Position numbers and translations under genes: made by a program
In this document: piece after piece, positions 1 through 38,625 of the stretch
How positions within the stretch are numbered: the first letter of the stretch is position 1
Layout of the letters: each line of letters opens with the position of its first letter
Notes under the pieces: generated by a model
What the model saw: the letters and a program-made list of their open reading frames with translations, nothing else
The model's database searches: none
Told to the model about the DNA's origin: nothing
Source: Nitrospinota bacterium
Lineage (GTDB): Bacteria; UBA8248
Assembly: GCA_036231405.1 (NCBI GenBank)
Contig: JAZAHK010000018.1
Location: 1 to 38,625 of the forward strand
Length of the DNA stretch: 38,625 nt
Direction: 5' to 3'

Positions 1-398
1 TCAAGAGGAGGTTCAGTTTCTCTGATTATTCCTCCTGCATTGATTTGCTTTTCAGCTCCTCCCTGACTAATGCTTAAATACTTTGCACCCAAAATCCCTT
101 TTGTCCTTATGGAGGCTATGGCATCTTCAGAAAGTTTAATAGATTTTTTTAACTGTAATGTTACCAGAGCTTCTTCATCTTTAAGCTCTATTTTTGAAAT
201 TTTACCAATAGGGACTCCGGACATTTCTATGGAGGCTCCATTTCTAAGACCAGAAACGCTCTCGAATTTTGCTTTTACTATGTACGTATCTGAAACAAAA
301 AAATCTAATTCTCCAAGATGTACCGACAAGTATATCAAGGATGCAATTCCAATCATGAAAAACACCCCGACAGACAAATCGATTTTACGTTGTCTCAA
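1..398 (-). CDS. mlaD: MlaD/MCE-domain outer-membrane lipid asymmetry protein (partial, runs off the left edge; not in the ORF track)
   Basis: Manual translation from TTG at 398 (AGGAG RBS at 406-410): MRQRKIDLSVGVFFMIGIASLIYLSVHLG...YIVKAKFESVSGLRNGASIEMSGVPIGKI...ASIRTKGILGAKYLSISQGG. This is an N-terminal TM helix plus MCE motifs, directly downstream of mlaE. Confidence 0.9.
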   Translation of the reverse strand, partial: MRQRKIDLSVGVFFMIGIASLIYLSVHLGELDFFVSDTYIVKAKFESVSGLRNGASIEMSGVPIGKISKIELKDEEALVTLQLKKSIKLSEDAIASIRTKGILGAKYLSISQGGAEKQINAGGIIRETEPPL

Positions 399-417
399 TT
401 TAAATCTCCTTGGCTGA

Positions 418-1209
418 TCAACGGAAAAACATTGAGGTTAAAAAATAATCACTAATTAAAATAATTACGGACGACATTACTACAGCTGAGGTAGTTGCCT
501 TACTCACTCCTTCTGCCCCATGTCCACAGTGATAACCTTTGTATGTACAAATCCATACAACTAAAAGACCAAATGCAAGTGACTTCCAAAACCCTCCCAT
601 TAAATCACTCATTTCAACTTTTGAAGACATTTCTCCAAAGTAAACACCGGAATTTAATCCTAATAATTTCACACCCACTAAGTATCCACCAAAGATTCCA
701 AGTAAGTTAAACATAGCAGTCAGAAATGGGAAGACTAGGATCCCAGATAGAACTCTTGGTAGAATTAGTTGTTTAAGTGGTTCGACGGCCATACTTTTTA
801 AAGCGTCTACTTGTTCTGTAATAATCATTATCCCAATTTCCGCTGCCATAGCAGAACCAGCTCTTCCAGTTACAACTAAGGCTGTAAGTACGGGACCGAG
901 TTCTCTTATAAGACTCAACGCAACTGCAGGACCTAGTAGGCTTTCGGAGCCAAATTTTTGAAGTGTATAAAACCCTTGGAGTGCTAAGACCATACCCGTG
1001 AAAAGACCCGTCAGCATTACAATCAAAACTGAACCAGAACCAATGTCATAAATCTGTTTGACAAATAATCGAGTTTTAAATTTTGACCGAAAAAGAAATG
1101 AAATCACAGAAAACAGAAAAACAACCGAGTTTCCGGTTTTCTCAATAATGAATATAGTACTTTTGCCCATTTTTTCTAGTACATGTATTAATTGCGATAT
1201 CATTCTCAA
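418..1209 (-). CDS. mlaE: MlaE-family ABC transporter permease
   Basis: Motifs LIRELGPVLTALVVTGRAGSAMAAEIG, EQVDAL and GAEGVSKATTSAVV; adjacent to mlaD. Confidence 0.93.
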   Translation of the reverse strand: MRMISQLIHVLEKMGKSTIFIIEKTGNSVVFLFSVISFLFRSKFKTRLFVKQIYDIGSGSVLIVMLTGLFTGMVLALQGFYTLQKFGSESLLGPAVALSLIRELGPVLTALVVTGRAGSAMAAEIGIMIITEQVDALKSMAVEPLKQLILPRVLSGILVFPFLTAMFNLLGIFGGYLVGVKLLGLNSGVYFGEMSSKVEMSDLMGGFWKSLAFGLLVVWICTYKGYHCGHGAEGVSKATTSAVVMSSVIILISDYFLTSMFFR

Positions 1210-1389
1210 TCCTGTTTCGATATTGAACTAGAATACTAAAAAAATAAAATTTCCAATCTTTTAATTTCTCAGAAAATAAAAAAGAGGCTGAAAAAAAACA
1301 TACACTAGTGTATCTTTCTAATACGTTTTAGGGCAACTTTATAAATCTTCCGCGTGAATATTTTGTAAGGAATATGAGGAAGGATCTAT

Positions 1390-2181
1390 ATGCAAGCTGA
1401 TAAAGAAAAAAATCAAATTTTACATTATTTTAAGTTTGGATGTAATGCATTTTTTGACAGTTTCAATCAGACAACTTTGGTAGTTGTTTCTATAACTTTG
1501 CCAATCGCAGTGATTGCATATGCTATTCAACCAGAAATTTCTTCAATTATAAGAGTCAAATCGGATATATCGTATTTTTTAATTTTTAAATGGCTTTTTT
1601 CTCAAGCAATCCTAAGAGTAGTATCAACTTTCGTGTTTATACTCGTTATTCTAAGACTTGAGATACAGAGAAGAGGGGAAGAAGTTTTCTGGGATTTTGC
1701 CTTAGCTTTTACAAGTTTGAAAGGCGTAATTTTAATTGATTTTACTTATTATTTTGGCCTGCAAATCTTTATAGTTCTTGTGCTTGTTTTTATTAATCTT
1801 CTGGTGGCTTCACTGTTAGGAATAAGTGGTTTTACCCTCCTACTTTCCTTTTCTCTAGTTATTTTTGCAGCTATTGTGCCGTTTGTACGTTTTTATTTTT
1901 GCACTTTTTATGCATTGTTGAAACGAAGTACATTCAAGGATTCCTTTAAAAGAGCAAATCTTTTGTCTAAAAATTCTGAGATTAAAATTTTCAAACTTGT
2001 TGCTGTTTATTATGTTTTCACGGTTTTTTTGCTTTTATTTCTTTCTTCTTTTTTCGGTTCTTCTGTCCCCTCACAAATTATTTTACATACATTAGTATCA
2101 GTTCTTTTTGTCCCATACTGTTACGCTGGGTATTCTCTTTTCTTTGACTTAGAGGAAAGGCATAGGATTTCTAAAGATTAA
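1390..2181 (+). CDS. Hypothetical integral membrane protein (about 6 TM)
   Basis: 263-aa ORF with multiple hydrophobic segments; GAGGAAGGA RBS upstream. Confidence 0.7.
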   Translation: MQADKEKNQILHYFKFGCNAFFDSFNQTTLVVVSITLPIAVIAYAIQPEISSIIRVKSDISYFLIFKWLFSQAILRVVSTFVFILVILRLEIQRRGEEVFWDFALAFTSLKGVILIDFTYYFGLQIFIVLVLVFINLLVASLLGISGFTLLLSFSLVIFAAIVPFVRFYFCTFYALLKRSTFKDSFKRANLLSKNSEIKIFKLVAVYYVFTVFLLLFLSSFFGSSVPSQIILHTLVSVLFVPYCYAGYSLFFDLEERHRISKD

Positions 2182-2953
2182 TATCAAAACATAGACCGTC
2201 ATATGCCATTTGAATATTGTCAGGAAGATTTCTATTAGTCTCCTCATACTCAAGTTCGTAATTAGTATGAGTGAAATAGGTCTTTTGAGGTCTAAGAAAA
2301 TCTGAAATCTCAACAGCTTGATCTACAGTTAGATGAGAAGGATGAGGCCTATGTCTGAGTGCGTCGATAATCAAGGTTTTAACTCCTTGCATTTTATCTA
2401 AGGATGATTCAGGAATGTTGCTACAATCTGTCGCATAGACAAAATCACCTATTCTTATCCCCATGACTTTTGTTCCTGCGTGATCTAATTCAATTGGAAT
2501 TATTTTAAATTCTGCAGCTTCAAAAGTTTCATCGCCTATCTGATTCAGGGTTAATCGAGGTTTAAATCCTTTGTGTTGATTATTTGCTGAAAAAATATAT
2601 TGGAAATTTTGGTTAAGTATTTTCAGAGTATTTTCATACGCGTAGCATGGTATAGTCTTTTTCATTATCATATTAAAGACTCTTAAATCGTCTATTCCAA
2701 ACGTATGATCTGCGTGATAGTGTGTGTATATAACTGCATCTACTTTTCTAAGACCATGTTCGAGCGCTTGTTGTCTTAAATCGGGACTTGTATCTACAAG
2801 TAGGCTGGATTCATCTGTTTGTATTATAATGCTTGGGCGTAATCTCTTGTTGCGAGGATTGTTAGAAAGACAAACTGGATCATTACAACCTATAGCCGGT
2901 ACGCCAGTTGATGTTCCACACCCTAGAACTGTAACTTTAGCGGTTTTTCTCAT
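2171..2953 (-). CDS. MBL-fold metallo-hydrolase, PhnP-like phosphodiesterase
   Basis: LGCGTSTGVP, THYHADHTFGIDDLR (HxHxDH), YATD, HPSH, FTH and AYDG motifs. Confidence 0.9.
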   Translation of the reverse strand: MRKTAKVTVLGCGTSTGVPAIGCNDPVCLSNNPRNKRLRPSIIIQTDESSLLVDTSPDLRQQALEHGLRKVDAVIYTHYHADHTFGIDDLRVFNMIMKKTIPCYAYENTLKILNQNFQYIFSANNQHKGFKPRLTLNQIGDETFEAAEFKIIPIELDHAGTKVMGIRIGDFVYATDCSNIPESSLDKMQGVKTLIIDALRHRPHPSHLTVDQAVEISDFLRPQKTYFTHTNYELEYEETNRNLPDNIQMAYDGLCFDINL

Positions 2954-3094
2954 GATATTTTTATAAAGATATTAATTAAAATTTTTATCTCATATTCGGT
3001 AATATTATATATTAAATTTGTTTCTGAAAAGTTTGTGATTTCTTTTGAAAGAATTTCCCTTTTTTGTAGATAATTTTTTCTGGAAAGCTTAAAG

Positions 3095-4213
3095 ATGGTA
3101 GATAGCATATATGGTAATAACAAAAAATTGAACTTGGCAAAGAATTATCAGAATCATCAAGTGCTTTTATCACTCATTTCTTCTTCCATTTCGTTTATTT
3201 ACACTATCTTTTTTGTTCTTTTTTTTCTTTCCCAAAATAAAGTGTTTGAATTGAATCCTTTTCTTTCTGGGATTTGCTATTTTAGTCTATATTTTGTTTC
3301 GAGAACACTTTTAGTTTTCCCATTTCAAATTAAACAAAGTTTTCAGTTGCCTAAAAATATCGGGTTGCTGAGTGAAACATTTTTTGTTTGGTTGTTTAAT
3401 CAATGTAAATTTTTTATATTGATACTTTTTTTGGGTTCCTTCGCAAGTGGTTTTCTTTTGATTTGTATTCAAAATTATCCTGATTTCTGGTGGTTATTTT
3501 TTTTAATCTTAATCTCTTGTTTTTTTGTCTTTATTTTTCTATTTGGCCAAACAATAATTGCCCCACTATTTTTTGATTTTGAAAAATTATCTGACGCGAG
3601 AATACAAAATTTATTAATGAGTTTAAAGAAAAAAATAGGTTTGGGAATTCAAAGTGATATTTGGGTGATGAAGATGAAAGAACATGGAGATTACGCGAAC
3701 GCTTTCGTTTCAGGATTTGGCCTAACTCGTAAAATAGTAATTACTGAAAATATTCTTGAATATGATCCGGAAGAAGTCGAATGTATTGTAGCTCATGAAC
3801 TTGCACACCAATTTTTTTCGCATAACTTACTTTTATGTATATATAAAATAGTAAGTTTTGCAGGGAGCATCTATCTTTTTAAGTTTTTATTGTATTCTGA
3901 GTTGTCTTATTTTCAAACTAATCAATTAGATATTTCTTCACCTAACACAATCGGAATTTTTCTTGTTTTTCTCTGGGTTTTAAATTTTTTAATTTCCCCA
4001 ATTTTACTGAAAATTTCTAGAGAAATGGAATTTGCATGCGACTTGTTCGCTTTCAAGCACGTATCCAGTCAAAAATGTATGATTTCTATTCTGAAAAAAC
4101 TTTGTGTTAGAAATTTCTGTGATCCTGACCCAACGTGGCTGGTTAGGATATTCTTTTGTACACATCCTCCTTTTTCAGAAAGGATTGAACGTTTGACATC
4201 CTTATTGAAGTAG
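3095..4213 (+). CDS. M48 family (Ste24/HtpX-like) membrane zinc metallopeptidase
   Basis: NAFVSGFG, VAHELAH (HExxH), SREMEFACD, THPPFSERI; several TM segments. Confidence 0.88.
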   Translation: MVDSIYGNNKKLNLAKNYQNHQVLLSLISSSISFIYTIFFVLFFLSQNKVFELNPFLSGICYFSLYFVSRTLLVFPFQIKQSFQLPKNIGLLSETFFVWLFNQCKFFILILFLGSFASGFLLICIQNYPDFWWLFFLILISCFFVFIFLFGQTIIAPLFFDFEKLSDARIQNLLMSLKKKIGLGIQSDIWVMKMKEHGDYANAFVSGFGLTRKIVITENILEYDPEEVECIVAHELAHQFFSHNLLLCIYKIVSFAGSIYLFKFLLYSELSYFQTNQLDISSPNTIGIFLVFLWVLNFLISPILLKISREMEFACDLFAFKHVSSQKCMISILKKLCVRNFCDPDPTWLVRIFFCTHPPFSERIERLTSLLK

Positions 4214-4237
4214 TTTTGGAATCTAACTTCAAATGTA

Positions 4238-5104
4238 CTAGTTGTACTTTATTTCATTGTTAATGTGTTTTTCTATGATTGGGAGGATTCGTTTTTTTAT
4301 AATTATTCTTTGAAAAAATAGTTTTTTCGTTTTTTCTCTGATTTTCATAACTTTATATCTTTTTTTATGGAGTTTAAGAGAGGCAATTAATTTGTTTTGC
4401 TGTTTTAACTCATAATCCTTCCCTTTAGCATTTTGAATTATGAAGATGGGAGTTTGCAGTTTTTCTATTTCCTTTAAGGAAGAACGAAAATTTATTTTAT
4501 AATCTCCGTCTGCCAAAAAATTCTTTAGCTTAAATCTTATATTTCTAGGAATTTGCCTTACAACTCTTCTAGGCTGAAAGATACCGTTTTCTACAATAAC
4601 GAGTTGAACCTCGGGGTTTTGGATGGCTGCATTAATGGCAGCATTAGCTCCGAATTCTTTAGCATAAAGAAAAATAGATCTTTCTCTACTCGAATTCATT
4701 TTAGATAAATAAGAAATTGCTCTACTAATTGATTTGACACTTTTCTTTCCTCCAAAATCATCAGGTCCTGTAGAATTTCCGAAACCAGGAAGTGAAATAC
4801 TCATTGCAATAATAGGATATCCTATCAATAATAGTAGTTCTTTTTTGTTTTTTTGATTATTCCCAACTGAAGAATGAATCATCAAAAGGGATGGAAAATA
4901 ACCCTTCTCATAGGGCCAAGTAATACTGGCCTCTATTTTTCCGAATTTTGTATTGATGAACCAATCTTTTATATTTTGATTTTTTGAAATCTGTGTTTGA
5001 AAGCTATCATAGCTACAATTTGTTAGAAATATTATGAAGATGAATATGCAAAATATAGATTTTGTCCTATGTGTACACAAAGAGTAACATCCTTTATTCT
5101 CCAA
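4238..5104 (-). CDS. Alpha/beta-hydrolase-fold lipoprotein (S9-like), catalytic triad apparently degenerate
   Basis: Hydrophobic signal plus LTNC lipobox; SLPGFGNSTG motif; the nucleophile elbow reads AKEFG rather than GxSxG; start codon uncertain. Confidence 0.6.
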   Translation of the reverse strand: MENKGCYSLCTHRTKSIFCIFIFIIFLTNCSYDSFQTQISKNQNIKDWFINTKFGKIEASITWPYEKGYFPSLLMIHSSVGNNQKNKKELLLLIGYPIIAMSISLPGFGNSTGPDDFGGKKSVKSISRAISYLSKMNSSRERSIFLYAKEFGANAAINAAIQNPEVQLVIVENGIFQPRRVVRQIPRNIRFKLKNFLADGDYKINFRSSLKEIEKLQTPIFIIQNAKGKDYELKQQNKLIASLKLHKKRYKVMKIREKTKKLFFQRIIIKKRILPIIEKHINNEIKYN

Positions 5105-5230
5105 GGAAAGATTCTAAAAAATTTGAATTTTATCTGATACTATCAATTACCATGCAAATTATTACAACGATTTAATATTATATAATTTTTCATCTTTGGA
5201 AAAATTGATTTATCTCGAATTGGTTTTTTT

Positions 5231-7279
5231 ATGAACAGACCGATTTTATCAAATAGAAGAAACATCGGTATTATTTCGCATATTGATGCAGGTAAAACCA
5301 CTACAACCGAACGTATGTTGTATTGCGCTGGCGCGGTTCACAGAATAGGACAAGTTGATGAAGGAACGGCCACAACTGACTGGATGGTGCAAGAGAAAGA
5401 GCGTGGAATCTCTATTACTTCTGCTGCAATTTCATGTTTATGGTCTGGTTACGAAATAAATATAATCGATACACCTGGTCACGTAGATTTTACAGTGGAA
5501 GTTGAAAGAAGTCTGCGCGTACTTGACGGTGCTATTGCTATTTTTAGTTGTGTGGAAGGTGTCGAGGCTCAGAGTGAAACAGTGTGGGGACAAGCAGACA
5601 AATTTAAAGTTCCTCGAATCGTATATGTGAATAAAATTGATAGGCTTGGAGCTGATTTCTTGAGGACCTTTGAAATGATAAAGTCGAGTTTTCCGAAAAA
5701 ATTTATTTTAATGCAGTGGCCAGATGGGGAAGGAGAAGAATTTCAAGGTCAAATAGATATTCTAAATGGGAAGATATTCCGGTGGGATGAAGAAGACATT
5801 CAAAATGTCACATTAGATCCGATTCAAGAAAGATTTGAAGATAAAGTAAGCGAACTAAGAAATGAGATAATTGAAGTTGCATCAGACTATGATGAGATTA
5901 TCTTAGAAAATTATCTTGAAGGTAAACACGTTGAAAATGAATCGATAGAAAGAGCAATCAAAAAAGGAGTGATATCAAATGAAGTAGTTCCTGTTTTTGT
6001 TGGATCTTCTCTGAAGAGTTTGGGGATTCAACCTCTTTTGGATGGAATTGTAAAGTTTCTTCCATCACCTGAAGAAATTCCTCCGGTTTTAGGTATCATT
6101 CCAGAAGAAGAACTGTCAGAGGTAGTTCGTATTTGTTCTGTGGATGAACCTTTCTCCGCACTAGTTTTTAAGGTTGCTATGCATGAAGGTCGTCGCCTTA
6201 GTTTTATTCGTGTATATAGTGGCCGTGCAAAAGTTGGTGACTCAGTTTGGAATCCGACCCGAAAAAAAGAGGAGAAATTCTCCCGAATTTTTAGAATGTA
6301 CTCAAATAAACGTGAGAGAGTGGAGGAAATTGGACCTGGTGATATCGTCGCTGTTTTAGGTTTAAAAGATACACTTACGGGAGATACACTCTGTGATTCA
6401 GGTGCTCTGATTTCATTTGAATCTATCACTCCTCCTCAACCTGTAATCTCGATAGCGGTCGAACCCAAAGAAACTATTGATCTTGAAAAACTTCATCAGT
6501 CTCTTAAAAAATTAATGCTTGAAGACCCGACTTTCATCGTTGAATTGGGAAATGAATCTGGTCAGATCATTATGAGCGGTATGGGAGAATTGCATTTAGA
6601 CGTTTTAACGAAGAGATTGACTGATGAATTTGGACTTCAAATACGAGTAGGTGAACCGAGAGTGGTTTTCAGGGAAACTATTTGTGAAGTTGCTGAGGAT
6701 GAATGTTTATATGACAAGATGATTGGAGGAAAAGCACAATATGCGAAAATCCATTTGAGAGTGTCACCTATTCCAGGGGAAGGAATCCAAATCGTTTTCA
6801 AAAATAAAGTTCCCACAATTCCAGAAGATATTATTCTTGCAACTGAAGAATCCATAAAATCTTCATGTTCAGGTGGCATAGTTGCAGGGTATCCATTAAT
6901 TGATCTGAAAATTGAAATTCTTGAAATGGAATATATGCCTGAAAAGAGCAGTGATTTTGCTTTTTCTGCGGCAGGGTCTCTTGCTTTTAATAATGCTTGT
7001 AACAAGGCTAGAGGACAACTTCTTGAGCCAATCATGAAAGTTGAAGTTTCAACTTTGGAAGAACACGTTGGGGGAGTCATTAGTGAATTAAATATAAGAA
7101 ATGGGAATGTTTCAAACGTGAGAGATAAATTGGGTGAAGAAAATTATAAAATCATCGATGTAACCGTTCCCTTAAGGAAAATGTTTGGATTCACAACAGT
7201 TCTTCGTTCCTTAACGCAGGGGCGGGGAACATTCACTATGTCCTTTTTTAACTTCTCTCCTTGCGATATAAGACCATAG
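5231..7279 (+). CDS. fusA: Elongation factor G paralog (stand-alone, EF-G2-like)
   Basis: HIDAGKTTTTE, RGISITSAA, DTPGHVDF, NKID, SGMGELHL, LLEPIM, LRSLTQGRG; not in an rpsL-rpsG-tuf operon. Confidence 0.92.
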   Translation: MNRPILSNRRNIGIISHIDAGKTTTTERMLYCAGAVHRIGQVDEGTATTDWMVQEKERGISITSAAISCLWSGYEINIIDTPGHVDFTVEVERSLRVLDGAIAIFSCVEGVEAQSETVWGQADKFKVPRIVYVNKIDRLGADFLRTFEMIKSSFPKKFILMQWPDGEGEEFQGQIDILNGKIFRWDEEDIQNVTLDPIQERFEDKVSELRNEIIEVASDYDEIILENYLEGKHVENESIERAIKKGVISNEVVPVFVGSSLKSLGIQPLLDGIVKFLPSPEEIPPVLGIIPEEELSEVVRICSVDEPFSALVFKVAMHEGRRLSFIRVYSGRAKVGDSVWNPTRKKEEKFSRIFRMYSNKRERVEEIGPGDIVAVLGLKDTLTGDTLCDSGALISFESITPPQPVISIAVEPKETIDLEKLHQSLKKLMLEDPTFIVELGNESGQIIMSGMGELHLDVLTKRLTDEFGLQIRVGEPRVVFRETICEVAEDECLYDKMIGGKAQYAKIHLRVSPIPGEGIQIVFKNKVPTIPEDIILATEESIKSSCSGGIVAGYPLIDLKIEILEMEYMPEKSSDFAFSAAGSLAFNNACNKARGQLLEPIMKVEVSTLEEHVGGVISELNIRNGNVSNVRDKLGEENYKIIDVTVPLRKMFGFTTVLRSLTQGRGTFTMSFFNFSPCDIRP

Positions 7280-7355
7280 CGTAATATCTTCTCCTTTATT
7301 CCCAATTTATTTTTACGAATTCACCTTGTATTTTTTTTAAGAGAGCAAGAATCCT

Positions 7356-8237
7356 TTGAACGAAAATTTAATGTCGGTCGTTTATGCTTTATCATCGGCT
7401 ATTGGGGCGGCAACTTTTAGTCTAATAGTCAGGAGAGCGCAGAGTCATGGTTCGGCTTTTACAGGTGTCGTAATTGGACTAATTGTAAATATTCCGTGGT
7501 TATGTTTGGCAACTTTCTTGTTATGGGAAGAGAGTTGGTGGAACCCGAAAGCTTTCTTGCTGTTTGCTTTGAGTGGATTAAGTGGTCCTTCTCTTGGTCG
7601 CTTGTTCATGTTCAGGGCGATTCACCAACTTGGAGTTTCAAGAGCTTCTCCAATGTTATCGATGAATCCTCTTTTTTCCGCCTTTTTTGCTTTTATGTTT
7701 TTGGGGGAAAGACCAGGGCCTTACATATGGCTAGGAACCTTGCTTGTTGTCATAGGTGGAGCAAGTCTTTCTTTTAAGACTAAGAAGGACATAGAGTGGA
7801 GGAGGATTTCGCTTTTACTTCCAATTATGTCGGTACTTGGTTTTTCGGTTTCTAATATCTTTAGAAAATTGGGAGTTGATATTGTCCCATCGCCGATTCT
7901 TGGAATAACAATAACGAGCATTTCGGGATTGTTTTTCCTCTGGTTCCTTAGCCTGTTCTCAAGTAAAAAAAATAAACCTGATCTTTCCTGGGGGAAATCT
8001 TGGTGGCTATATGGAATAAGTGGACTGATTAATACACTTGCTTTCCTAAGTCATTATGCAGCACTTGTATATGGAGATCTCACTGTCGTTTCTCCACTTA
8101 CCGCGACCGCTCCTTTTTTCGCCCTATTTATGAGTTGGCTTCTACTTCGAGATGTTGAAAGGGTTACGTTGCCAATTTTAATTGGAACAGTTCTAATTGT
8201 TTCTGGTGGAGTTTTGATTGTAATGAAATTAATTTAA
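7356..8237 (+). CDS. DMT/EamA family transporter
   Basis: About 10 TM segments in two repeats (GVSRASP...FLGE; GDLTVVSPL...LLRDVE). Confidence 0.88.
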   Translation: MNENLMSVVYALSSAIGAATFSLIVRRAQSHGSAFTGVVIGLIVNIPWLCLATFLLWEESWWNPKAFLLFALSGLSGPSLGRLFMFRAIHQLGVSRASPMLSMNPLFSAFFAFMFLGERPGPYIWLGTLLVVIGGASLSFKTKKDIEWRRISLLLPIMSVLGFSVSNIFRKLGVDIVPSPILGITITSISGLFFLWFLSLFSSKKNKPDLSWGKSWWLYGISGLINTLAFLSHYAALVYGDLTVVSPLTATAPFFALFMSWLLLRDVERVTLPILIGTVLIVSGGVLIVMKLI

Positions 8238-9028
8238 TTCTCTAGTAAAAAATCCTCGATATCTTTCATTGATTCGTCAAAACATTGTATCAAAAAGAAA
8301 TGGCTGGCTTCTTCGTAAACCTTTAACTTGCAGTTTGGAATCTTCTCTGCAATTTTCCTAGATGCGTCCGTTGAACAAAGGACGTCTTGTCCACCTGCCA
8401 TTACAAGAGTAGGGCATTGAACTTGTGGGAGTCTGTCTAGAGCATCATGGTTTAGACAAGCGTATGTTGAATTGGTATAGCCGTGAATCGGTCTATCTGT
8501 TATAGCTAGACTCTCTTCAAATTGAAGCATTTGTTCTTTATTTTCATTGAAATAAGAGGGTGGAAAAAAACTTAACGATTGTATTTTTGCAGCAAGAGCA
8601 TATCCTTGGTTTTTTACCACTTCGTTAATATTGTGCAAAATTTGGTACCCATATCGATCTAGTTTTCCAAATGATGCAGTGATTATCATGCTTCGGGTTC
8701 GTTCGGGATAAATTAATGCAATTTCTTGTGCGATTGCGCCGCCCATTGATCTTCCTATAACGTGAACGGGTTCATTTACTCCCAAAGCGTCCATCAAACC
8801 AATTGTATCTTCCGCAAATTTTTGTGTTGTATATGGATAATCTGGGGCAGAACTCCTTCCTGCTCCACGGTTATCAAATGCTATAACCCTATAATTAGGT
8901 TTTAATCTATCTATTTGTGAATTCCATGCATTACAATCTCCCGCAAGACCGTGAATAAGAATTACAGGTGTTCCTTGCCCGTATTCCTCGTAGTAAAGTT
9001 CAACATCATTGACTTGGATTTTTGGCAT
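8234..9028 (-). CDS. Alpha/beta hydrolase (3-oxoadipate enol-lactonase/PcaD-like fold)
   Basis: IHGL, DNRGAGRS, GRSMGG nucleophile, GGQD and ASH triad residues; likely start ATG 9028 (MPKIQ) after a GGGGAGG RBS. Confidence 0.88.
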   Translation of the reverse strand: MPKIQVNDVELYYEEYGQGTPVILIHGLAGDCNAWNSQIDRLKPNYRVIAFDNRGAGRSSAPDYPYTTQKFAEDTIGLMDALGVNEPVHVIGRSMGGAIAQEIALIYPERTRSMIITASFGKLDRYGYQILHNINEVVKNQGYALAAKIQSLSFFPPSYFNENKEQMLQFEESLAITDRPIHGYTNSTYACLNHDALDRLPQVQCPTLVMAGGQDVLCSTDASRKIAEKIPNCKLKVYEEASHFFLIQCFDESMKDIEDFLLEN

Positions 9029-9252
9029 TTCCTCCCCCCATCCTAACAAATTAAACATTTTATTTAATTGAATTGTCTATTAAAGAGTATGTTAGACGAT
9101 TTATGGGATATACGGAAGAAATTTCTTTAAGAGACCGATAAAATAAGGTATGATACAGAGCATACAGAAAATTATTATTGTTTTTTTCTAGGTCTTGTCT
9201 TTTACTAGTCAGGATCTTTTAACCCTGATGAACTTTCATTGGAGGATCTCTT

Positions 9253-10692
9253 ATGGTTGCGAAGAGGATCAAAAGACGTAACGTTTTAAAAGCGGGTGTG
9301 GGTGCCGTTGTTGGTTCTAGTTTGCTCGGTAAAGCACGAACAGTTTCGGCTGGCCCAGAAGAAGATAAAATTATTAGTATTGCAAAAAGGCTTCAACCTG
9401 CTGCAATGAACGGAATGATGTGGTCTTTATATTGGAGAAATTATCCAAAACTGAACAAAGAATATAAAAAAGCAACAGGAAGCAATATGGCAAAAGTGAA
9501 CGATGTTCCGAACTTGCTTATTCCTCAGCGTGCAATGGCGGAGGCTATAAGCCGTTCTGGAAAATTTGACGTTTTCCATGTTGAATCCATGATGATTCCT
9601 TCACTCGTTGCTGCGGGTCTTGCGGAGCCACTTGATGATTATATGAAGCAAGCGAACTTCGATTTAAAAATGGTGGGAAACTTTGAAAAGTTTATGCAAT
9701 ACAAAGGGGTTACCTATGCGATGCCAACAGACGGGAATGTCTGTCCCCAGCTGATAAGAAAAGATTATTTTGACGATCCTGATGAAAGGAAGGCATTTGC
9801 AGATAAGCATGGCAAGCCTCTTAAATGGCCTGTAACTTTTGAAGATGAACTTGAAGTTGCTAAATTTTTTCATCGACCTGAAAAAGAGTTGTATGGTTTT
9901 GGTGGGTTGAGAGATAAGGCAAATAGTAGCTTTTGGTACTGGCAGTACCTTTATGCTGCAGGTGGATTTCCTATTAGCGATGACGCAGAACCACAGCTGA
10001 CAACTCCTGCGGCACATTATGCGATGGATACTTTCCTAGCGCTTAAACAGGTTTCTCATCCTGAAGCTTCTGCTTGGGGTTCTCCTCAAATGATTCCAAG
10101 GTTGGTTGGCGGAAAAATTTTCTCCTGTCAGTACTGGGACGGAATTATTGCAAAGATTGAAGGTTCTAAATCCCCAACTCGTGGAAAATTCCGCTATGGT
10201 CTAGTTCCAGGTTCTAGATTTTCTGGAAAACTGATTCATAGGGCTTTCTCAGCTCCTGTTATGGGAATGGTAGTCAACAGGTATAGTCCTAGAAAAAGAC
10301 AGGCTGCGTATTGGGCTCTATATATGAGTACTTTGAAAAATAGTACAAGTGTTGTGGGTCATCCAACTATGACTTTCCATGATCCTTGGCATCCTGGACA
10401 TATGAATGCTGCAAGTACGGTTAAGGTTTATACAAAAGAGGGAATGAAAGCAGTACATGACTGTCTAAAAGTAACAACACCTCCTCCTTATTTAACTGGT
10501 TATCACGAGTTTAAAGAGGCGGTCGATAAGAATCTATCTGAAGCATACAATGGACAAAAGTCTGGCAAGCAGGCTTTACAGGATATGCAGTCTCGCTGGA
10601 CTAAAATCATACGGAAAATAGGGAAACGTAGAATTAAAAAAGAGATTCCTTATTACAAAGGAATGATGCCTAAGGTGAATGTTCCATCATAG
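9253..10692 (+). CDS. ABC transporter extracellular solute-binding protein (CUT1/SBP_bac_1-like) with Tat signal
   Basis: KRRNVLK twin-arginine signal; AGLAEPLDDY and YAMPTDG SBP motifs; GGAGG RBS; first gene of an ABC operon. Confidence 0.85.
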   Translation: MVAKRIKRRNVLKAGVGAVVGSSLLGKARTVSAGPEEDKIISIAKRLQPAAMNGMMWSLYWRNYPKLNKEYKKATGSNMAKVNDVPNLLIPQRAMAEAISRSGKFDVFHVESMMIPSLVAAGLAEPLDDYMKQANFDLKMVGNFEKFMQYKGVTYAMPTDGNVCPQLIRKDYFDDPDERKAFADKHGKPLKWPVTFEDELEVAKFFHRPEKELYGFGGLRDKANSSFWYWQYLYAAGGFPISDDAEPQLTTPAAHYAMDTFLALKQVSHPEASAWGSPQMIPRLVGGKIFSCQYWDGIIAKIEGSKSPTRGKFRYGLVPGSRFSGKLIHRAFSAPVMGMVVNRYSPRKRQAAYWALYMSTLKNSTSVVGHPTMTFHDPWHPGHMNAASTVKVYTKEGMKAVHDCLKVTTPPPYLTGYHEFKEAVDKNLSEAYNGQKSGKQALQDMQSRWTKIIRKIGKRRIKKEIPYYKGMMPKVNVPS

Positions 10693-10735
10693 GTTAGAAT
10701 GTTGATTCTTTGTTGATTTTTCCTTTTGTTCATCT

Positions 10736-10762
10736 AGGGTGTTTGGTGTATCCAAACACCCT
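10736..10762 (+). other. Intercistronic stem-loop (11-bp perfect inverted repeat) after the SBP gene
   Basis: AGGGTGTTTGG-tgtat-CCAAACACCCT, with no downstream U-tract. Confidence 0.75.
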
Positions 10763-10789
10763 TAGAGCAAGTAATATAAAGAAATCAAA

Positions 10790-11755
10790 ATGGCACAGTC
10801 CGCTTCGACACAAACTCAAAGCTTGGGAAATCTTTCCAGTCGATCCTCAGGAATAAGATTTTTTAAGTGGACACTCTTGAGTCCCATGATATGCCTTGCT
10901 CTTTTTTTGCTACCTGTTTTTATCCTCCAGTTGTATTTCGCGTTTCATTCTTGGACGATTTATCTTTCAAGTTGGTGGGATGCAGAATACGTAGGAATTG
11001 AACTTTTTCAGGAAGCACTTCAAGACAAACGTTTTTTTTGGGCCGTTGCCAGATCCATGCTTTTTGCAAGCTTGTCGACGATTGGATGTTTCGTTTTTGG
11101 TTTAATTCTTGCGCTACTAATGTATAGACCTTTTCGTGGACATAGTTTTTTCTACATTGTTTTCATTTTACCTATGCTTACAGTTCCTATAGTCATAGCC
11201 TATACCTGCGACATGCTTCTTTACAGGGCTGGTCCGATTAATGGATTTTTGAGTGCGATATTTGGAACAGAGATGCGATTTACCTGGCTTTCTAATCCTG
11301 ATTTTGCAATTTTTACAGTAATCATGCTTGAAATTTGGAATTGGACTCCTTTTACATTTATTATTCTAATTGCTGGCTTGTCTTCGATACCGAAGGAACC
11401 CATTGAAGCGGCTCGTATACTGGGTGCGAATCGCCTTAAAATTTTTCTCGAGATTCAATTGCCTCTTTTAAGACCAGTTATTTTTTTGGCGTTGATCCTG
11501 AGGTTTCTTGAGGCAATGGCTGAGTTTCCAAAAACATGGGGTCTTCTTCAGGGAGGACCAGGTTCTGCCACTGAGACGATTCCAATTTATCTATATCTGA
11601 TTACTTGGCAGTTTTTTGATATTTCTAAAGCTGCAGCAACTTCATATATTGTTATGGTGATTATGATAATTGTCGTTCTACTCGCTATTAGAGTTTTAAG
11701 AAAAGAGAAACAATCAATGGATACTCTTTATTCGGTTCGTTCTTCGAGGAATTGA
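10790..11755 (+). CDS. Carbohydrate-type ABC transporter permease (MalF-like)
   Basis: EAA loop EAARILGA; WNWTPF; TM segments. Confidence 0.9.
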   Translation: MAQSASTQTQSLGNLSSRSSGIRFFKWTLLSPMICLALFLLPVFILQLYFAFHSWTIYLSSWWDAEYVGIELFQEALQDKRFFWAVARSMLFASLSTIGCFVFGLILALLMYRPFRGHSFFYIVFILPMLTVPIVIAYTCDMLLYRAGPINGFLSAIFGTEMRFTWLSNPDFAIFTVIMLEIWNWTPFTFIILIAGLSSIPKEPIEAARILGANRLKIFLEIQLPLLRPVIFLALILRFLEAMAEFPKTWGLLQGGPGSATETIPIYLYLITWQFFDISKAAATSYIVMVIMIIVVLLAIRVLRKEKQSMDTLYSVRSSRN

Positions 11756-11761
11756 TGTTTT

Positions 11762-12673
11762 ATGGCTTATTATCTTAAACGTTGGAGATTTCCATTTTTT
11801 CGGTATTTGGTGTTAGGAATTTGGACTCTTATTGCTGGGTTTCCAATTTTCTGGATAGCAGCCACATCGTTTAAGCCCGCTCACCAATGGACGTCTTGGC
11901 CTGTAGTTTACGTTTCGAATGAGCCTACTATGGAAAATTACCGTGAAGTTTGGGGGATAAGGGAAAAAACAGTGGAGGAAGCATCGCAGACCTATGAGAA
12001 AGGTAAGGATGCGAGACCTGAATCAGTTTCTATGAATAAGGCATGGAAAGCTTTTGGGAACAGTCTTTTGATAGCTTTAATTGCGACCTCTTTAACCGTT
12101 GCTTTTGGAACTGTCATTGCTTATGGTGTTTCTCGTTTCCAAATCCTTTCTGAAATAAGAATGTTCCAATTACTAATGTTAAGAATGATTCCACCGATAG
12201 TTGTTGCTGCACCGCTAACCTTGTATTACACAACCCTTAATTTAATGGATAGTGTGACAGGACTAGTATTAATTTATTTCATAACGACTCTTCCGTACGC
12301 AGTTTGGATGACTAAGAGTTTTATTGATGAAGTCCCCAGAGAAATAGAACAAGCAGCGGAGTTACTGGGTGCAACTAGATGGCGAACAATCGTAGAAGTT
12401 GTTTTTCCTCTGATTCGTTCGGGAATTGTAGCTACATTCATGTTTATTTTAATTCTAACTTGGAGTGAATATTTGATGTCTTTTATTCTCTCGAAAGTTG
12501 ATGTGGTTACTCTTCCTGTTCAATTGAGCAAGTATGAGGGTTCTACTGAGGGAAGAATGTATGGCACACAATCAGCTCTTGCTGTTGGTATTACGCTTCC
12601 TCTAATGTTAATCGGAATTTTTATTCGAAAACATCTTGTTAGAGGGTTTACTTTTGGAATGGTGAAGAGGTAA
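11762..12673 (+). CDS. Carbohydrate-type ABC transporter permease (MalG-like)
   Basis: TSFKP, NSLLIA, EIEQAAELLGA, WSEY, HLVRGFTFGMVK. Confidence 0.9.
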   Translation: MAYYLKRWRFPFFRYLVLGIWTLIAGFPIFWIAATSFKPAHQWTSWPVVYVSNEPTMENYREVWGIREKTVEEASQTYEKGKDARPESVSMNKAWKAFGNSLLIALIATSLTVAFGTVIAYGVSRFQILSEIRMFQLLMLRMIPPIVVAAPLTLYYTTLNLMDSVTGLVLIYFITTLPYAVWMTKSFIDEVPREIEQAAELLGATRWRTIVEVVFPLIRSGIVATFMFILILTWSEYLMSFILSKVDVVTLPVQLSKYEGSTEGRMYGTQSALAVGITLPLMLIGIFIRKHLVRGFTFGMVKR

Positions 12674-12677
12674 TCAA

Positions 12678-13754
12678 ATGTCTCAGATTGAATTAAAAAA
12701 ATTACGTAAAGTGTTCGGAGAAAATATTGAAGCAGTTAAGGATTTAGATTTAGTGATTGAAGAAGGCGAATTTGTAGTACTGGTTGGTCCTTCTGGTTGC
12801 GGCAAGACCACTACTTTAAGAATGATTGCGGGTTTTGAAGAACCTACTTCTGGGGAAGTAGTTATAGACGGTGAGATGGTAAATGATCGTGACCCTAAGG
12901 ATAGAAATTTAGGAATGGTTTTTCAAAGCCATGCTTTGTTTCCACACAAAACCGTTTACCAGAATATAGAGTTTGGGCCTCGAATGAAAAAAATTCCTTT
13001 AGAAGACAGAAAAAAACGCGTGGAGGAAGTAGCTGAAATGGTTCATATTACGCCATTGCTTAACAAATTGCCGTCGCAATGTTCAGGAGGAGAAGCACAA
13101 AGGGCCGCACTTGCTAGGACCCTAATTACTAATCCTGGGTCTTTTCTCTTAGATGAACCTCTTTCTAGTTTAGATGCTAAACTTCGAAGAGAAATGAGAG
13201 CTGAAATTGATCGACTACATCAGGAACTTAAAAAAACATTTGTTTATGTGACACATGATCAAGAAGAAGCCATGACTCTTGCGGATCGAATTGTCGTTAT
13301 GCGTGCGGGAGAGATCGAACAAGAGGGAATCCCGATGGAAATTTATAACGATCCAAGTAGTTATTTTGTTGCAGATTTTTTTGGGAGTCCATCAATGAAT
13401 TTACTTGATGGTAATATTCGCAAGGGTTCTTCCGGTGAATCCTTCGTTTTTGAGGGATACGGATTATCCTTAGATTTACCACGATTGGATAATTTAGTAG
13501 AGGGAGAACATTGCGTTGGAATAAGACCAGAAAGTATTTCCGTTGGTGATAGTGATAATGGCTTAGAACTATCTGTTAGTTTGGTAGAACCTATGGGAAA
13601 AGATACTCTTTTGTATTTTTCTCATTCTGCTGAGCGCCCTTTGATTGCAGTTGTTGAAGGTTCAACGAAAATCCAATCTGGTGATCTCGTAGTTGTTCAA
13701 TTTCCCAAGGATAGTATCTATGTATTCGACTCGGATGGGATTAGAGTAAAATAG
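12678..13754 (+). CDS. ABC transporter ATP-binding protein (MalK/UgpC-like with TOBE domain)
   Basis: Walker A GPSGCGKTT, signature CSGGEAQR, LLDEPLS, YVTHDQEEAM, GIRPE. Confidence 0.93.
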   Translation: MSQIELKKLRKVFGENIEAVKDLDLVIEEGEFVVLVGPSGCGKTTTLRMIAGFEEPTSGEVVIDGEMVNDRDPKDRNLGMVFQSHALFPHKTVYQNIEFGPRMKKIPLEDRKKRVEEVAEMVHITPLLNKLPSQCSGGEAQRAALARTLITNPGSFLLDEPLSSLDAKLRREMRAEIDRLHQELKKTFVYVTHDQEEAMTLADRIVVMRAGEIEQEGIPMEIYNDPSSYFVADFFGSPSMNLLDGNIRKGSSGESFVFEGYGLSLDLPRLDNLVEGEHCVGIRPESISVGDSDNGLELSVSLVEPMGKDTLLYFSHSAERPLIAVVEGSTKIQSGDLVVVQFPKDSIYVFDSDGIRVK

Positions 13755-13880
13755 CCTATAAATAATTGTATAATTTTTTCAAATAACAAAAACGTCTTTT
13801 CAAAGATATTACAAAGTGTGATTCATAAATAAAATTCTTTTATTCGTTTTAGTGCCATTCTTATAGAAAGGTGGGGGAAG

Positions 13881-14756
13881 ATGTCTAAAAAAATTGCATA
13901 TCTTGGGTTAGGAACTATGGGAAGGGCCATGGCTCGTAATTTAGTGGAGGCTGGTTATATAGTTAGAGGATATGATCCAGATTCGAATGCAAGAGAAAAT
14001 GCAAATAGTTTTGGGGTGGAAGTTTTCTTAAGTGCTGCGGAAGCAGCGAGTGATGTAGATGTGATTTGCAGTTCTGTTCCTAGGACAGAACATGTGAAGG
14101 AAACTTATCTCTCAGATAATGGGGCCTTATCGACTGCATCGAGTGGAACTGTTTGTTTTGATTTTTCAACTATTTCGCCAGAGGGTAGTTGTGAAGTCGC
14201 CGAAGGAGCTAAAAAAAATGGAGTTATTTTTCTTGACACCCCAGTAGGTGGGAGTGAACCACAAGCAATTACTGGAGATTTACATGTTATGGTCGGAGGG
14301 GATAAAATCGCATTTGAAAAGCATAGAGATATTTTGGAAACGCTTGGAAAAACTGTGCATTATTTTGGGGATAATGGTACTGCTTTAAAGATGAAACTTG
14401 TTGCGAATCAAATATTTTCTATTTTCATGTGTGCCATTTCCGAAGGACTAGTACTTGGGATGAAATCCGGTTTAGATCCAGTAGAGATGATTGACTATTT
14501 TAAGACAAGTTCTCATCCAAGGGTTTTTGACTTAAAGGGAGATGCCCTTGCAAAGAAGGATTATACTCCTACATTTAAAGTTGACCTTATGAAAAAGGAT
14601 TTAGGTTTAGTGGCTGAGATGGCATCTTATGCGAACATGCCTACCAATTTTGCAGCTCTTGCATGGCAAGTTTTTAAGTCAACATCAGCACTTGGTTTTG
14701 GGGATCAAGATCAAGCAGCAATAAGAGAGTTTTTCGAAAAAAGCTCAGGAAACTAA
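13881..14756 (+). CDS. Beta-hydroxyacid dehydrogenase (3-hydroxyisobutyrate/tartronate semialdehyde reductase family)
   Basis: GLGTMG, DFSTISP, FLDTPVGGS, MVGG, catalytic MKLVAN, LMKKDL. Confidence 0.88.
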   Translation: MSKKIAYLGLGTMGRAMARNLVEAGYIVRGYDPDSNARENANSFGVEVFLSAAEAASDVDVICSSVPRTEHVKETYLSDNGALSTASSGTVCFDFSTISPEGSCEVAEGAKKNGVIFLDTPVGGSEPQAITGDLHVMVGGDKIAFEKHRDILETLGKTVHYFGDNGTALKMKLVANQIFSIFMCAISEGLVLGMKSGLDPVEMIDYFKTSSHPRVFDLKGDALAKKDYTPTFKVDLMKKDLGLVAEMASYANMPTNFAALAWQVFKSTSALGFGDQDQAAIREFFEKSSGN

Positions 14757-14762
14757 TTGAGA

Positions 14763-15296
14763 TTAGGTAAGTAATTCAAGGATTCTTGGTGTTATTTCTA
14801 TCGCACGTTCTCTCAATTGTTCTTCATTTAAACTGCCTACAGGATGAGGAATATACGCTATAGGGTAATTATCTATTCCTCTTATTTTTGCGACCACTTC
14901 CGCAGTTTTTCTGAATGGTTCCGTACATATGACCGCAGTCGGTATTCCTAGTTTTTCTAGTTCGATTCCGTCGTGCACACTGCACGATGAGCAAGAACCT
15001 CAATCGCCCACTGCAGTGATTACAAAGTCACATTTTTTTGCCATTTCTTCATACATTTCTTCTTCAGCGGGACGTGTGTCGTATTCCTTTTTAAGTTCTA
15101 TTGTTTCATGTGGTGTGATTCCCTTTTTTTGTAGTTCTTGAAGTATAAAATGCATTAACTTCTCACCACCTATTTTCGAATTCCAAAGAAGACCACATTT
15201 TTTTTGATTTAGGTCGGATACTCTTTTTGCGAGTTTCCCCTCTTCGGTATTCATTTCTACAGTTGGATCAAAAATAGGAATTCTATTCTCAGTCAT
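14763..15296 (-). CDS. UGSC-family selenoprotein, 177 aa, Sec at codon 99 (UGA at 15000-15002)
   Basis: The two track ORFs (15000-15296 and 14763-14978) share a frame and are separated by a single TGA. Read-through gives DFVITAVGD-U-GSCSSCSVHDGIELEKLGIP. A SECIS-like hairpin follows the TGA, and only the first ATG has an RBS (AGGAG). Confidence 0.9.
14964..14999 (-). promoter_or_regulatory. Candidate bacterial SECIS element
   Basis: mRNA after UGA: GGUUCU-UGCUCA-UCGUGCA-GUG-UGCACGA-C-GGAAUC. It has a perfect 7-bp upper stem, a G-containing apical loop about 20 nt from UGA, and a lower stem GGUUCU/GGAAUC. Confidence 0.75.
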
Positions 15297-15305
15297 TTTT
15301 TTCTC

Positions 15306-16349
15306 CTAGGACGTCTGGGAAAATCGAATTTCTGGAGAAAAAATCTTTTTGGTTACTGTTACTCCATTTCTTCTTCTACTCCAAGAGGGAACCCAAGAGG
15401 AGTGACCTCCCGCTTCCCCCCCTGCTACCACAATAAAAATGTCGTTTGGACTTAACGCATGGCGCACATTGCCATCCTGATCAGCCCATCCTGCACTATC
15501 AATCTTTCCAGTTTCTCTCAGTTTTTTTTCTGGAATTGTTGCATGTTTATAAATATATTCTTTGATCTCCTGTTTAGTTTTATATTCCTTGCTTATTATT
15601 TTTGCGTGTTCAGGAGAAAAAACAAAAAAACTTTGCCCTTCACTCATACTTCCGAGAGATGACATTGTGTTACATGAGGTATCGAGAATTCCTTTTGCTA
15701 GTCCGTAGTGGTTCTGAATATTGTGCGGACCTTCTGTTGCTAGAAGAGTGACCGTACTTTCTTCTTTCTCAAAACCCAATTCGACACTGAGTGATTCCCA
15801 TGGGCTTAATTCTTCATTTTCACCGAAAGTTAAACTATATTTTCCAGGGTTCCCCTGCGTAGACCGATCCATAAGTCCGGGTTTAGCACCTAGGCAGTTA
15901 ATTAATACCAATCTTATGGCTCTTCCAATGGATGCGTTAGCTCTAGACCCAGGTCCGTAAAAGTTTGTTCCTGAATTTAATGAGATTTCTGGACGAACTG
16001 GTCCATTTACGACCATAAGTGGAGCCGCACCACCCGTACTAGATGCACTCGCATGAACGTTATAATCCGGATCTGCCATGGCTTCTAGTGCAGAGATTAA
16101 GACCGGCATATAAACTGGTAGGCATCCTGCAAGAATTGCATTAATTGCAATTTTTTCTGCTTCTACACTTCTTTTTCTTTCAGGTACTTCAAAAATTATT
16201 TGACCTTCTCGTATTCCTCCCGAATCTAGAAAGGTTCGTATCATCTCTTTCGTAGGAGGAATGATAGGCAGACCATCTGTCCACCCTTTTTTATGGTAAA
16301 AATCGACAGTTTCAAAAAAACTTTCTTTATATTCAATTGGTTCTATCAT
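15306..16349 (-). CDS. Uncharacterised UGSC-associated protein (GWTDGLP family)
   Basis: GWTDGLPIIPPT, IAINAILAGC, VNGP, RANASIGRA, QGNPGKY, ENEELSPW and VAGGEAG motifs; its stop overlaps the RBS of the selenoprotein. Confidence 0.8.
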   Translation of the reverse strand: MIEPIEYKESFFETVDFYHKKGWTDGLPIIPPTKEMIRTFLDSGGIREGQIIFEVPERKRSVEAEKIAINAILAGCLPVYMPVLISALEAMADPDYNVHASASSTGGAAPLMVVNGPVRPEISLNSGTNFYGPGSRANASIGRAIRLVLINCLGAKPGLMDRSTQGNPGKYSLTFGENEELSPWESLSVELGFEKEESTVTLLATEGPHNIQNHYGLAKGILDTSCNTMSSLGSMSEGQSFFVFSPEHAKIISKEYKTKQEIKEYIYKHATIPEKKLRETGKIDSAGWADQDGNVRHALSPNDIFIVVAGGEAGGHSSWVPSWSRRRNGVTVTKKIFSPEIRFSQTS

Positions 16350-16380
16350 TATTTTACTATTCTTAATTTTAAAAATTTAA

Positions 16381-16959
16381 TTAATCATTATTTTTTTGCG
16401 TGTTCGCAAGTAAAGAGGTTTTAGTAAAGAGTGATTTTAATTCGTAGCCTTTTTCAGCAAGAATTTCTTTTCCCCCTTCTTCCCGATCTACGAGACAGAT
16501 CACCTCTTGCACTTGAAGATTATTGGCCACTGACGCCTCGATTGCCATAATCGTTGAACTTGCAGTAGTCACTACGTCTTCTACTATGGCAACTTTCATT
16601 TTTTGTTTAAGATTTTTGAGACCTTCTATTCTGTTTTGTAGTCCATGTTGTTTGTCGTTTTTTCGTATGATAAACGCGGGAAGATCGTATCCATTCAAGG
16701 CAGCTGTCAATGAAATTGCCGTAACCATTGGATCAGCTCCAAGTGTAGGACCCCCTACTGCTTCACACTCTGTTTTTCTCAAAATTTCAAAAATGAGTTT
16801 TCCTACCAAAAGTGCTCCCGTCCCATGGAGCGTGACTTGTCTACAGTCCACATAAAAATCACTTTCTTTGCCAGAGGCTAAAATAACTTGTTTTTTTTTA
16901 TAGGATTTTTTAAGTAAAAGAAGTTTTAGTTCTTCCTTAGATTTTTCTTGTTCATACAA
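16381..16959 (-). CDS. pyrE: Orotate phosphoribosyltransferase
   Basis: LASGKESDFYVDCR, GGPTLGADP, IRKNDKQHG, PRPP motif VEDVVTTASS. Confidence 0.92.
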   Translation of the reverse strand: MYEQEKSKEELKLLLLKKSYKKKQVILASGKESDFYVDCRQVTLHGTGALLVGKLIFEILRKTECEAVGGPTLGADPMVTAISLTAALNGYDLPAFIIRKNDKQHGLQNRIEGLKNLKQKMKVAIVEDVVTTASSTIMAIEASVANNLQVQEVICLVDREEGGKEILAEKGYELKSLFTKTSLLANTQKNND

Positions 16960-17005
16960 AATTTTTTACCCCAAATAAAGAGTTAATCAGAAAGAACTTT
17001 TATTT

Positions 17006-17476
17006 TCACTTTTTTTCATCCGGTCCTATGCTGATATTTATTTGAACTAACGAATCTTCAGGGTGTACATGAATGTGTGCTACCCAACCCTTTTTTTGAA
17101 AAGTCATCAAGGTAGATTTTTGTTCAAAAGTTCTTATCAAAGACCAACCAAAAGAATGCATATTATCTTTGTAAAAATTAATTACCCTTACGTAGTCTGC
17201 TTCCCCTGCATACACTAAATTCCCTGCGCGTGTACCTATGGATTCGAATATGAAAGACTTCTTCGTAATGAGTTTGAATTTTCTAGGGACAGGGATATCT
17301 TTAAGACGATAATTCTCTTTGTTTACTTTCTCTCCAAATTCTGCTCTTTTTTCAGAATCTTTTGTCCCTCGGTTACTAAAAATTTGACAACTCATTATGG
17401 ATGTTGATAGAAAAAAGAGAAGTAGTATTCTAAGGAACTTATTGATAGTCTGTAATTTTTGGTTTGTATTTTTCAT
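17006..17476 (-). CDS. Hypothetical lipoprotein
   Basis: Hydrophobic signal with IMSC lipobox; DIPVP...FYKDNMHSFGW pattern. Confidence 0.7.
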   Translation of the reverse strand: MKNTNQKLQTINKFLRILLLFFLSTSIMSCQIFSNRGTKDSEKRAEFGEKVNKENYRLKDIPVPRKFKLITKKSFIFESIGTRAGNLVYAGEADYVRVINFYKDNMHSFGWSLIRTFEQKSTLMTFQKKGWVAHIHVHPEDSLVQINISIGPDEKK

Positions 17477-17619
17477 TTATCTTGAAGGAAAAAGGACGGG
17501 ATAAAAAACAGGAGTTTAATTGGTTAGAAAAAATAACCATAACTTCAAAATTATAATCATAAATTTGAATCTTTGATAGTGTGTTTTTTTGTTTTATATA
17601 AAAAATATGAGTTGATTAA

Positions 17620-18375
17620 ATGAGATTTAATACTCAAAAGAGCATTTATATTTTTCTTGTTATTTCATTGGTTTTCTCATGTATTTTAATACATGGATAT
17701 TCTTACGCGATTAGTGACGGGAATACTCTATTAAATAAAAATACAAATGAGTTTGAAAGGTTTGTTCTAGTAATTGATCCCGCACACGGAGGTAGGGATA
17801 TGGGAAGTAAAGGTGTGAATTTGAGTGAAAAAACATTTTCTTTTAAAGTCGCAAAGTTTTTAAAAAATAAAATTTCTAAATACAAAAAAATTAAAGTAGT
17901 TTTGACAAGAGATACGGACAAGGAACTTACAAACTCTCAACGTACAGGAATTGCAAATTTTAATAATGCAGATCTTTTCTTGTCTATACATGCGGACTCT
18001 TCATGGAGAGTCGGAGATAGAGGACCAACCGTATTTGTCTCATCTCCCCAGCGTCCTGCTCGATTAAAAGGAGAGTCTCAAATTGCTGTAAGTTACCGTT
18101 GGGAACGTGGTCAAAATGTTCATCTTGTAAGAAGTATTAGATTTGCAAAAGGGCTTTTAAAGAGATTTGATAGAATCGATAAAAAGAAGAAAACGAAATT
18201 TCATCTTTTCCCTTTAAGGATTCTTGAAGGTGCAAGAATGCCCGCTTTATATATAAGTATGGGCGTAATTTCTTCTCCAGAGGATGAAGCACGTTTATTA
18301 GAAATCGGTGAAGATAATTCATATATTGAATCAATTGTTTTGGAAGTTTTATCGTTTTTCCGTATCAGTCGATAA
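17620..18375 (+). CDS. N-acetylmuramoyl-L-alanine amidase family (Amidase_3), catalytic Glu apparently replaced
   Basis: VIDPAHGGRD, LSEK, VVLTRDTD, ADLFLSIHAD, RMPALYISMG; N-terminal signal; upstream of a GerMN gene. Confidence 0.85.
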   Translation: MRFNTQKSIYIFLVISLVFSCILIHGYSYAISDGNTLLNKNTNEFERFVLVIDPAHGGRDMGSKGVNLSEKTFSFKVAKFLKNKISKYKKIKVVLTRDTDKELTNSQRTGIANFNNADLFLSIHADSSWRVGDRGPTVFVSSPQRPARLKGESQIAVSYRWERGQNVHLVRSIRFAKGLLKRFDRIDKKKKTKFHLFPLRILEGARMPALYISMGVISSPEDEARLLEIGEDNSYIESIVLEVLSFFRISR

Positions 18376-18435
18376 AATTTATATTAGCTAAACTTTTGAT
18401 CGAGAATTTTTAATTTTATTTAAAAAGATAAAGAT

Positions 18436-19194
18436 ATGAAGAAAAAAATAATAGTGTATTCAATTTCGTTTTTAGTGCTAGTTTTTTCTGCAATTATGTT
18501 TGGCTATTCTTATGGGGACTTAATCATCTCTTTCCTTAGAAATACTCAAGGGACAAAAAGGAGTCTATTGTCAGAGGGAGGTGATTCTGGGAAAGAAATT
18601 TTTAGTGCTTCTCTTTATTTTGGTAGTTCAGAAAAAAATGTTCTGGTCAAATATCCTGCAAAGATACCAAAAGGGAAAAATGATGTAGAATCGATAAGGA
18701 ATCTTGTGAATGCTTTAATTAAAGGCCCAAAGGGAGATGGATTTGTTCGTACTATGCCAAAAGAAACAAAGTTAAGATCAATTTTCAAGGGAGAGGATGG
18801 TGTTTTATATTTAGATTTTAGTCGTTCGATTTCAGAAAATCATCCAGGCGGAGCTTGGGCTGAAATCATTACACTTAATTCCTTGGCATACAGTATCTCA
18901 AAAAATTTTGGAAAAAAAATTGATCGAATAGTCCTTCTCATCGAAGGGCAGGAAGCAATAACTCTTTCTGGTACTGTGTCTATGCTTGGTTCCTTGACTA
19001 TGAAAAAAGATTTAATATCAGAAAGAGAAATTATCAATTTAGATACTACAGTTTTTCCAACACGTCGAATAAGAGACGGCTTTTCTACAAAAAAGAAGGT
19101 TAGTCCTGCAGGGCTACCTGATAAATCATTAGAAAAGAGTATGAGAATAAAAGAAGATATTAATCCAGTCGGAACACCTTATAAAAAGCCTTAA
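18436..19194 (+). CDS. GerMN-domain protein
   Basis: N-terminal TM; LYF, ALIKGP, MPKETKL, LYLDFS, LLIEG...TLSG; typical amidase-GerMN synteny. Confidence 0.82.
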   Translation: MKKKIIVYSISFLVLVFSAIMFGYSYGDLIISFLRNTQGTKRSLLSEGGDSGKEIFSASLYFGSSEKNVLVKYPAKIPKGKNDVESIRNLVNALIKGPKGDGFVRTMPKETKLRSIFKGEDGVLYLDFSRSISENHPGGAWAEIITLNSLAYSISKNFGKKIDRIVLLIEGQEAITLSGTVSMLGSLTMKKDLISEREIINLDTTVFPTRRIRDGFSTKKKVSPAGLPDKSLEKSMRIKEDINPVGTPYKKP

Positions 19195-20552
19195 ATAACA
19201 GAAATTTCCTCAATAGCGGTCCCGATAGTTTTTATAGCCCATTTTATTTCTTTTTTTGTGATCGAATATGGTGGCATGAAGACTATGACGTCGCCTAATG
19301 GCCTAATTATTAGCCCTTTTTCTCTAACTTTTAAAGTAATTTTCCTTGCAACTCTTTCTTCCACTTGAAAGGGTATTTTTTTTAATTTATTACGCATAAG
19401 TTCAATTCCAATCATCAATCCTAGTCCTCTTACATCTCCGACAAAATCGAGTTTTTCGAGATTTCTGACCTCTTCCCAAAGAGTTCTAATTTTTGGTTGG
19501 ATCTTATCGATAGTCTTCTCTTTCTTGAAAATTTCAAGATTTGCTAATGCTGCTGCACAAGCCAAAGGATTCGCTGTGTAAGAATGCCCATGGGCAAACA
19601 TCTTTCCTTCTTTATATTCTCCCCTAAAAGCGTTAAAAATTTTTTCTGTGGTAATTGTAGCGGCGATGGGCAAGTATCCACCTGACAATCCTTTCGCAAG
19701 ACAGATGATATCGGGACAAACTTTTTCGTGTTCGCAAGCAAACATTTTTCCAGTTCTTCCAAAACCAGTTGCTACTTCATCAGCAATTAATAGGACATCG
19801 TGCTGGATGCAAGCATCTTTGATTTTTTTAAGGAATCCTTTCTTTTGTGTAATCATTCCAGATGCTCCCTGAATCAATGGTTCTATTACTACACCGGCAA
19901 TTCTATCGGCATTGTTCGATATATGAGTTACGATCTCCTCCCCTGAGCAGACAGAACAAGGTGGTTCTGAAGAGCCTCTTGGACACCAGTAACAATATGG
20001 CGTTTCTACTCGAATTGTTGGGAATAAAAGAGGGGAGAATTTGAAGTGGAATGCCTCAATTCCTCCTAAACTTACTGCTCCAATGGTGTCTCCATGATAT
20101 CCAAGATTCAATGTAAGAAAATTTGATTTCTCAGGTTTTGGATCTGGTCTCTGTAACTGGTATTGGAATGCGATTTTCATGGCAGCTTCAACAGATGTGG
20201 AACCGCTATCAGAAAAAAAAACTCTGGATAATCCTTTGGGAGCAATTGAAATTAATTTTTTTGCAAGTTCAATCGAAATAGTATTACCCATTCCAAGTTG
20301 TGTACTATGAGCAACTTTCTTTAGCTGATTTTTTATAGAGGCATCAATTTCATTTTTTTTATGCCCATGAAGATTTACCCATAATGAAGAAATACCGTCT
20401 AAGTATTTTTTTCCATCGATGTCAATTAAATAAGAACCCTTTCCTTCTTTTATAATTAAAGGAGGATCCTCGCTCTCCCATTCATCCATCGGGGTAAAAG
20501 GATGCCAAACATATTTTAGGTCATCGTCAATGAATTTGTTTTTGCTTTTCAT
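19191..20552 (-). CDS. bioA: Adenosylmethionine-8-amino-7-oxononanoate aminotransferase
   Basis: VWHPFT, SSLWVNLHGH, DSGSTSVE, YHGDTIGA, DEVATGFGRTG, AKGLSGGY, HGHSYTANP, RPLGD. Confidence 0.93.
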   Translation of the reverse strand: MKSKNKFIDDDLKYVWHPFTPMDEWESEDPPLIIKEGKGSYLIDIDGKKYLDGISSLWVNLHGHKKNEIDASIKNQLKKVAHSTQLGMGNTISIELAKKLISIAPKGLSRVFFSDSGSTSVEAAMKIAFQYQLQRPDPKPEKSNFLTLNLGYHGDTIGAVSLGGIEAFHFKFSPLLFPTIRVETPYCYWCPRGSSEPPCSVCSGEEIVTHISNNADRIAGVVIEPLIQGASGMITQKKGFLKKIKDACIQHDVLLIADEVATGFGRTGKMFACEHEKVCPDIICLAKGLSGGYLPIAATITTEKIFNAFRGEYKEGKMFAHGHSYTANPLACAAALANLEIFKKEKTIDKIQPKIRTLWEEVRNLEKLDFVGDVRGLGLMIGIELMRNKLKKIPFQVEERVARKITLKVREKGLIIRPLGDVIVFMPPYSITKKEIKWAIKTIGTAIEEISVI

Positions 20553-21371
20553 TTATCTAGCTGGTTTTTGTAGAAGAAAAATACCTTCTATTTCGTCAAA
20601 AAAAAGTTTTCCTTCTTCTTCTCTTAGGTTTAACCATTTGTTTAGAATTGGAGAACTATCTGAGAGTAGCTTTTCTAGTTCGACTACGGTTGTCTCATTT
20701 ATGTTCGGTCTGTTAACCCATTCAGGGAAGTCCATTTTCTTCCTAATGATTTCTGTATGAAGTACTTTAAATCCTGAATTTATGAAAATTTCATTTAATT
20801 TTGAAACCGAAAGACACTCATTATGGCTTGGGTCGCGTTTTTTTTCAAAAAAATTGTAAGCTTTTGCTTCAGTATCTTCTTCGGGACAAATGTTATCAAC
20901 AAAAATAAATTTGCCTCCTGGTTTGAGAGTCCTATATGCTTCTTCTATAAACTTTCTAATTTTTGAAAAATGATGTGGAGCAATTCGAACTGAGACATAG
21001 TCTAATGAGGAATCCGAGACAGAGATCATTTCTGAATCCGTTCTGAGAAAATGAATATTTTGTATTTTTTGAACGGAAGCGTTTTCTCTTGTAGCTTCAA
21101 TCATTCCTTTAGTCAAATCGCTTGCAATGACCTTATGACAGTGTTTGGCCATTTTAATTGCCACATGTCCTCCACCTGTTGCAATATCAAGTAAAATACC
21201 ACCCTTTGGGTCGAGGATTTCAACACAACGAGTTAGCGAACTGCTAGCCGAGTGAAAAGAACTCGTAACATAAAAATTTGAGTCTTGATTATAAATTTTT
21301 TGAACAATTTCCCTCTGAGCTTTAGGGGTCTTCACTTCTTTTTCCTGTTTGTTAGAAATTTTCGACAGCAT
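20553..21371 (-). CDS. Class I SAM-dependent methyltransferase
   Basis: LDIATGGGH motif I, SDLT, RIAPHHF, LKPGG, RDPSH. Confidence 0.85.
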   Translation of the reverse strand: MLSKISNKQEKEVKTPKAQREIVQKIYNQDSNFYVTSSFHSASSSLTRCVEILDPKGGILLDIATGGGHVAIKMAKHCHKVIASDLTKGMIEATRENASVQKIQNIHFLRTDSEMISVSDSSLDYVSVRIAPHHFSKIRKFIEEAYRTLKPGGKFIFVDNICPEEDTEAKAYNFFEKKRDPSHNECLSVSKLNEIFINSGFKVLHTEIIRKKMDFPEWVNRPNINETTVVELEKLLSDSSPILNKWLNLREEEGKLFFDEIEGIFLLQKPAR

Positions 21372-21388
21372 ATCTTTTGTGAAAGATT

Positions 21389-22489
21389 TTATTCGAATGT
21401 AACAATGCTTCTCGCAACTTCTCCTTTAATTAACGCGTCATATGCGTCATTTATTTCTTCTAGGGGGTAACTCCTTGTTAATAAATCATCTAGATTGAGT
21501 TTTCCTGCAAGATATAAGTCAATTAGCCTAGGAACTTCTAATCTAGGATTTACCGATCCATAAAGTGCACCAATAAGCTTTTTTTCCTGAACGACGAGAG
21601 GAACGGCAGGAATTGCAACTTCGGCTTCGAAATGGGCAAGTCCACTTACTACTGCAGTTCCTCCTATTCTTAAGCTTTTGAATGCAGTCGACATCACTTG
21701 TGGAACACCAATCATCTCGAATGCATAATGAACGCCATGGCCATTGGTGATTTCTAAAATTCTTTCCTCAGGATTCTCATCTGAAGAATTGACTGTGTGA
21801 GTTGCTCCAAAAATTTTTGCAAATTCAAGTTTATTCTGAAATAGATCAATAGCAATAATTGGATCCGCTCCCATTATAGCTGCTCCTTGTATAGCATTTA
21901 GTCCAACACCCCCGGCTCCAAAGACAGCAACGCTTTCTCCAGGTTGAACTTTTGCAGCATTTTTTACTGCTCCAAAACCTGTAATGACGCCACAACTAAC
22001 TAGTGCTGCTTTGTCAAGTGGCATATCCTTTCTAATTTTCAGGACAGATTTTTCTGACACGATAGAGTGTGAACTAAATGTTGAAACGCCCAAATGATGG
22101 TGTATCTTTTCATTATTTAATTTGAATCTTGTCGTTCCATCAGAGAGAGTTCCATCTGCTCTCATTTTTGCCCCTTCTCCACAAGTGGCTGGGCGACCGG
22201 ACATACACGGTTCACAAGATCCACAACTATATCTCCACACAGAGACTACATGGTCACCTTTTTTAAGTGATTTTACATTTGGTCCTACCTCTTCGATTAT
22301 CCCGGAACCTTCATGTCCAAGTATGATAGGGGTACGGGCTGGAAAATCTCCAACCATTGCGTGATGATCACTATGACAAACACCAGCGGCAACCATCTTG
22401 ACAAGTACCTCAGTCTCTCTGAGAGGTTCTAGTTCTATATTATGAATTTCAAGCGGTTTATTAGTCTCAAAAAGAATCGCAGCTTTCAT
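21389..22489 (-). CDS. Zn-dependent alcohol dehydrogenase (class III/MDR-like)
   Basis: GVCHSD, GHEGSG, CGSCEPC..C structural Zn site, SCGVITG, GAGGVG. Confidence 0.92.
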   Translation of the reverse strand: MKAAILFETNKPLEIHNIELEPLRETEVLVKMVAAGVCHSDHHAMVGDFPARTPIILGHEGSGIIEEVGPNVKSLKKGDHVVSVWRYSCGSCEPCMSGRPATCGEGAKMRADGTLSDGTTRFKLNNEKIHHHLGVSTFSSHSIVSEKSVLKIRKDMPLDKAALVSCGVITGFGAVKNAAKVQPGESVAVFGAGGVGLNAIQGAAIMGADPIIAIDLFQNKLEFAKIFGATHTVNSSDENPEERILEITNGHGVHYAFEMIGVPQVMSTAFKSLRIGGTAVVSGLAHFEAEVAIPAVPLVVQEKKLIGALYGSVNPRLEVPRLIDLYLAGKLNLDDLLTRSYPLEEINDAYDALIKGEVARSIVTFE

Positions 22490-22559
22490 AAAGTCCTCTA
22501 AATTTTAAAAATATTAACTATTATTACATATTTTTAAGTATGTTTAAATTGGAATCAAT

Positions 22560-22587
22560 TTGACACAAATTTTCATAGAGGTATGAT
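22560..22587 (+). promoter_or_regulatory. Putative sigma70 promoter of the thi operon
   Basis: TTGACA (22560-22565), 16-nt spacer, TATGAT (22582-22587), just upstream of the riboswitch. Confidence 0.6.
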
Positions 22588-22599
22588 TTGTTTATAATT

Positions 22600-22684
22600 T
22601 TCGCTAGGGGTGTTTCTTCTGAGAGCCTAGATATTGGCAACCCTTAGAACCTGATCTGGATAATTCCAGCGAAGGGAAGCGGCA
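22600..22684 (+). ncRNA. TPP riboswitch (THI element)
   Basis: CGCTAGGGG...CTGAGAG...ACCCTTAGAACCTGATCTGGATAATTCCAGCGAAGGGAAGCG matches TPP aptamer core motifs; upstream of thiS. Confidence 0.93.
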
Positions 22685-22702
22685 TGTAGTTAGTCTTATT
22701 TT

Positions 22703-22731
22703 GCCGCATTTTTTGGATGCGGTTTTTTTTT
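22703..22731 (+). terminator. Intrinsic terminator (riboswitch expression platform)
   Basis: GCCGCAT-loop-ATGCGGT followed by a run of T. Confidence 0.85.
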
Positions 22732-22742
22732 AGAGGTTTGTA

Positions 22743-22943
22743 TTGATATTAAGTATTAATGGTGAGACTAGAGATTTTGAAAGTCCTTTATGTATTTCAG
22801 ATTTGCTTGGAATTTTGGAAATACAGATAAATGGTGTAGCGGTTGCAGTAAATATGGAGATAGTTTCCAGGAATAAGTATAATGAAACTGTTTTAAGCGA
22901 TGGAGATGAAATTGAGATAGTTCGTGCTGTGGGAGGAGGATAA
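22743..22943 (+). CDS. thiS: Sulfur carrier protein ThiS
   Basis: INGE...VAVAVNMEIV...DEIEIVRAVGGG with C-terminal GG; TTG start after GAGG. Confidence 0.95.
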   Translation: MILSINGETRDFESPLCISDLLGILEIQINGVAVAVNMEIVSRNKYNETVLSDGDEIEIVRAVGGG

Positions 22944-22972
22944 GTTTTTGAATTTCATTTTAGGAGGATTAA

Positions 22973-23746
22973 ATGAGCGCTTATGAAATATCAGGAAGGT
23001 CTTTTGCTTCGCGTTTGTGGGTTGGTTCCGGCAAATATCCCAATTTTAGTACGATGAAAGATGCTCTTGGTGCTAGTGGGGCAGAAATTGTAACAGTTGC
23101 GGTTAGACGTGTTGATTTAAATGACGACAGTAAGGAAGGTTTTTGGGCTTTCTTTGATAGAGATAAATATACAATTCTTCCAAATACAGCAGGTTGTTTT
23201 GATGTTAAAAGTGCTGTCACAACTGCTCGACTTGGGAGAGAAGCTACAGGTTCGGATATGGTAAAGGTTGAAGTGATTGGGGATGAATCTACACTTTTCC
23301 CAGATAATGAAGGTCTTTTAGAAGCTTGCAAAATACTCCTGCAAGATGGTTTTATAGTTCTTCCTTATTGTATAGACGATCCTGTGATCTGCCAGAAGCT
23401 TGAGGATTTAGGTTGTCATGCAGTTATGCCTCTTGCTGCCCCCATAGGTTCTGGTTTAGGCATACGCAATCCATATAATTTAAAAATTATTCTTCAGAAA
23501 ATATCAATCCCTGTTATTGTGGATGCTGGAGTTGGAACCGCGTCAGATGCTGCTATTGCAATGGAACTTGGTTCAACTGCCGTTTTAATGCAGACTGCAA
23601 TAGCAGGAGCAGACGATCCTGTGAAAATGGCTTTAGCGATGAAAAAAGGAATTGAAGCTGGTAGACTTGCTTTTGAAGCAGGGAGAATCCCAACAAAACT
23701 TTTTGCTGAAGCCTCTAGTCCCCTCGAAGGGGTAATAGGGTCTTAA
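22973..23746 (+). CDS. thiG: Thiazole synthase
   Basis: [53 protein letters not shown]. Confidence 0.96.
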
Positions 23747-23767
23747 ATTCTTTTTGAGGATTAGATA

Positions 23768-24382
23768 ATAGAACGCCTGTTATTGATTACCGATAGACTA
23801 ATAAAACGAGAGTATGATCTTTTTGCTTCGTTAGATGCGGCTTTTTCAGGCGGAGTTCGTTTTCTCCAGTTCAGAGAAAAAGATTTGCCAGCTAATGAGA
23901 GATTTTTGCTCGGAAAAGAAGTTAAAGAACTTTCGGATTTATACAAGGTTAAGTTTATAGTTAATGGAGATCCCTCTCTTGCGCTTGCGCTTGGTGCTGA
24001 TGGGGTTCATCTAGGACGTAATACGCTCCCAATTCGAGTTGTAAGAGGTAAGTTGAAGTTTAAAGGTATTATCGGTTATTCTGCGCACAGTGTTGAAGAA
24101 GTTAGAGATGCATTTAACTCAGGCGCAGATTATGTAACTTTAAGTCCCATTTTTGAAAGCATAAGTAAGACGACGTCCGTACCGAGTTTAGGTCTTGAAA
24201 TTTTCAAGAATGAAGTTTCTTATATTTCTGGTCCTGTATATGCATTGGGCGGAATATCTCCTGTAAATGCCCTCGGTTGTATAAATGCAGGTGCCTATGG
24301 TGTTGCAGTAGTTGGAGCTATACTTGGAACGGATGATCCAAGTTGTTCTGCAAAGGAAATTTTAAATATTATCTCTTGTTGA
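23768..24382 (+). CDS. thiE: Thiamine phosphate synthase (ThiE/TenI family); start uncertain (ATA 23768 or TTG 23783)
   Basis: LLITDR, QFREKD, GADGVHLG, GYSAHS, DYVTLSPIF, ALGGI; lies in the thi operon. Confidence 0.82.
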   Translation: MERLLLITDRLIKREYDLFASLDAAFSGGVRFLQFREKDLPANERFLLGKEVKELSDLYKVKFIVNGDPSLALALGADGVHLGRNTLPIRVVRGKLKFKGIIGYSAHSVEEVRDAFNSGADYVTLSPIFESISKTTSVPSLGLEIFKNEVSYISGPVYALGGISPVNALGCINAGAYGVAVVGAILGTDDPSCSAKEILNIISC

Positions 24383-24442
24383 AATGTTTTTTTAATACCT
24401 TAGATTTTTTTATAAAGAAGTTTTTTTGTAATGGGGGAAATC

Positions 24443-26398
24443 ATGGTCGATCAAAAACAAATAGACACCTTACTTAAAGAAAATCGTGTTTTTAAGCCTA
24501 AAAGTTCATTCTCTAAAAAAGCTCATGTGCGTTCAATGTCGGAATACAAAAAAATGTATAAGGAGTCCGTACAGACACCAGGAAAATTTTGGTCAAAAGT
24601 TGCTAAAGAATTTGTCTGGTTTAAAAAATGGAAAAAAGTACTTGAATGGAAAGAGCCACATTCGAAATGGTTTGTCGGTGGGAAGACCAACATAACTTAT
24701 AATTGTCTTGATCGTCATTTGACTACATGGAGAAAAAATAAGGCAGCAATTATTTGGGAAGGAGAACCAGGAGATTCAAAAGTTTTGACTTATCAACAAC
24801 TTCATCATGAAGTTTGCAAGTTTTCAAATTGTTTAAAAAGGGTAGGAATAAAAAAAGGGGATAGAGTTGTTATTTATATGCCACAAACTCCTGAGGCTGC
24901 AATCGCTATGCTTGCTTGCGCTCGTATAGGTGCCCCACATAGTGTGGTTTTTGCTGGTTTTAGTGCTAATTCTTTAAGAGATCGTATACAAGATGCTAGG
25001 GCAACCGCAGTCCTAACTGCTGATGGCGGTTGGAGAAGAGGAAAAGTAGTTCCTTTGAAAGAAAGTACCGATGAAGCACTTAAAAAGTGTCCGTCTGTAA
25101 GGAGTGTAGTCGTCCTCAAAAGAACAGCGAACCCCGTCAAAATGAAAAAGGGTAGGGACCATTGGTGGCATGATTTGATGTTGAATGCCTCCGATGCATG
25201 TGATGCGGCGAAACTGGATTCAGAGCATCCATTGTATATTCTATACACTAGTGGAACTACTGGAAAACCAAAAGGTATCGTTCACACAACAGGTGGATAT
25301 ATGTGTGGAACCTATCTAACTAGCAAATATGTTTTCGATCTCAAGGACGATGATACGTACTGGTGTACTGCAGATATAGGTTGGGTAACAGGACATAGCT
25401 ATATTGTTTACGGTCCATTACTCAATGGAACTACCACAGTGATGTATGAAGGTGCGCCAAATTTTCCTGATGCGGGGCGTTTCTGGGATATAGTTCAGAA
25501 ATATAAAGTGAATATTTTTTATACTGCACCTACTGCAATTCGTGCATTTATGAAATGGGGAGACGAACATCCTGCGAGAAGAGATTTATCTTCGTTACGT
25601 CTTTTAGGTACTGTCGGAGAGCCGATTAATCCAGAGGCGTGGATGTGGTATCACGCAAAAATTGGGAAGAAGAGCTGTCCGATTGTTGATACATGGTGGC
25701 AGACGGAAACGGGTTCAATCATGATTTCCCCTTTACCAGGAGTTACACCTCTTAAACCAGGTACTGCAACTCTTCCTTTGTTTGGAGTTATTCCAGATAT
25801 TGTTGATAAAGATGGGGTTTCTGTAGGGACAGAGGGTGGTGGATTTTTAGTTATTAGAAAACCATGGCCCTCCATGTTGAGAACTATTTGGGGAGATGAC
25901 AAAAGGTATAAAAAGCAGTATTGGAGTGATGTAAAAGGGTGTTACTTTACTGGAGATGGTGCACGTAGAGATAAAGATGGCTACGTGTGGATTATGGGTC
26001 GTGTAGACGATGTTATAAATATTTCTGGCCATCGTCTCGGTACTATGGAAGTTGAAAGTGCTTTAGTTGCAAATCCTTTAGTTGCGGAGGCTGCTTGTGT
26101 AGGAATCCCACATGAAATTAAAGGAGAATCCATAGGAGCGTTCGTAACACTTAAAGGCAAGAATAGAAAGAATATTAAACTGGGAAAAGAACTTTCAGAT
26201 TGGGTTGTAAAGGAGATTGGTGCGATTGCAAGACCCGATTATATACGATTTACTGAGGCACTTCCTAAAACTCGTAGTGGAAAGATAATGCGTCGTTTGC
26301 TCCGAGATATTGCCAAGGGTGCAGACAAAATAGGAGACACGTCAACATTAGAGGATGTTTCCGTATTACAGAGTCTTCAGGAATATCAAGACGAATAA
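24443..26398 (+). CDS. acs: Acetyl-CoA synthetase
   Basis: [54 protein letters not shown]; alternative start at 24431. Confidence 0.96.
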
Positions 26399-26410
26399 AA
26401 AAAGAGTAGT

Positions 26411-27307
26411 TTAACGCTGATTGTTTTTTCTTGGATGTGTTTCCCAGTTTAGCTTATCTCTGAGAGTGTTGAAGAAATTTGCACCTTTGGGTCTGACCAT
26501 ATTGATATTATAAGGGCTTTTTATGATTTGAATTTTGCTTTCGGGTTCTAACTTGATTCCTGGAAAGCCATCTAGTGACACCAGAGCATTTTCCTTTGAG
26601 TCATCTTCTCTAGATAAGTATGTTATTTCGATTTCTGAGTCAGCAGGTACAACTATAGGTCTGTTGCTTAAAGTGTGAGGGCAAATAGGATTAATCAACA
26701 TAACGTCCATATTAGGAATTACCAAAGGACCTCCCGCCGATAAAGAGTATGCTGTGGAACCTGTGGGAGTGGCTATGATTAAACCGTCTGACCTAAAATT
26801 CCCCATTTGATTTCCATTAACGCTTATTTCAGTCTCTATCATGTGTGTAACAGGTCCCGCGGTTAAAACTAGGTCGTTAAGTGCGTCAAGATTTTTCCCC
26901 TCTTTAGAATCTTTTATGATCCTTGAACTTAATCGCATCCTGGATTCGATAACATATTCTCCCTTCAGTAGTATTCTCTCTAGTGCGGGGAGTAATTCAA
27001 AAATTGGGATGTCAGCTAAGAACCCAAGATGCCCAGTATTTACTCCCAAAATCAGAGGTTCTTCATTTGAGAGTTCGTGAACGGCCCTTAAAATTGAACC
27101 ATCTCCTCCAAAGACTATAAGGAGGTCGGTTTTTTTCCCTATTTCTTCTCTAGGAACTTTGTCGAATGAACCGGATACGTCAGTAAACGTTTCATCAAGG
27201 ATCACATCGATTTTTTTATCACAAAGCCAATTGATTATTTTACTGAAATTAAATGTCGATTTTTGTCCTGAAGACCAACTTGAAAGACCAACTCTTCTAA
27301 ATTTCAT
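26411..27307 (-). CDS. nadK: NAD(+) kinase
   Basis: GGDGSIL, GVNTGHLGFL, ALND, DGLIIATPTGSTAYSLSAGGP, PICPHTL; likely start ATG 27307. Confidence 0.93.
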   Translation of the reverse strand: MKFRRVGLSSWSSGQKSTFNFSKIINWLCDKKIDVILDETFTDVSGSFDKVPREEIGKKTDLLIVFGGDGSILRAVHELSNEEPLILGVNTGHLGFLADIPIFELLPALERILLKGEYVIESRMRLSSRIIKDSKEGKNLDALNDLVLTAGPVTHMIETEISVNGNQMGNFRSDGLIIATPTGSTAYSLSAGGPLVIPNMDVMLINPICPHTLSNRPIVVPADSEIEITYLSREDDSKENALVSLDGFPGIKLEPESKIQIIKSPYNINMVRPKGANFFNTLRDKLNWETHPRKNNQR

Positions 27308-27436
27308 AAATAATCCTTCTTTATGGACAATTAATGGGGGGAAGGTTATCTCAAAAATGTCATCCACTGCAACTGTTTGCAAAGGAGTAGCGTAATTTAT
27401 AGTAATTAGTTGTTTTCTTATGATTTTACTGAGTAC

Positions 27437-28324
27437 TTAATTTCTTTCCCAATTGACACATATTTCTTTTATAGGACATTCACAGCAAATTCTAATGACT
27501 TTTTTTTTGGGGCAATGTCTCAGGATCCCTAGACGAGAAATTGCAAAATCAAAACGAATTGGGTCAATAGGATCGATTTTCCTCAAAGAATTTGTAATAT
27601 CCTCTGCCATCATATAATTTATAGCTTTCCTTTTTGTTAGTCCAATTTGGAAGCAGATCTTAGCGATATGTGTATCAAGCGGGATGGTTAATTGTTTTGT
27701 CTTAATTGAACGCCACAGTCCCAGATCTACTCCATCAGATGGACGAATCACCCATCGAAGAAATAGATTAAAACGTTTGCATGCACTTGATTTTGATGGG
27801 TCTGGAAGAAGATAGTGCAGTCCTTTACTTGTCTTCACATTTAAGTTTAGATTTCTCGATTCGTTCATCAGTTTATTTCTGAAATGAATAAGAGGATCTC
27901 GTAAAGTTTCAGTCTCTTCTTCATATTCCTTAAGGAAACAATTCTCTAATGAACCATATTTTTTATAAATAGAAGAAAGAATAAAGATAAGAGATTGTAT
28001 TGCCTCACTATTTATCCATCTGTAGTTACAGTTTTTGAACAGTTTTTTATCCCGATATGACATGTTTAATAATGCTTCTGCAGGGTGTTTCCCTAAGAGT
28101 TTAAGTATCTTTTTTAGAACTCTACGTATATAAGTTACATTTCCAAAAGCAAAAGTTGACGAAATAAATGCTGCTAATTCTTGATCTTTTGTGTCTTTGT
28201 ATTCATGAACAATTCCGATTGGATCACTGTCTATAAAGCTACTTCTATTATATTTTTGGAAAACTGTTTCAAGTTTTTCTTCAAGTAATTCTTGATTTAT
28301 ATTTTTATTTTTAGAAAGAATCAT
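27437..28324 (-). CDS. TIGR02757/DUF2400 family protein (HhH-GPD-related) with Cys-rich C-terminal tail
   Basis: DPI, AFGNV, SACKRFNLFLRWVIR, VDLGLW, IPLDTH, DPIRFDFAI; likely start ATG 28324 overlapping the 3' end of dtd. Confidence 0.85.
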   Translation of the reverse strand: MILSKNKNINQELLEEKLETVFQKYNRSSFIDSDPIGIVHEYKDTKDQELAAFISSTFAFGNVTYIRRVLKKILKLLGKHPAEALLNMSYRDKKLFKNCNYRWINSEAIQSLIFILSSIYKKYGSLENCFLKEYEEETETLRDPLIHFRNKLMNESRNLNLNVKTSKGLHYLLPDPSKSSACKRFNLFLRWVIRPSDGVDLGLWRSIKTKQLTIPLDTHIAKICFQIGLTKRKAINYMMAEDITNSLRKIDPIDPIRFDFAISRLGILRHCPKKKVIRICCECPIKEICVNWERN

Positions 28325-28757
28325 AGTCAGTATCAAAAAAAAGAGTGAAAGGTCCATCATTTGTTAGGGTGATTTCCATCTGTTTGCCAAAGCATCCTGT
28401 TTTAATTTTTATTTTGTTTTTTAAGAACTCAGATACGAATTCGTCGTAAATTATTTTTGCATTTTCCTTGGTTTCCGAAAACTCGAAGGAAGGTCGTCTT
28501 CCTTTATCTGTTTTTGCATGAAGGGTGAATTGACTCACAATCATTAATTCACCCTTGATTTCTTTTATAGAAACCTCTTTTTGATCAGTAGGAAAAATTC
28601 TTAAATTTATAATTTTTTTTACAATATGAGTGACATCTTCTAAGGTGTCTCTTTTCGAAACACCTAAGAAAATAAGTGCGCCTTTTCCCACTTCATTAAC
28701 AAGTTTGCCCTTCACAAATACTGAGCAATTTTTAATTCTTTGCAAAACAATTCTCAT
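28311..28757 (-). CDS. dtd: D-aminoacyl-tRNA deacylase
   Basis: MRIVLQR, LRIF, VSQFTL, KGRRPSF, TGCFG, NDGPFT. Confidence 0.95.
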   Translation of the reverse strand: MRIVLQRIKNCSVFVKGKLVNEVGKGALIFLGVSKRDTLEDVTHIVKKIINLRIFPTDQKEVSIKEIKGELMIVSQFTLHAKTDKGRRPSFEFSETKENAKIIYDEFVSEFLKNKIKIKTGCFGKQMEITLTNDGPFTLFFDTDYDSF

Positions 28758-28875
28758 TTTATTCCTAAGCACAACAGAGAAGTTGATTAATTTGTTAATT
28801 CATAAACATTTTACTAAAAATTAAAAAACATTTAATCTAGTTTCCATCTTATTCTTTTTTTGGATATTTTTTGAT

Positions 28876-29454
28876 TTGGAAAAGAGAACTTTAACAACCT
28901 TTGAGGCAGGGGAACTTAGTGGTGTAACTCATGTGACTATCCAAAACTGGATTAAAAAAGGATGGATAAAAGCCCACAGAACTGCGGGAGGTCACAGGAG
29001 GATTGAAAGAGAGCATCTTTCTACATTCCTGAATTCAAAAAAAATACCTGTTAATAGCCATGGCAAGGATGGACTACTTGAAGTGTTAATTTTAGAAGAT
29101 GACAAGAATATTTCTGATTTAATACGACTTCATCTAGTTTCTCGTTCAAAAATTTATGATGTGAAGGTTGTAGAAAATCTTTTTAGTGCCGGAATTCTAT
29201 TCGGAATGCATAAACCTAGATTGATAATTATTGAAATTTCTTTTCCTGAGATGGACTTTATGCAGGTTTATAGAGATATTAGACGCAACAGTATTACGGA
29301 AAGTGCAAAAGTTTTGATTATTAATTCTGGAAGGACTCAAAAAGGACTTTCTGCGATTTCTGAATTAACTTCTTCGAGGATCTATAACGTGCCTGAGGAA
29401 ATTAGTGAACTTATGGAGGAATTGTCGGACTCAAAGGAAGTAAGTGAAATCTAA
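28876..29454 (+). CDS. Excisionase-like HTH (HTH_17/MerR-like) fused to an atypical receiver domain
   Basis: LTTFEAGELSGVTHVTIQNWIKKG...RTAGGHRRI; VLILEDD receiver start; the phospho-Asp position is Glu (LIIIEI). Confidence 0.8.
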   Translation: MEKRTLTTFEAGELSGVTHVTIQNWIKKGWIKAHRTAGGHRRIEREHLSTFLNSKKIPVNSHGKDGLLEVLILEDDKNISDLIRLHLVSRSKIYDVKVVENLFSAGILFGMHKPRLIIIEISFPEMDFMQVYRDIRRNSITESAKVLIINSGRTQKGLSAISELTSSRIYNVPEEISELMEELSDSKEVSEI

Positions 29455-29486
29455 ACTTTTTGAGATAACAAATAATAGTTTAAGCT

Positions 29487-30362
29487 TTATTCCTCATCCT
29501 TTTTTTTCTTGTCTTGATCTTTTTGTCTAAGGAACATTTCTACTTCGTCTGCTAAATTTTCTGCAGAAAGAAATTCTTCATCTTTAATAGGATTCCTGGT
29601 TGCAATAAGTCGGTCTACATACTCTCTTACGGATTGATTTTTTTTTATTGCACTTTCAACTTTTTCCTCAAAATCGAAGACGCTTTCTTCTAACTCAGAG
29701 GTTTCAAATTCTAGTGATAAGATCTTTGAGATTTTCCTAATAAGAGCAAGAGTTGCTTTTGGATTGGGAGAAAAATTTACATAATGGGGCACATTTGCCC
29801 AAATACTAACTGTAGGGATTTCCTTTTTTTTAAAGTCATCGTTTAGGACTCCTAAAATCCCAGTTGGACCTTGATAACGAGATTTGCTAATTCCAAGAAA
29901 AGAAGCAAAATTAGGATCTGATGTGCTACCACTGACAAAAATTGGGTCTCCGTGGAAGACATCTGCAATAAGGCCACCCATACTGATTACTTTACTCACA
30001 CTTTGCTCTTGAACTAGAGTAAGAATTGTATCGCAAAATTGTTTCCAATGATAATTCGGTTCGACTCCTTGAAGAACAATAAGATCATGATCAAGCTGGG
30101 GCGTAGAACATCCATAAAATGTATTTTCTGGCCATGAAATTTCTCTTTCTTTTAGTTTGTTGAGATGTACCATAGGCCTTATTTGTTGGAAATTATAGAA
30201 AGTATCGGGTTCAATCTCCGCAAAACTTTCTCCATCGGTTTGTTCTACAAGAAAATCACTAGTTGCAGTTGCTGAACTGCTCGCATCATTCCAGCCAGAA
30301 AACGCCATAATAAGTATAGGATTTCTTAATTCCAATTTTTTGTTATAGGAAAGCAATTCCAA
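29487..30362 (-). CDS. PAC2 (proteasome assembly chaperone) family protein
   Basis: AFSGWNDASSSAT, FYNFQQIRP, GVEPNYHW, YQGPTGILGVL, WANVPHY, PNPKATLAL. Confidence 0.85.
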   Translation of the reverse strand: MELLSYNKKLELRNPILIMAFSGWNDASSSATATSDFLVEQTDGESFAEIEPDTFYNFQQIRPMVHLNKLKEREISWPENTFYGCSTPQLDHDLIVLQGVEPNYHWKQFCDTILTLVQEQSVSKVISMGGLIADVFHGDPIFVSGSTSDPNFASFLGISKSRYQGPTGILGVLNDDFKKKEIPTVSIWANVPHYVNFSPNPKATLALIRKISKILSLEFETSELEESVFDFEEKVESAIKKNQSVREYVDRLIATRNPIKDEEFLSAENLADEVEMFLRQKDQDKKKKDEE

Positions 30363-30527
30363 GAAAGGTCCTTTTCTATTATAAGTCAGGAGAGGCGAAA
30401 ATATGATTTATTATATAAATATATGGCTTTAACCTAAACCAACTAGTATTATATCTTATTGAGTAATTTTTGAAAGTTCTTTTTGGAAGGTTTTGTAGTA
30501 AAAGACGATATAAAAAGGTTGAAAATT

Positions 30528-31280
30528 ATGAAAATAGATTTAAATGGAAAGGTTGCACTTGTAACAGGTGGTAGTAGAGGTATTGGACGTGCATGTTGTT
30601 TTTCTTTGGCAAAGGCGGGTGCCTTTGTCGCAGTCAACTATAATAGTTCAATCGAAGATGCAAAAAAAACTGCGGATGAGATTAACTCAATGGGAGGAAA
30701 ATCAGAAATTTTTAAAGCAGATGTGTCTTCTGAAAAAGAAGTAACTAACATGTTTAAAGAAGTAAAAGACAAATATGGGACTTTAGATATTTTGGTTAAT
30801 AATGGAGGAGTTATTGATGATTCATTACTTATTTCAATGACTCCAAAAGCTTGGAGTAAAGTAATCGATATAAACCTGGGAGGAGTCTACAATTGTACTA
30901 GAGAAGCTACAAAAATTATGATTCGAAAAAAGAAAGGCAAAGTGATTAATATCTCCTCGGTGGTTGCTTTATCTGGCGGTGCTGGTCAAGCTAATTATGC
31001 TGCGGCTAAGGCTGGAATAATTTCATTTACTAGAGCTTGTGCTGTTGAGATGGGAAAGCGAGGAATACAGTTCAATACAATTTTGCCTGGTATGATTATC
31101 ACGGATATGAGTACTAAAGTTCGGGAAATGGCTGGCGAAGAAATTTTAAAAAAAATTCCTGCTGGAAGATTTGGAAATGCATCAGAAATTGGTGATTTGG
31201 TCCTTTTTTTGTCATCTTCTTTTTCTGACTATATTAATGGTTCTGCTATACCTATCGATGGCGGATTATTAACAATCTGA
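30528..31280 (+). CDS. fabG: 3-oxoacyl-ACP reductase-like SDR
   Basis: TGGSRGIG, LVNNGG, NISS, GQANYAAAKAG, PGMIITDM; upstream of acpS. Confidence 0.8.
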   Translation: MKIDLNGKVALVTGGSRGIGRACCFSLAKAGAFVAVNYNSSIEDAKKTADEINSMGGKSEIFKADVSSEKEVTNMFKEVKDKYGTLDILVNNGGVIDDSLLISMTPKAWSKVIDINLGGVYNCTREATKIMIRKKKGKVINISSVVALSGGAGQANYAAAKAGIISFTRACAVEMGKRGIQFNTILPGMIITDMSTKVREMAGEEILKKIPAGRFGNASEIGDLVLFLSSSFSDYINGSAIPIDGGLLTI

Positions 31281-31297
31281 AAATGGAGGCTTCTTAA

Positions 31298-31687
31298 ATG
31301 CGTATTTTTCAAGGTGTTGACATTGTGGAAGTAGGTAGAATGAAAAATATTTTAGAGAGGAGAGAATCATTTAAAAAGAAAGTTTTTACAAATTATGAAA
31401 CATCTTTTTGTTTTGCTCGACTCAATCCATTTCCACATTTTGCAGCACGTTTTGCTGCAAAGGAAGCATGTTTAAAGGCGCTAGGGATAGGACTGGGAGG
31501 ATTTGGTGGGGTAAATAGATTAAAGGAAATCGAAATAAATTCGGAAAAATCAGGTCAACCAATTCTATCTCTATCAGGGTCAATTAAGAGTCTGACTTGT
31601 GAAAAATCTATTACTCAAATTACGGTGTCTTTAAGTCACACACTTGAAATTGCCGTTGCAACAGTTGTTCTAATGAGTAGTAATTAA
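31298..31687 (+). CDS. acpS: Holo-ACP synthase
   Basis: GVDIVE, AARFAAKEACLKALG, SGQP, VSLSHT. Confidence 0.94.
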   Translation: MRIFQGVDIVEVGRMKNILERRESFKKKVFTNYETSFCFARLNPFPHFAARFAAKEACLKALGIGLGGFGGVNRLKEIEINSEKSGQPILSLSGSIKSLTCEKSITQITVSLSHTLEIAVATVVLMSSN

Positions 31688-31752
31688 ACTTTTAACCTTC
31701 TAATATGTCTAATTTAAAAGTTTTTATTTCTTTTTTTTGAATTCCTAATATC

Positions 31753-32691
31753 ATGTCAGAAAAAAAAAAGCGGAGAAGTAAGGATAGAAGTAAATGGTTC
31801 CAAGTTTTGGAATTCTTTTTCTTTATCCCGTTTCTAAAACTTATCCCATGGATTCCTTTTTTTATATGTAAGGGTTTGGCTCTTTCTACGAGTTATATAG
31901 TTTTCAAATTTGCCGTTGGAAGAAGAAAGATAGCACTAAAAAATTTGTCTATCGTTTTTCCAGAATGGGATAGCAAGAAATCAGTTCATGTAGCAAAAAA
32001 AAGCGCTTATTCATTCGTAATGACCGCAGTAGAATCATTGAAATATAATAGAGCACTAAATGGTCCAAAAGCATTATCTTTTCTTGAAAAAAATTTCCAT
32101 AATTTTGATGTTTTTCAAGAACGTGTAAATTTTTTTCATGGAGAAACTGGTGGGTGTATTTTTATAGTTCCACATTTAGGAAATTGGGAATTATTGCTTC
32201 ACGCTGGAACAATAGCAGGTATCCCACTGACGATTCCGGTGAGGAATTTAGACAATCCATATTTACAGAAGAGCCTTTACGAAATTCGTTCTAACTCTGG
32301 TCAAGAAATTATTTCAAAAAGGGGAGTACTCTTGAATATTCGTTCTGCGCTAAAGAAAGGTCGTTCTATAGCAATTCTTGCAGACCAGAATGTGGGTTCT
32401 TTGGGTGAAAACGTTCCTTTTTTTGGTAAAAATGCTAGTACTACAATTACCCCTGCATTTTTTTCCTTAAACTTAAAACGAGTGATAGTCCCGCTCGCAT
32501 GTTGTAGAGCAGAGAAAGAGAAAAAATTTATCTTAATGATCGGGAATCCTATCTATCCTAGTTCTAAGGTGAGTTCTCGAAGAAAAGAAATTATACATAT
32601 GACAAAAAAAATAAACGAAGAAATAGAAAAATTCATACTTCAATTTCCCGAACAATATTTATGGGGACATGATCGTTGGAGGATTAAATGA
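31753..32691 (+). CDS. Lipid A lauroyl/lysophospholipid acyltransferase (LpxL/HtrB family)
   Basis: HLGNWE, LADQ, VPFFG, PEQYLWGHDRW. Confidence 0.88.
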   Translation: MSEKKKRRSKDRSKWFQVLEFFFFIPFLKLIPWIPFFICKGLALSTSYIVFKFAVGRRKIALKNLSIVFPEWDSKKSVHVAKKSAYSFVMTAVESLKYNRALNGPKALSFLEKNFHNFDVFQERVNFFHGETGGCIFIVPHLGNWELLLHAGTIAGIPLTIPVRNLDNPYLQKSLYEIRSNSGQEIISKRGVLLNIRSALKKGRSIAILADQNVGSLGENVPFFGKNASTTITPAFFSLNLKRVIVPLACCRAEKEKKFILMIGNPIYPSSKVSSRRKEIIHMTKKINEEIEKFILQFPEQYLWGHDRWRIK

Positions 32692-32693
32692 GA

Positions 32694-33083
32694 TTATTTT
32701 TTTTTATCTCTAAGATTGCTTAGAAAATGGTCTCCTTTATTTTTTAGTTTTTTTTCTAACTTTTTTGTGCAGTCGCAGTTTCCACAGACTGGATATCCTT
32801 CGCATTTTTCAGGGGCCCTCGCAAGTTTGATTTTAAAATCTGTAAAATATTCCTCCCAGTAGGGTAGTTCCTCTATTAGTTCGTTTCCAGGTCCGAATGC
32901 TTCTCTACAATAACAAACTTCGAGCCATTGAATTTCGCCAGTATGGAGTAGTCGTGCACTCTCCATACATTTTGTGTAAGTAGGATATGCTATAGACCCG
33001 TATCCTAATGTTTTTTCGTCGATTGCCTTTAATAAAGCTTCTTCTTTTTTCTTTTTTAACTTCGCTTTTACTAAGTAACGCAT
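32694..33083 (-). CDS. Hypothetical Cys-rich protein
   Basis: 129 aa; VCYC and CEGYPVCGNCDC motifs. Confidence 0.7.
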   Translation of the reverse strand: MRYLVKAKLKKKKEEALLKAIDEKTLGYGSIAYPTYTKCMESARLLHTGEIQWLEVCYCREAFGPGNELIEELPYWEEYFTDFKIKLARAPEKCEGYPVCGNCDCTKKLEKKLKNKGDHFLSNLRDKKK

Positions 33084-33144
33084 AAAGCACCATTTTTAAC
33101 AAATAAGAAAATTCTACACGCATATAAAAGTTAGATTCGTAATT

Positions 33145-34203
33145 CTAAATATAAATTGGTTTTTTTTCTTTACAAGATCTATCGGCTGCCATAGTTAATG
33201 CAAGCACCCCTCTAGCATGTTCTGCTGTAGCCAGGCCAACGCCCCCCATTTTGAGTATATGTCTTATGAAGGAGTCAGTCTCCTCCTTCATTGGACCGAA
33301 AAATTCTCCCAAAGCAAAGTCTCCGGGCATTGCAGAACCTAAAAACGCTACATTTACTTGATGTTCTGGTGTGTAGGGGCACGGAATCGGTTCAACTGGA
33401 GCAAGGACTACGTCCCGATGTGAGTCATCTATATTTAAAGAACCACCTGTGCCTTGTAAGTCTATTTCCATTGTAGCAGTATATGCAGGCCAGTGATGAG
33501 GAGGAAGCCAGCTTGTTCCAAGAGTGGCAACACTCCCGTCGTCAAATGTAACGATTAACCATTGAAAATCGTCGCGATTATACTTCTCAAAGACCTTACT
33601 TGCCGAACGAGCGTATACTTCAACGGGTTTTTTCCCTTCCATATACCAGAGGATTAGATCTACCATGTAAGTTAGTGTATTGATCGAAGGAGTGGTGTTT
33701 GGAGAGCGGCGTGCTACTGCTTCGCCAACTGCACGCGTTACATAAATTTTTCCTAATGCCATTATTACATCACCCAGATTTCCAGATTCTACGGATTGTT
33801 TTGCAAGTAAATAACGTTTTCTAAAACGTTGAGTATAACCAACAAAAACAGAAGTGTTATTTTTATTTGCTATTTCGATAATATCATCTGCTTCGTCTAG
33901 GTTTAGGACGAATGGTTTTTCTATAAGAACGGGTTTCCCGAGTTCTACAGCTAATTTTGCTGGACCATAATGTGATTCTTCGTCTGTAGAAACTATTACA
34001 GCTTTAACACGTTCGTCTTCAATAGCTTTTTGATAGTCTTTGGTTACCACATCTGCCCTGACAGTCTCAGCAAGCCTATCAAGTTTTTCTGAATCTATAT
34101 CACATATTGCCATATGACCAATTTGTGGTATTTGTGCACAAGAGTGAGCGCGAAGAGTTCCAATTCCACCTGAACCGATTACTGCAACACCTATATTATC
34201 CAT
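33145..34203 (-). CDS. Gfo/Idh/MocA family oxidoreductase
   Basis: VIGSGGIG, VLIEKP, VGYTQRF; GGAGGAAGG RBS. Confidence 0.88.
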   Translation of the reverse strand: MDNIGVAVIGSGGIGTLRAHSCAQIPQIGHMAICDIDSEKLDRLAETVRADVVTKDYQKAIEDERVKAVIVSTDEESHYGPAKLAVELGKPVLIEKPFVLNLDEADDIIEIANKNNTSVFVGYTQRFRKRYLLAKQSVESGNLGDVIMALGKIYVTRAVGEAVARRSPNTTPSINTLTYMVDLILWYMEGKKPVEVYARSASKVFEKYNRDDFQWLIVTFDDGSVATLGTSWLPPHHWPAYTATMEIDLQGTGGSLNIDDSHRDVVLAPVEPIPCPYTPEHQVNVAFLGSAMPGDFALGEFFGPMKEETDSFIRHILKMGGVGLATAEHARGVLALTMAADRSCKEKKPIYI

Positions 34204-34283
34204 CCTTCCTCCATTATTATATTTGTTTGTATTAGCAATCTATCGAGAAAAATTCTAAGTATTTCCCAAAAAATTCGATAAAA

Positions 34284-35318
34284 TTAATTAATCATAATTA
34301 CAGCTCTTCCCAAGATAGACCCTGTCTCCAAACGGTCATGGGCTTTTTCTACATCCTCTAATTTATATGTTTCTGTTACTAAGGGCCATACATCACCTCT
34401 AGCAACAAGTTGCAGTGATTCGATTACTTCTTGTTTTGTAGCGTATCTACTTCCCATAATTTCTAATTCTTTTTGGACCATTTCTCTTGCTGAAGAAGAA
34501 AAATCTTGACCAGCCCCTCCAAGTGTCACAAAGCGTCCTCCTCTGCCTAATGATTGAGAGGCTGATTCAATAGTTTGTGATGTAGACACAAAATCTATAG
34601 CCACATCTAACCCGTTTCCATTAGTAATCTCAGTTAAAGAGCTAGTAACATCTTCTTTTGATGCATCAATCACTTCGTCTGCCCCAACTTCTTTACACTT
34701 ATCTAATTTTTCTCCTGCAACGTCGACAGCTATAACTCTTGCCCCAGCCCATTTAGCCATCATTACCATATGAATTCCCAGACCACCACCTGCACCAATG
34801 ACCGCGACATTTTCGAGTGGGGAGATTCGAGCTCTCCGGGTTACCTTATATGGAGTGGCGATTGCATCACAAATGACGGCAATTTCAGCTGGGTTTTTTT
34901 TGTAGTCTAATTTTTCAGGTAATTTCAAGAAACAGTGTGCAGGAAGTTTCATGTATTCAGCATATGCACCTTGAATTTGCCTTCCAACATAGCCAGAAAA
35001 ATTTGAACATAAGGTTTCACGATTAATGCGACACCATTTACAATCACCACAAGTTACATAGAAGTATGCAGTCACTGCGTCTCCTTCTTTTAAATTTTCT
35101 ACGCCCTTTCCCACTGAAGAGATTTCCGCAGTTATTTCGTGTCCTATAATTAACGGGTATTTTACGTCAGGGGTTCTCCCCATTCTGGTATGATGTATCG
35201 TAAGACCAGCGCCACATGCTATGATCTTCGCGACAGCTTCCCCTACATCAGGTGTAGGTGTCGGGACATCCTCAAAAACAAAGGGTTTTCCTTTTTCCTT
35301 AAGCAACATAGCTCTCAA
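34284..35318 (-). CDS. Zn-binding MDR dehydrogenase with atypical catalytic-Zn motif
   Basis: GHE, CGDCKWC..C, GAGGGLG; TTG start with AGGAGG RBS. Confidence 0.85.
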   Translation of the reverse strand: MRAMLLKEKGKPFVFEDVPTPTPDVGEAVAKIIACGAGLTIHHTRMGRTPDVKYPLIIGHEITAEISSVGKGVENLKEGDAVTAYFYVTCGDCKWCRINRETLCSNFSGYVGRQIQGAYAEYMKLPAHCFLKLPEKLDYKKNPAEIAVICDAIATPYKVTRRARISPLENVAVIGAGGGLGIHMVMMAKWAGARVIAVDVAGEKLDKCKEVGADEVIDASKEDVTSSLTEITNGNGLDVAIDFVSTSQTIESASQSLGRGGRFVTLGGAGQDFSSSAREMVQKELEIMGSRYATKQEVIESLQLVARGDVWPLVTETYKLEDVEKAHDRLETGSILGRAVIMIN

Positions 35319-35510
35319 TTTCTTATCCTCCTGTTTTTAACTTTAGATTCTTACATTAAAACATGGGTTGCACTTTTATCAAAGATAATCAAAAAACATT
35401 TTTTTTAAAATTTGCAAATTTTCTCATATTGGAATAGTTTGTTTATTCATTTTGTTTTTTATCGAATAAAAATTCACGCCCGATAAATTTTGTGGAAGGA
35501 GATTAGGTTG

Positions 35511-35681
35511 ATGCGAGAGAAAATTAAAAGATTTTCGATTACTCCTTTACTGGTTGTTGCGATTATTGCTCTTTTCCTTTTATCTGCATGCGGAACTATG
35601 CAAGGATTGATGAAAGGAATCGGGAAGGACCTCGAGGGTGTGGCTAGAAAGATTCAGAGATCGGCAGAGCCTAGAAGGTAA
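35511..35681 (+). CDS. Small entericidin (EcnA/B)-like lipoprotein
   Basis: AAGGAG RBS; hydrophobic signal with LSAC lipobox, then GTMQG..KGIGKDLE. Confidence 0.65.
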   Translation: MREKIKRFSITPLLVVAIIALFLLSACGTMQGLMKGIGKDLEGVARKIQRSAEPRR

Positions 35682-35715
35682 TTTTTTAAACAGATTTACG
35701 ATTGTTTTTCTTAGA

Positions 35716-36315
35716 TTATTTGAATGGCAGTATTCTGGAGATGTCTTTTAAAGGTTCTTCAAATCTCCATACTTGCCTTTGAAAAGATTCTTCAGAACAT
35801 TTCGAAATTAAGATTTTTCTAGCCATGTGGCGAGTAGGTAGTCTTTTCCCTCCTCTCGTAAGGTAAGATTTTTCTTTTCCAATCGTTAAACAACTGTCAG
35901 GAAATTCTTTTAATCGCACATGGTAATTATTATAACTCCATAATTGTAGTTTTGAATTATCACATTTGTGCAAGAAAATTTTTGAACCCTCTGATTCGCT
36001 TTCAGCTTTCACACAAAGATTATATTCTATCATTCTCAATTTTCCTTTGGAAATTGACATGAAATCGAATAGTTCGTCTTTATTCCAAATCCCCTCTTTG
36101 CAAGTATGAACAACAAGTGCTGCATTCAATTTCACACGTTCCTTATGGCCAGGAATATCTACACAATGGAATCTTGGTTCGTCTAGTGCATAAAATGCTT
36201 TTAAGAAAACTTTCTTGTTTCGGATTGTTTCAGATAGTGAGAATTTAATGGAAGTCTCAAACAGAGAAAGTAAGACGGTGAAGAAAATGAAGGAAAGAAA
36301 CATTGATTTTTTCAT
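35716..36315 (-). CDS. Secreted ricin B-type (beta-trefoil) lectin-like protein
   Basis: Signal peptide; CVDIPG...HTCK, LCV...KCDNSKLQLW, CLT...KC...QVW repeats (QxW). Confidence 0.7.
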   Translation of the reverse strand: MKKSMFLSFIFFTVLLSLFETSIKFSLSETIRNKKVFLKAFYALDEPRFHCVDIPGHKERVKLNAALVVHTCKEGIWNKDELFDFMSISKGKLRMIEYNLCVKAESESEGSKIFLHKCDNSKLQLWSYNNYHVRLKEFPDSCLTIGKEKSYLTRGGKRLPTRHMARKILISKCSEESFQRQVWRFEEPLKDISRILPFK

Positions 36316-36394
36316 TTTTGTGCCTCTTTGTAATTGTCATTTCGGAATTGAAGTTGGAAAAATTTTGAAATATTTTTTTATAATACCCATTTCA

Positions 36395-37663
36395 TTAAAT
36401 TGCTTTTGCTCCTATATCTTTTCTATAATAACAATCTTTCCAATTGATGAGTTCGACCGCACTATATGCGGAACTGATCGCAGAGTTTAAATTTGACCCT
36501 TTGCTCGTGATTCCTAAAACTCTTCCTCCAGAAGTTAGGGTCTTTCCATCTTTGTTAATTGAGGTTCCTGCATGAAAAACCACTACATCTTCAATTGCAC
36601 TTGCTTCTTCGATACCATGAATAATTTCGTTAGTTTCGTAGGAGCCTGGGTACCCACCTGCACTCATTACTACGCACACTGAGGGTTCATTATAATACTC
36701 AAGATTTGTTTTAGAAATATCTCCCTTAGCAGTAGCAATCAGCATTGGGAGGAGATCTCCCTTCATCCTCATCATAATTGGTTGGCATTCTGGGTCTCCA
36801 AATCTGCAGTTGAATTCTAATACTTTCATATCTTCTTCTGTAATCATCAATCCTGTATATAAAATACCTCTATATGTTCTTCCCTGTTCTGATAAAGTAT
36901 TAATAATAGGTTTGATAATGGAATCAATTGCCTTAATTTGCAGATGTTCTGGTAGTATTGGTGCGGGAGAATAGGCTCCCATTCCTCCGGTATTGGGCCC
37001 GAGATCATTTTCCCAAATTTGTTTATGATCTTGTGCAGGAGGTAAGGGAAATATATTTTCTCCGTCAGTGAAAACAAGTAAACTCGCTTCTTCACCTTCA
37101 ATGAATTCTTCTATTACGCACGTGTTCCCAGCATTTCCAAAAGTGTTTTCTTCCATGATTTCGGTAATTGCATCTTGAGGGCTAATATTTTCTGAAGTGA
37201 TTATAACTCCCTTCCCTGCAGCAAGTCCGCTTGCTTTTATAACCCATTTCCTATCTTCTTTGTGGACAAAATCCTTTGCTTTTTTTGGGTCGTTAAATAT
37301 TTCGAATTCTGCAGTTGGAATGTTTGCGTCCTTCATTAATTTTTTAGAAAAGGCCTTACTTGATTCAATCTCTGCAGCCTTTTGATTAGGTCCAAAAACC
37401 AGGATTTCATTTTTTTGTAAAAGATCTGCTAGACCTAGAGATAAAGGGACTTCCGGTCCTATAACAACTAGGTCAGGCTTCTCCTCTAATGATAGTTGTA
37501 AAATTGATTTAATATCTTGTGCTTGAATATTAATGTTTCTTGCAATTTTGTGAGTTCCTGCATTGCCGGGAGCACAAATGATTTCAGTTACATTTTCACT
37601 TTGACCAAGTTTCCACGCAATCGCATGTTCCCTGCCACCAGAACCTACAATTAGTATTTTCAT
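36395..37663 (-). CDS. purD: Phosphoribosylamine-glycine ligase
   Basis: VGSGGREHA, APGNAG, IGPEVPL, GLAAGKGV, QDHK, GPNTGGMGAY, EFNCRFGDPE, TSGGRVL. Confidence 0.96.
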   Translation of the reverse strand: MKILIVGSGGREHAIAWKLGQSENVTEIICAPGNAGTHKIARNINIQAQDIKSILQLSLEEKPDLVVIGPEVPLSLGLADLLQKNEILVFGPNQKAAEIESSKAFSKKLMKDANIPTAEFEIFNDPKKAKDFVHKEDRKWVIKASGLAAGKGVIITSENISPQDAITEIMEENTFGNAGNTCVIEEFIEGEEASLLVFTDGENIFPLPPAQDHKQIWENDLGPNTGGMGAYSPAPILPEHLQIKAIDSIIKPIINTLSEQGRTYRGILYTGLMITEEDMKVLEFNCRFGDPECQPIMMRMKGDLLPMLIATAKGDISKTNLEYYNEPSVCVVMSAGGYPGSYETNEIIHGIEEASAIEDVVVFHAGTSINKDGKTLTSGGRVLGITSKGSNLNSAISSAYSAVELINWKDCYYRKDIGAKAI

Positions 37664-37702
37664 GCTTTTCCTCAAGAACAGAAATTAATCTTTAAACAAA
37701 TT

Positions 37703-38461
37703 TTAAGGCATTTCACCTAAAGTATATTGAATTATCGATATTATAGAAATGGGAGCTGTATCCGCACGGAGAATTCTTGGTCCGAGTGAAACAGGAATAA
37801 ATCCAGCTTGAATGACTCTTTCAGATTCATTCGGAGACAAGTCTCCCTCTGGTCCGGTGAGAACAGAAATTGAAATCCTTTTTTCAGATTTGTCTATTCT
37901 AAGAGCATCATGAAGAATTTGTTGATTTTCTCCTATGTAACCAAAAATTTTCAGGTCATCTTTCCTTGTTTCAAAAATAAATTCTTCTAAATTTAGCAAA
38001 GGTTTTTTAATAGGAGGAGGAATTCTGTTGCATTGTCTTGAAGATTCATAAATTATTCTGTTCCATCTTTCCTCCCTTTGTTTTTTTCTTTTTTCTGGAA
38101 TTCTAACTTCACATCTTTCTAGTGTAAGAGGATAGAAAATGTCTACTCCAAGTTCTGTCCCTTTCTCAAGTACTTTTTCAAAGCGATCTCCCTTTATTAG
38201 GGGAATACCAAGTGATATTCTAATTGAAGATTTTTTACTGTTCATAATTTCATCTACCACTCTTAAGACTATTTTCTCTTTGGTAATACTTTCAATTTTG
38301 GAAAAGTATTCTTGTCCATTTGAATTCCCCACCCTGCATTCTTCTCCTGATTGCATTCTTAACACTTCACGGATGTGGTGTGCCTCGTCTCCTCCTATTG
38401 TAATTAATTTGTCTTCATTTGGTTTTTCTTCTGTGTAGAAAAGTCTTAGTGATTTATTCAA
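37703..38461 (-). CDS. rsmE: 16S rRNA m3U1498 methyltransferase
   Basis: HHIREVLR, KGTELGV, SSRQC, GPEGD, SLGPRILRADTA. Confidence 0.93.
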   Translation of the reverse strand: MNKSLRLFYTEEKPNEDKLITIGGDEAHHIREVLRMQSGEECRVGNSNGQEYFSKIESITKEKIVLRVVDEIMNSKKSSIRISLGIPLIKGDRFEKVLEKGTELGVDIFYPLTLERCEVRIPEKRKKQREERWNRIIYESSRQCNRIPPPIKKPLLNLEEFIFETRKDDLKIFGYIGENQQILHDALRIDKSEKRISISVLTGPEGDLSPNESERVIQAGFIPVSLGPRILRADTAPISIISIIQYTLGEMP

Positions 38462-38625
38462 ATTTTTTAAACTCCATCCTAGACCAGTTTAGTTCAGATT
38501 TTTTTGATACTAATTTCAAGTCTGAATTCTCGCAAATTTTGGAAAAACCCCCACATTGTTTTGGTGTTATTCCAGATATGAATAGCCTTCCTTTAAGATT
38601 TAGAATTTCTCCAAATAGAGGAAAA
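38454..38625 (-). CDS. prmA: C-terminus of probable ribosomal protein L11 methyltransferase (partial; not in the ORF track)
   Basis: Manual translation ...LNLKGRLFISGITPKQ...ELNWSRMEFKKFE* resembles the PrmA C-terminus (G.L..SGI...W). It overlaps the rsmE start, matching common prmA-rsmE synteny. Confidence 0.7.
   Translation of the reverse strand, partial: FPLFGEILNLKGRLFISGITPKQCGGFSKICENSDLKLVSKKSELNWSRMEFKKFE

Follow-up and report, generated by a model that had tools for sequence, protein, structure and literature searches.

A UGSC-family selenoprotein from a Nitrospinota bacterium and its conserved gene partner: a candidate two-subunit thiol/selenol-dependent reductase

Sec enzymes of the GrdB/PrdB type act together with another protein that binds the substrate, and a thiol system restores their reduced state. 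Methionine sulfoxide reductase (Msr) and arsenate reductase (ArsC) are thioredoxin-dependent reductases and offer an analogy to the gene pair described here.

The closest described system is the UGSC family itself. It has been listed since the selenoproteome papers of 2007–2008 as an abundant marine selenoprotein, with no function assigned in the passages that deal with it. Zhang and Gladyshev used the name 'UGSC-containing protein'. Table 2 of the 2008 paper on the Global Ocean Sampling (GOS) data counts 255 proteins in Sec form and 21 in Cys form, which places UGSC among the most abundant selenoproteins of that dataset. The same paper reported a fusion of UGSC to a domain called 'Unknown_1' ('UGSC/Unknown_1'). 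The fusion reads in its supplementary sequences carry NGWTDGLP...AGC after the UGSC domain; 'Unknown_1' is thus the partner family of the present study. A 2026 review still gives the function as uncharacterised in its entry on the family, and an identity as thioredoxin-fold oxidoreductase has been suggested in the literature. The passages on UGSC in these accounts are silent on a near-obligatory partner adjacency, on a GrdB/PrdB-like Sec region and on partner fusions to redoxin, TrxR-like and FTR-like modules. An earlier note on the DNA analysed here proposed an undescribed system. This went too far, since the curated UGSC family includes the small protein, whose fusion to the partner domain is published.

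The locus and its Sec codon

The window, the whole analysed stretch of DNA, comprises 38,625 nucleotides of a Nitrospinota bacterium (contig JAZAHK010000018.1 of assembly GCA_036231405.1). The pair and its elements are:

15306–16349, minus strand: partner gene, ORF of 347 aa with GWTDGLP at residues 22–28 and LAGC at residues 73–76
15303–15308, minus strand: partner stop codon TAG (15306–15308) overlapping AGGAG (15303–15307), by direct reading of the sequence
14763–15296, minus strand: UGSC-family selenoprotein gene, 177 aa with TGA read as Sec (U99)
15000–15002, minus strand: in-frame TGA as Sec codon, U99 in the motif D-U-G-S-C, by direct reading of the sequence
14969–14989, minus strand: SECIS-like hairpin within the coding sequence, from a single-sequence fold and covariation

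On the minus strand, the partner gene is followed by a 9-nt gap and the selenoprotein gene. The junction reads ...TCC TAG GAG AAAAAA ATG. TAG and AGGAG overlap by two bases; six A's and the ATG of the selenoprotein (15294–15296) follow. The overlap of the partner stop codon with the ribosome binding site of the selenoprotein, noted previously, was borne out. Both ORFs are present on the minus strand as described, and the peptide strings DFVITAVGD-U-GSCSSC, IELEKLGIPTAVICT and IPHPVG were all found in the translation of the selenoprotein. Scans for promoters and terminators at the locus gave nothing above chance. The window contains no gene for the Sec machinery and no tRNA-Sec.

The TGA at 15000–15002 is a genuine Sec codon. 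The position of U99 is TGA at 74 of 76 homologous sites in the loci L001–L080, across phyla, and a Cys codon (TGY) at two. In the plasmid loci, Sec is present in one of eight and Cys in seven, and the TGA aligns with the Cys of the Cys-form homologues. The family model PF24696 matches residues 8–177 across the TGA (E = 1.7e-52; score 178.5 bits, cut-off 25), which puts the selenoprotein call far beyond chance. In the hairpin, the core stem pairs 14971–14976 with 14982–14987 around the apical loop AGUGU, and the extended stem begins 10 nt past the UGA. It is seen at nearly all of the 74 homologous sites. Paired cells make up 87.9% across 69 distinct sequences and 79.1% in shuffles, with 0 of 500 shuffles reaching the observed value; five of the eight pairs have compensatory changes on both sides. 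Slid positions, used as control, were paired at just 19–46%. A search of 14700–15400 against Rfam gave chance-level matches only and no SECIS family at E ≤ 10. The conserved TGA and the covarying hairpin confirm the earlier proposal of a real selenoprotein gene. Were the TGA an ordinary stop, the locus would consist of a hypothetical gene and, next to it, either a broken gene or a pair of unrelated small ORFs. Gene callers do terminate the protein at this codon, and 11 of the 17 homologues in the database measure 98–113 aa and, as fragments, cover at most 55% of the query. This explanation is already contradicted by the evidence: one family model covers both sides of the TGA, the codon matches Cys in Cys-form homologues and is kept across phyla, and the covarying hairpin lies 3' of it. 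It has practically no probability left.

The UGSC protein and its relation to GrdB and PrdB

With PF24696 and NF041046 (score 148.9 bits, cut-off 125), the small protein is a full member of the 'UGSC family (seleno)protein'. It is like the family in the U-G-S-C motif, the length, the in-frame TGA and the hairpin, with no family-level difference. It is one further member of a catalogued family and ordinary for the window. U99, G100 and C102 do not vary across the 35 aligned sequences, and at least 90% have S101. The previously described string UxxCxxC is a motif only in part, as its last cysteine varies: position 105 is C at 45 of 75 homologous sites, G at 17, W at 9, S at 3 and A at 1. The full set of invariants in the 35 sequences is N39, K41, K70, D98-U99-G100, C102, T125, F128, H151 and P152. 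In some UGSC proteins from actinobacteria, the C-terminus holds a NifU-like CxxC domain (PF01106, E = 4.3e-6, 27.2 bits). A word-based search with the window UGSC protein gave no fused relatives of greater length.

In the AF2 model (pLDDT 94.8), beta and alpha elements alternate in a domain of five strands. Strand 91–97 is followed by helix 100–115, and U99 and C102 therefore lie at the helix start; the redox dyad (C/U-x-x-C) is located at a helix N-terminus in the model. The invariants map to the C-terminal ends of the beta-strands, the usual place of an active site in alpha/beta proteins and probably also of that of UGSC. Foldseek found 69 matches in the PDB at E ≤ 1e-3 (TM about 0.37–0.48, identity 7–20%), the best of them flavodoxins, FMN reductases and flavodoxin domains of flavodiiron proteins. 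The predicted fold is flavodoxin-like and not that of thioredoxin. The likeness to flavodoxins is at the level of the fold only; the active site of UGSC is a Sec/Cys pair. A thioredoxin fold was rejected on the model: the Foldseek matches listed are flavodoxin-like or other alpha/beta proteins, without a thioredoxin-fold protein among them. UGSC shares with thioredoxin and TlpA/ResA-like redoxins the two-residue redox motif at a helix start. A PDB sequence search with the family profile gave nothing meaningful.

The earlier note likened the selenoprotein to GrdB and PrdB. By profile comparison, this resemblance appears real but remote, sub-threshold and confined to the Sec region. The UGSC protein (P0001) matched TIGR01917 with E = 7.4e-6, residues 77–167 lying on profile positions 325–414 of 431; by these match coordinates, the span takes in U99. 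A GrdB or PrdB model was matched by four of six UGSC proteins at E ≤ 0.023. The scores are far under the family cut-offs (TIGR01917, 25.1 against 602.2 bits; TIGR01918, 19.3 against 65.45; PrdB model TIGR04483 in other UGSC members, at most 17.6 against 300), and the Pfam family GRDB had no match at E ≤ 0.01. Membership of UGSC in the GrdB/PrdB family was rejected on these scores. What stands of the comparison is the UxxC redox site, common to GrdB, GrdF, GrdH and PrdB, and a weak, repeated profile similarity across about 90 residues around it.

The differences are larger. UGSC has 177 aa, the profiles about 430 positions for GrdB and about 240 for PrdB. The N-terminal part of GrdB is absent from UGSC and from the partner; a 'split GrdB', with the partner as this N-terminal part, was rejected, as none of 29 partner-family members matched a Grd or Prd model at E ≤ 10. 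Cys replaces Sec in many UGSC members. The hosts of the pair are largely aerobic heterotrophs and haloarchaea. Grd/Prd accessory genes do not accompany the pair: neither grdA, grdC, grdD or grdE nor prdA was found in 39 window ORFs, 19 recurrent neighbour families, 133 immediate neighbours or eight plasmid loci. The absence of such genes from the window, as claimed previously, holds for the 39 ORFs searched against Pfam and does not extend to every small ORF.

The partner protein, its linkage and its fusions

The partner belongs to no curated sequence family in Pfam or NCBIfam and has no significant neighbour among solved structures. Pfam gave no real family at E ≤ 10 for 29 of 29 partner-family members, and NCBIfam gave only a weak DsbG match in seven of the 29 (best E = 0.0086). 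The 29 members are unrelated in sequence to the Pfam and NCBIfam models of Msr, ArsC and PAPS reductase, in which the partner differs from these thioredoxin-dependent reductases. The family profile matched none of the PDB sequences, and Foldseek with the AF2 model (pLDDT 81.3) found 0 PDB matches at E ≤ 1e-3. The top match, class I fumarate hydratase (E = 2.7e-3, TM 0.28), is non-significant and a lead only. Further leads were Toblerone-fold cyclic amide hydrolases at E about 0.1, with TM 0.2–0.3 overall. In the ESM Atlas, only unnamed clusters were found, with zero left after exclusion of UGSC-carrying clusters. Nothing in the comparison of the model with solved structures points independently to a reductase.

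The conservation is that of an enzyme-like protein. The partner has the motifs GWTDGLP, AGC76, STGG, RANxxIGRAxRL, DRSTQGxPGK and GGHS. One search gave 4890 homologues, and another gave 6527 cluster representatives of the family at E ≤ 1e-3. In 96 sequences, D25, C76, R136, R143, R146, D161, K170 and E177 are near-universal, a pattern suggestive of a small anionic molecule as substrate. In 4 of the 96, each adjacent or fused to a Sec-type UGSC, Ala stands in place of Cys76. Cys76 is therefore not essential everywhere.

The partner is a near-obligatory gene neighbour of UGSC, and the evidence for this is very strong. A UGSC homologue is present in 73 of 80 genome loci anchored on the partner. 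Same-strand adjacency was found for 76 of 87 partner copies, with UGSC just downstream in 63 and just upstream in 13. The remaining 11 copies divide into two with UGSC adjacent on the opposite strand, two with UGSC more than 800 bp away and seven lacking UGSC up to about 6 kb away, one of them on a short contig. Seen from the other side, the partner is adjacent to UGSC in all eight plasmid loci examined. The gene order switched about 15 times on the partner tree with adjacency kept; 500 label shuffles gave a mean of 27.1 switches and a minimum of 23.

Fusions were surveyed in the best 150 of the partner-family representatives, with Pfam run on the 67 of at least 400 aa. In 38 of the 67, UGSC is present either as the domain or as one half of it truncated at the Sec position. 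The fusions and the conserved adjacency establish a conserved, often fused pair, in support of the two-gene module of the earlier note; further partner–UGSC fusions occur in loci L033 and L088. In some partner fusions, other disulfide-redox modules replace or extend UGSC. Five of the 67 long representatives have an N-terminal AhpC-TSA/Redoxin domain with CxxC in the place of UGSC, one (P0229) has a C-terminal Pyr_redox_2 domain with CAVC, and two have a FeThRed_B domain. These redoxin, TrxR and FTR fusions make up 8 of the 150 representatives and are all unannotated predicted proteins; therefore, some could be artefacts of assembly or gene calling.

Similar modules occur beside the pair. A plasmid of Arthrobacter sp. 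ERGS1:01 encodes trxB-trxA-partner-UGSC, with trxA and the partner gene overlapping by 4 nt. TrxB-sized Pyr_redox_2 genes adjoin a fusion in Variovorax and the pair in locus L069, and a Thioredoxin_3 protein adjoins the pair in locus L054. Thioredoxin-system genes are rare beside the pair overall (2 of 133 neighbouring ORFs and two of eight plasmid loci). Fusion or adjacency to TrxR-like modules is shared with thioredoxin-type systems, as is a dedicated reductase partner, which is proposed for UGSC.

No conserved third gene hints at the substrate, as judged by similarity clustering of 80 loci and by 133 immediate neighbours. The commonest recurrent neighbours among the 80 loci were SDR (13), MFS (11) and CoA-transferase III (8). 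In genome and plasmid loci, the neighbours are mostly genes for the uptake and catabolism of organic acids, including CoA transferases, CoA-ester lyases, MaoC dehydratases and the ICL/PEP-mutase family. Neither metal-resistance nor Fe-S assembly genes recur beside the pair.

Proposed function and competing explanations

The pair most likely constitutes the two subunits of a thiol/selenol-dependent reductase, a reading with a probability of roughly 55%. The small subunit would be the UGSC flavodoxin-like alpha/beta domain, a distant relative of the Sec-bearing region of GrdB/PrdB. Sec99 and Cys102 would switch between selenenylsulfide and the reduced selenol/thiol state, and catalysis and substrate binding would fall to the 347-aa partner. 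Electrons would start from NAD(P)H and run via a thioredoxin-reductase-type flavoprotein plus thioredoxin or via a ferredoxin:thioredoxin-reductase-type module. They would then pass to U99/C102 of UGSC and on to the partner active site, either Cys76 or the bound substrate. That the two proteins form a complex, which way the electrons run, what Cys76 does and what kind of substrate is bound are inferred. The redox role proposed in the earlier note is likely. Fusion of the partner to CxxC redoxin, TrxR-like or FTR-like modules speaks for a reductase centred on the partner, with UGSC as the redox subunit that delivers its electrons. A more far-reaching version is put forward tentatively, at somewhat under even odds. 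In it, the partner would provide the catalytic domain for a new class of reductases that depend on the thioredoxin system, with a fold so far missing from solved structures; UGSC would be its flavodoxin-fold Sec/Cys subunit, of common descent with the GrdB/PrdB Sec domain. In aerobic bacteria of sea and soil and in haloarchaea, the pair would serve to reduce an anionic metabolite of high abundance.

A different use of the Sec residue would be covalent catalysis like that of GrdB/PrdB. Sec99 would be the nucleophile on a substrate held by the partner, C-N or C-S bonds would be cleaved via a Se-C adduct resolved by C102, and the partner would take the part of the pyruvoyl subunits GrdE/PrdA of the clostridial enzymes. 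The sub-threshold matches to the GrdB, GrdF, GrdH and PrdB models are repeated and, by their coordinates, apparently in register with the Sec region. The invariant charged residues around Sec exceed the needs of a pure electron carrier, and the four partner sequences without Cys76 retain a Sec-type UGSC. Neighbouring genes for organic-acid uptake and catabolism are also consistent with this chemistry. Against it, the TIGR01917 and TIGR01918 scores are far under their cut-offs, the partner shows no Grd/Prd similarity in Pfam or NCBIfam, and grd- or prd-like genes are missing from the 39 window ORFs and the neighbourhoods in other genomes. The hosts are largely aerobic heterotrophs and haloarchaea rather than Stickland fermenters. 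A thioredoxin-fold CxxC domain replaces UGSC in five fusions, a swap more readily explained for an electron donor than for a specialised nucleophile. Covalent catalysis is the strongest of the competitors and still unlikely, at about half the weight of the electron-delivering reductase.

Two further explanations are less probable. Thioredoxin reactivates or regulates many enzymes by disulfide reduction, and UGSC could be a dedicated reactivating or regulatory reductase of a non-redox partner with an oxidation-prone Cys76, for example an organic-acid hydratase or lyase. The weak fold likeness of the partner to hydro-lyases and hydrolases (class I fumarate hydratase, Toblerone-fold cyclic amide hydrolases) and the CoA-transferase, lyase, dehydratase and mutase-family genes nearby agree with such an enzyme, and the redox-module fusions are equally consistent with a regulatory reductant. 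The fold matches are, however, non-significant, UGSC is kept where Cys76 is absent, and a 1:1, often fused Sec reductant in nearly every genome exceeds the usual regulatory need; this function is improbable. UxxC and CxxC sites are frequent metal or metalloid ligands. The U-x-x-C motif could accordingly bind or transfer Hg, As, Cu, Se or persulfide sulfur, with the partner as a transferase or lyase. The NifU-like domain of some actinobacterial UGSC proteins points in this direction, and the invariant Arg/Lys cluster of the partner would suit an oxyanion such as arsenate. In contrast, the fusion partners are disulfide-reductase modules and not metal transporters or regulators, and the neighbourhoods lack recurrent genes for metal resistance or Fe-S assembly. 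The handling of metals, metalloids or chalcogens is the most doubtful of these functions.

The pairing makes the function of UGSC testable by tying it to one specific partner enzyme from a large family (6527 cluster representatives). The partner of this abundant selenoprotein still lacks a family name and a known fold and is tied to thioredoxin-type redox modules. Cys-form pairs in the cultured, harmless organisms Arthrobacter sp. ERGS1:01 (on a plasmid, in one operon with trxB-trxA), Variovorax boronicumulans and Halalkalicoccus jeotgali B3 make biochemistry and genetics feasible. If true, the reading as a new class of reductases would explain the rank of UGSC among the commonest selenoproteins in ocean metagenomes.

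The gene pair and its selenocysteine codon

The pair lies on the minus strand, with the following features:

15306-16349, minus strand: partner ORF, 347 aa
15296 to 14763, minus strand: UGSC reading frame, open on read-through of the TGA at 15000-15002
gene junction, minus strand: TCC TAG GAG AAAAAA ATG, read directly from the sequence
14969-14989, minus strand: SECIS-like hairpin within the UGSC coding sequence, loop AGUGU

An earlier note had described two ORFs with an in-frame TGA and an AGGAG box overlapping the partner stop codon. Both frames were located, and every peptide string quoted in the note occurs in the UGSC translation. The box indeed shares two bases with the stop codon; the next ATG follows six bases further. 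Upstream on the same strand, pyrE (orotate phosphoribosyltransferase, TIGR00336 121.4 bits; 16381-16959, minus strand) ends 31 nt before the partner start. The A/T-rich spacer (16350-16380) contains no clear ribosome-binding site and no promoter above chance. Co-transcription of pyrE and the partner gene is possible. The pair is convergent with genes for an HIBADH-family dehydrogenase and an ABC sugar-type transporter.

The in-frame TGA (15000-15002) encodes selenocysteine (Sec). A motif search in 80 genome loci retrieved with the partner profile found 76 UGSC-type sites, 74 with TGA and two with a cysteine codon. At the Sec position of eight plasmid loci, TGA is present once and Cys seven times. 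Database homologues of UGSC are mostly fragments stopping at the Sec position: 11 of 17 have 98-113 aa and cover at most 55% of the query. On the conjugative IncP plasmid p2-T1 of Acidovorax sp. T1 (L081), a Sec-form UGSC gene (locus 2995-4530) is annotated as just a 96-aa 'hypothetical protein' ending at the TGA, and the adjacent partner homologue (HMM match 3580-4530) is missing from the displayed gene table. The full-length homologue P0130 has a tryptophan at the Sec position (GDWGSC), likely a TGA read as Trp by the gene caller. In records of this kind a selenoprotein is disguised as an apparent Trp variant.

The hairpin starts 10 nt (extended stem) or 12 nt (core stem) after the UGA and folds in almost all homologous sites. 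Pairing was tested on 69 distinct sequences, aligned without gaps, against 500 shuffles. Paired cells amounted to 87.9% versus 79.1% in shuffles, and doubly changed cells to 32 versus 7.7 expected; none of the 500 shuffles reached either value. Five of the eight pairs were changed on both sides. Slid controls were 19-46% paired at most. In position and in the conserved G-U of its loop the hairpin resembles bacterial SECIS elements. The hairpin region matched no Rfam family, and the window holds no tRNA or Sec-machinery gene.

The stem spans codons 103-109, and across the 69 sites the encoded residues change in step with it: C at U+6 accompanies V/L-H at U+8/U+9 (38 sites), G accompanies V-L (16) and W accompanies I-H (7). 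Part of the apparent 'CxxC' after Sec may reflect an RNA rather than a protein constraint, because each residue combination leaves the stem paired.

The UGSC family and its relation to GrdB and PrdB

The window UGSC protein was read with U99 and entered into searches with C at this position (P0001). It matched Pfam PF24696 'UGSC family' over residues 8-177 (E = 1.7e-52, 178.5 bits, cut-off 25) and NCBIfam NF041046 'UGSC family (seleno)protein' (148.9 bits, cut-off 125). A 2007 paper (PMC1976440) describes the UGSC-containing protein as a selenoprotein without known function, and the 2008 GOS paper counts 255 Sec and 21 Cys forms. In reviews from 2022 (PMC9312934) and 2026 (PMC13188914), UGSC is still listed without function. 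The relevant hits of full-text searches for 'UGSC' were all catalogue papers of this type. In the supplementary sequences of the GOS paper, UGSC fusion reads run on into NGWTDGLP...AGC, so its 'Unknown_1' domain is the partner family. The earlier suggestion of an undescribed system thus did not hold: P0001 scores above both cut-offs and the family is catalogued. The locus itself is therefore no novelty: its two genes are unremarkable representatives of a family pair that has been catalogued.

AF2 models UGSC confidently (pLDDT 94.8) as an alternating beta/alpha domain of five strands and places U99 and C102 where helix 100-115 begins. Foldseek gave 69 PDB matches at E ≤ 1e-3. The best were flavodoxin-like domains and FMN reductases (TM 0.37-0.48); neither a thioredoxin fold nor a GrdB or PrdB structure was among the matches listed.

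A resemblance to GrdB/PrdB, the selenoproteins of glycine/sarcosine/betaine and D-proline reductases, had been noticed earlier. P0001 matched the GrdB model TIGR01917 with residues 77-167 on profile positions 325-414 of 431 (E = 7.4e-6), and more weakly TIGR01918, GrdF and GrdH. Four of six UGSC proteins scanned matched a GrdB or PrdB model at E ≤ 0.023, all with scores far under the family cut-offs. The repeated match over the Sec region makes remote homology of this region probable and does not imply membership. The proposed 'UxxCxxC' motif stands in its first half: U99, G100 and C102 are invariant in 35 aligned sequences, whereas C105 is variable.

The partner family, its linkage and fusions

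The partner is a large family, with 4890 relatives in a 90% clustered collection and 6527 cluster representatives at E ≤ 1e-3 in a 50% library, 4359 of them at E ≤ 1e-10. None of 29 members matched a Pfam family at E ≤ 10 or an NCBIfam family, apart from a weak DsbG match in seven. PDB sequences gave zero matches, and relatives in the ESM Atlas fell into unnamed clusters only. The AF2 model (pLDDT 81.3, pTM 0.84) matched no PDB fold at E ≤ 1e-3; its confidence is lowest in loops 102-106 and 159-170, both among the most conserved. Near-universal residues among 96 sequences are D25 (95), C76 (92), R136 (90), R143 (96), R146 (89), D161 (94), K170 (93) and E177 (96). One group has Ala instead of Cys76 (L020:2-808, L021:1880-2869, L047:1493-2485, L033:2967-3941). 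Three of these four genes adjoin, or are fused to, a UGSC of the AD-U-GSCTSW Sec type; the fourth is truncated at a contig end.

The genome scan matched at least 607 stretches, 602 of those encoding a relative, and 80 loci were kept. For plasmids, tblastn with UGSC gave 11 records; eight with at least 85% coverage were taken and three partial Neorhizobium matches left out. Conserved linkage and fusion, expected from the earlier two-subunit proposal, were both found: tblastn and HMM alike detect a UGSC homologue at 73 of the 80 loci, the partner is adjacent in all eight plasmid loci, and 38 proteins are UGSC-carrying fusions. On the same strand, UGSC is directly downstream of 63 of 87 partner copies and directly upstream of 13. 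For two copies it adjoins on the opposite strand, for two it lies more than 800 bp off, and for seven it is absent, one of these on a 2.7-kb contig. On a tree of 96 partner sequences, the gene order changed 15 times versus a mean of 27.1 (minimum 23) in 500 shuffles; the order is therefore inherited, yet repeatedly rearranged with adjacency kept.

Partner genes without UGSC within about 6 kb occur in L042, L063 and L070 (Dehalococcoidia) and in L019, L065 and L067. Three of them share the pattern I99, Q105, C317 and lie beside proB-like genes. These partners may use another redox partner or one encoded elsewhere. Several genomes have two or more pairs (L003 and L020 of the same Methylomirabilota assembly, L021, L033, L035, L038, L047, L072), at times less than 6 kb apart and of different subtypes, which suggests paralogues with different substrates.

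On two haloarchaeal plasmids, of Halorientalis litorea (L084) and Halalkalicoccus jeotgali (L086), UGSC lies between two partner genes. Two or three partner stretches occur in tandem within single proteins of about 710 aa (P0140, P0145, P0146, P0148, P0154, P0158). Both arrangements hint at a partner working as dimer or pseudo-dimer.

Fusions were surveyed in the best 150 of the 6527 representatives; the 67 with at least 400 aa were scanned against Pfam and eight sequences inspected. Of the 38 UGSC fusions, 12 have a complete N-terminal UGSC domain. In another 21 the C-terminal UGSC half comes first, the pattern that gene callers resuming past a Sec codon would produce, and five finish with the N-terminal half at profile position 92, just ahead of Sec. 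In five of the 67, an AhpC-TSA/Redoxin domain bearing a CxxC motif stands at the N-terminus in place of UGSC. One (P0229) carries Pyr_redox_2 at its C-terminus, with the motif CAVC, and two have a ferredoxin:thioredoxin-reductase beta-chain domain, in one case together with a UGSC half. No family was assigned to 22, including the tandem proteins. Variovorax boronicumulans encodes a 545-aa Cys-form fusion. The fused domains point to a redox chain.

Thioredoxin-type genes were also found beside the pair. The plasmid of Arthrobacter sp. ERGS1:01 has the order trxB, trxA, partner, UGSC, with a 4-nt overlap of trxA and partner. Next to the Variovorax fusion and the L069 pair are Pyr_redox_2 genes of TrxB size, and next to the L054 pair is a Thioredoxin_3 protein. 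Actinobacterial UGSC proteins (L083:2989-3804, L039:7050-7856) are extended at the C-terminus by about 90 aa that include a CxxCVMP motif; the extension in Arthrobacter (L083) matched NifU-like PF01106 (E = 4.3e-6, 27.2 bits, cut-off 27), the L039 protein did not.

Proposed function

Clustering of all neighbouring ORFs in the 80 loci revealed no third conserved gene. The commonest recurrent neighbours are SDR (13 loci), MFS transporters (11), CoA-transferase family III (8), ABC ATPase (7) and TauD (6). Less than 500 bp from the pair are 138 ORFs, of which 133 were scanned and the five longest left out; MFS (7), CoA-transferase III (5), NHL repeat (5) and alpha/beta hydrolase (4) lead, and about one third had no family. 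Plasmid neighbours encode TctC, TRAP and TAXI binding proteins, CoA transferases, a CoA-ester lyase and amidohydrolase-like proteins. The theme is organic-acid uptake and catabolism, nothing more specific. Phosphosulfolactate synthase is encoded near the pair on two unrelated plasmids, of Natrinema zhouii (L082) and Arthrobacter (L083). The window HIBADH-family dehydrogenase (13881-14756, plus strand) matches sulfolactaldehyde reductase below threshold (1e-43, 148.6 bits, cut-off 348), and in L063 the partner likewise has an HIBADH-type gene beside it. Together they give a faint hint of organosulfonate metabolism.

The best-supported reading of the pair is a two-component thiol/selenol-dependent reductase. 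The partner would be the catalytic, substrate-binding subunit and UGSC its Sec/Cys redox subunit, which a thioredoxin-type system would re-reduce. Adjacency and fusion suggest that the two form a complex. The earlier note had favoured a narrower model, in which Sec acts on the substrate as a GrdB-like nucleophile. This is possible and agrees with the remote GrdB/PrdB similarity, the conserved residues ringing Sec and the four partner sequences that lack Cys76. Points against it are the exchange of UGSC for a thioredoxin-fold CxxC domain and the lack of Grd or Prd features from partner and neighbourhood alike. The pair probably represents a new type of enzyme. The evidence yields a concrete, testable model of the pair and names cultured hosts of the Cys form.

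What the first reader, a model, noticed from the sequence alone, without database searches (positions are those of the whole stretch)
14763..15296. Hidden selenoprotein: two track ORFs are one UGA-recoded gene (U-G-S-C-S-S-C)
Seen: the 98-aa ORF ends in TGA (15000-15002), and the same frame continues GSCSSCSVHDGIELEKLGIP... to TAA at 14763, giving 177 aa. The downstream 'ORF' has no RBS of its own. Known: UGSC-motif proteins are a (seleno)protein family with Cys-containing homologs and no established function. Inference: this organism encodes Sec machinery, and standard annotation would split or pseudogenise this gene.
Basis: partly seen in the sequence, partly recalled or inferred. Interest (0 to 1): 0.85.

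Follow-up and report, generated by a model that had tools for sequence, protein, structure and literature searches.

The report
Known UGSC selenoprotein gene, confirmed
The two short reading frames are one gene for a selenocysteine-containing protein of the already described UGSC family, and it sits next to, and probably works with, a widespread enzyme-like protein that nobody has characterised.

Summary
Window 15296..14763 (- strand) is one frame of 177 codons, interrupted only by TGA at 15002-15000. Read through, it matches the full Pfam UGSC model (PF24696, 1.7e-52) and passes NCBIfam's curated cut-off for "UGSC family (seleno)protein" (NF041046). Full-length homologues have Cys at codon 99. 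All 80 of the 80 best genomic relatives keep an in-frame TGA there. A 17-nt hairpin 12 nt downstream meets the published bacterial SECIS criteria, and its synonymous sites are frozen across phyla. TGA ends 6 of 38 other window ORFs, so this is local recoding.

The family has been in print since 2007-2008 without a function, so this is an ordinary member.

Three points go beyond the finding:
- The model is a flavodoxin-like (beta-alpha)5 domain, not a thioredoxin fold, and is remotely homologous to the Sec region of GrdB/PrdB.
- It forms a conserved gene pair, often a fusion, with the upstream 347-aa protein. That protein has no Pfam family and no PDB fold match.
- In other organisms that partner carries peroxiredoxin-like or thioredoxin-reductase-type modules.

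Sec machinery could not be checked in this genome.

The parts
14763..15296 (-). Complete UGSC-family selenoprotein gene: 177 codons plus a TAA stop
   Evidence: One frame with a single TGA. Matches PF24696 at 1.7e-52 over its full length. Scores 148.9 bits against NF041046, cut-off 125.
15000..15002 (-). Sec-UGA, codon 99, first residue of the U-G-S-C-S-S-C motif
   Evidence: Cys aligns here in 5 full-length homologues. TGA is present in 80 of 80 related loci. TGA is an ordinary stop for 6 of 38 other window ORFs.
14971..14987 (-). Bacterial SECIS hairpin: 7-bp stem (14987-14981 paired with 14977-14971) and GUG loop (14980-14978). It starts 12 nt after the UGA, and the loop is 19 nt after it.
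   Evidence: Folds at -9 kcal/mol. 99.2% of 511 cells are paired across 73 distinct sequences, and 2 of 7 pairs show compensatory changes. Third-codon positions are frozen. It meets the four bSECIS criteria quoted in PMC13188914.
14991..14993 (-). Cys102 codon, the C of the U-x-x-C redox motif
   Evidence: Invariant in the 28-sequence alignment A4, which includes Cys forms.
14982..14984 (-). Cys105 codon, the third position of U-x-x-C-x-x-C, lying inside the SECIS stem
   Evidence: Cys in 73 of 73 distinct Sec forms. It is A, S or W in the Cys forms.
15303..15307 (-). Shine-Dalgarno AGGAG of the UGSC gene, overlapping the TAG stop of the upstream gene
   Evidence: Read directly from the sequence.
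15306..16349 (-). Upstream partner gene: 347 aa, an uncharacterised enzyme-like family with a near-universal Cys76
   Evidence: No Pfam or NCBIfam family. 4890 homologues and 6672 representative clusters. Adjacent to the UGSC gene in most related loci. Fused to UGSC in many proteins. Confident model with no PDB fold match.

Best explanation
Window 15296..14763 (-) is a single gene for a UGSC-family selenoprotein.

Decoding. UGA99 is read as selenocysteine because a 17-nt hairpin lies 12 nt downstream inside the coding sequence. This hairpin has the features of a bacterial SECIS, the element that recruits SelB with Sec-tRNA(Sec). The match to the SECIS criteria is shown; the recruitment is inferred from established knowledge of bacterial Sec insertion.

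The protein. The model is a flavodoxin-like (beta-alpha)5 domain. Sec99 sits between strand 3 and the start of helix 3, followed by Cys102 and Cys105 (U-x-x-C-x-x-C). The domain is a remote homologue of the Sec-bearing C-terminal region of the GrdB/GrdF/GrdH/PrdB reductase subunits.

Function (inferred, about 0.5-0.6). It is the selenol/thiol redox module of a two-protein enzyme. The catalytic part would be the 347-aa protein encoded immediately upstream and translationally coupled to it. Sec99/Cys102 would cycle between selenol-thiol and selenenylsulfide, and so reduce or resolve the partner's near-universal Cys76.

What is shown:
- the gene's integrity;
- family membership;
- conservation of the TGA;
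- RNA-level constraint on the hairpin;
- the gene pairing and the fusions.

What is inferred:
- actual Sec insertion in this organism;
- physical contact of the two proteins;
- the direction of electron flow;
- the substrate, which remains unknown.
For: Gene and family
- One frame with one TGA.
- PF24696 at 1.7e-52 over residues 8-177.
- NF041046 at 148.9 bits, above the curated cut-off of 125.

Cys/Sec pair
- 5 of 6 full-length homologues have C at position 99, with conservation on both sides.

Conservation
- Of 415 genomic relatives the best 80 were kept, and 80 of 80 have an in-frame TGA.
- After the TGA, 27-29 codons differ only synonymously and 9-10 nonsynonymously against L001-L003.

SECIS
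- 7-bp stem, 3-nt loop beginning with G then U, 19 nt from the UGA, -9 kcal/mol. This meets the criteria quoted in PMC13188914.
- 99.2% of 511 cells are paired. Two pairs carry G-C to A-U or C-G to U-A double changes. 0 of 500 shuffles reach these values.
- Third-position entropy is 0-0.46 bits for codons 104-109. It is 1.1-1.8 bits for the neighbouring invariant or near-invariant Gly/Ser/Pro codons.

Code
- TGA ends 6 of 38 other ORFs.

Fold
- pLDDT 90, strict beta-alpha alternation, U99 at the strand-3/helix-3 junction.
- PDB hits are flavodoxin-like domains.

GrdB link
- 26 of 28 family members hit TIGR01917, best E 1.2e-6. 20 hit TIGR01918, 18 GrdF, 11 GrdH and 7 PrdB.
- GrdB is reported to carry UxxCxxC (PMC13188914 passage).

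Partner
- The partner gene is upstream on the same strand in 68 of 80 loci.
- It is the only neighbour family found in more than 20 of the 80 loci.
- Of 41 long partner-family proteins scanned, 24 carry a UGSC domain or a piece cut exactly at the TGA. 5 carry an AhpC/TSA-Redoxin domain instead, 1 a pyridine-nucleotide-disulphide oxidoreductase and 2 a ferredoxin-thioredoxin-reductase catalytic domain.
- Partner Cys76 is conserved in 153 of 158 aligned domains.

Lineage
- MAGs labelled Nitrospinota/Nitrospinaceae and Dehalococcoidia are among the most selenoprotein-rich bacteria listed in BSepDB (PMC13326102 passage).
Against: - No selA, selB, selC or selD and no tRNA are in the window. The rest of the genome was not available.
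- There is no expression or protein evidence.
- In this one sequence the hairpin is not exceptional thermodynamically. The z-score is -0.42 for 76 nt and -1.95 for 23 nt, with 12 of 200 shuffles folding as well.
- Covariation rests on only 3 cells, because the hairpin hardly varies.
- The partner link is not universal. Of the 77 loci with enough upstream DNA, 2 have no partner within 6 kb, 6 have it on the opposite strand 2-3.5 kb away and 1 has it downstream.
- 3 of the 12 full-length fusions have lost the Cys motif.
- The partner has no recognisable family or fold, so its chemistry is unknown.
- The GrdB similarity is far below family cut-offs: 25.1 bits against 602.2.
Confidence: 0.9

Rival explanations
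1. UGSC is itself the catalytic selenoprotein, as PrdB/GrdB are thought to be. On this view Sec99 attacks a substrate carbon or heteroatom that is activated on the 347-aa partner, and Cys102/Cys105 resolve the selenoether or selenenyl intermediate. The partner would be the substrate-binding and activating subunit rather than the redox target.
For: - Consistent remote homology to the Sec region of GrdB/GrdF/GrdH/PrdB: 26 of 28 members hit TIGR01917.
- The same U-x-x-C-x-x-C pattern is reported for GrdB (PMC13188914 passage).
- Cys105 is present in 73 of 73 distinct Sec forms.
- The two genes are tightly coupled.
Against: - In other organisms the UGSC domain is replaced on the same partner by generic AhpC/TSA-Redoxin domains with CxxC or CxxS (5 of 41). 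That fits a thiol-disulphide exchange role better than a specialised carbon chemistry.
- No GrdE/PrdA-type or GrdA-type gene is in the window.
- The partner shows no similarity to PF09338-type subunits at E up to 10.
- Cys105 is absent from all Cys forms seen. Its codon lies in the SECIS stem, so it may be there for the RNA.
Confidence: 0.25
2. UGSC is a free-standing thioredoxin-like thiol oxidoreductase with many clients, and its position next to the 347-aa gene has no functional meaning.
For: [quoted passage not shown] 2 of 77 loci lack the partner within 6 kb.
Against: - The model is (beta-alpha)5 and its PDB matches are flavodoxin-like, not a thioredoxin fold.
- 68 of 80 loci keep the partner directly upstream, across Nitrospinaceae, Dehalococcoidia and Acidobacteriota.
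- No other neighbour family occurs in more than 20 of the 80 loci.
- Natural fusions exist in both orders.
Confidence: 0.08
3. The TGA is a nonsense mutation, so the gene is a pseudogene or yields a truncated 98-aa protein. Alternatively, the organism reads TGA as a standard amino acid (code 4 or 25).
For: No Sec machinery was seen in the window. One database copy carries W at this position (P0010).
Against: - TGA is conserved in 80 of 80 loci from several phyla.
- The post-TGA codons are under purifying selection.
- A conserved SECIS hairpin is present.
- Homologues have Cys at this position, not Trp or Gly.
- TGA terminates 6 of 38 other ORFs in the window, including ORFs whose Pfam matches run to the profile's end.
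Confidence: 0.02

Closest known systems
UGSC family (seleno)protein (Pfam PF24696; NCBIfam NF041046; 'UGSC-containing protein' of Zhang and Gladyshev, e.g. the Hyphomonas neptunium protein cited in PMC1976440)
   Same: Full-length HMM matches above the curated cut-offs, the U/C-G-S-C motif at the same position, Cys-containing homologues, Sec forms predominating, aquatic or marine lineages, and no known function.
   Different: Nothing essential; this is a member. The literature passages I read call the fold 'Trx-like', whereas the model here is flavodoxin-like. The 2008 paper mentions a fusion to an 'Unknown_1' domain. This is probably the partner described here, but I could not verify it because its Figure S1 is a PDF that I could not read.
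Selenoprotein B subunits of glycine/sarcosine/betaine reductases and D-proline reductase (GrdB, GrdF, GrdH, PrdB; TIGR01917, TIGR01918, TIGR04483)
   Same: Remote but consistent sequence similarity over UGSC residues about 77-167 to profile positions about 325-414 of 431. Sec is followed by Cys at +3 and +6, the UxxCxxC reported for GrdB. Each works with a second, separately encoded subunit.
   Different: Scores are far below family cut-offs: 25.1 against 602.2 bits and 19.3 against 65.45. UGSC lacks the roughly 250-300 N-terminal residues of GrdB. No grdA, grdE or prdA-type genes are nearby. The partner is an unrelated family. The carriers are marine Nitrospinaceae, SAR202/Dehalococcoidia and Acidobacteriota MAGs. 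Classical Grd/Prd systems, from my own recollection, belong to amino-acid-fermenting clostridia.
Enzymes regenerated by a dedicated thioredoxin-fold domain or protein (peroxiredoxin/AhpF-type and methionine-sulfoxide-reductase-type fusions)
   Same: A catalytic protein with one conserved Cys is linked, by operon or fusion, to a small C/U-x-x-C redox domain. In some lineages it is further linked to thioredoxin-reductase-type modules.
   Different: Neither component belongs to those families. The redox domain is flavodoxin-like, and the catalytic protein has no known fold. This is an analogy of working principle, not membership.

Membership tests
UGSC family (PF24696 / NF041046) | Match to the family HMMs above their curated cut-offs over the full length | tested here: met
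   PF24696 scores 178.5 bits (cut-off 25), residues 8-177 on profile 2-171 of 172. NF041046 scores 148.9 bits (cut-off 125).
UGSC family (PF24696 / NF041046) | U or C followed by G-S-C at the conserved position, after a beta strand ending in G-D | tested here: met
   G97, D98, U/C99, G100, S101 and C102 are invariant in 28 sequences. The motif is present in 80 of 80 loci.
Bacterial selenoprotein gene | In-frame UGA aligned with Cys in homologues, with conservation on both sides | tested here: met
Bacterial selenoprotein gene | bSECIS as quoted in PMC13188914: apical loop of 3-9 nt, upper stem of 4-16 bp, G in the first two loop positions, 16-37 nt from the UGA, MFE at or below -7.5 kcal/mol | tested here: met
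   3-nt loop GUG, 7-bp stem, 19 nt spacing, -9 kcal/mol. Conserved with compensatory changes.
Bacterial selenoprotein gene | selA, selB, selC (tRNA-Sec) and selD present in the genome | not testable with these tools
   None are in the 38.6-kb window. The only indirect support is the BSepDB listing of selenoprotein-rich MAGs with similar labels.
Bacterial selenoprotein gene | Selenium actually incorporated (75Se labelling or MS) | not testable with these tools
   This needs an experiment.
GrdB/PrdB selenoprotein B family (TIGR01917/TIGR01918/TIGR04483) | Match above the family cut-off | tested here: not met
   TIGR01917 scores 25.1 bits against 602.2. TIGR01918 scores 19.3 against 65.45. Remote homology only, seen in 26 of 28 members.
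GrdB/PrdB selenoprotein B family (TIGR01917/TIGR01918/TIGR04483) | U-x-x-C(-x-x-C) at the Sec site | tested here: met
   U99-G-S-C102-S-S-C105. The GrdB motif is as quoted in PMC13188914. Exact column-by-column alignment of the two Sec residues was not shown, because I held no GrdB sequence.
GrdB/PrdB selenoprotein B family (TIGR01917/TIGR01918/TIGR04483) | Genomic association with the pyruvoyl subunit (GrdE/PrdA) and GrdA or PrdC genes | tested here: not met
   No such Pfam families occur among the 39 window ORFs scanned.
Thioredoxin-fold oxidoreductases | Thioredoxin fold (mixed sheet, beta-alpha-beta-alpha-beta-beta-alpha) | tested here: not met
   The model has five beta-alpha units. Its best PDB matches are flavodoxin-like domains, TMq 0.33-0.53. 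This rests on a prediction with pLDDT 90.

The most novel reading that the evidence does not exclude
The UGSC gene and the 347-aa gene upstream form a widespread, undescribed two-component (seleno)enzyme.

- The catalytic subunit would have a fold with no counterpart in the PDB, one near-universal Cys and several conserved Arg, Glu, Asn and His residues.
- It would be serviced by an excised GrdB/PrdB-like Sec domain.
- In other lineages that domain is swapped for a peroxiredoxin-like CxxC/CxxS domain.
- In some lineages the system is wired to ferredoxin-thioredoxin-reductase-type or thioredoxin-reductase-type modules.

If so, one of the most abundant marine selenoprotein families finally gets a partner, and with it a route to its substrate.
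Probability: 0.45. Interest if true: 0.6.

Novelty: already known. Interest (0 to 1): 0.3.

Why it matters
The gene itself is a routine member of a family that has been catalogued since 2007-2008 and has curated Pfam and NCBIfam models. Its main practical lesson concerns annotation. Gene callers that ignore Sec store it as a 98-aa stump, as 11 of the 17 database relatives found here are stored.

What may be useful beyond that is the context. UGSC proteins are among the most abundant aquatic selenoproteins, and the 2026 review passage I read still treats their biological functions as largely uncharacterised. Three things here give a concrete, testable hypothesis, a dedicated Sec redox module for a new enzyme, where the literature I read offers only 'probably redox':
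- the conserved operon and fusions with one uncharacterised 347-aa family;
- the replacement of UGSC by redoxin domains on that same family;
- the remote kinship to the GrdB/PrdB Sec domain.

Tried and rejected
- Search for longer, fused relatives of the UGSC protein by word index found none. This was later explained: fusions exist but are distant, and were found from the partner side.
- PDB by sequence found no relative of UGSC, with the single sequence or with the profile (best E 0.18, chance level).
- PDB by fold for the partner gave nothing credible. The best hit has E 6.6e-3 and TM 0.13-0.27 (class I fumarate hydratases, cyclic amide hydrolases), which I regard as noise.
- Pfam at E up to 10, NCBIfam and two ESM Atlas searches for the partner gave no named family other than the fusion cluster.
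- Other TGA-interrupted genes in the window: none. The only other long 'read-through' (10790-12673) is two adjacent permease genes that happen to be in frame.
- Sec variants of the partner's Cys76: none. The codon is TGC or TGT in all 71 motif matches in the loci.
- tRNA-Sec and other RNA families: only a TPP riboswitch was found.
- Conserved third genes around the pair: none beyond clade-level synteny, at most 20 of 80 loci.

Not checked:
- The metagenome and viral contig collections, which were closed.
- AlphaFold DB, which was not on hand.
- Figure S1 of PMC2398784, a PDF supplement. It may already show the partner as 'Unknown_1'.
- Whether the GrdB kinship or the redoxin, FTR and TrxR fusions are in print. 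My two literature searches and the passages read do not mention them, but that is not proof of absence.
Full report
**1. The observation**

On the minus strand an ATG at 15296 opens a frame that meets TGA at 15002-15000 after 98 codons. The frame continues without another stop to TAA at 14765-14763.

- With TGA read as U the product is 177 residues, and U99 begins the string U-G-S-C-S-S-C.
- The start codon is preceded by AGGAG at 15307-15303, which overlaps the TAG stop of the upstream gene.
- The only table-11 ORF after the TGA starts at a GTG (14978). That GTG is simply the Val107 codon, and no Shine-Dalgarno precedes it.

**2. Is the read-through real?**

- *Family match.* The 177-aa product matches the Pfam UGSC model from end to end (PF24696, E 1.7e-52, residues 8-177 on profile positions 2-171 of 172). 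It also exceeds NCBIfam's curated cut-off for 'UGSC family (seleno)protein' (NF041046, 148.9 bits against 125).
- *Database relatives.* A search of 5.8 billion proteins gave 17 relatives among 63 candidates.
  - 11 are stumps of 98-113 aa that cover only the part before the TGA. This shows how such genes are usually mis-called.
  - 6 are full length (176-200 aa). In the alignment, 5 of these have Cys at position 99 and one has W, most likely a TGA translated under another code. Invariant residues lie on both sides of the position.
- *Genomic relatives.* A scan of one genome per species found 415 relatives, of which the best 80 were kept. All 80 of 80 carry an in-frame TGA at this codon.
  - Three of them are MAGs labelled Nitrospinaceae, at 82% identity. 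The window (36% G+C) therefore probably comes from that group.
  - The rest are labelled Dehalococcoidia/SAR202/Chloroflexota and Acidobacteria/Acidobacteriota.
- *Selection after the TGA.* Against the three Nitrospinaceae relatives, the 78 codons after the TGA show 27-29 synonymous-only differences and 9-10 nonsynonymous ones. That part is kept as protein.
- *TGA as a stop.* TGA ends 6 of 38 other ORFs of the window, including ORFs whose Pfam matches reach the end of the profile. TGA is therefore a normal stop here, and codon 99 is a local exception.

**3. The recoding signal**

Twelve nucleotides after the UGA lies a 17-nt hairpin at 14987-14971. It has a 7-bp stem and a GUG loop, and folds at -9 kcal/mol.

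- *Published criteria.* The bacterial SECIS model quoted in PMC13188914 (Fig. 2 legend, passage read) asks for four things, and all four are met:
  - a 3-9-nt apical loop on a 4-16-bp stem;
  - a G in the first two loop positions, usually followed by G or U;
  - 16-37 nt between the UGA and the loop (19 nt here);
  - MFE at or below -7.5 kcal/mol.
- *Pairing across relatives.* Across 73 distinct sequences, 99.2% of 511 cells are paired. Two of the seven pairs show double changes: G-C to A-U in two sequences and C-G to U-A in one. 0 of 500 shuffles reach the observed values, and slid registers pair far less.
- *Frozen synonymous sites.* This is the stronger argument. Third-position entropy is 0-0.46 bits for codons 104-109. 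It is 1.1-1.8 bits for the invariant or near-invariant Gly, Ser and Pro codons on either side.
- *Honest limits.* In this single sequence the fold is not statistically remarkable: z -0.42 over 76 nt, and z -1.95 over 23 nt with 12 of 200 shuffles as good. Covariation rests on three cells because the element barely varies.
It is A or S in the five free-standing Cys forms, and W or A in the fused Cys forms with an intact C-x-x-C motif. Its codon lies in the hairpin stem. Either the RNA imposes it, or it goes functionally with Sec as in the UxxCxxC reported for GrdB. I cannot tell which.

**4. What is missing**

- The window holds no tRNA, no tRNA-Sec or other Rfam family except a TPP riboswitch, and no SelA, SelB or SelD domains among 39 ORFs scanned. 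The EF-G-like ORF at 5231-7279 has the full EF-G domain set, not that of SelB.
Sec machinery in this organism therefore stays unverified.
- Indirect support comes from BSepDB, which lists MAGs labelled Nitrospinota/Nitrospinaceae (GTDB phylum UBA8248) with 48-54 selenoprotein genes and Dehalococcoidia with 46-49 (PMC13326102, passage read).

**5. What the protein is**

- *Model.* The AlphaFold model built on 28 sequences is confident (pLDDT 90, pTM 0.84). It shows five successive beta-alpha units. U99 sits between strand 91-97 and helix 100-115, so U99, C102 and C105 follow one another at the start of a helix.
- *Fold.* The best PDB matches are flavodoxin-like domains: flavodiiron proteins, WrbA, ArsH, lumazine synthase and type II dehydroquinase (E from 8.5e-5, TMq 0.33-0.53). 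[quoted passage not shown] The model does not support that.
- *Solved relatives.* No solved structure is related by sequence.
- *Remote homology.* UGSC residues about 77-167 align to positions about 325-414 of 431 of the GrdB model (E 7.4e-6). This is consistent across the family: 26 of 28 members hit TIGR01917, 20 TIGR01918, 18 GrdF, 11 GrdH and 7 PrdB. The scores are far below family cut-offs, so this is kinship of a domain, not membership.

**6. The neighbour**

- *The gene.* Directly upstream, with its stop overlapping the UGSC ribosome-binding site, lies a 347-aa ORF (16349..15306). It has no Pfam or NCBIfam family.
- *Size of the family.* It is large and strongly conserved: 4890 homologues in the word-indexed search and 6672 representative clusters with a profile. 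78 positions are invariant among 36 sequences that share 47-86% identity with the window protein.
- *Conserved residues.* One Cys, Cys76, is nearly universal (153 of 158 aligned domains). It is always encoded by TGC or TGT in the fetched loci.
- *Fold.* The model is confident (pLDDT 83.6, pTM 0.85) but finds nothing credible in the PDB (best E 6.6e-3, TM 0.13-0.27). Two ESM Atlas searches gave no named family apart from a fusion cluster.
- *Context in the 80 UGSC loci*:
  - 68 have the partner upstream on the same strand, 61 of them within 200 nt by alignment ends;
  - 1 has it downstream;
  - 6 have it on the opposite strand, 2-3.5 kb away;
  - 5 have no partner hit, 3 of which have too little upstream DNA.
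- *Other neighbours.* No other neighbour family occurs in more than 20 of the 80 loci.

**7. Fusions**

I scanned 41 of the 150 listed representatives against Pfam, chosen because they are longer than the partner domain.

| Architecture | Count of 41 |
|---|---|
| Partner followed by the first half of UGSC, ending exactly at ...G-D, i.e. cut at the TGA | 4 |
| Second half of UGSC followed by the partner, i.e. starting after the TGA | 8 |
| Complete UGSC domain plus the partner | 12 |
| AhpC/TSA-Redoxin domain with CxxC or CxxS in place of UGSC | 5 |
| Pyridine-nucleotide-disulphide oxidoreductase | 1 |
| Ferredoxin-thioredoxin-reductase catalytic domain (one of these also carries UGSC and is counted in the second row) | 2 |
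| No extra domain recognised | 10 |

- Of the 12 complete UGSC fusions, 9 have Cys at position 99 and 3 have lost the motif.
- The 2008 paper reports a 'UGSC/Unknown_1' fusion. This is probably the same partner. Its Figure S1 is a PDF that I could not read, so this is not verified.

**8. How it most likely works**

*Shown:*
- a Sec-UGA with a conserved SECIS;
- a small flavodoxin-like domain with U-x-x-C at a helix start;
- obligate-looking linkage to one enzyme-like family;
- interchangeability of UGSC with redoxin domains on that family;
- occasional addition of thioredoxin-reductase-type modules.

*Inferred (about 0.5-0.6):* UGSC is the dedicated selenol/thiol redox module of a two-protein enzyme. 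It cycles between selenol-thiol and selenenylsulfide, and so reduces or resolves the partner's Cys76.

*Main rival (about 0.25):* the PrdB-like reading. Here Sec itself attacks a substrate held by the partner.

*Rejected:*
- A free-standing general oxidoreductase is unlikely (about 0.08).
- A pseudogene or an alternative genetic code is effectively excluded (about 0.02).

The substrate is unknown.

**9. Comparison and novelty**

- The gene is a member of the UGSC family in every tested respect.
- The family has been in print since 2007-2008. It is called a selenoprotein of unknown function in PMC1976440. In GOS it has 255 Sec and 21 Cys sequences, making it one of the major aquatic selenoprotein families (PMC2398784).
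- The passages I read in the 2022 and 2026 reviews still list it, and the 2026 one says the functions of such selenoproteins remain largely uncharacterised.
- It is not a GrdB/PrdB member, and on the model it is not a thioredoxin-fold protein.
- The finding is therefore already known.
- My two literature searches and the passages read do not mention the partner family's ubiquity, its alternative redox fusions, the flavodoxin-like fold or the GrdB kinship. That is not proof that they are unpublished.

**10. Verdict**

The gene is an ordinary member of a known family, so interest is low to moderate (0.3). The best lead for further work is the two-gene module.

Noticed in passing
window 15306-16349 (-): A 347-aa ORF of a very large, strongly conserved family (6672 representative clusters). 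It has no Pfam or NCBIfam model, and its confident predicted structure has no credible PDB match. It has a near-universal Cys76 and many invariant Arg, Glu, His and Asn residues.
   Followed up: yes
window 22596-22694 (+): TPP riboswitch (RF00059, 67.7 bits). It lies upstream of thiG (22973-23746) and a thiamine-phosphate synthase gene (23783-24382).
   Followed up: no
proteins P0204, P0222, P0259, P0262, P0285, P0224, P0241, P0253: Members of the partner family are fused to AhpC/TSA-Redoxin domains (CxxC or CxxS), to a pyridine-nucleotide-disulphide oxidoreductase, or to the ferredoxin-thioredoxin-reductase catalytic domain. These are alternative redox wirings of the same enzyme.
   Followed up: partly
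proteins P0166, P0199, P0206: Three full-length UGSC-partner fusions have lost both the Sec/Cys position and Cys102. The UGSC domain may persist there in a non-redox, possibly structural, role.
   Followed up: no
protein P0010: A 176-aa database copy of a Sec-type UGSC protein carries W at the Sec position. Apparently a source translated TGA as Trp.
   Followed up: no
proteins P0139, P0145, P0146, P0147, P0153, P0155: Proteins of about 710-740 aa with two or more matched stretches of the partner profile. They are probably tandem duplications of the partner domain. The three I scanned (P0139, P0145, P0146) show no extra Pfam domain.
   Followed up: partly
window 9253-13754 (+) and 13881-14756 (+): An ABC importer operon (solute-binding protein, two permeases, MalK-type ATPase), followed by a 3-hydroxyisobutyrate / 2-hydroxy-3-oxopropionate dehydrogenase-like gene. 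That gene converges on the UGSC gene, with 6 nt between the two stop codons. This arrangement is not conserved in the other loci.
   Followed up: partly
window 35716-36315 (-): A 199-aa ORF with a ricin-type beta-trefoil lectin domain (PF00652, 4.2e-11), lying among housekeeping genes.
   Followed up: no
loci L001-L080, codons 104-109 of the UGSC genes: The SECIS hairpin is almost identical at the nucleotide level in MAGs labelled Nitrospinaceae, Dehalococcoidia/SAR202 and Acidobacteriota, although the proteins share only about 42-47% identity. This points to very strong constraint, or to lateral spread of the gene pair.
   Followed up: partly
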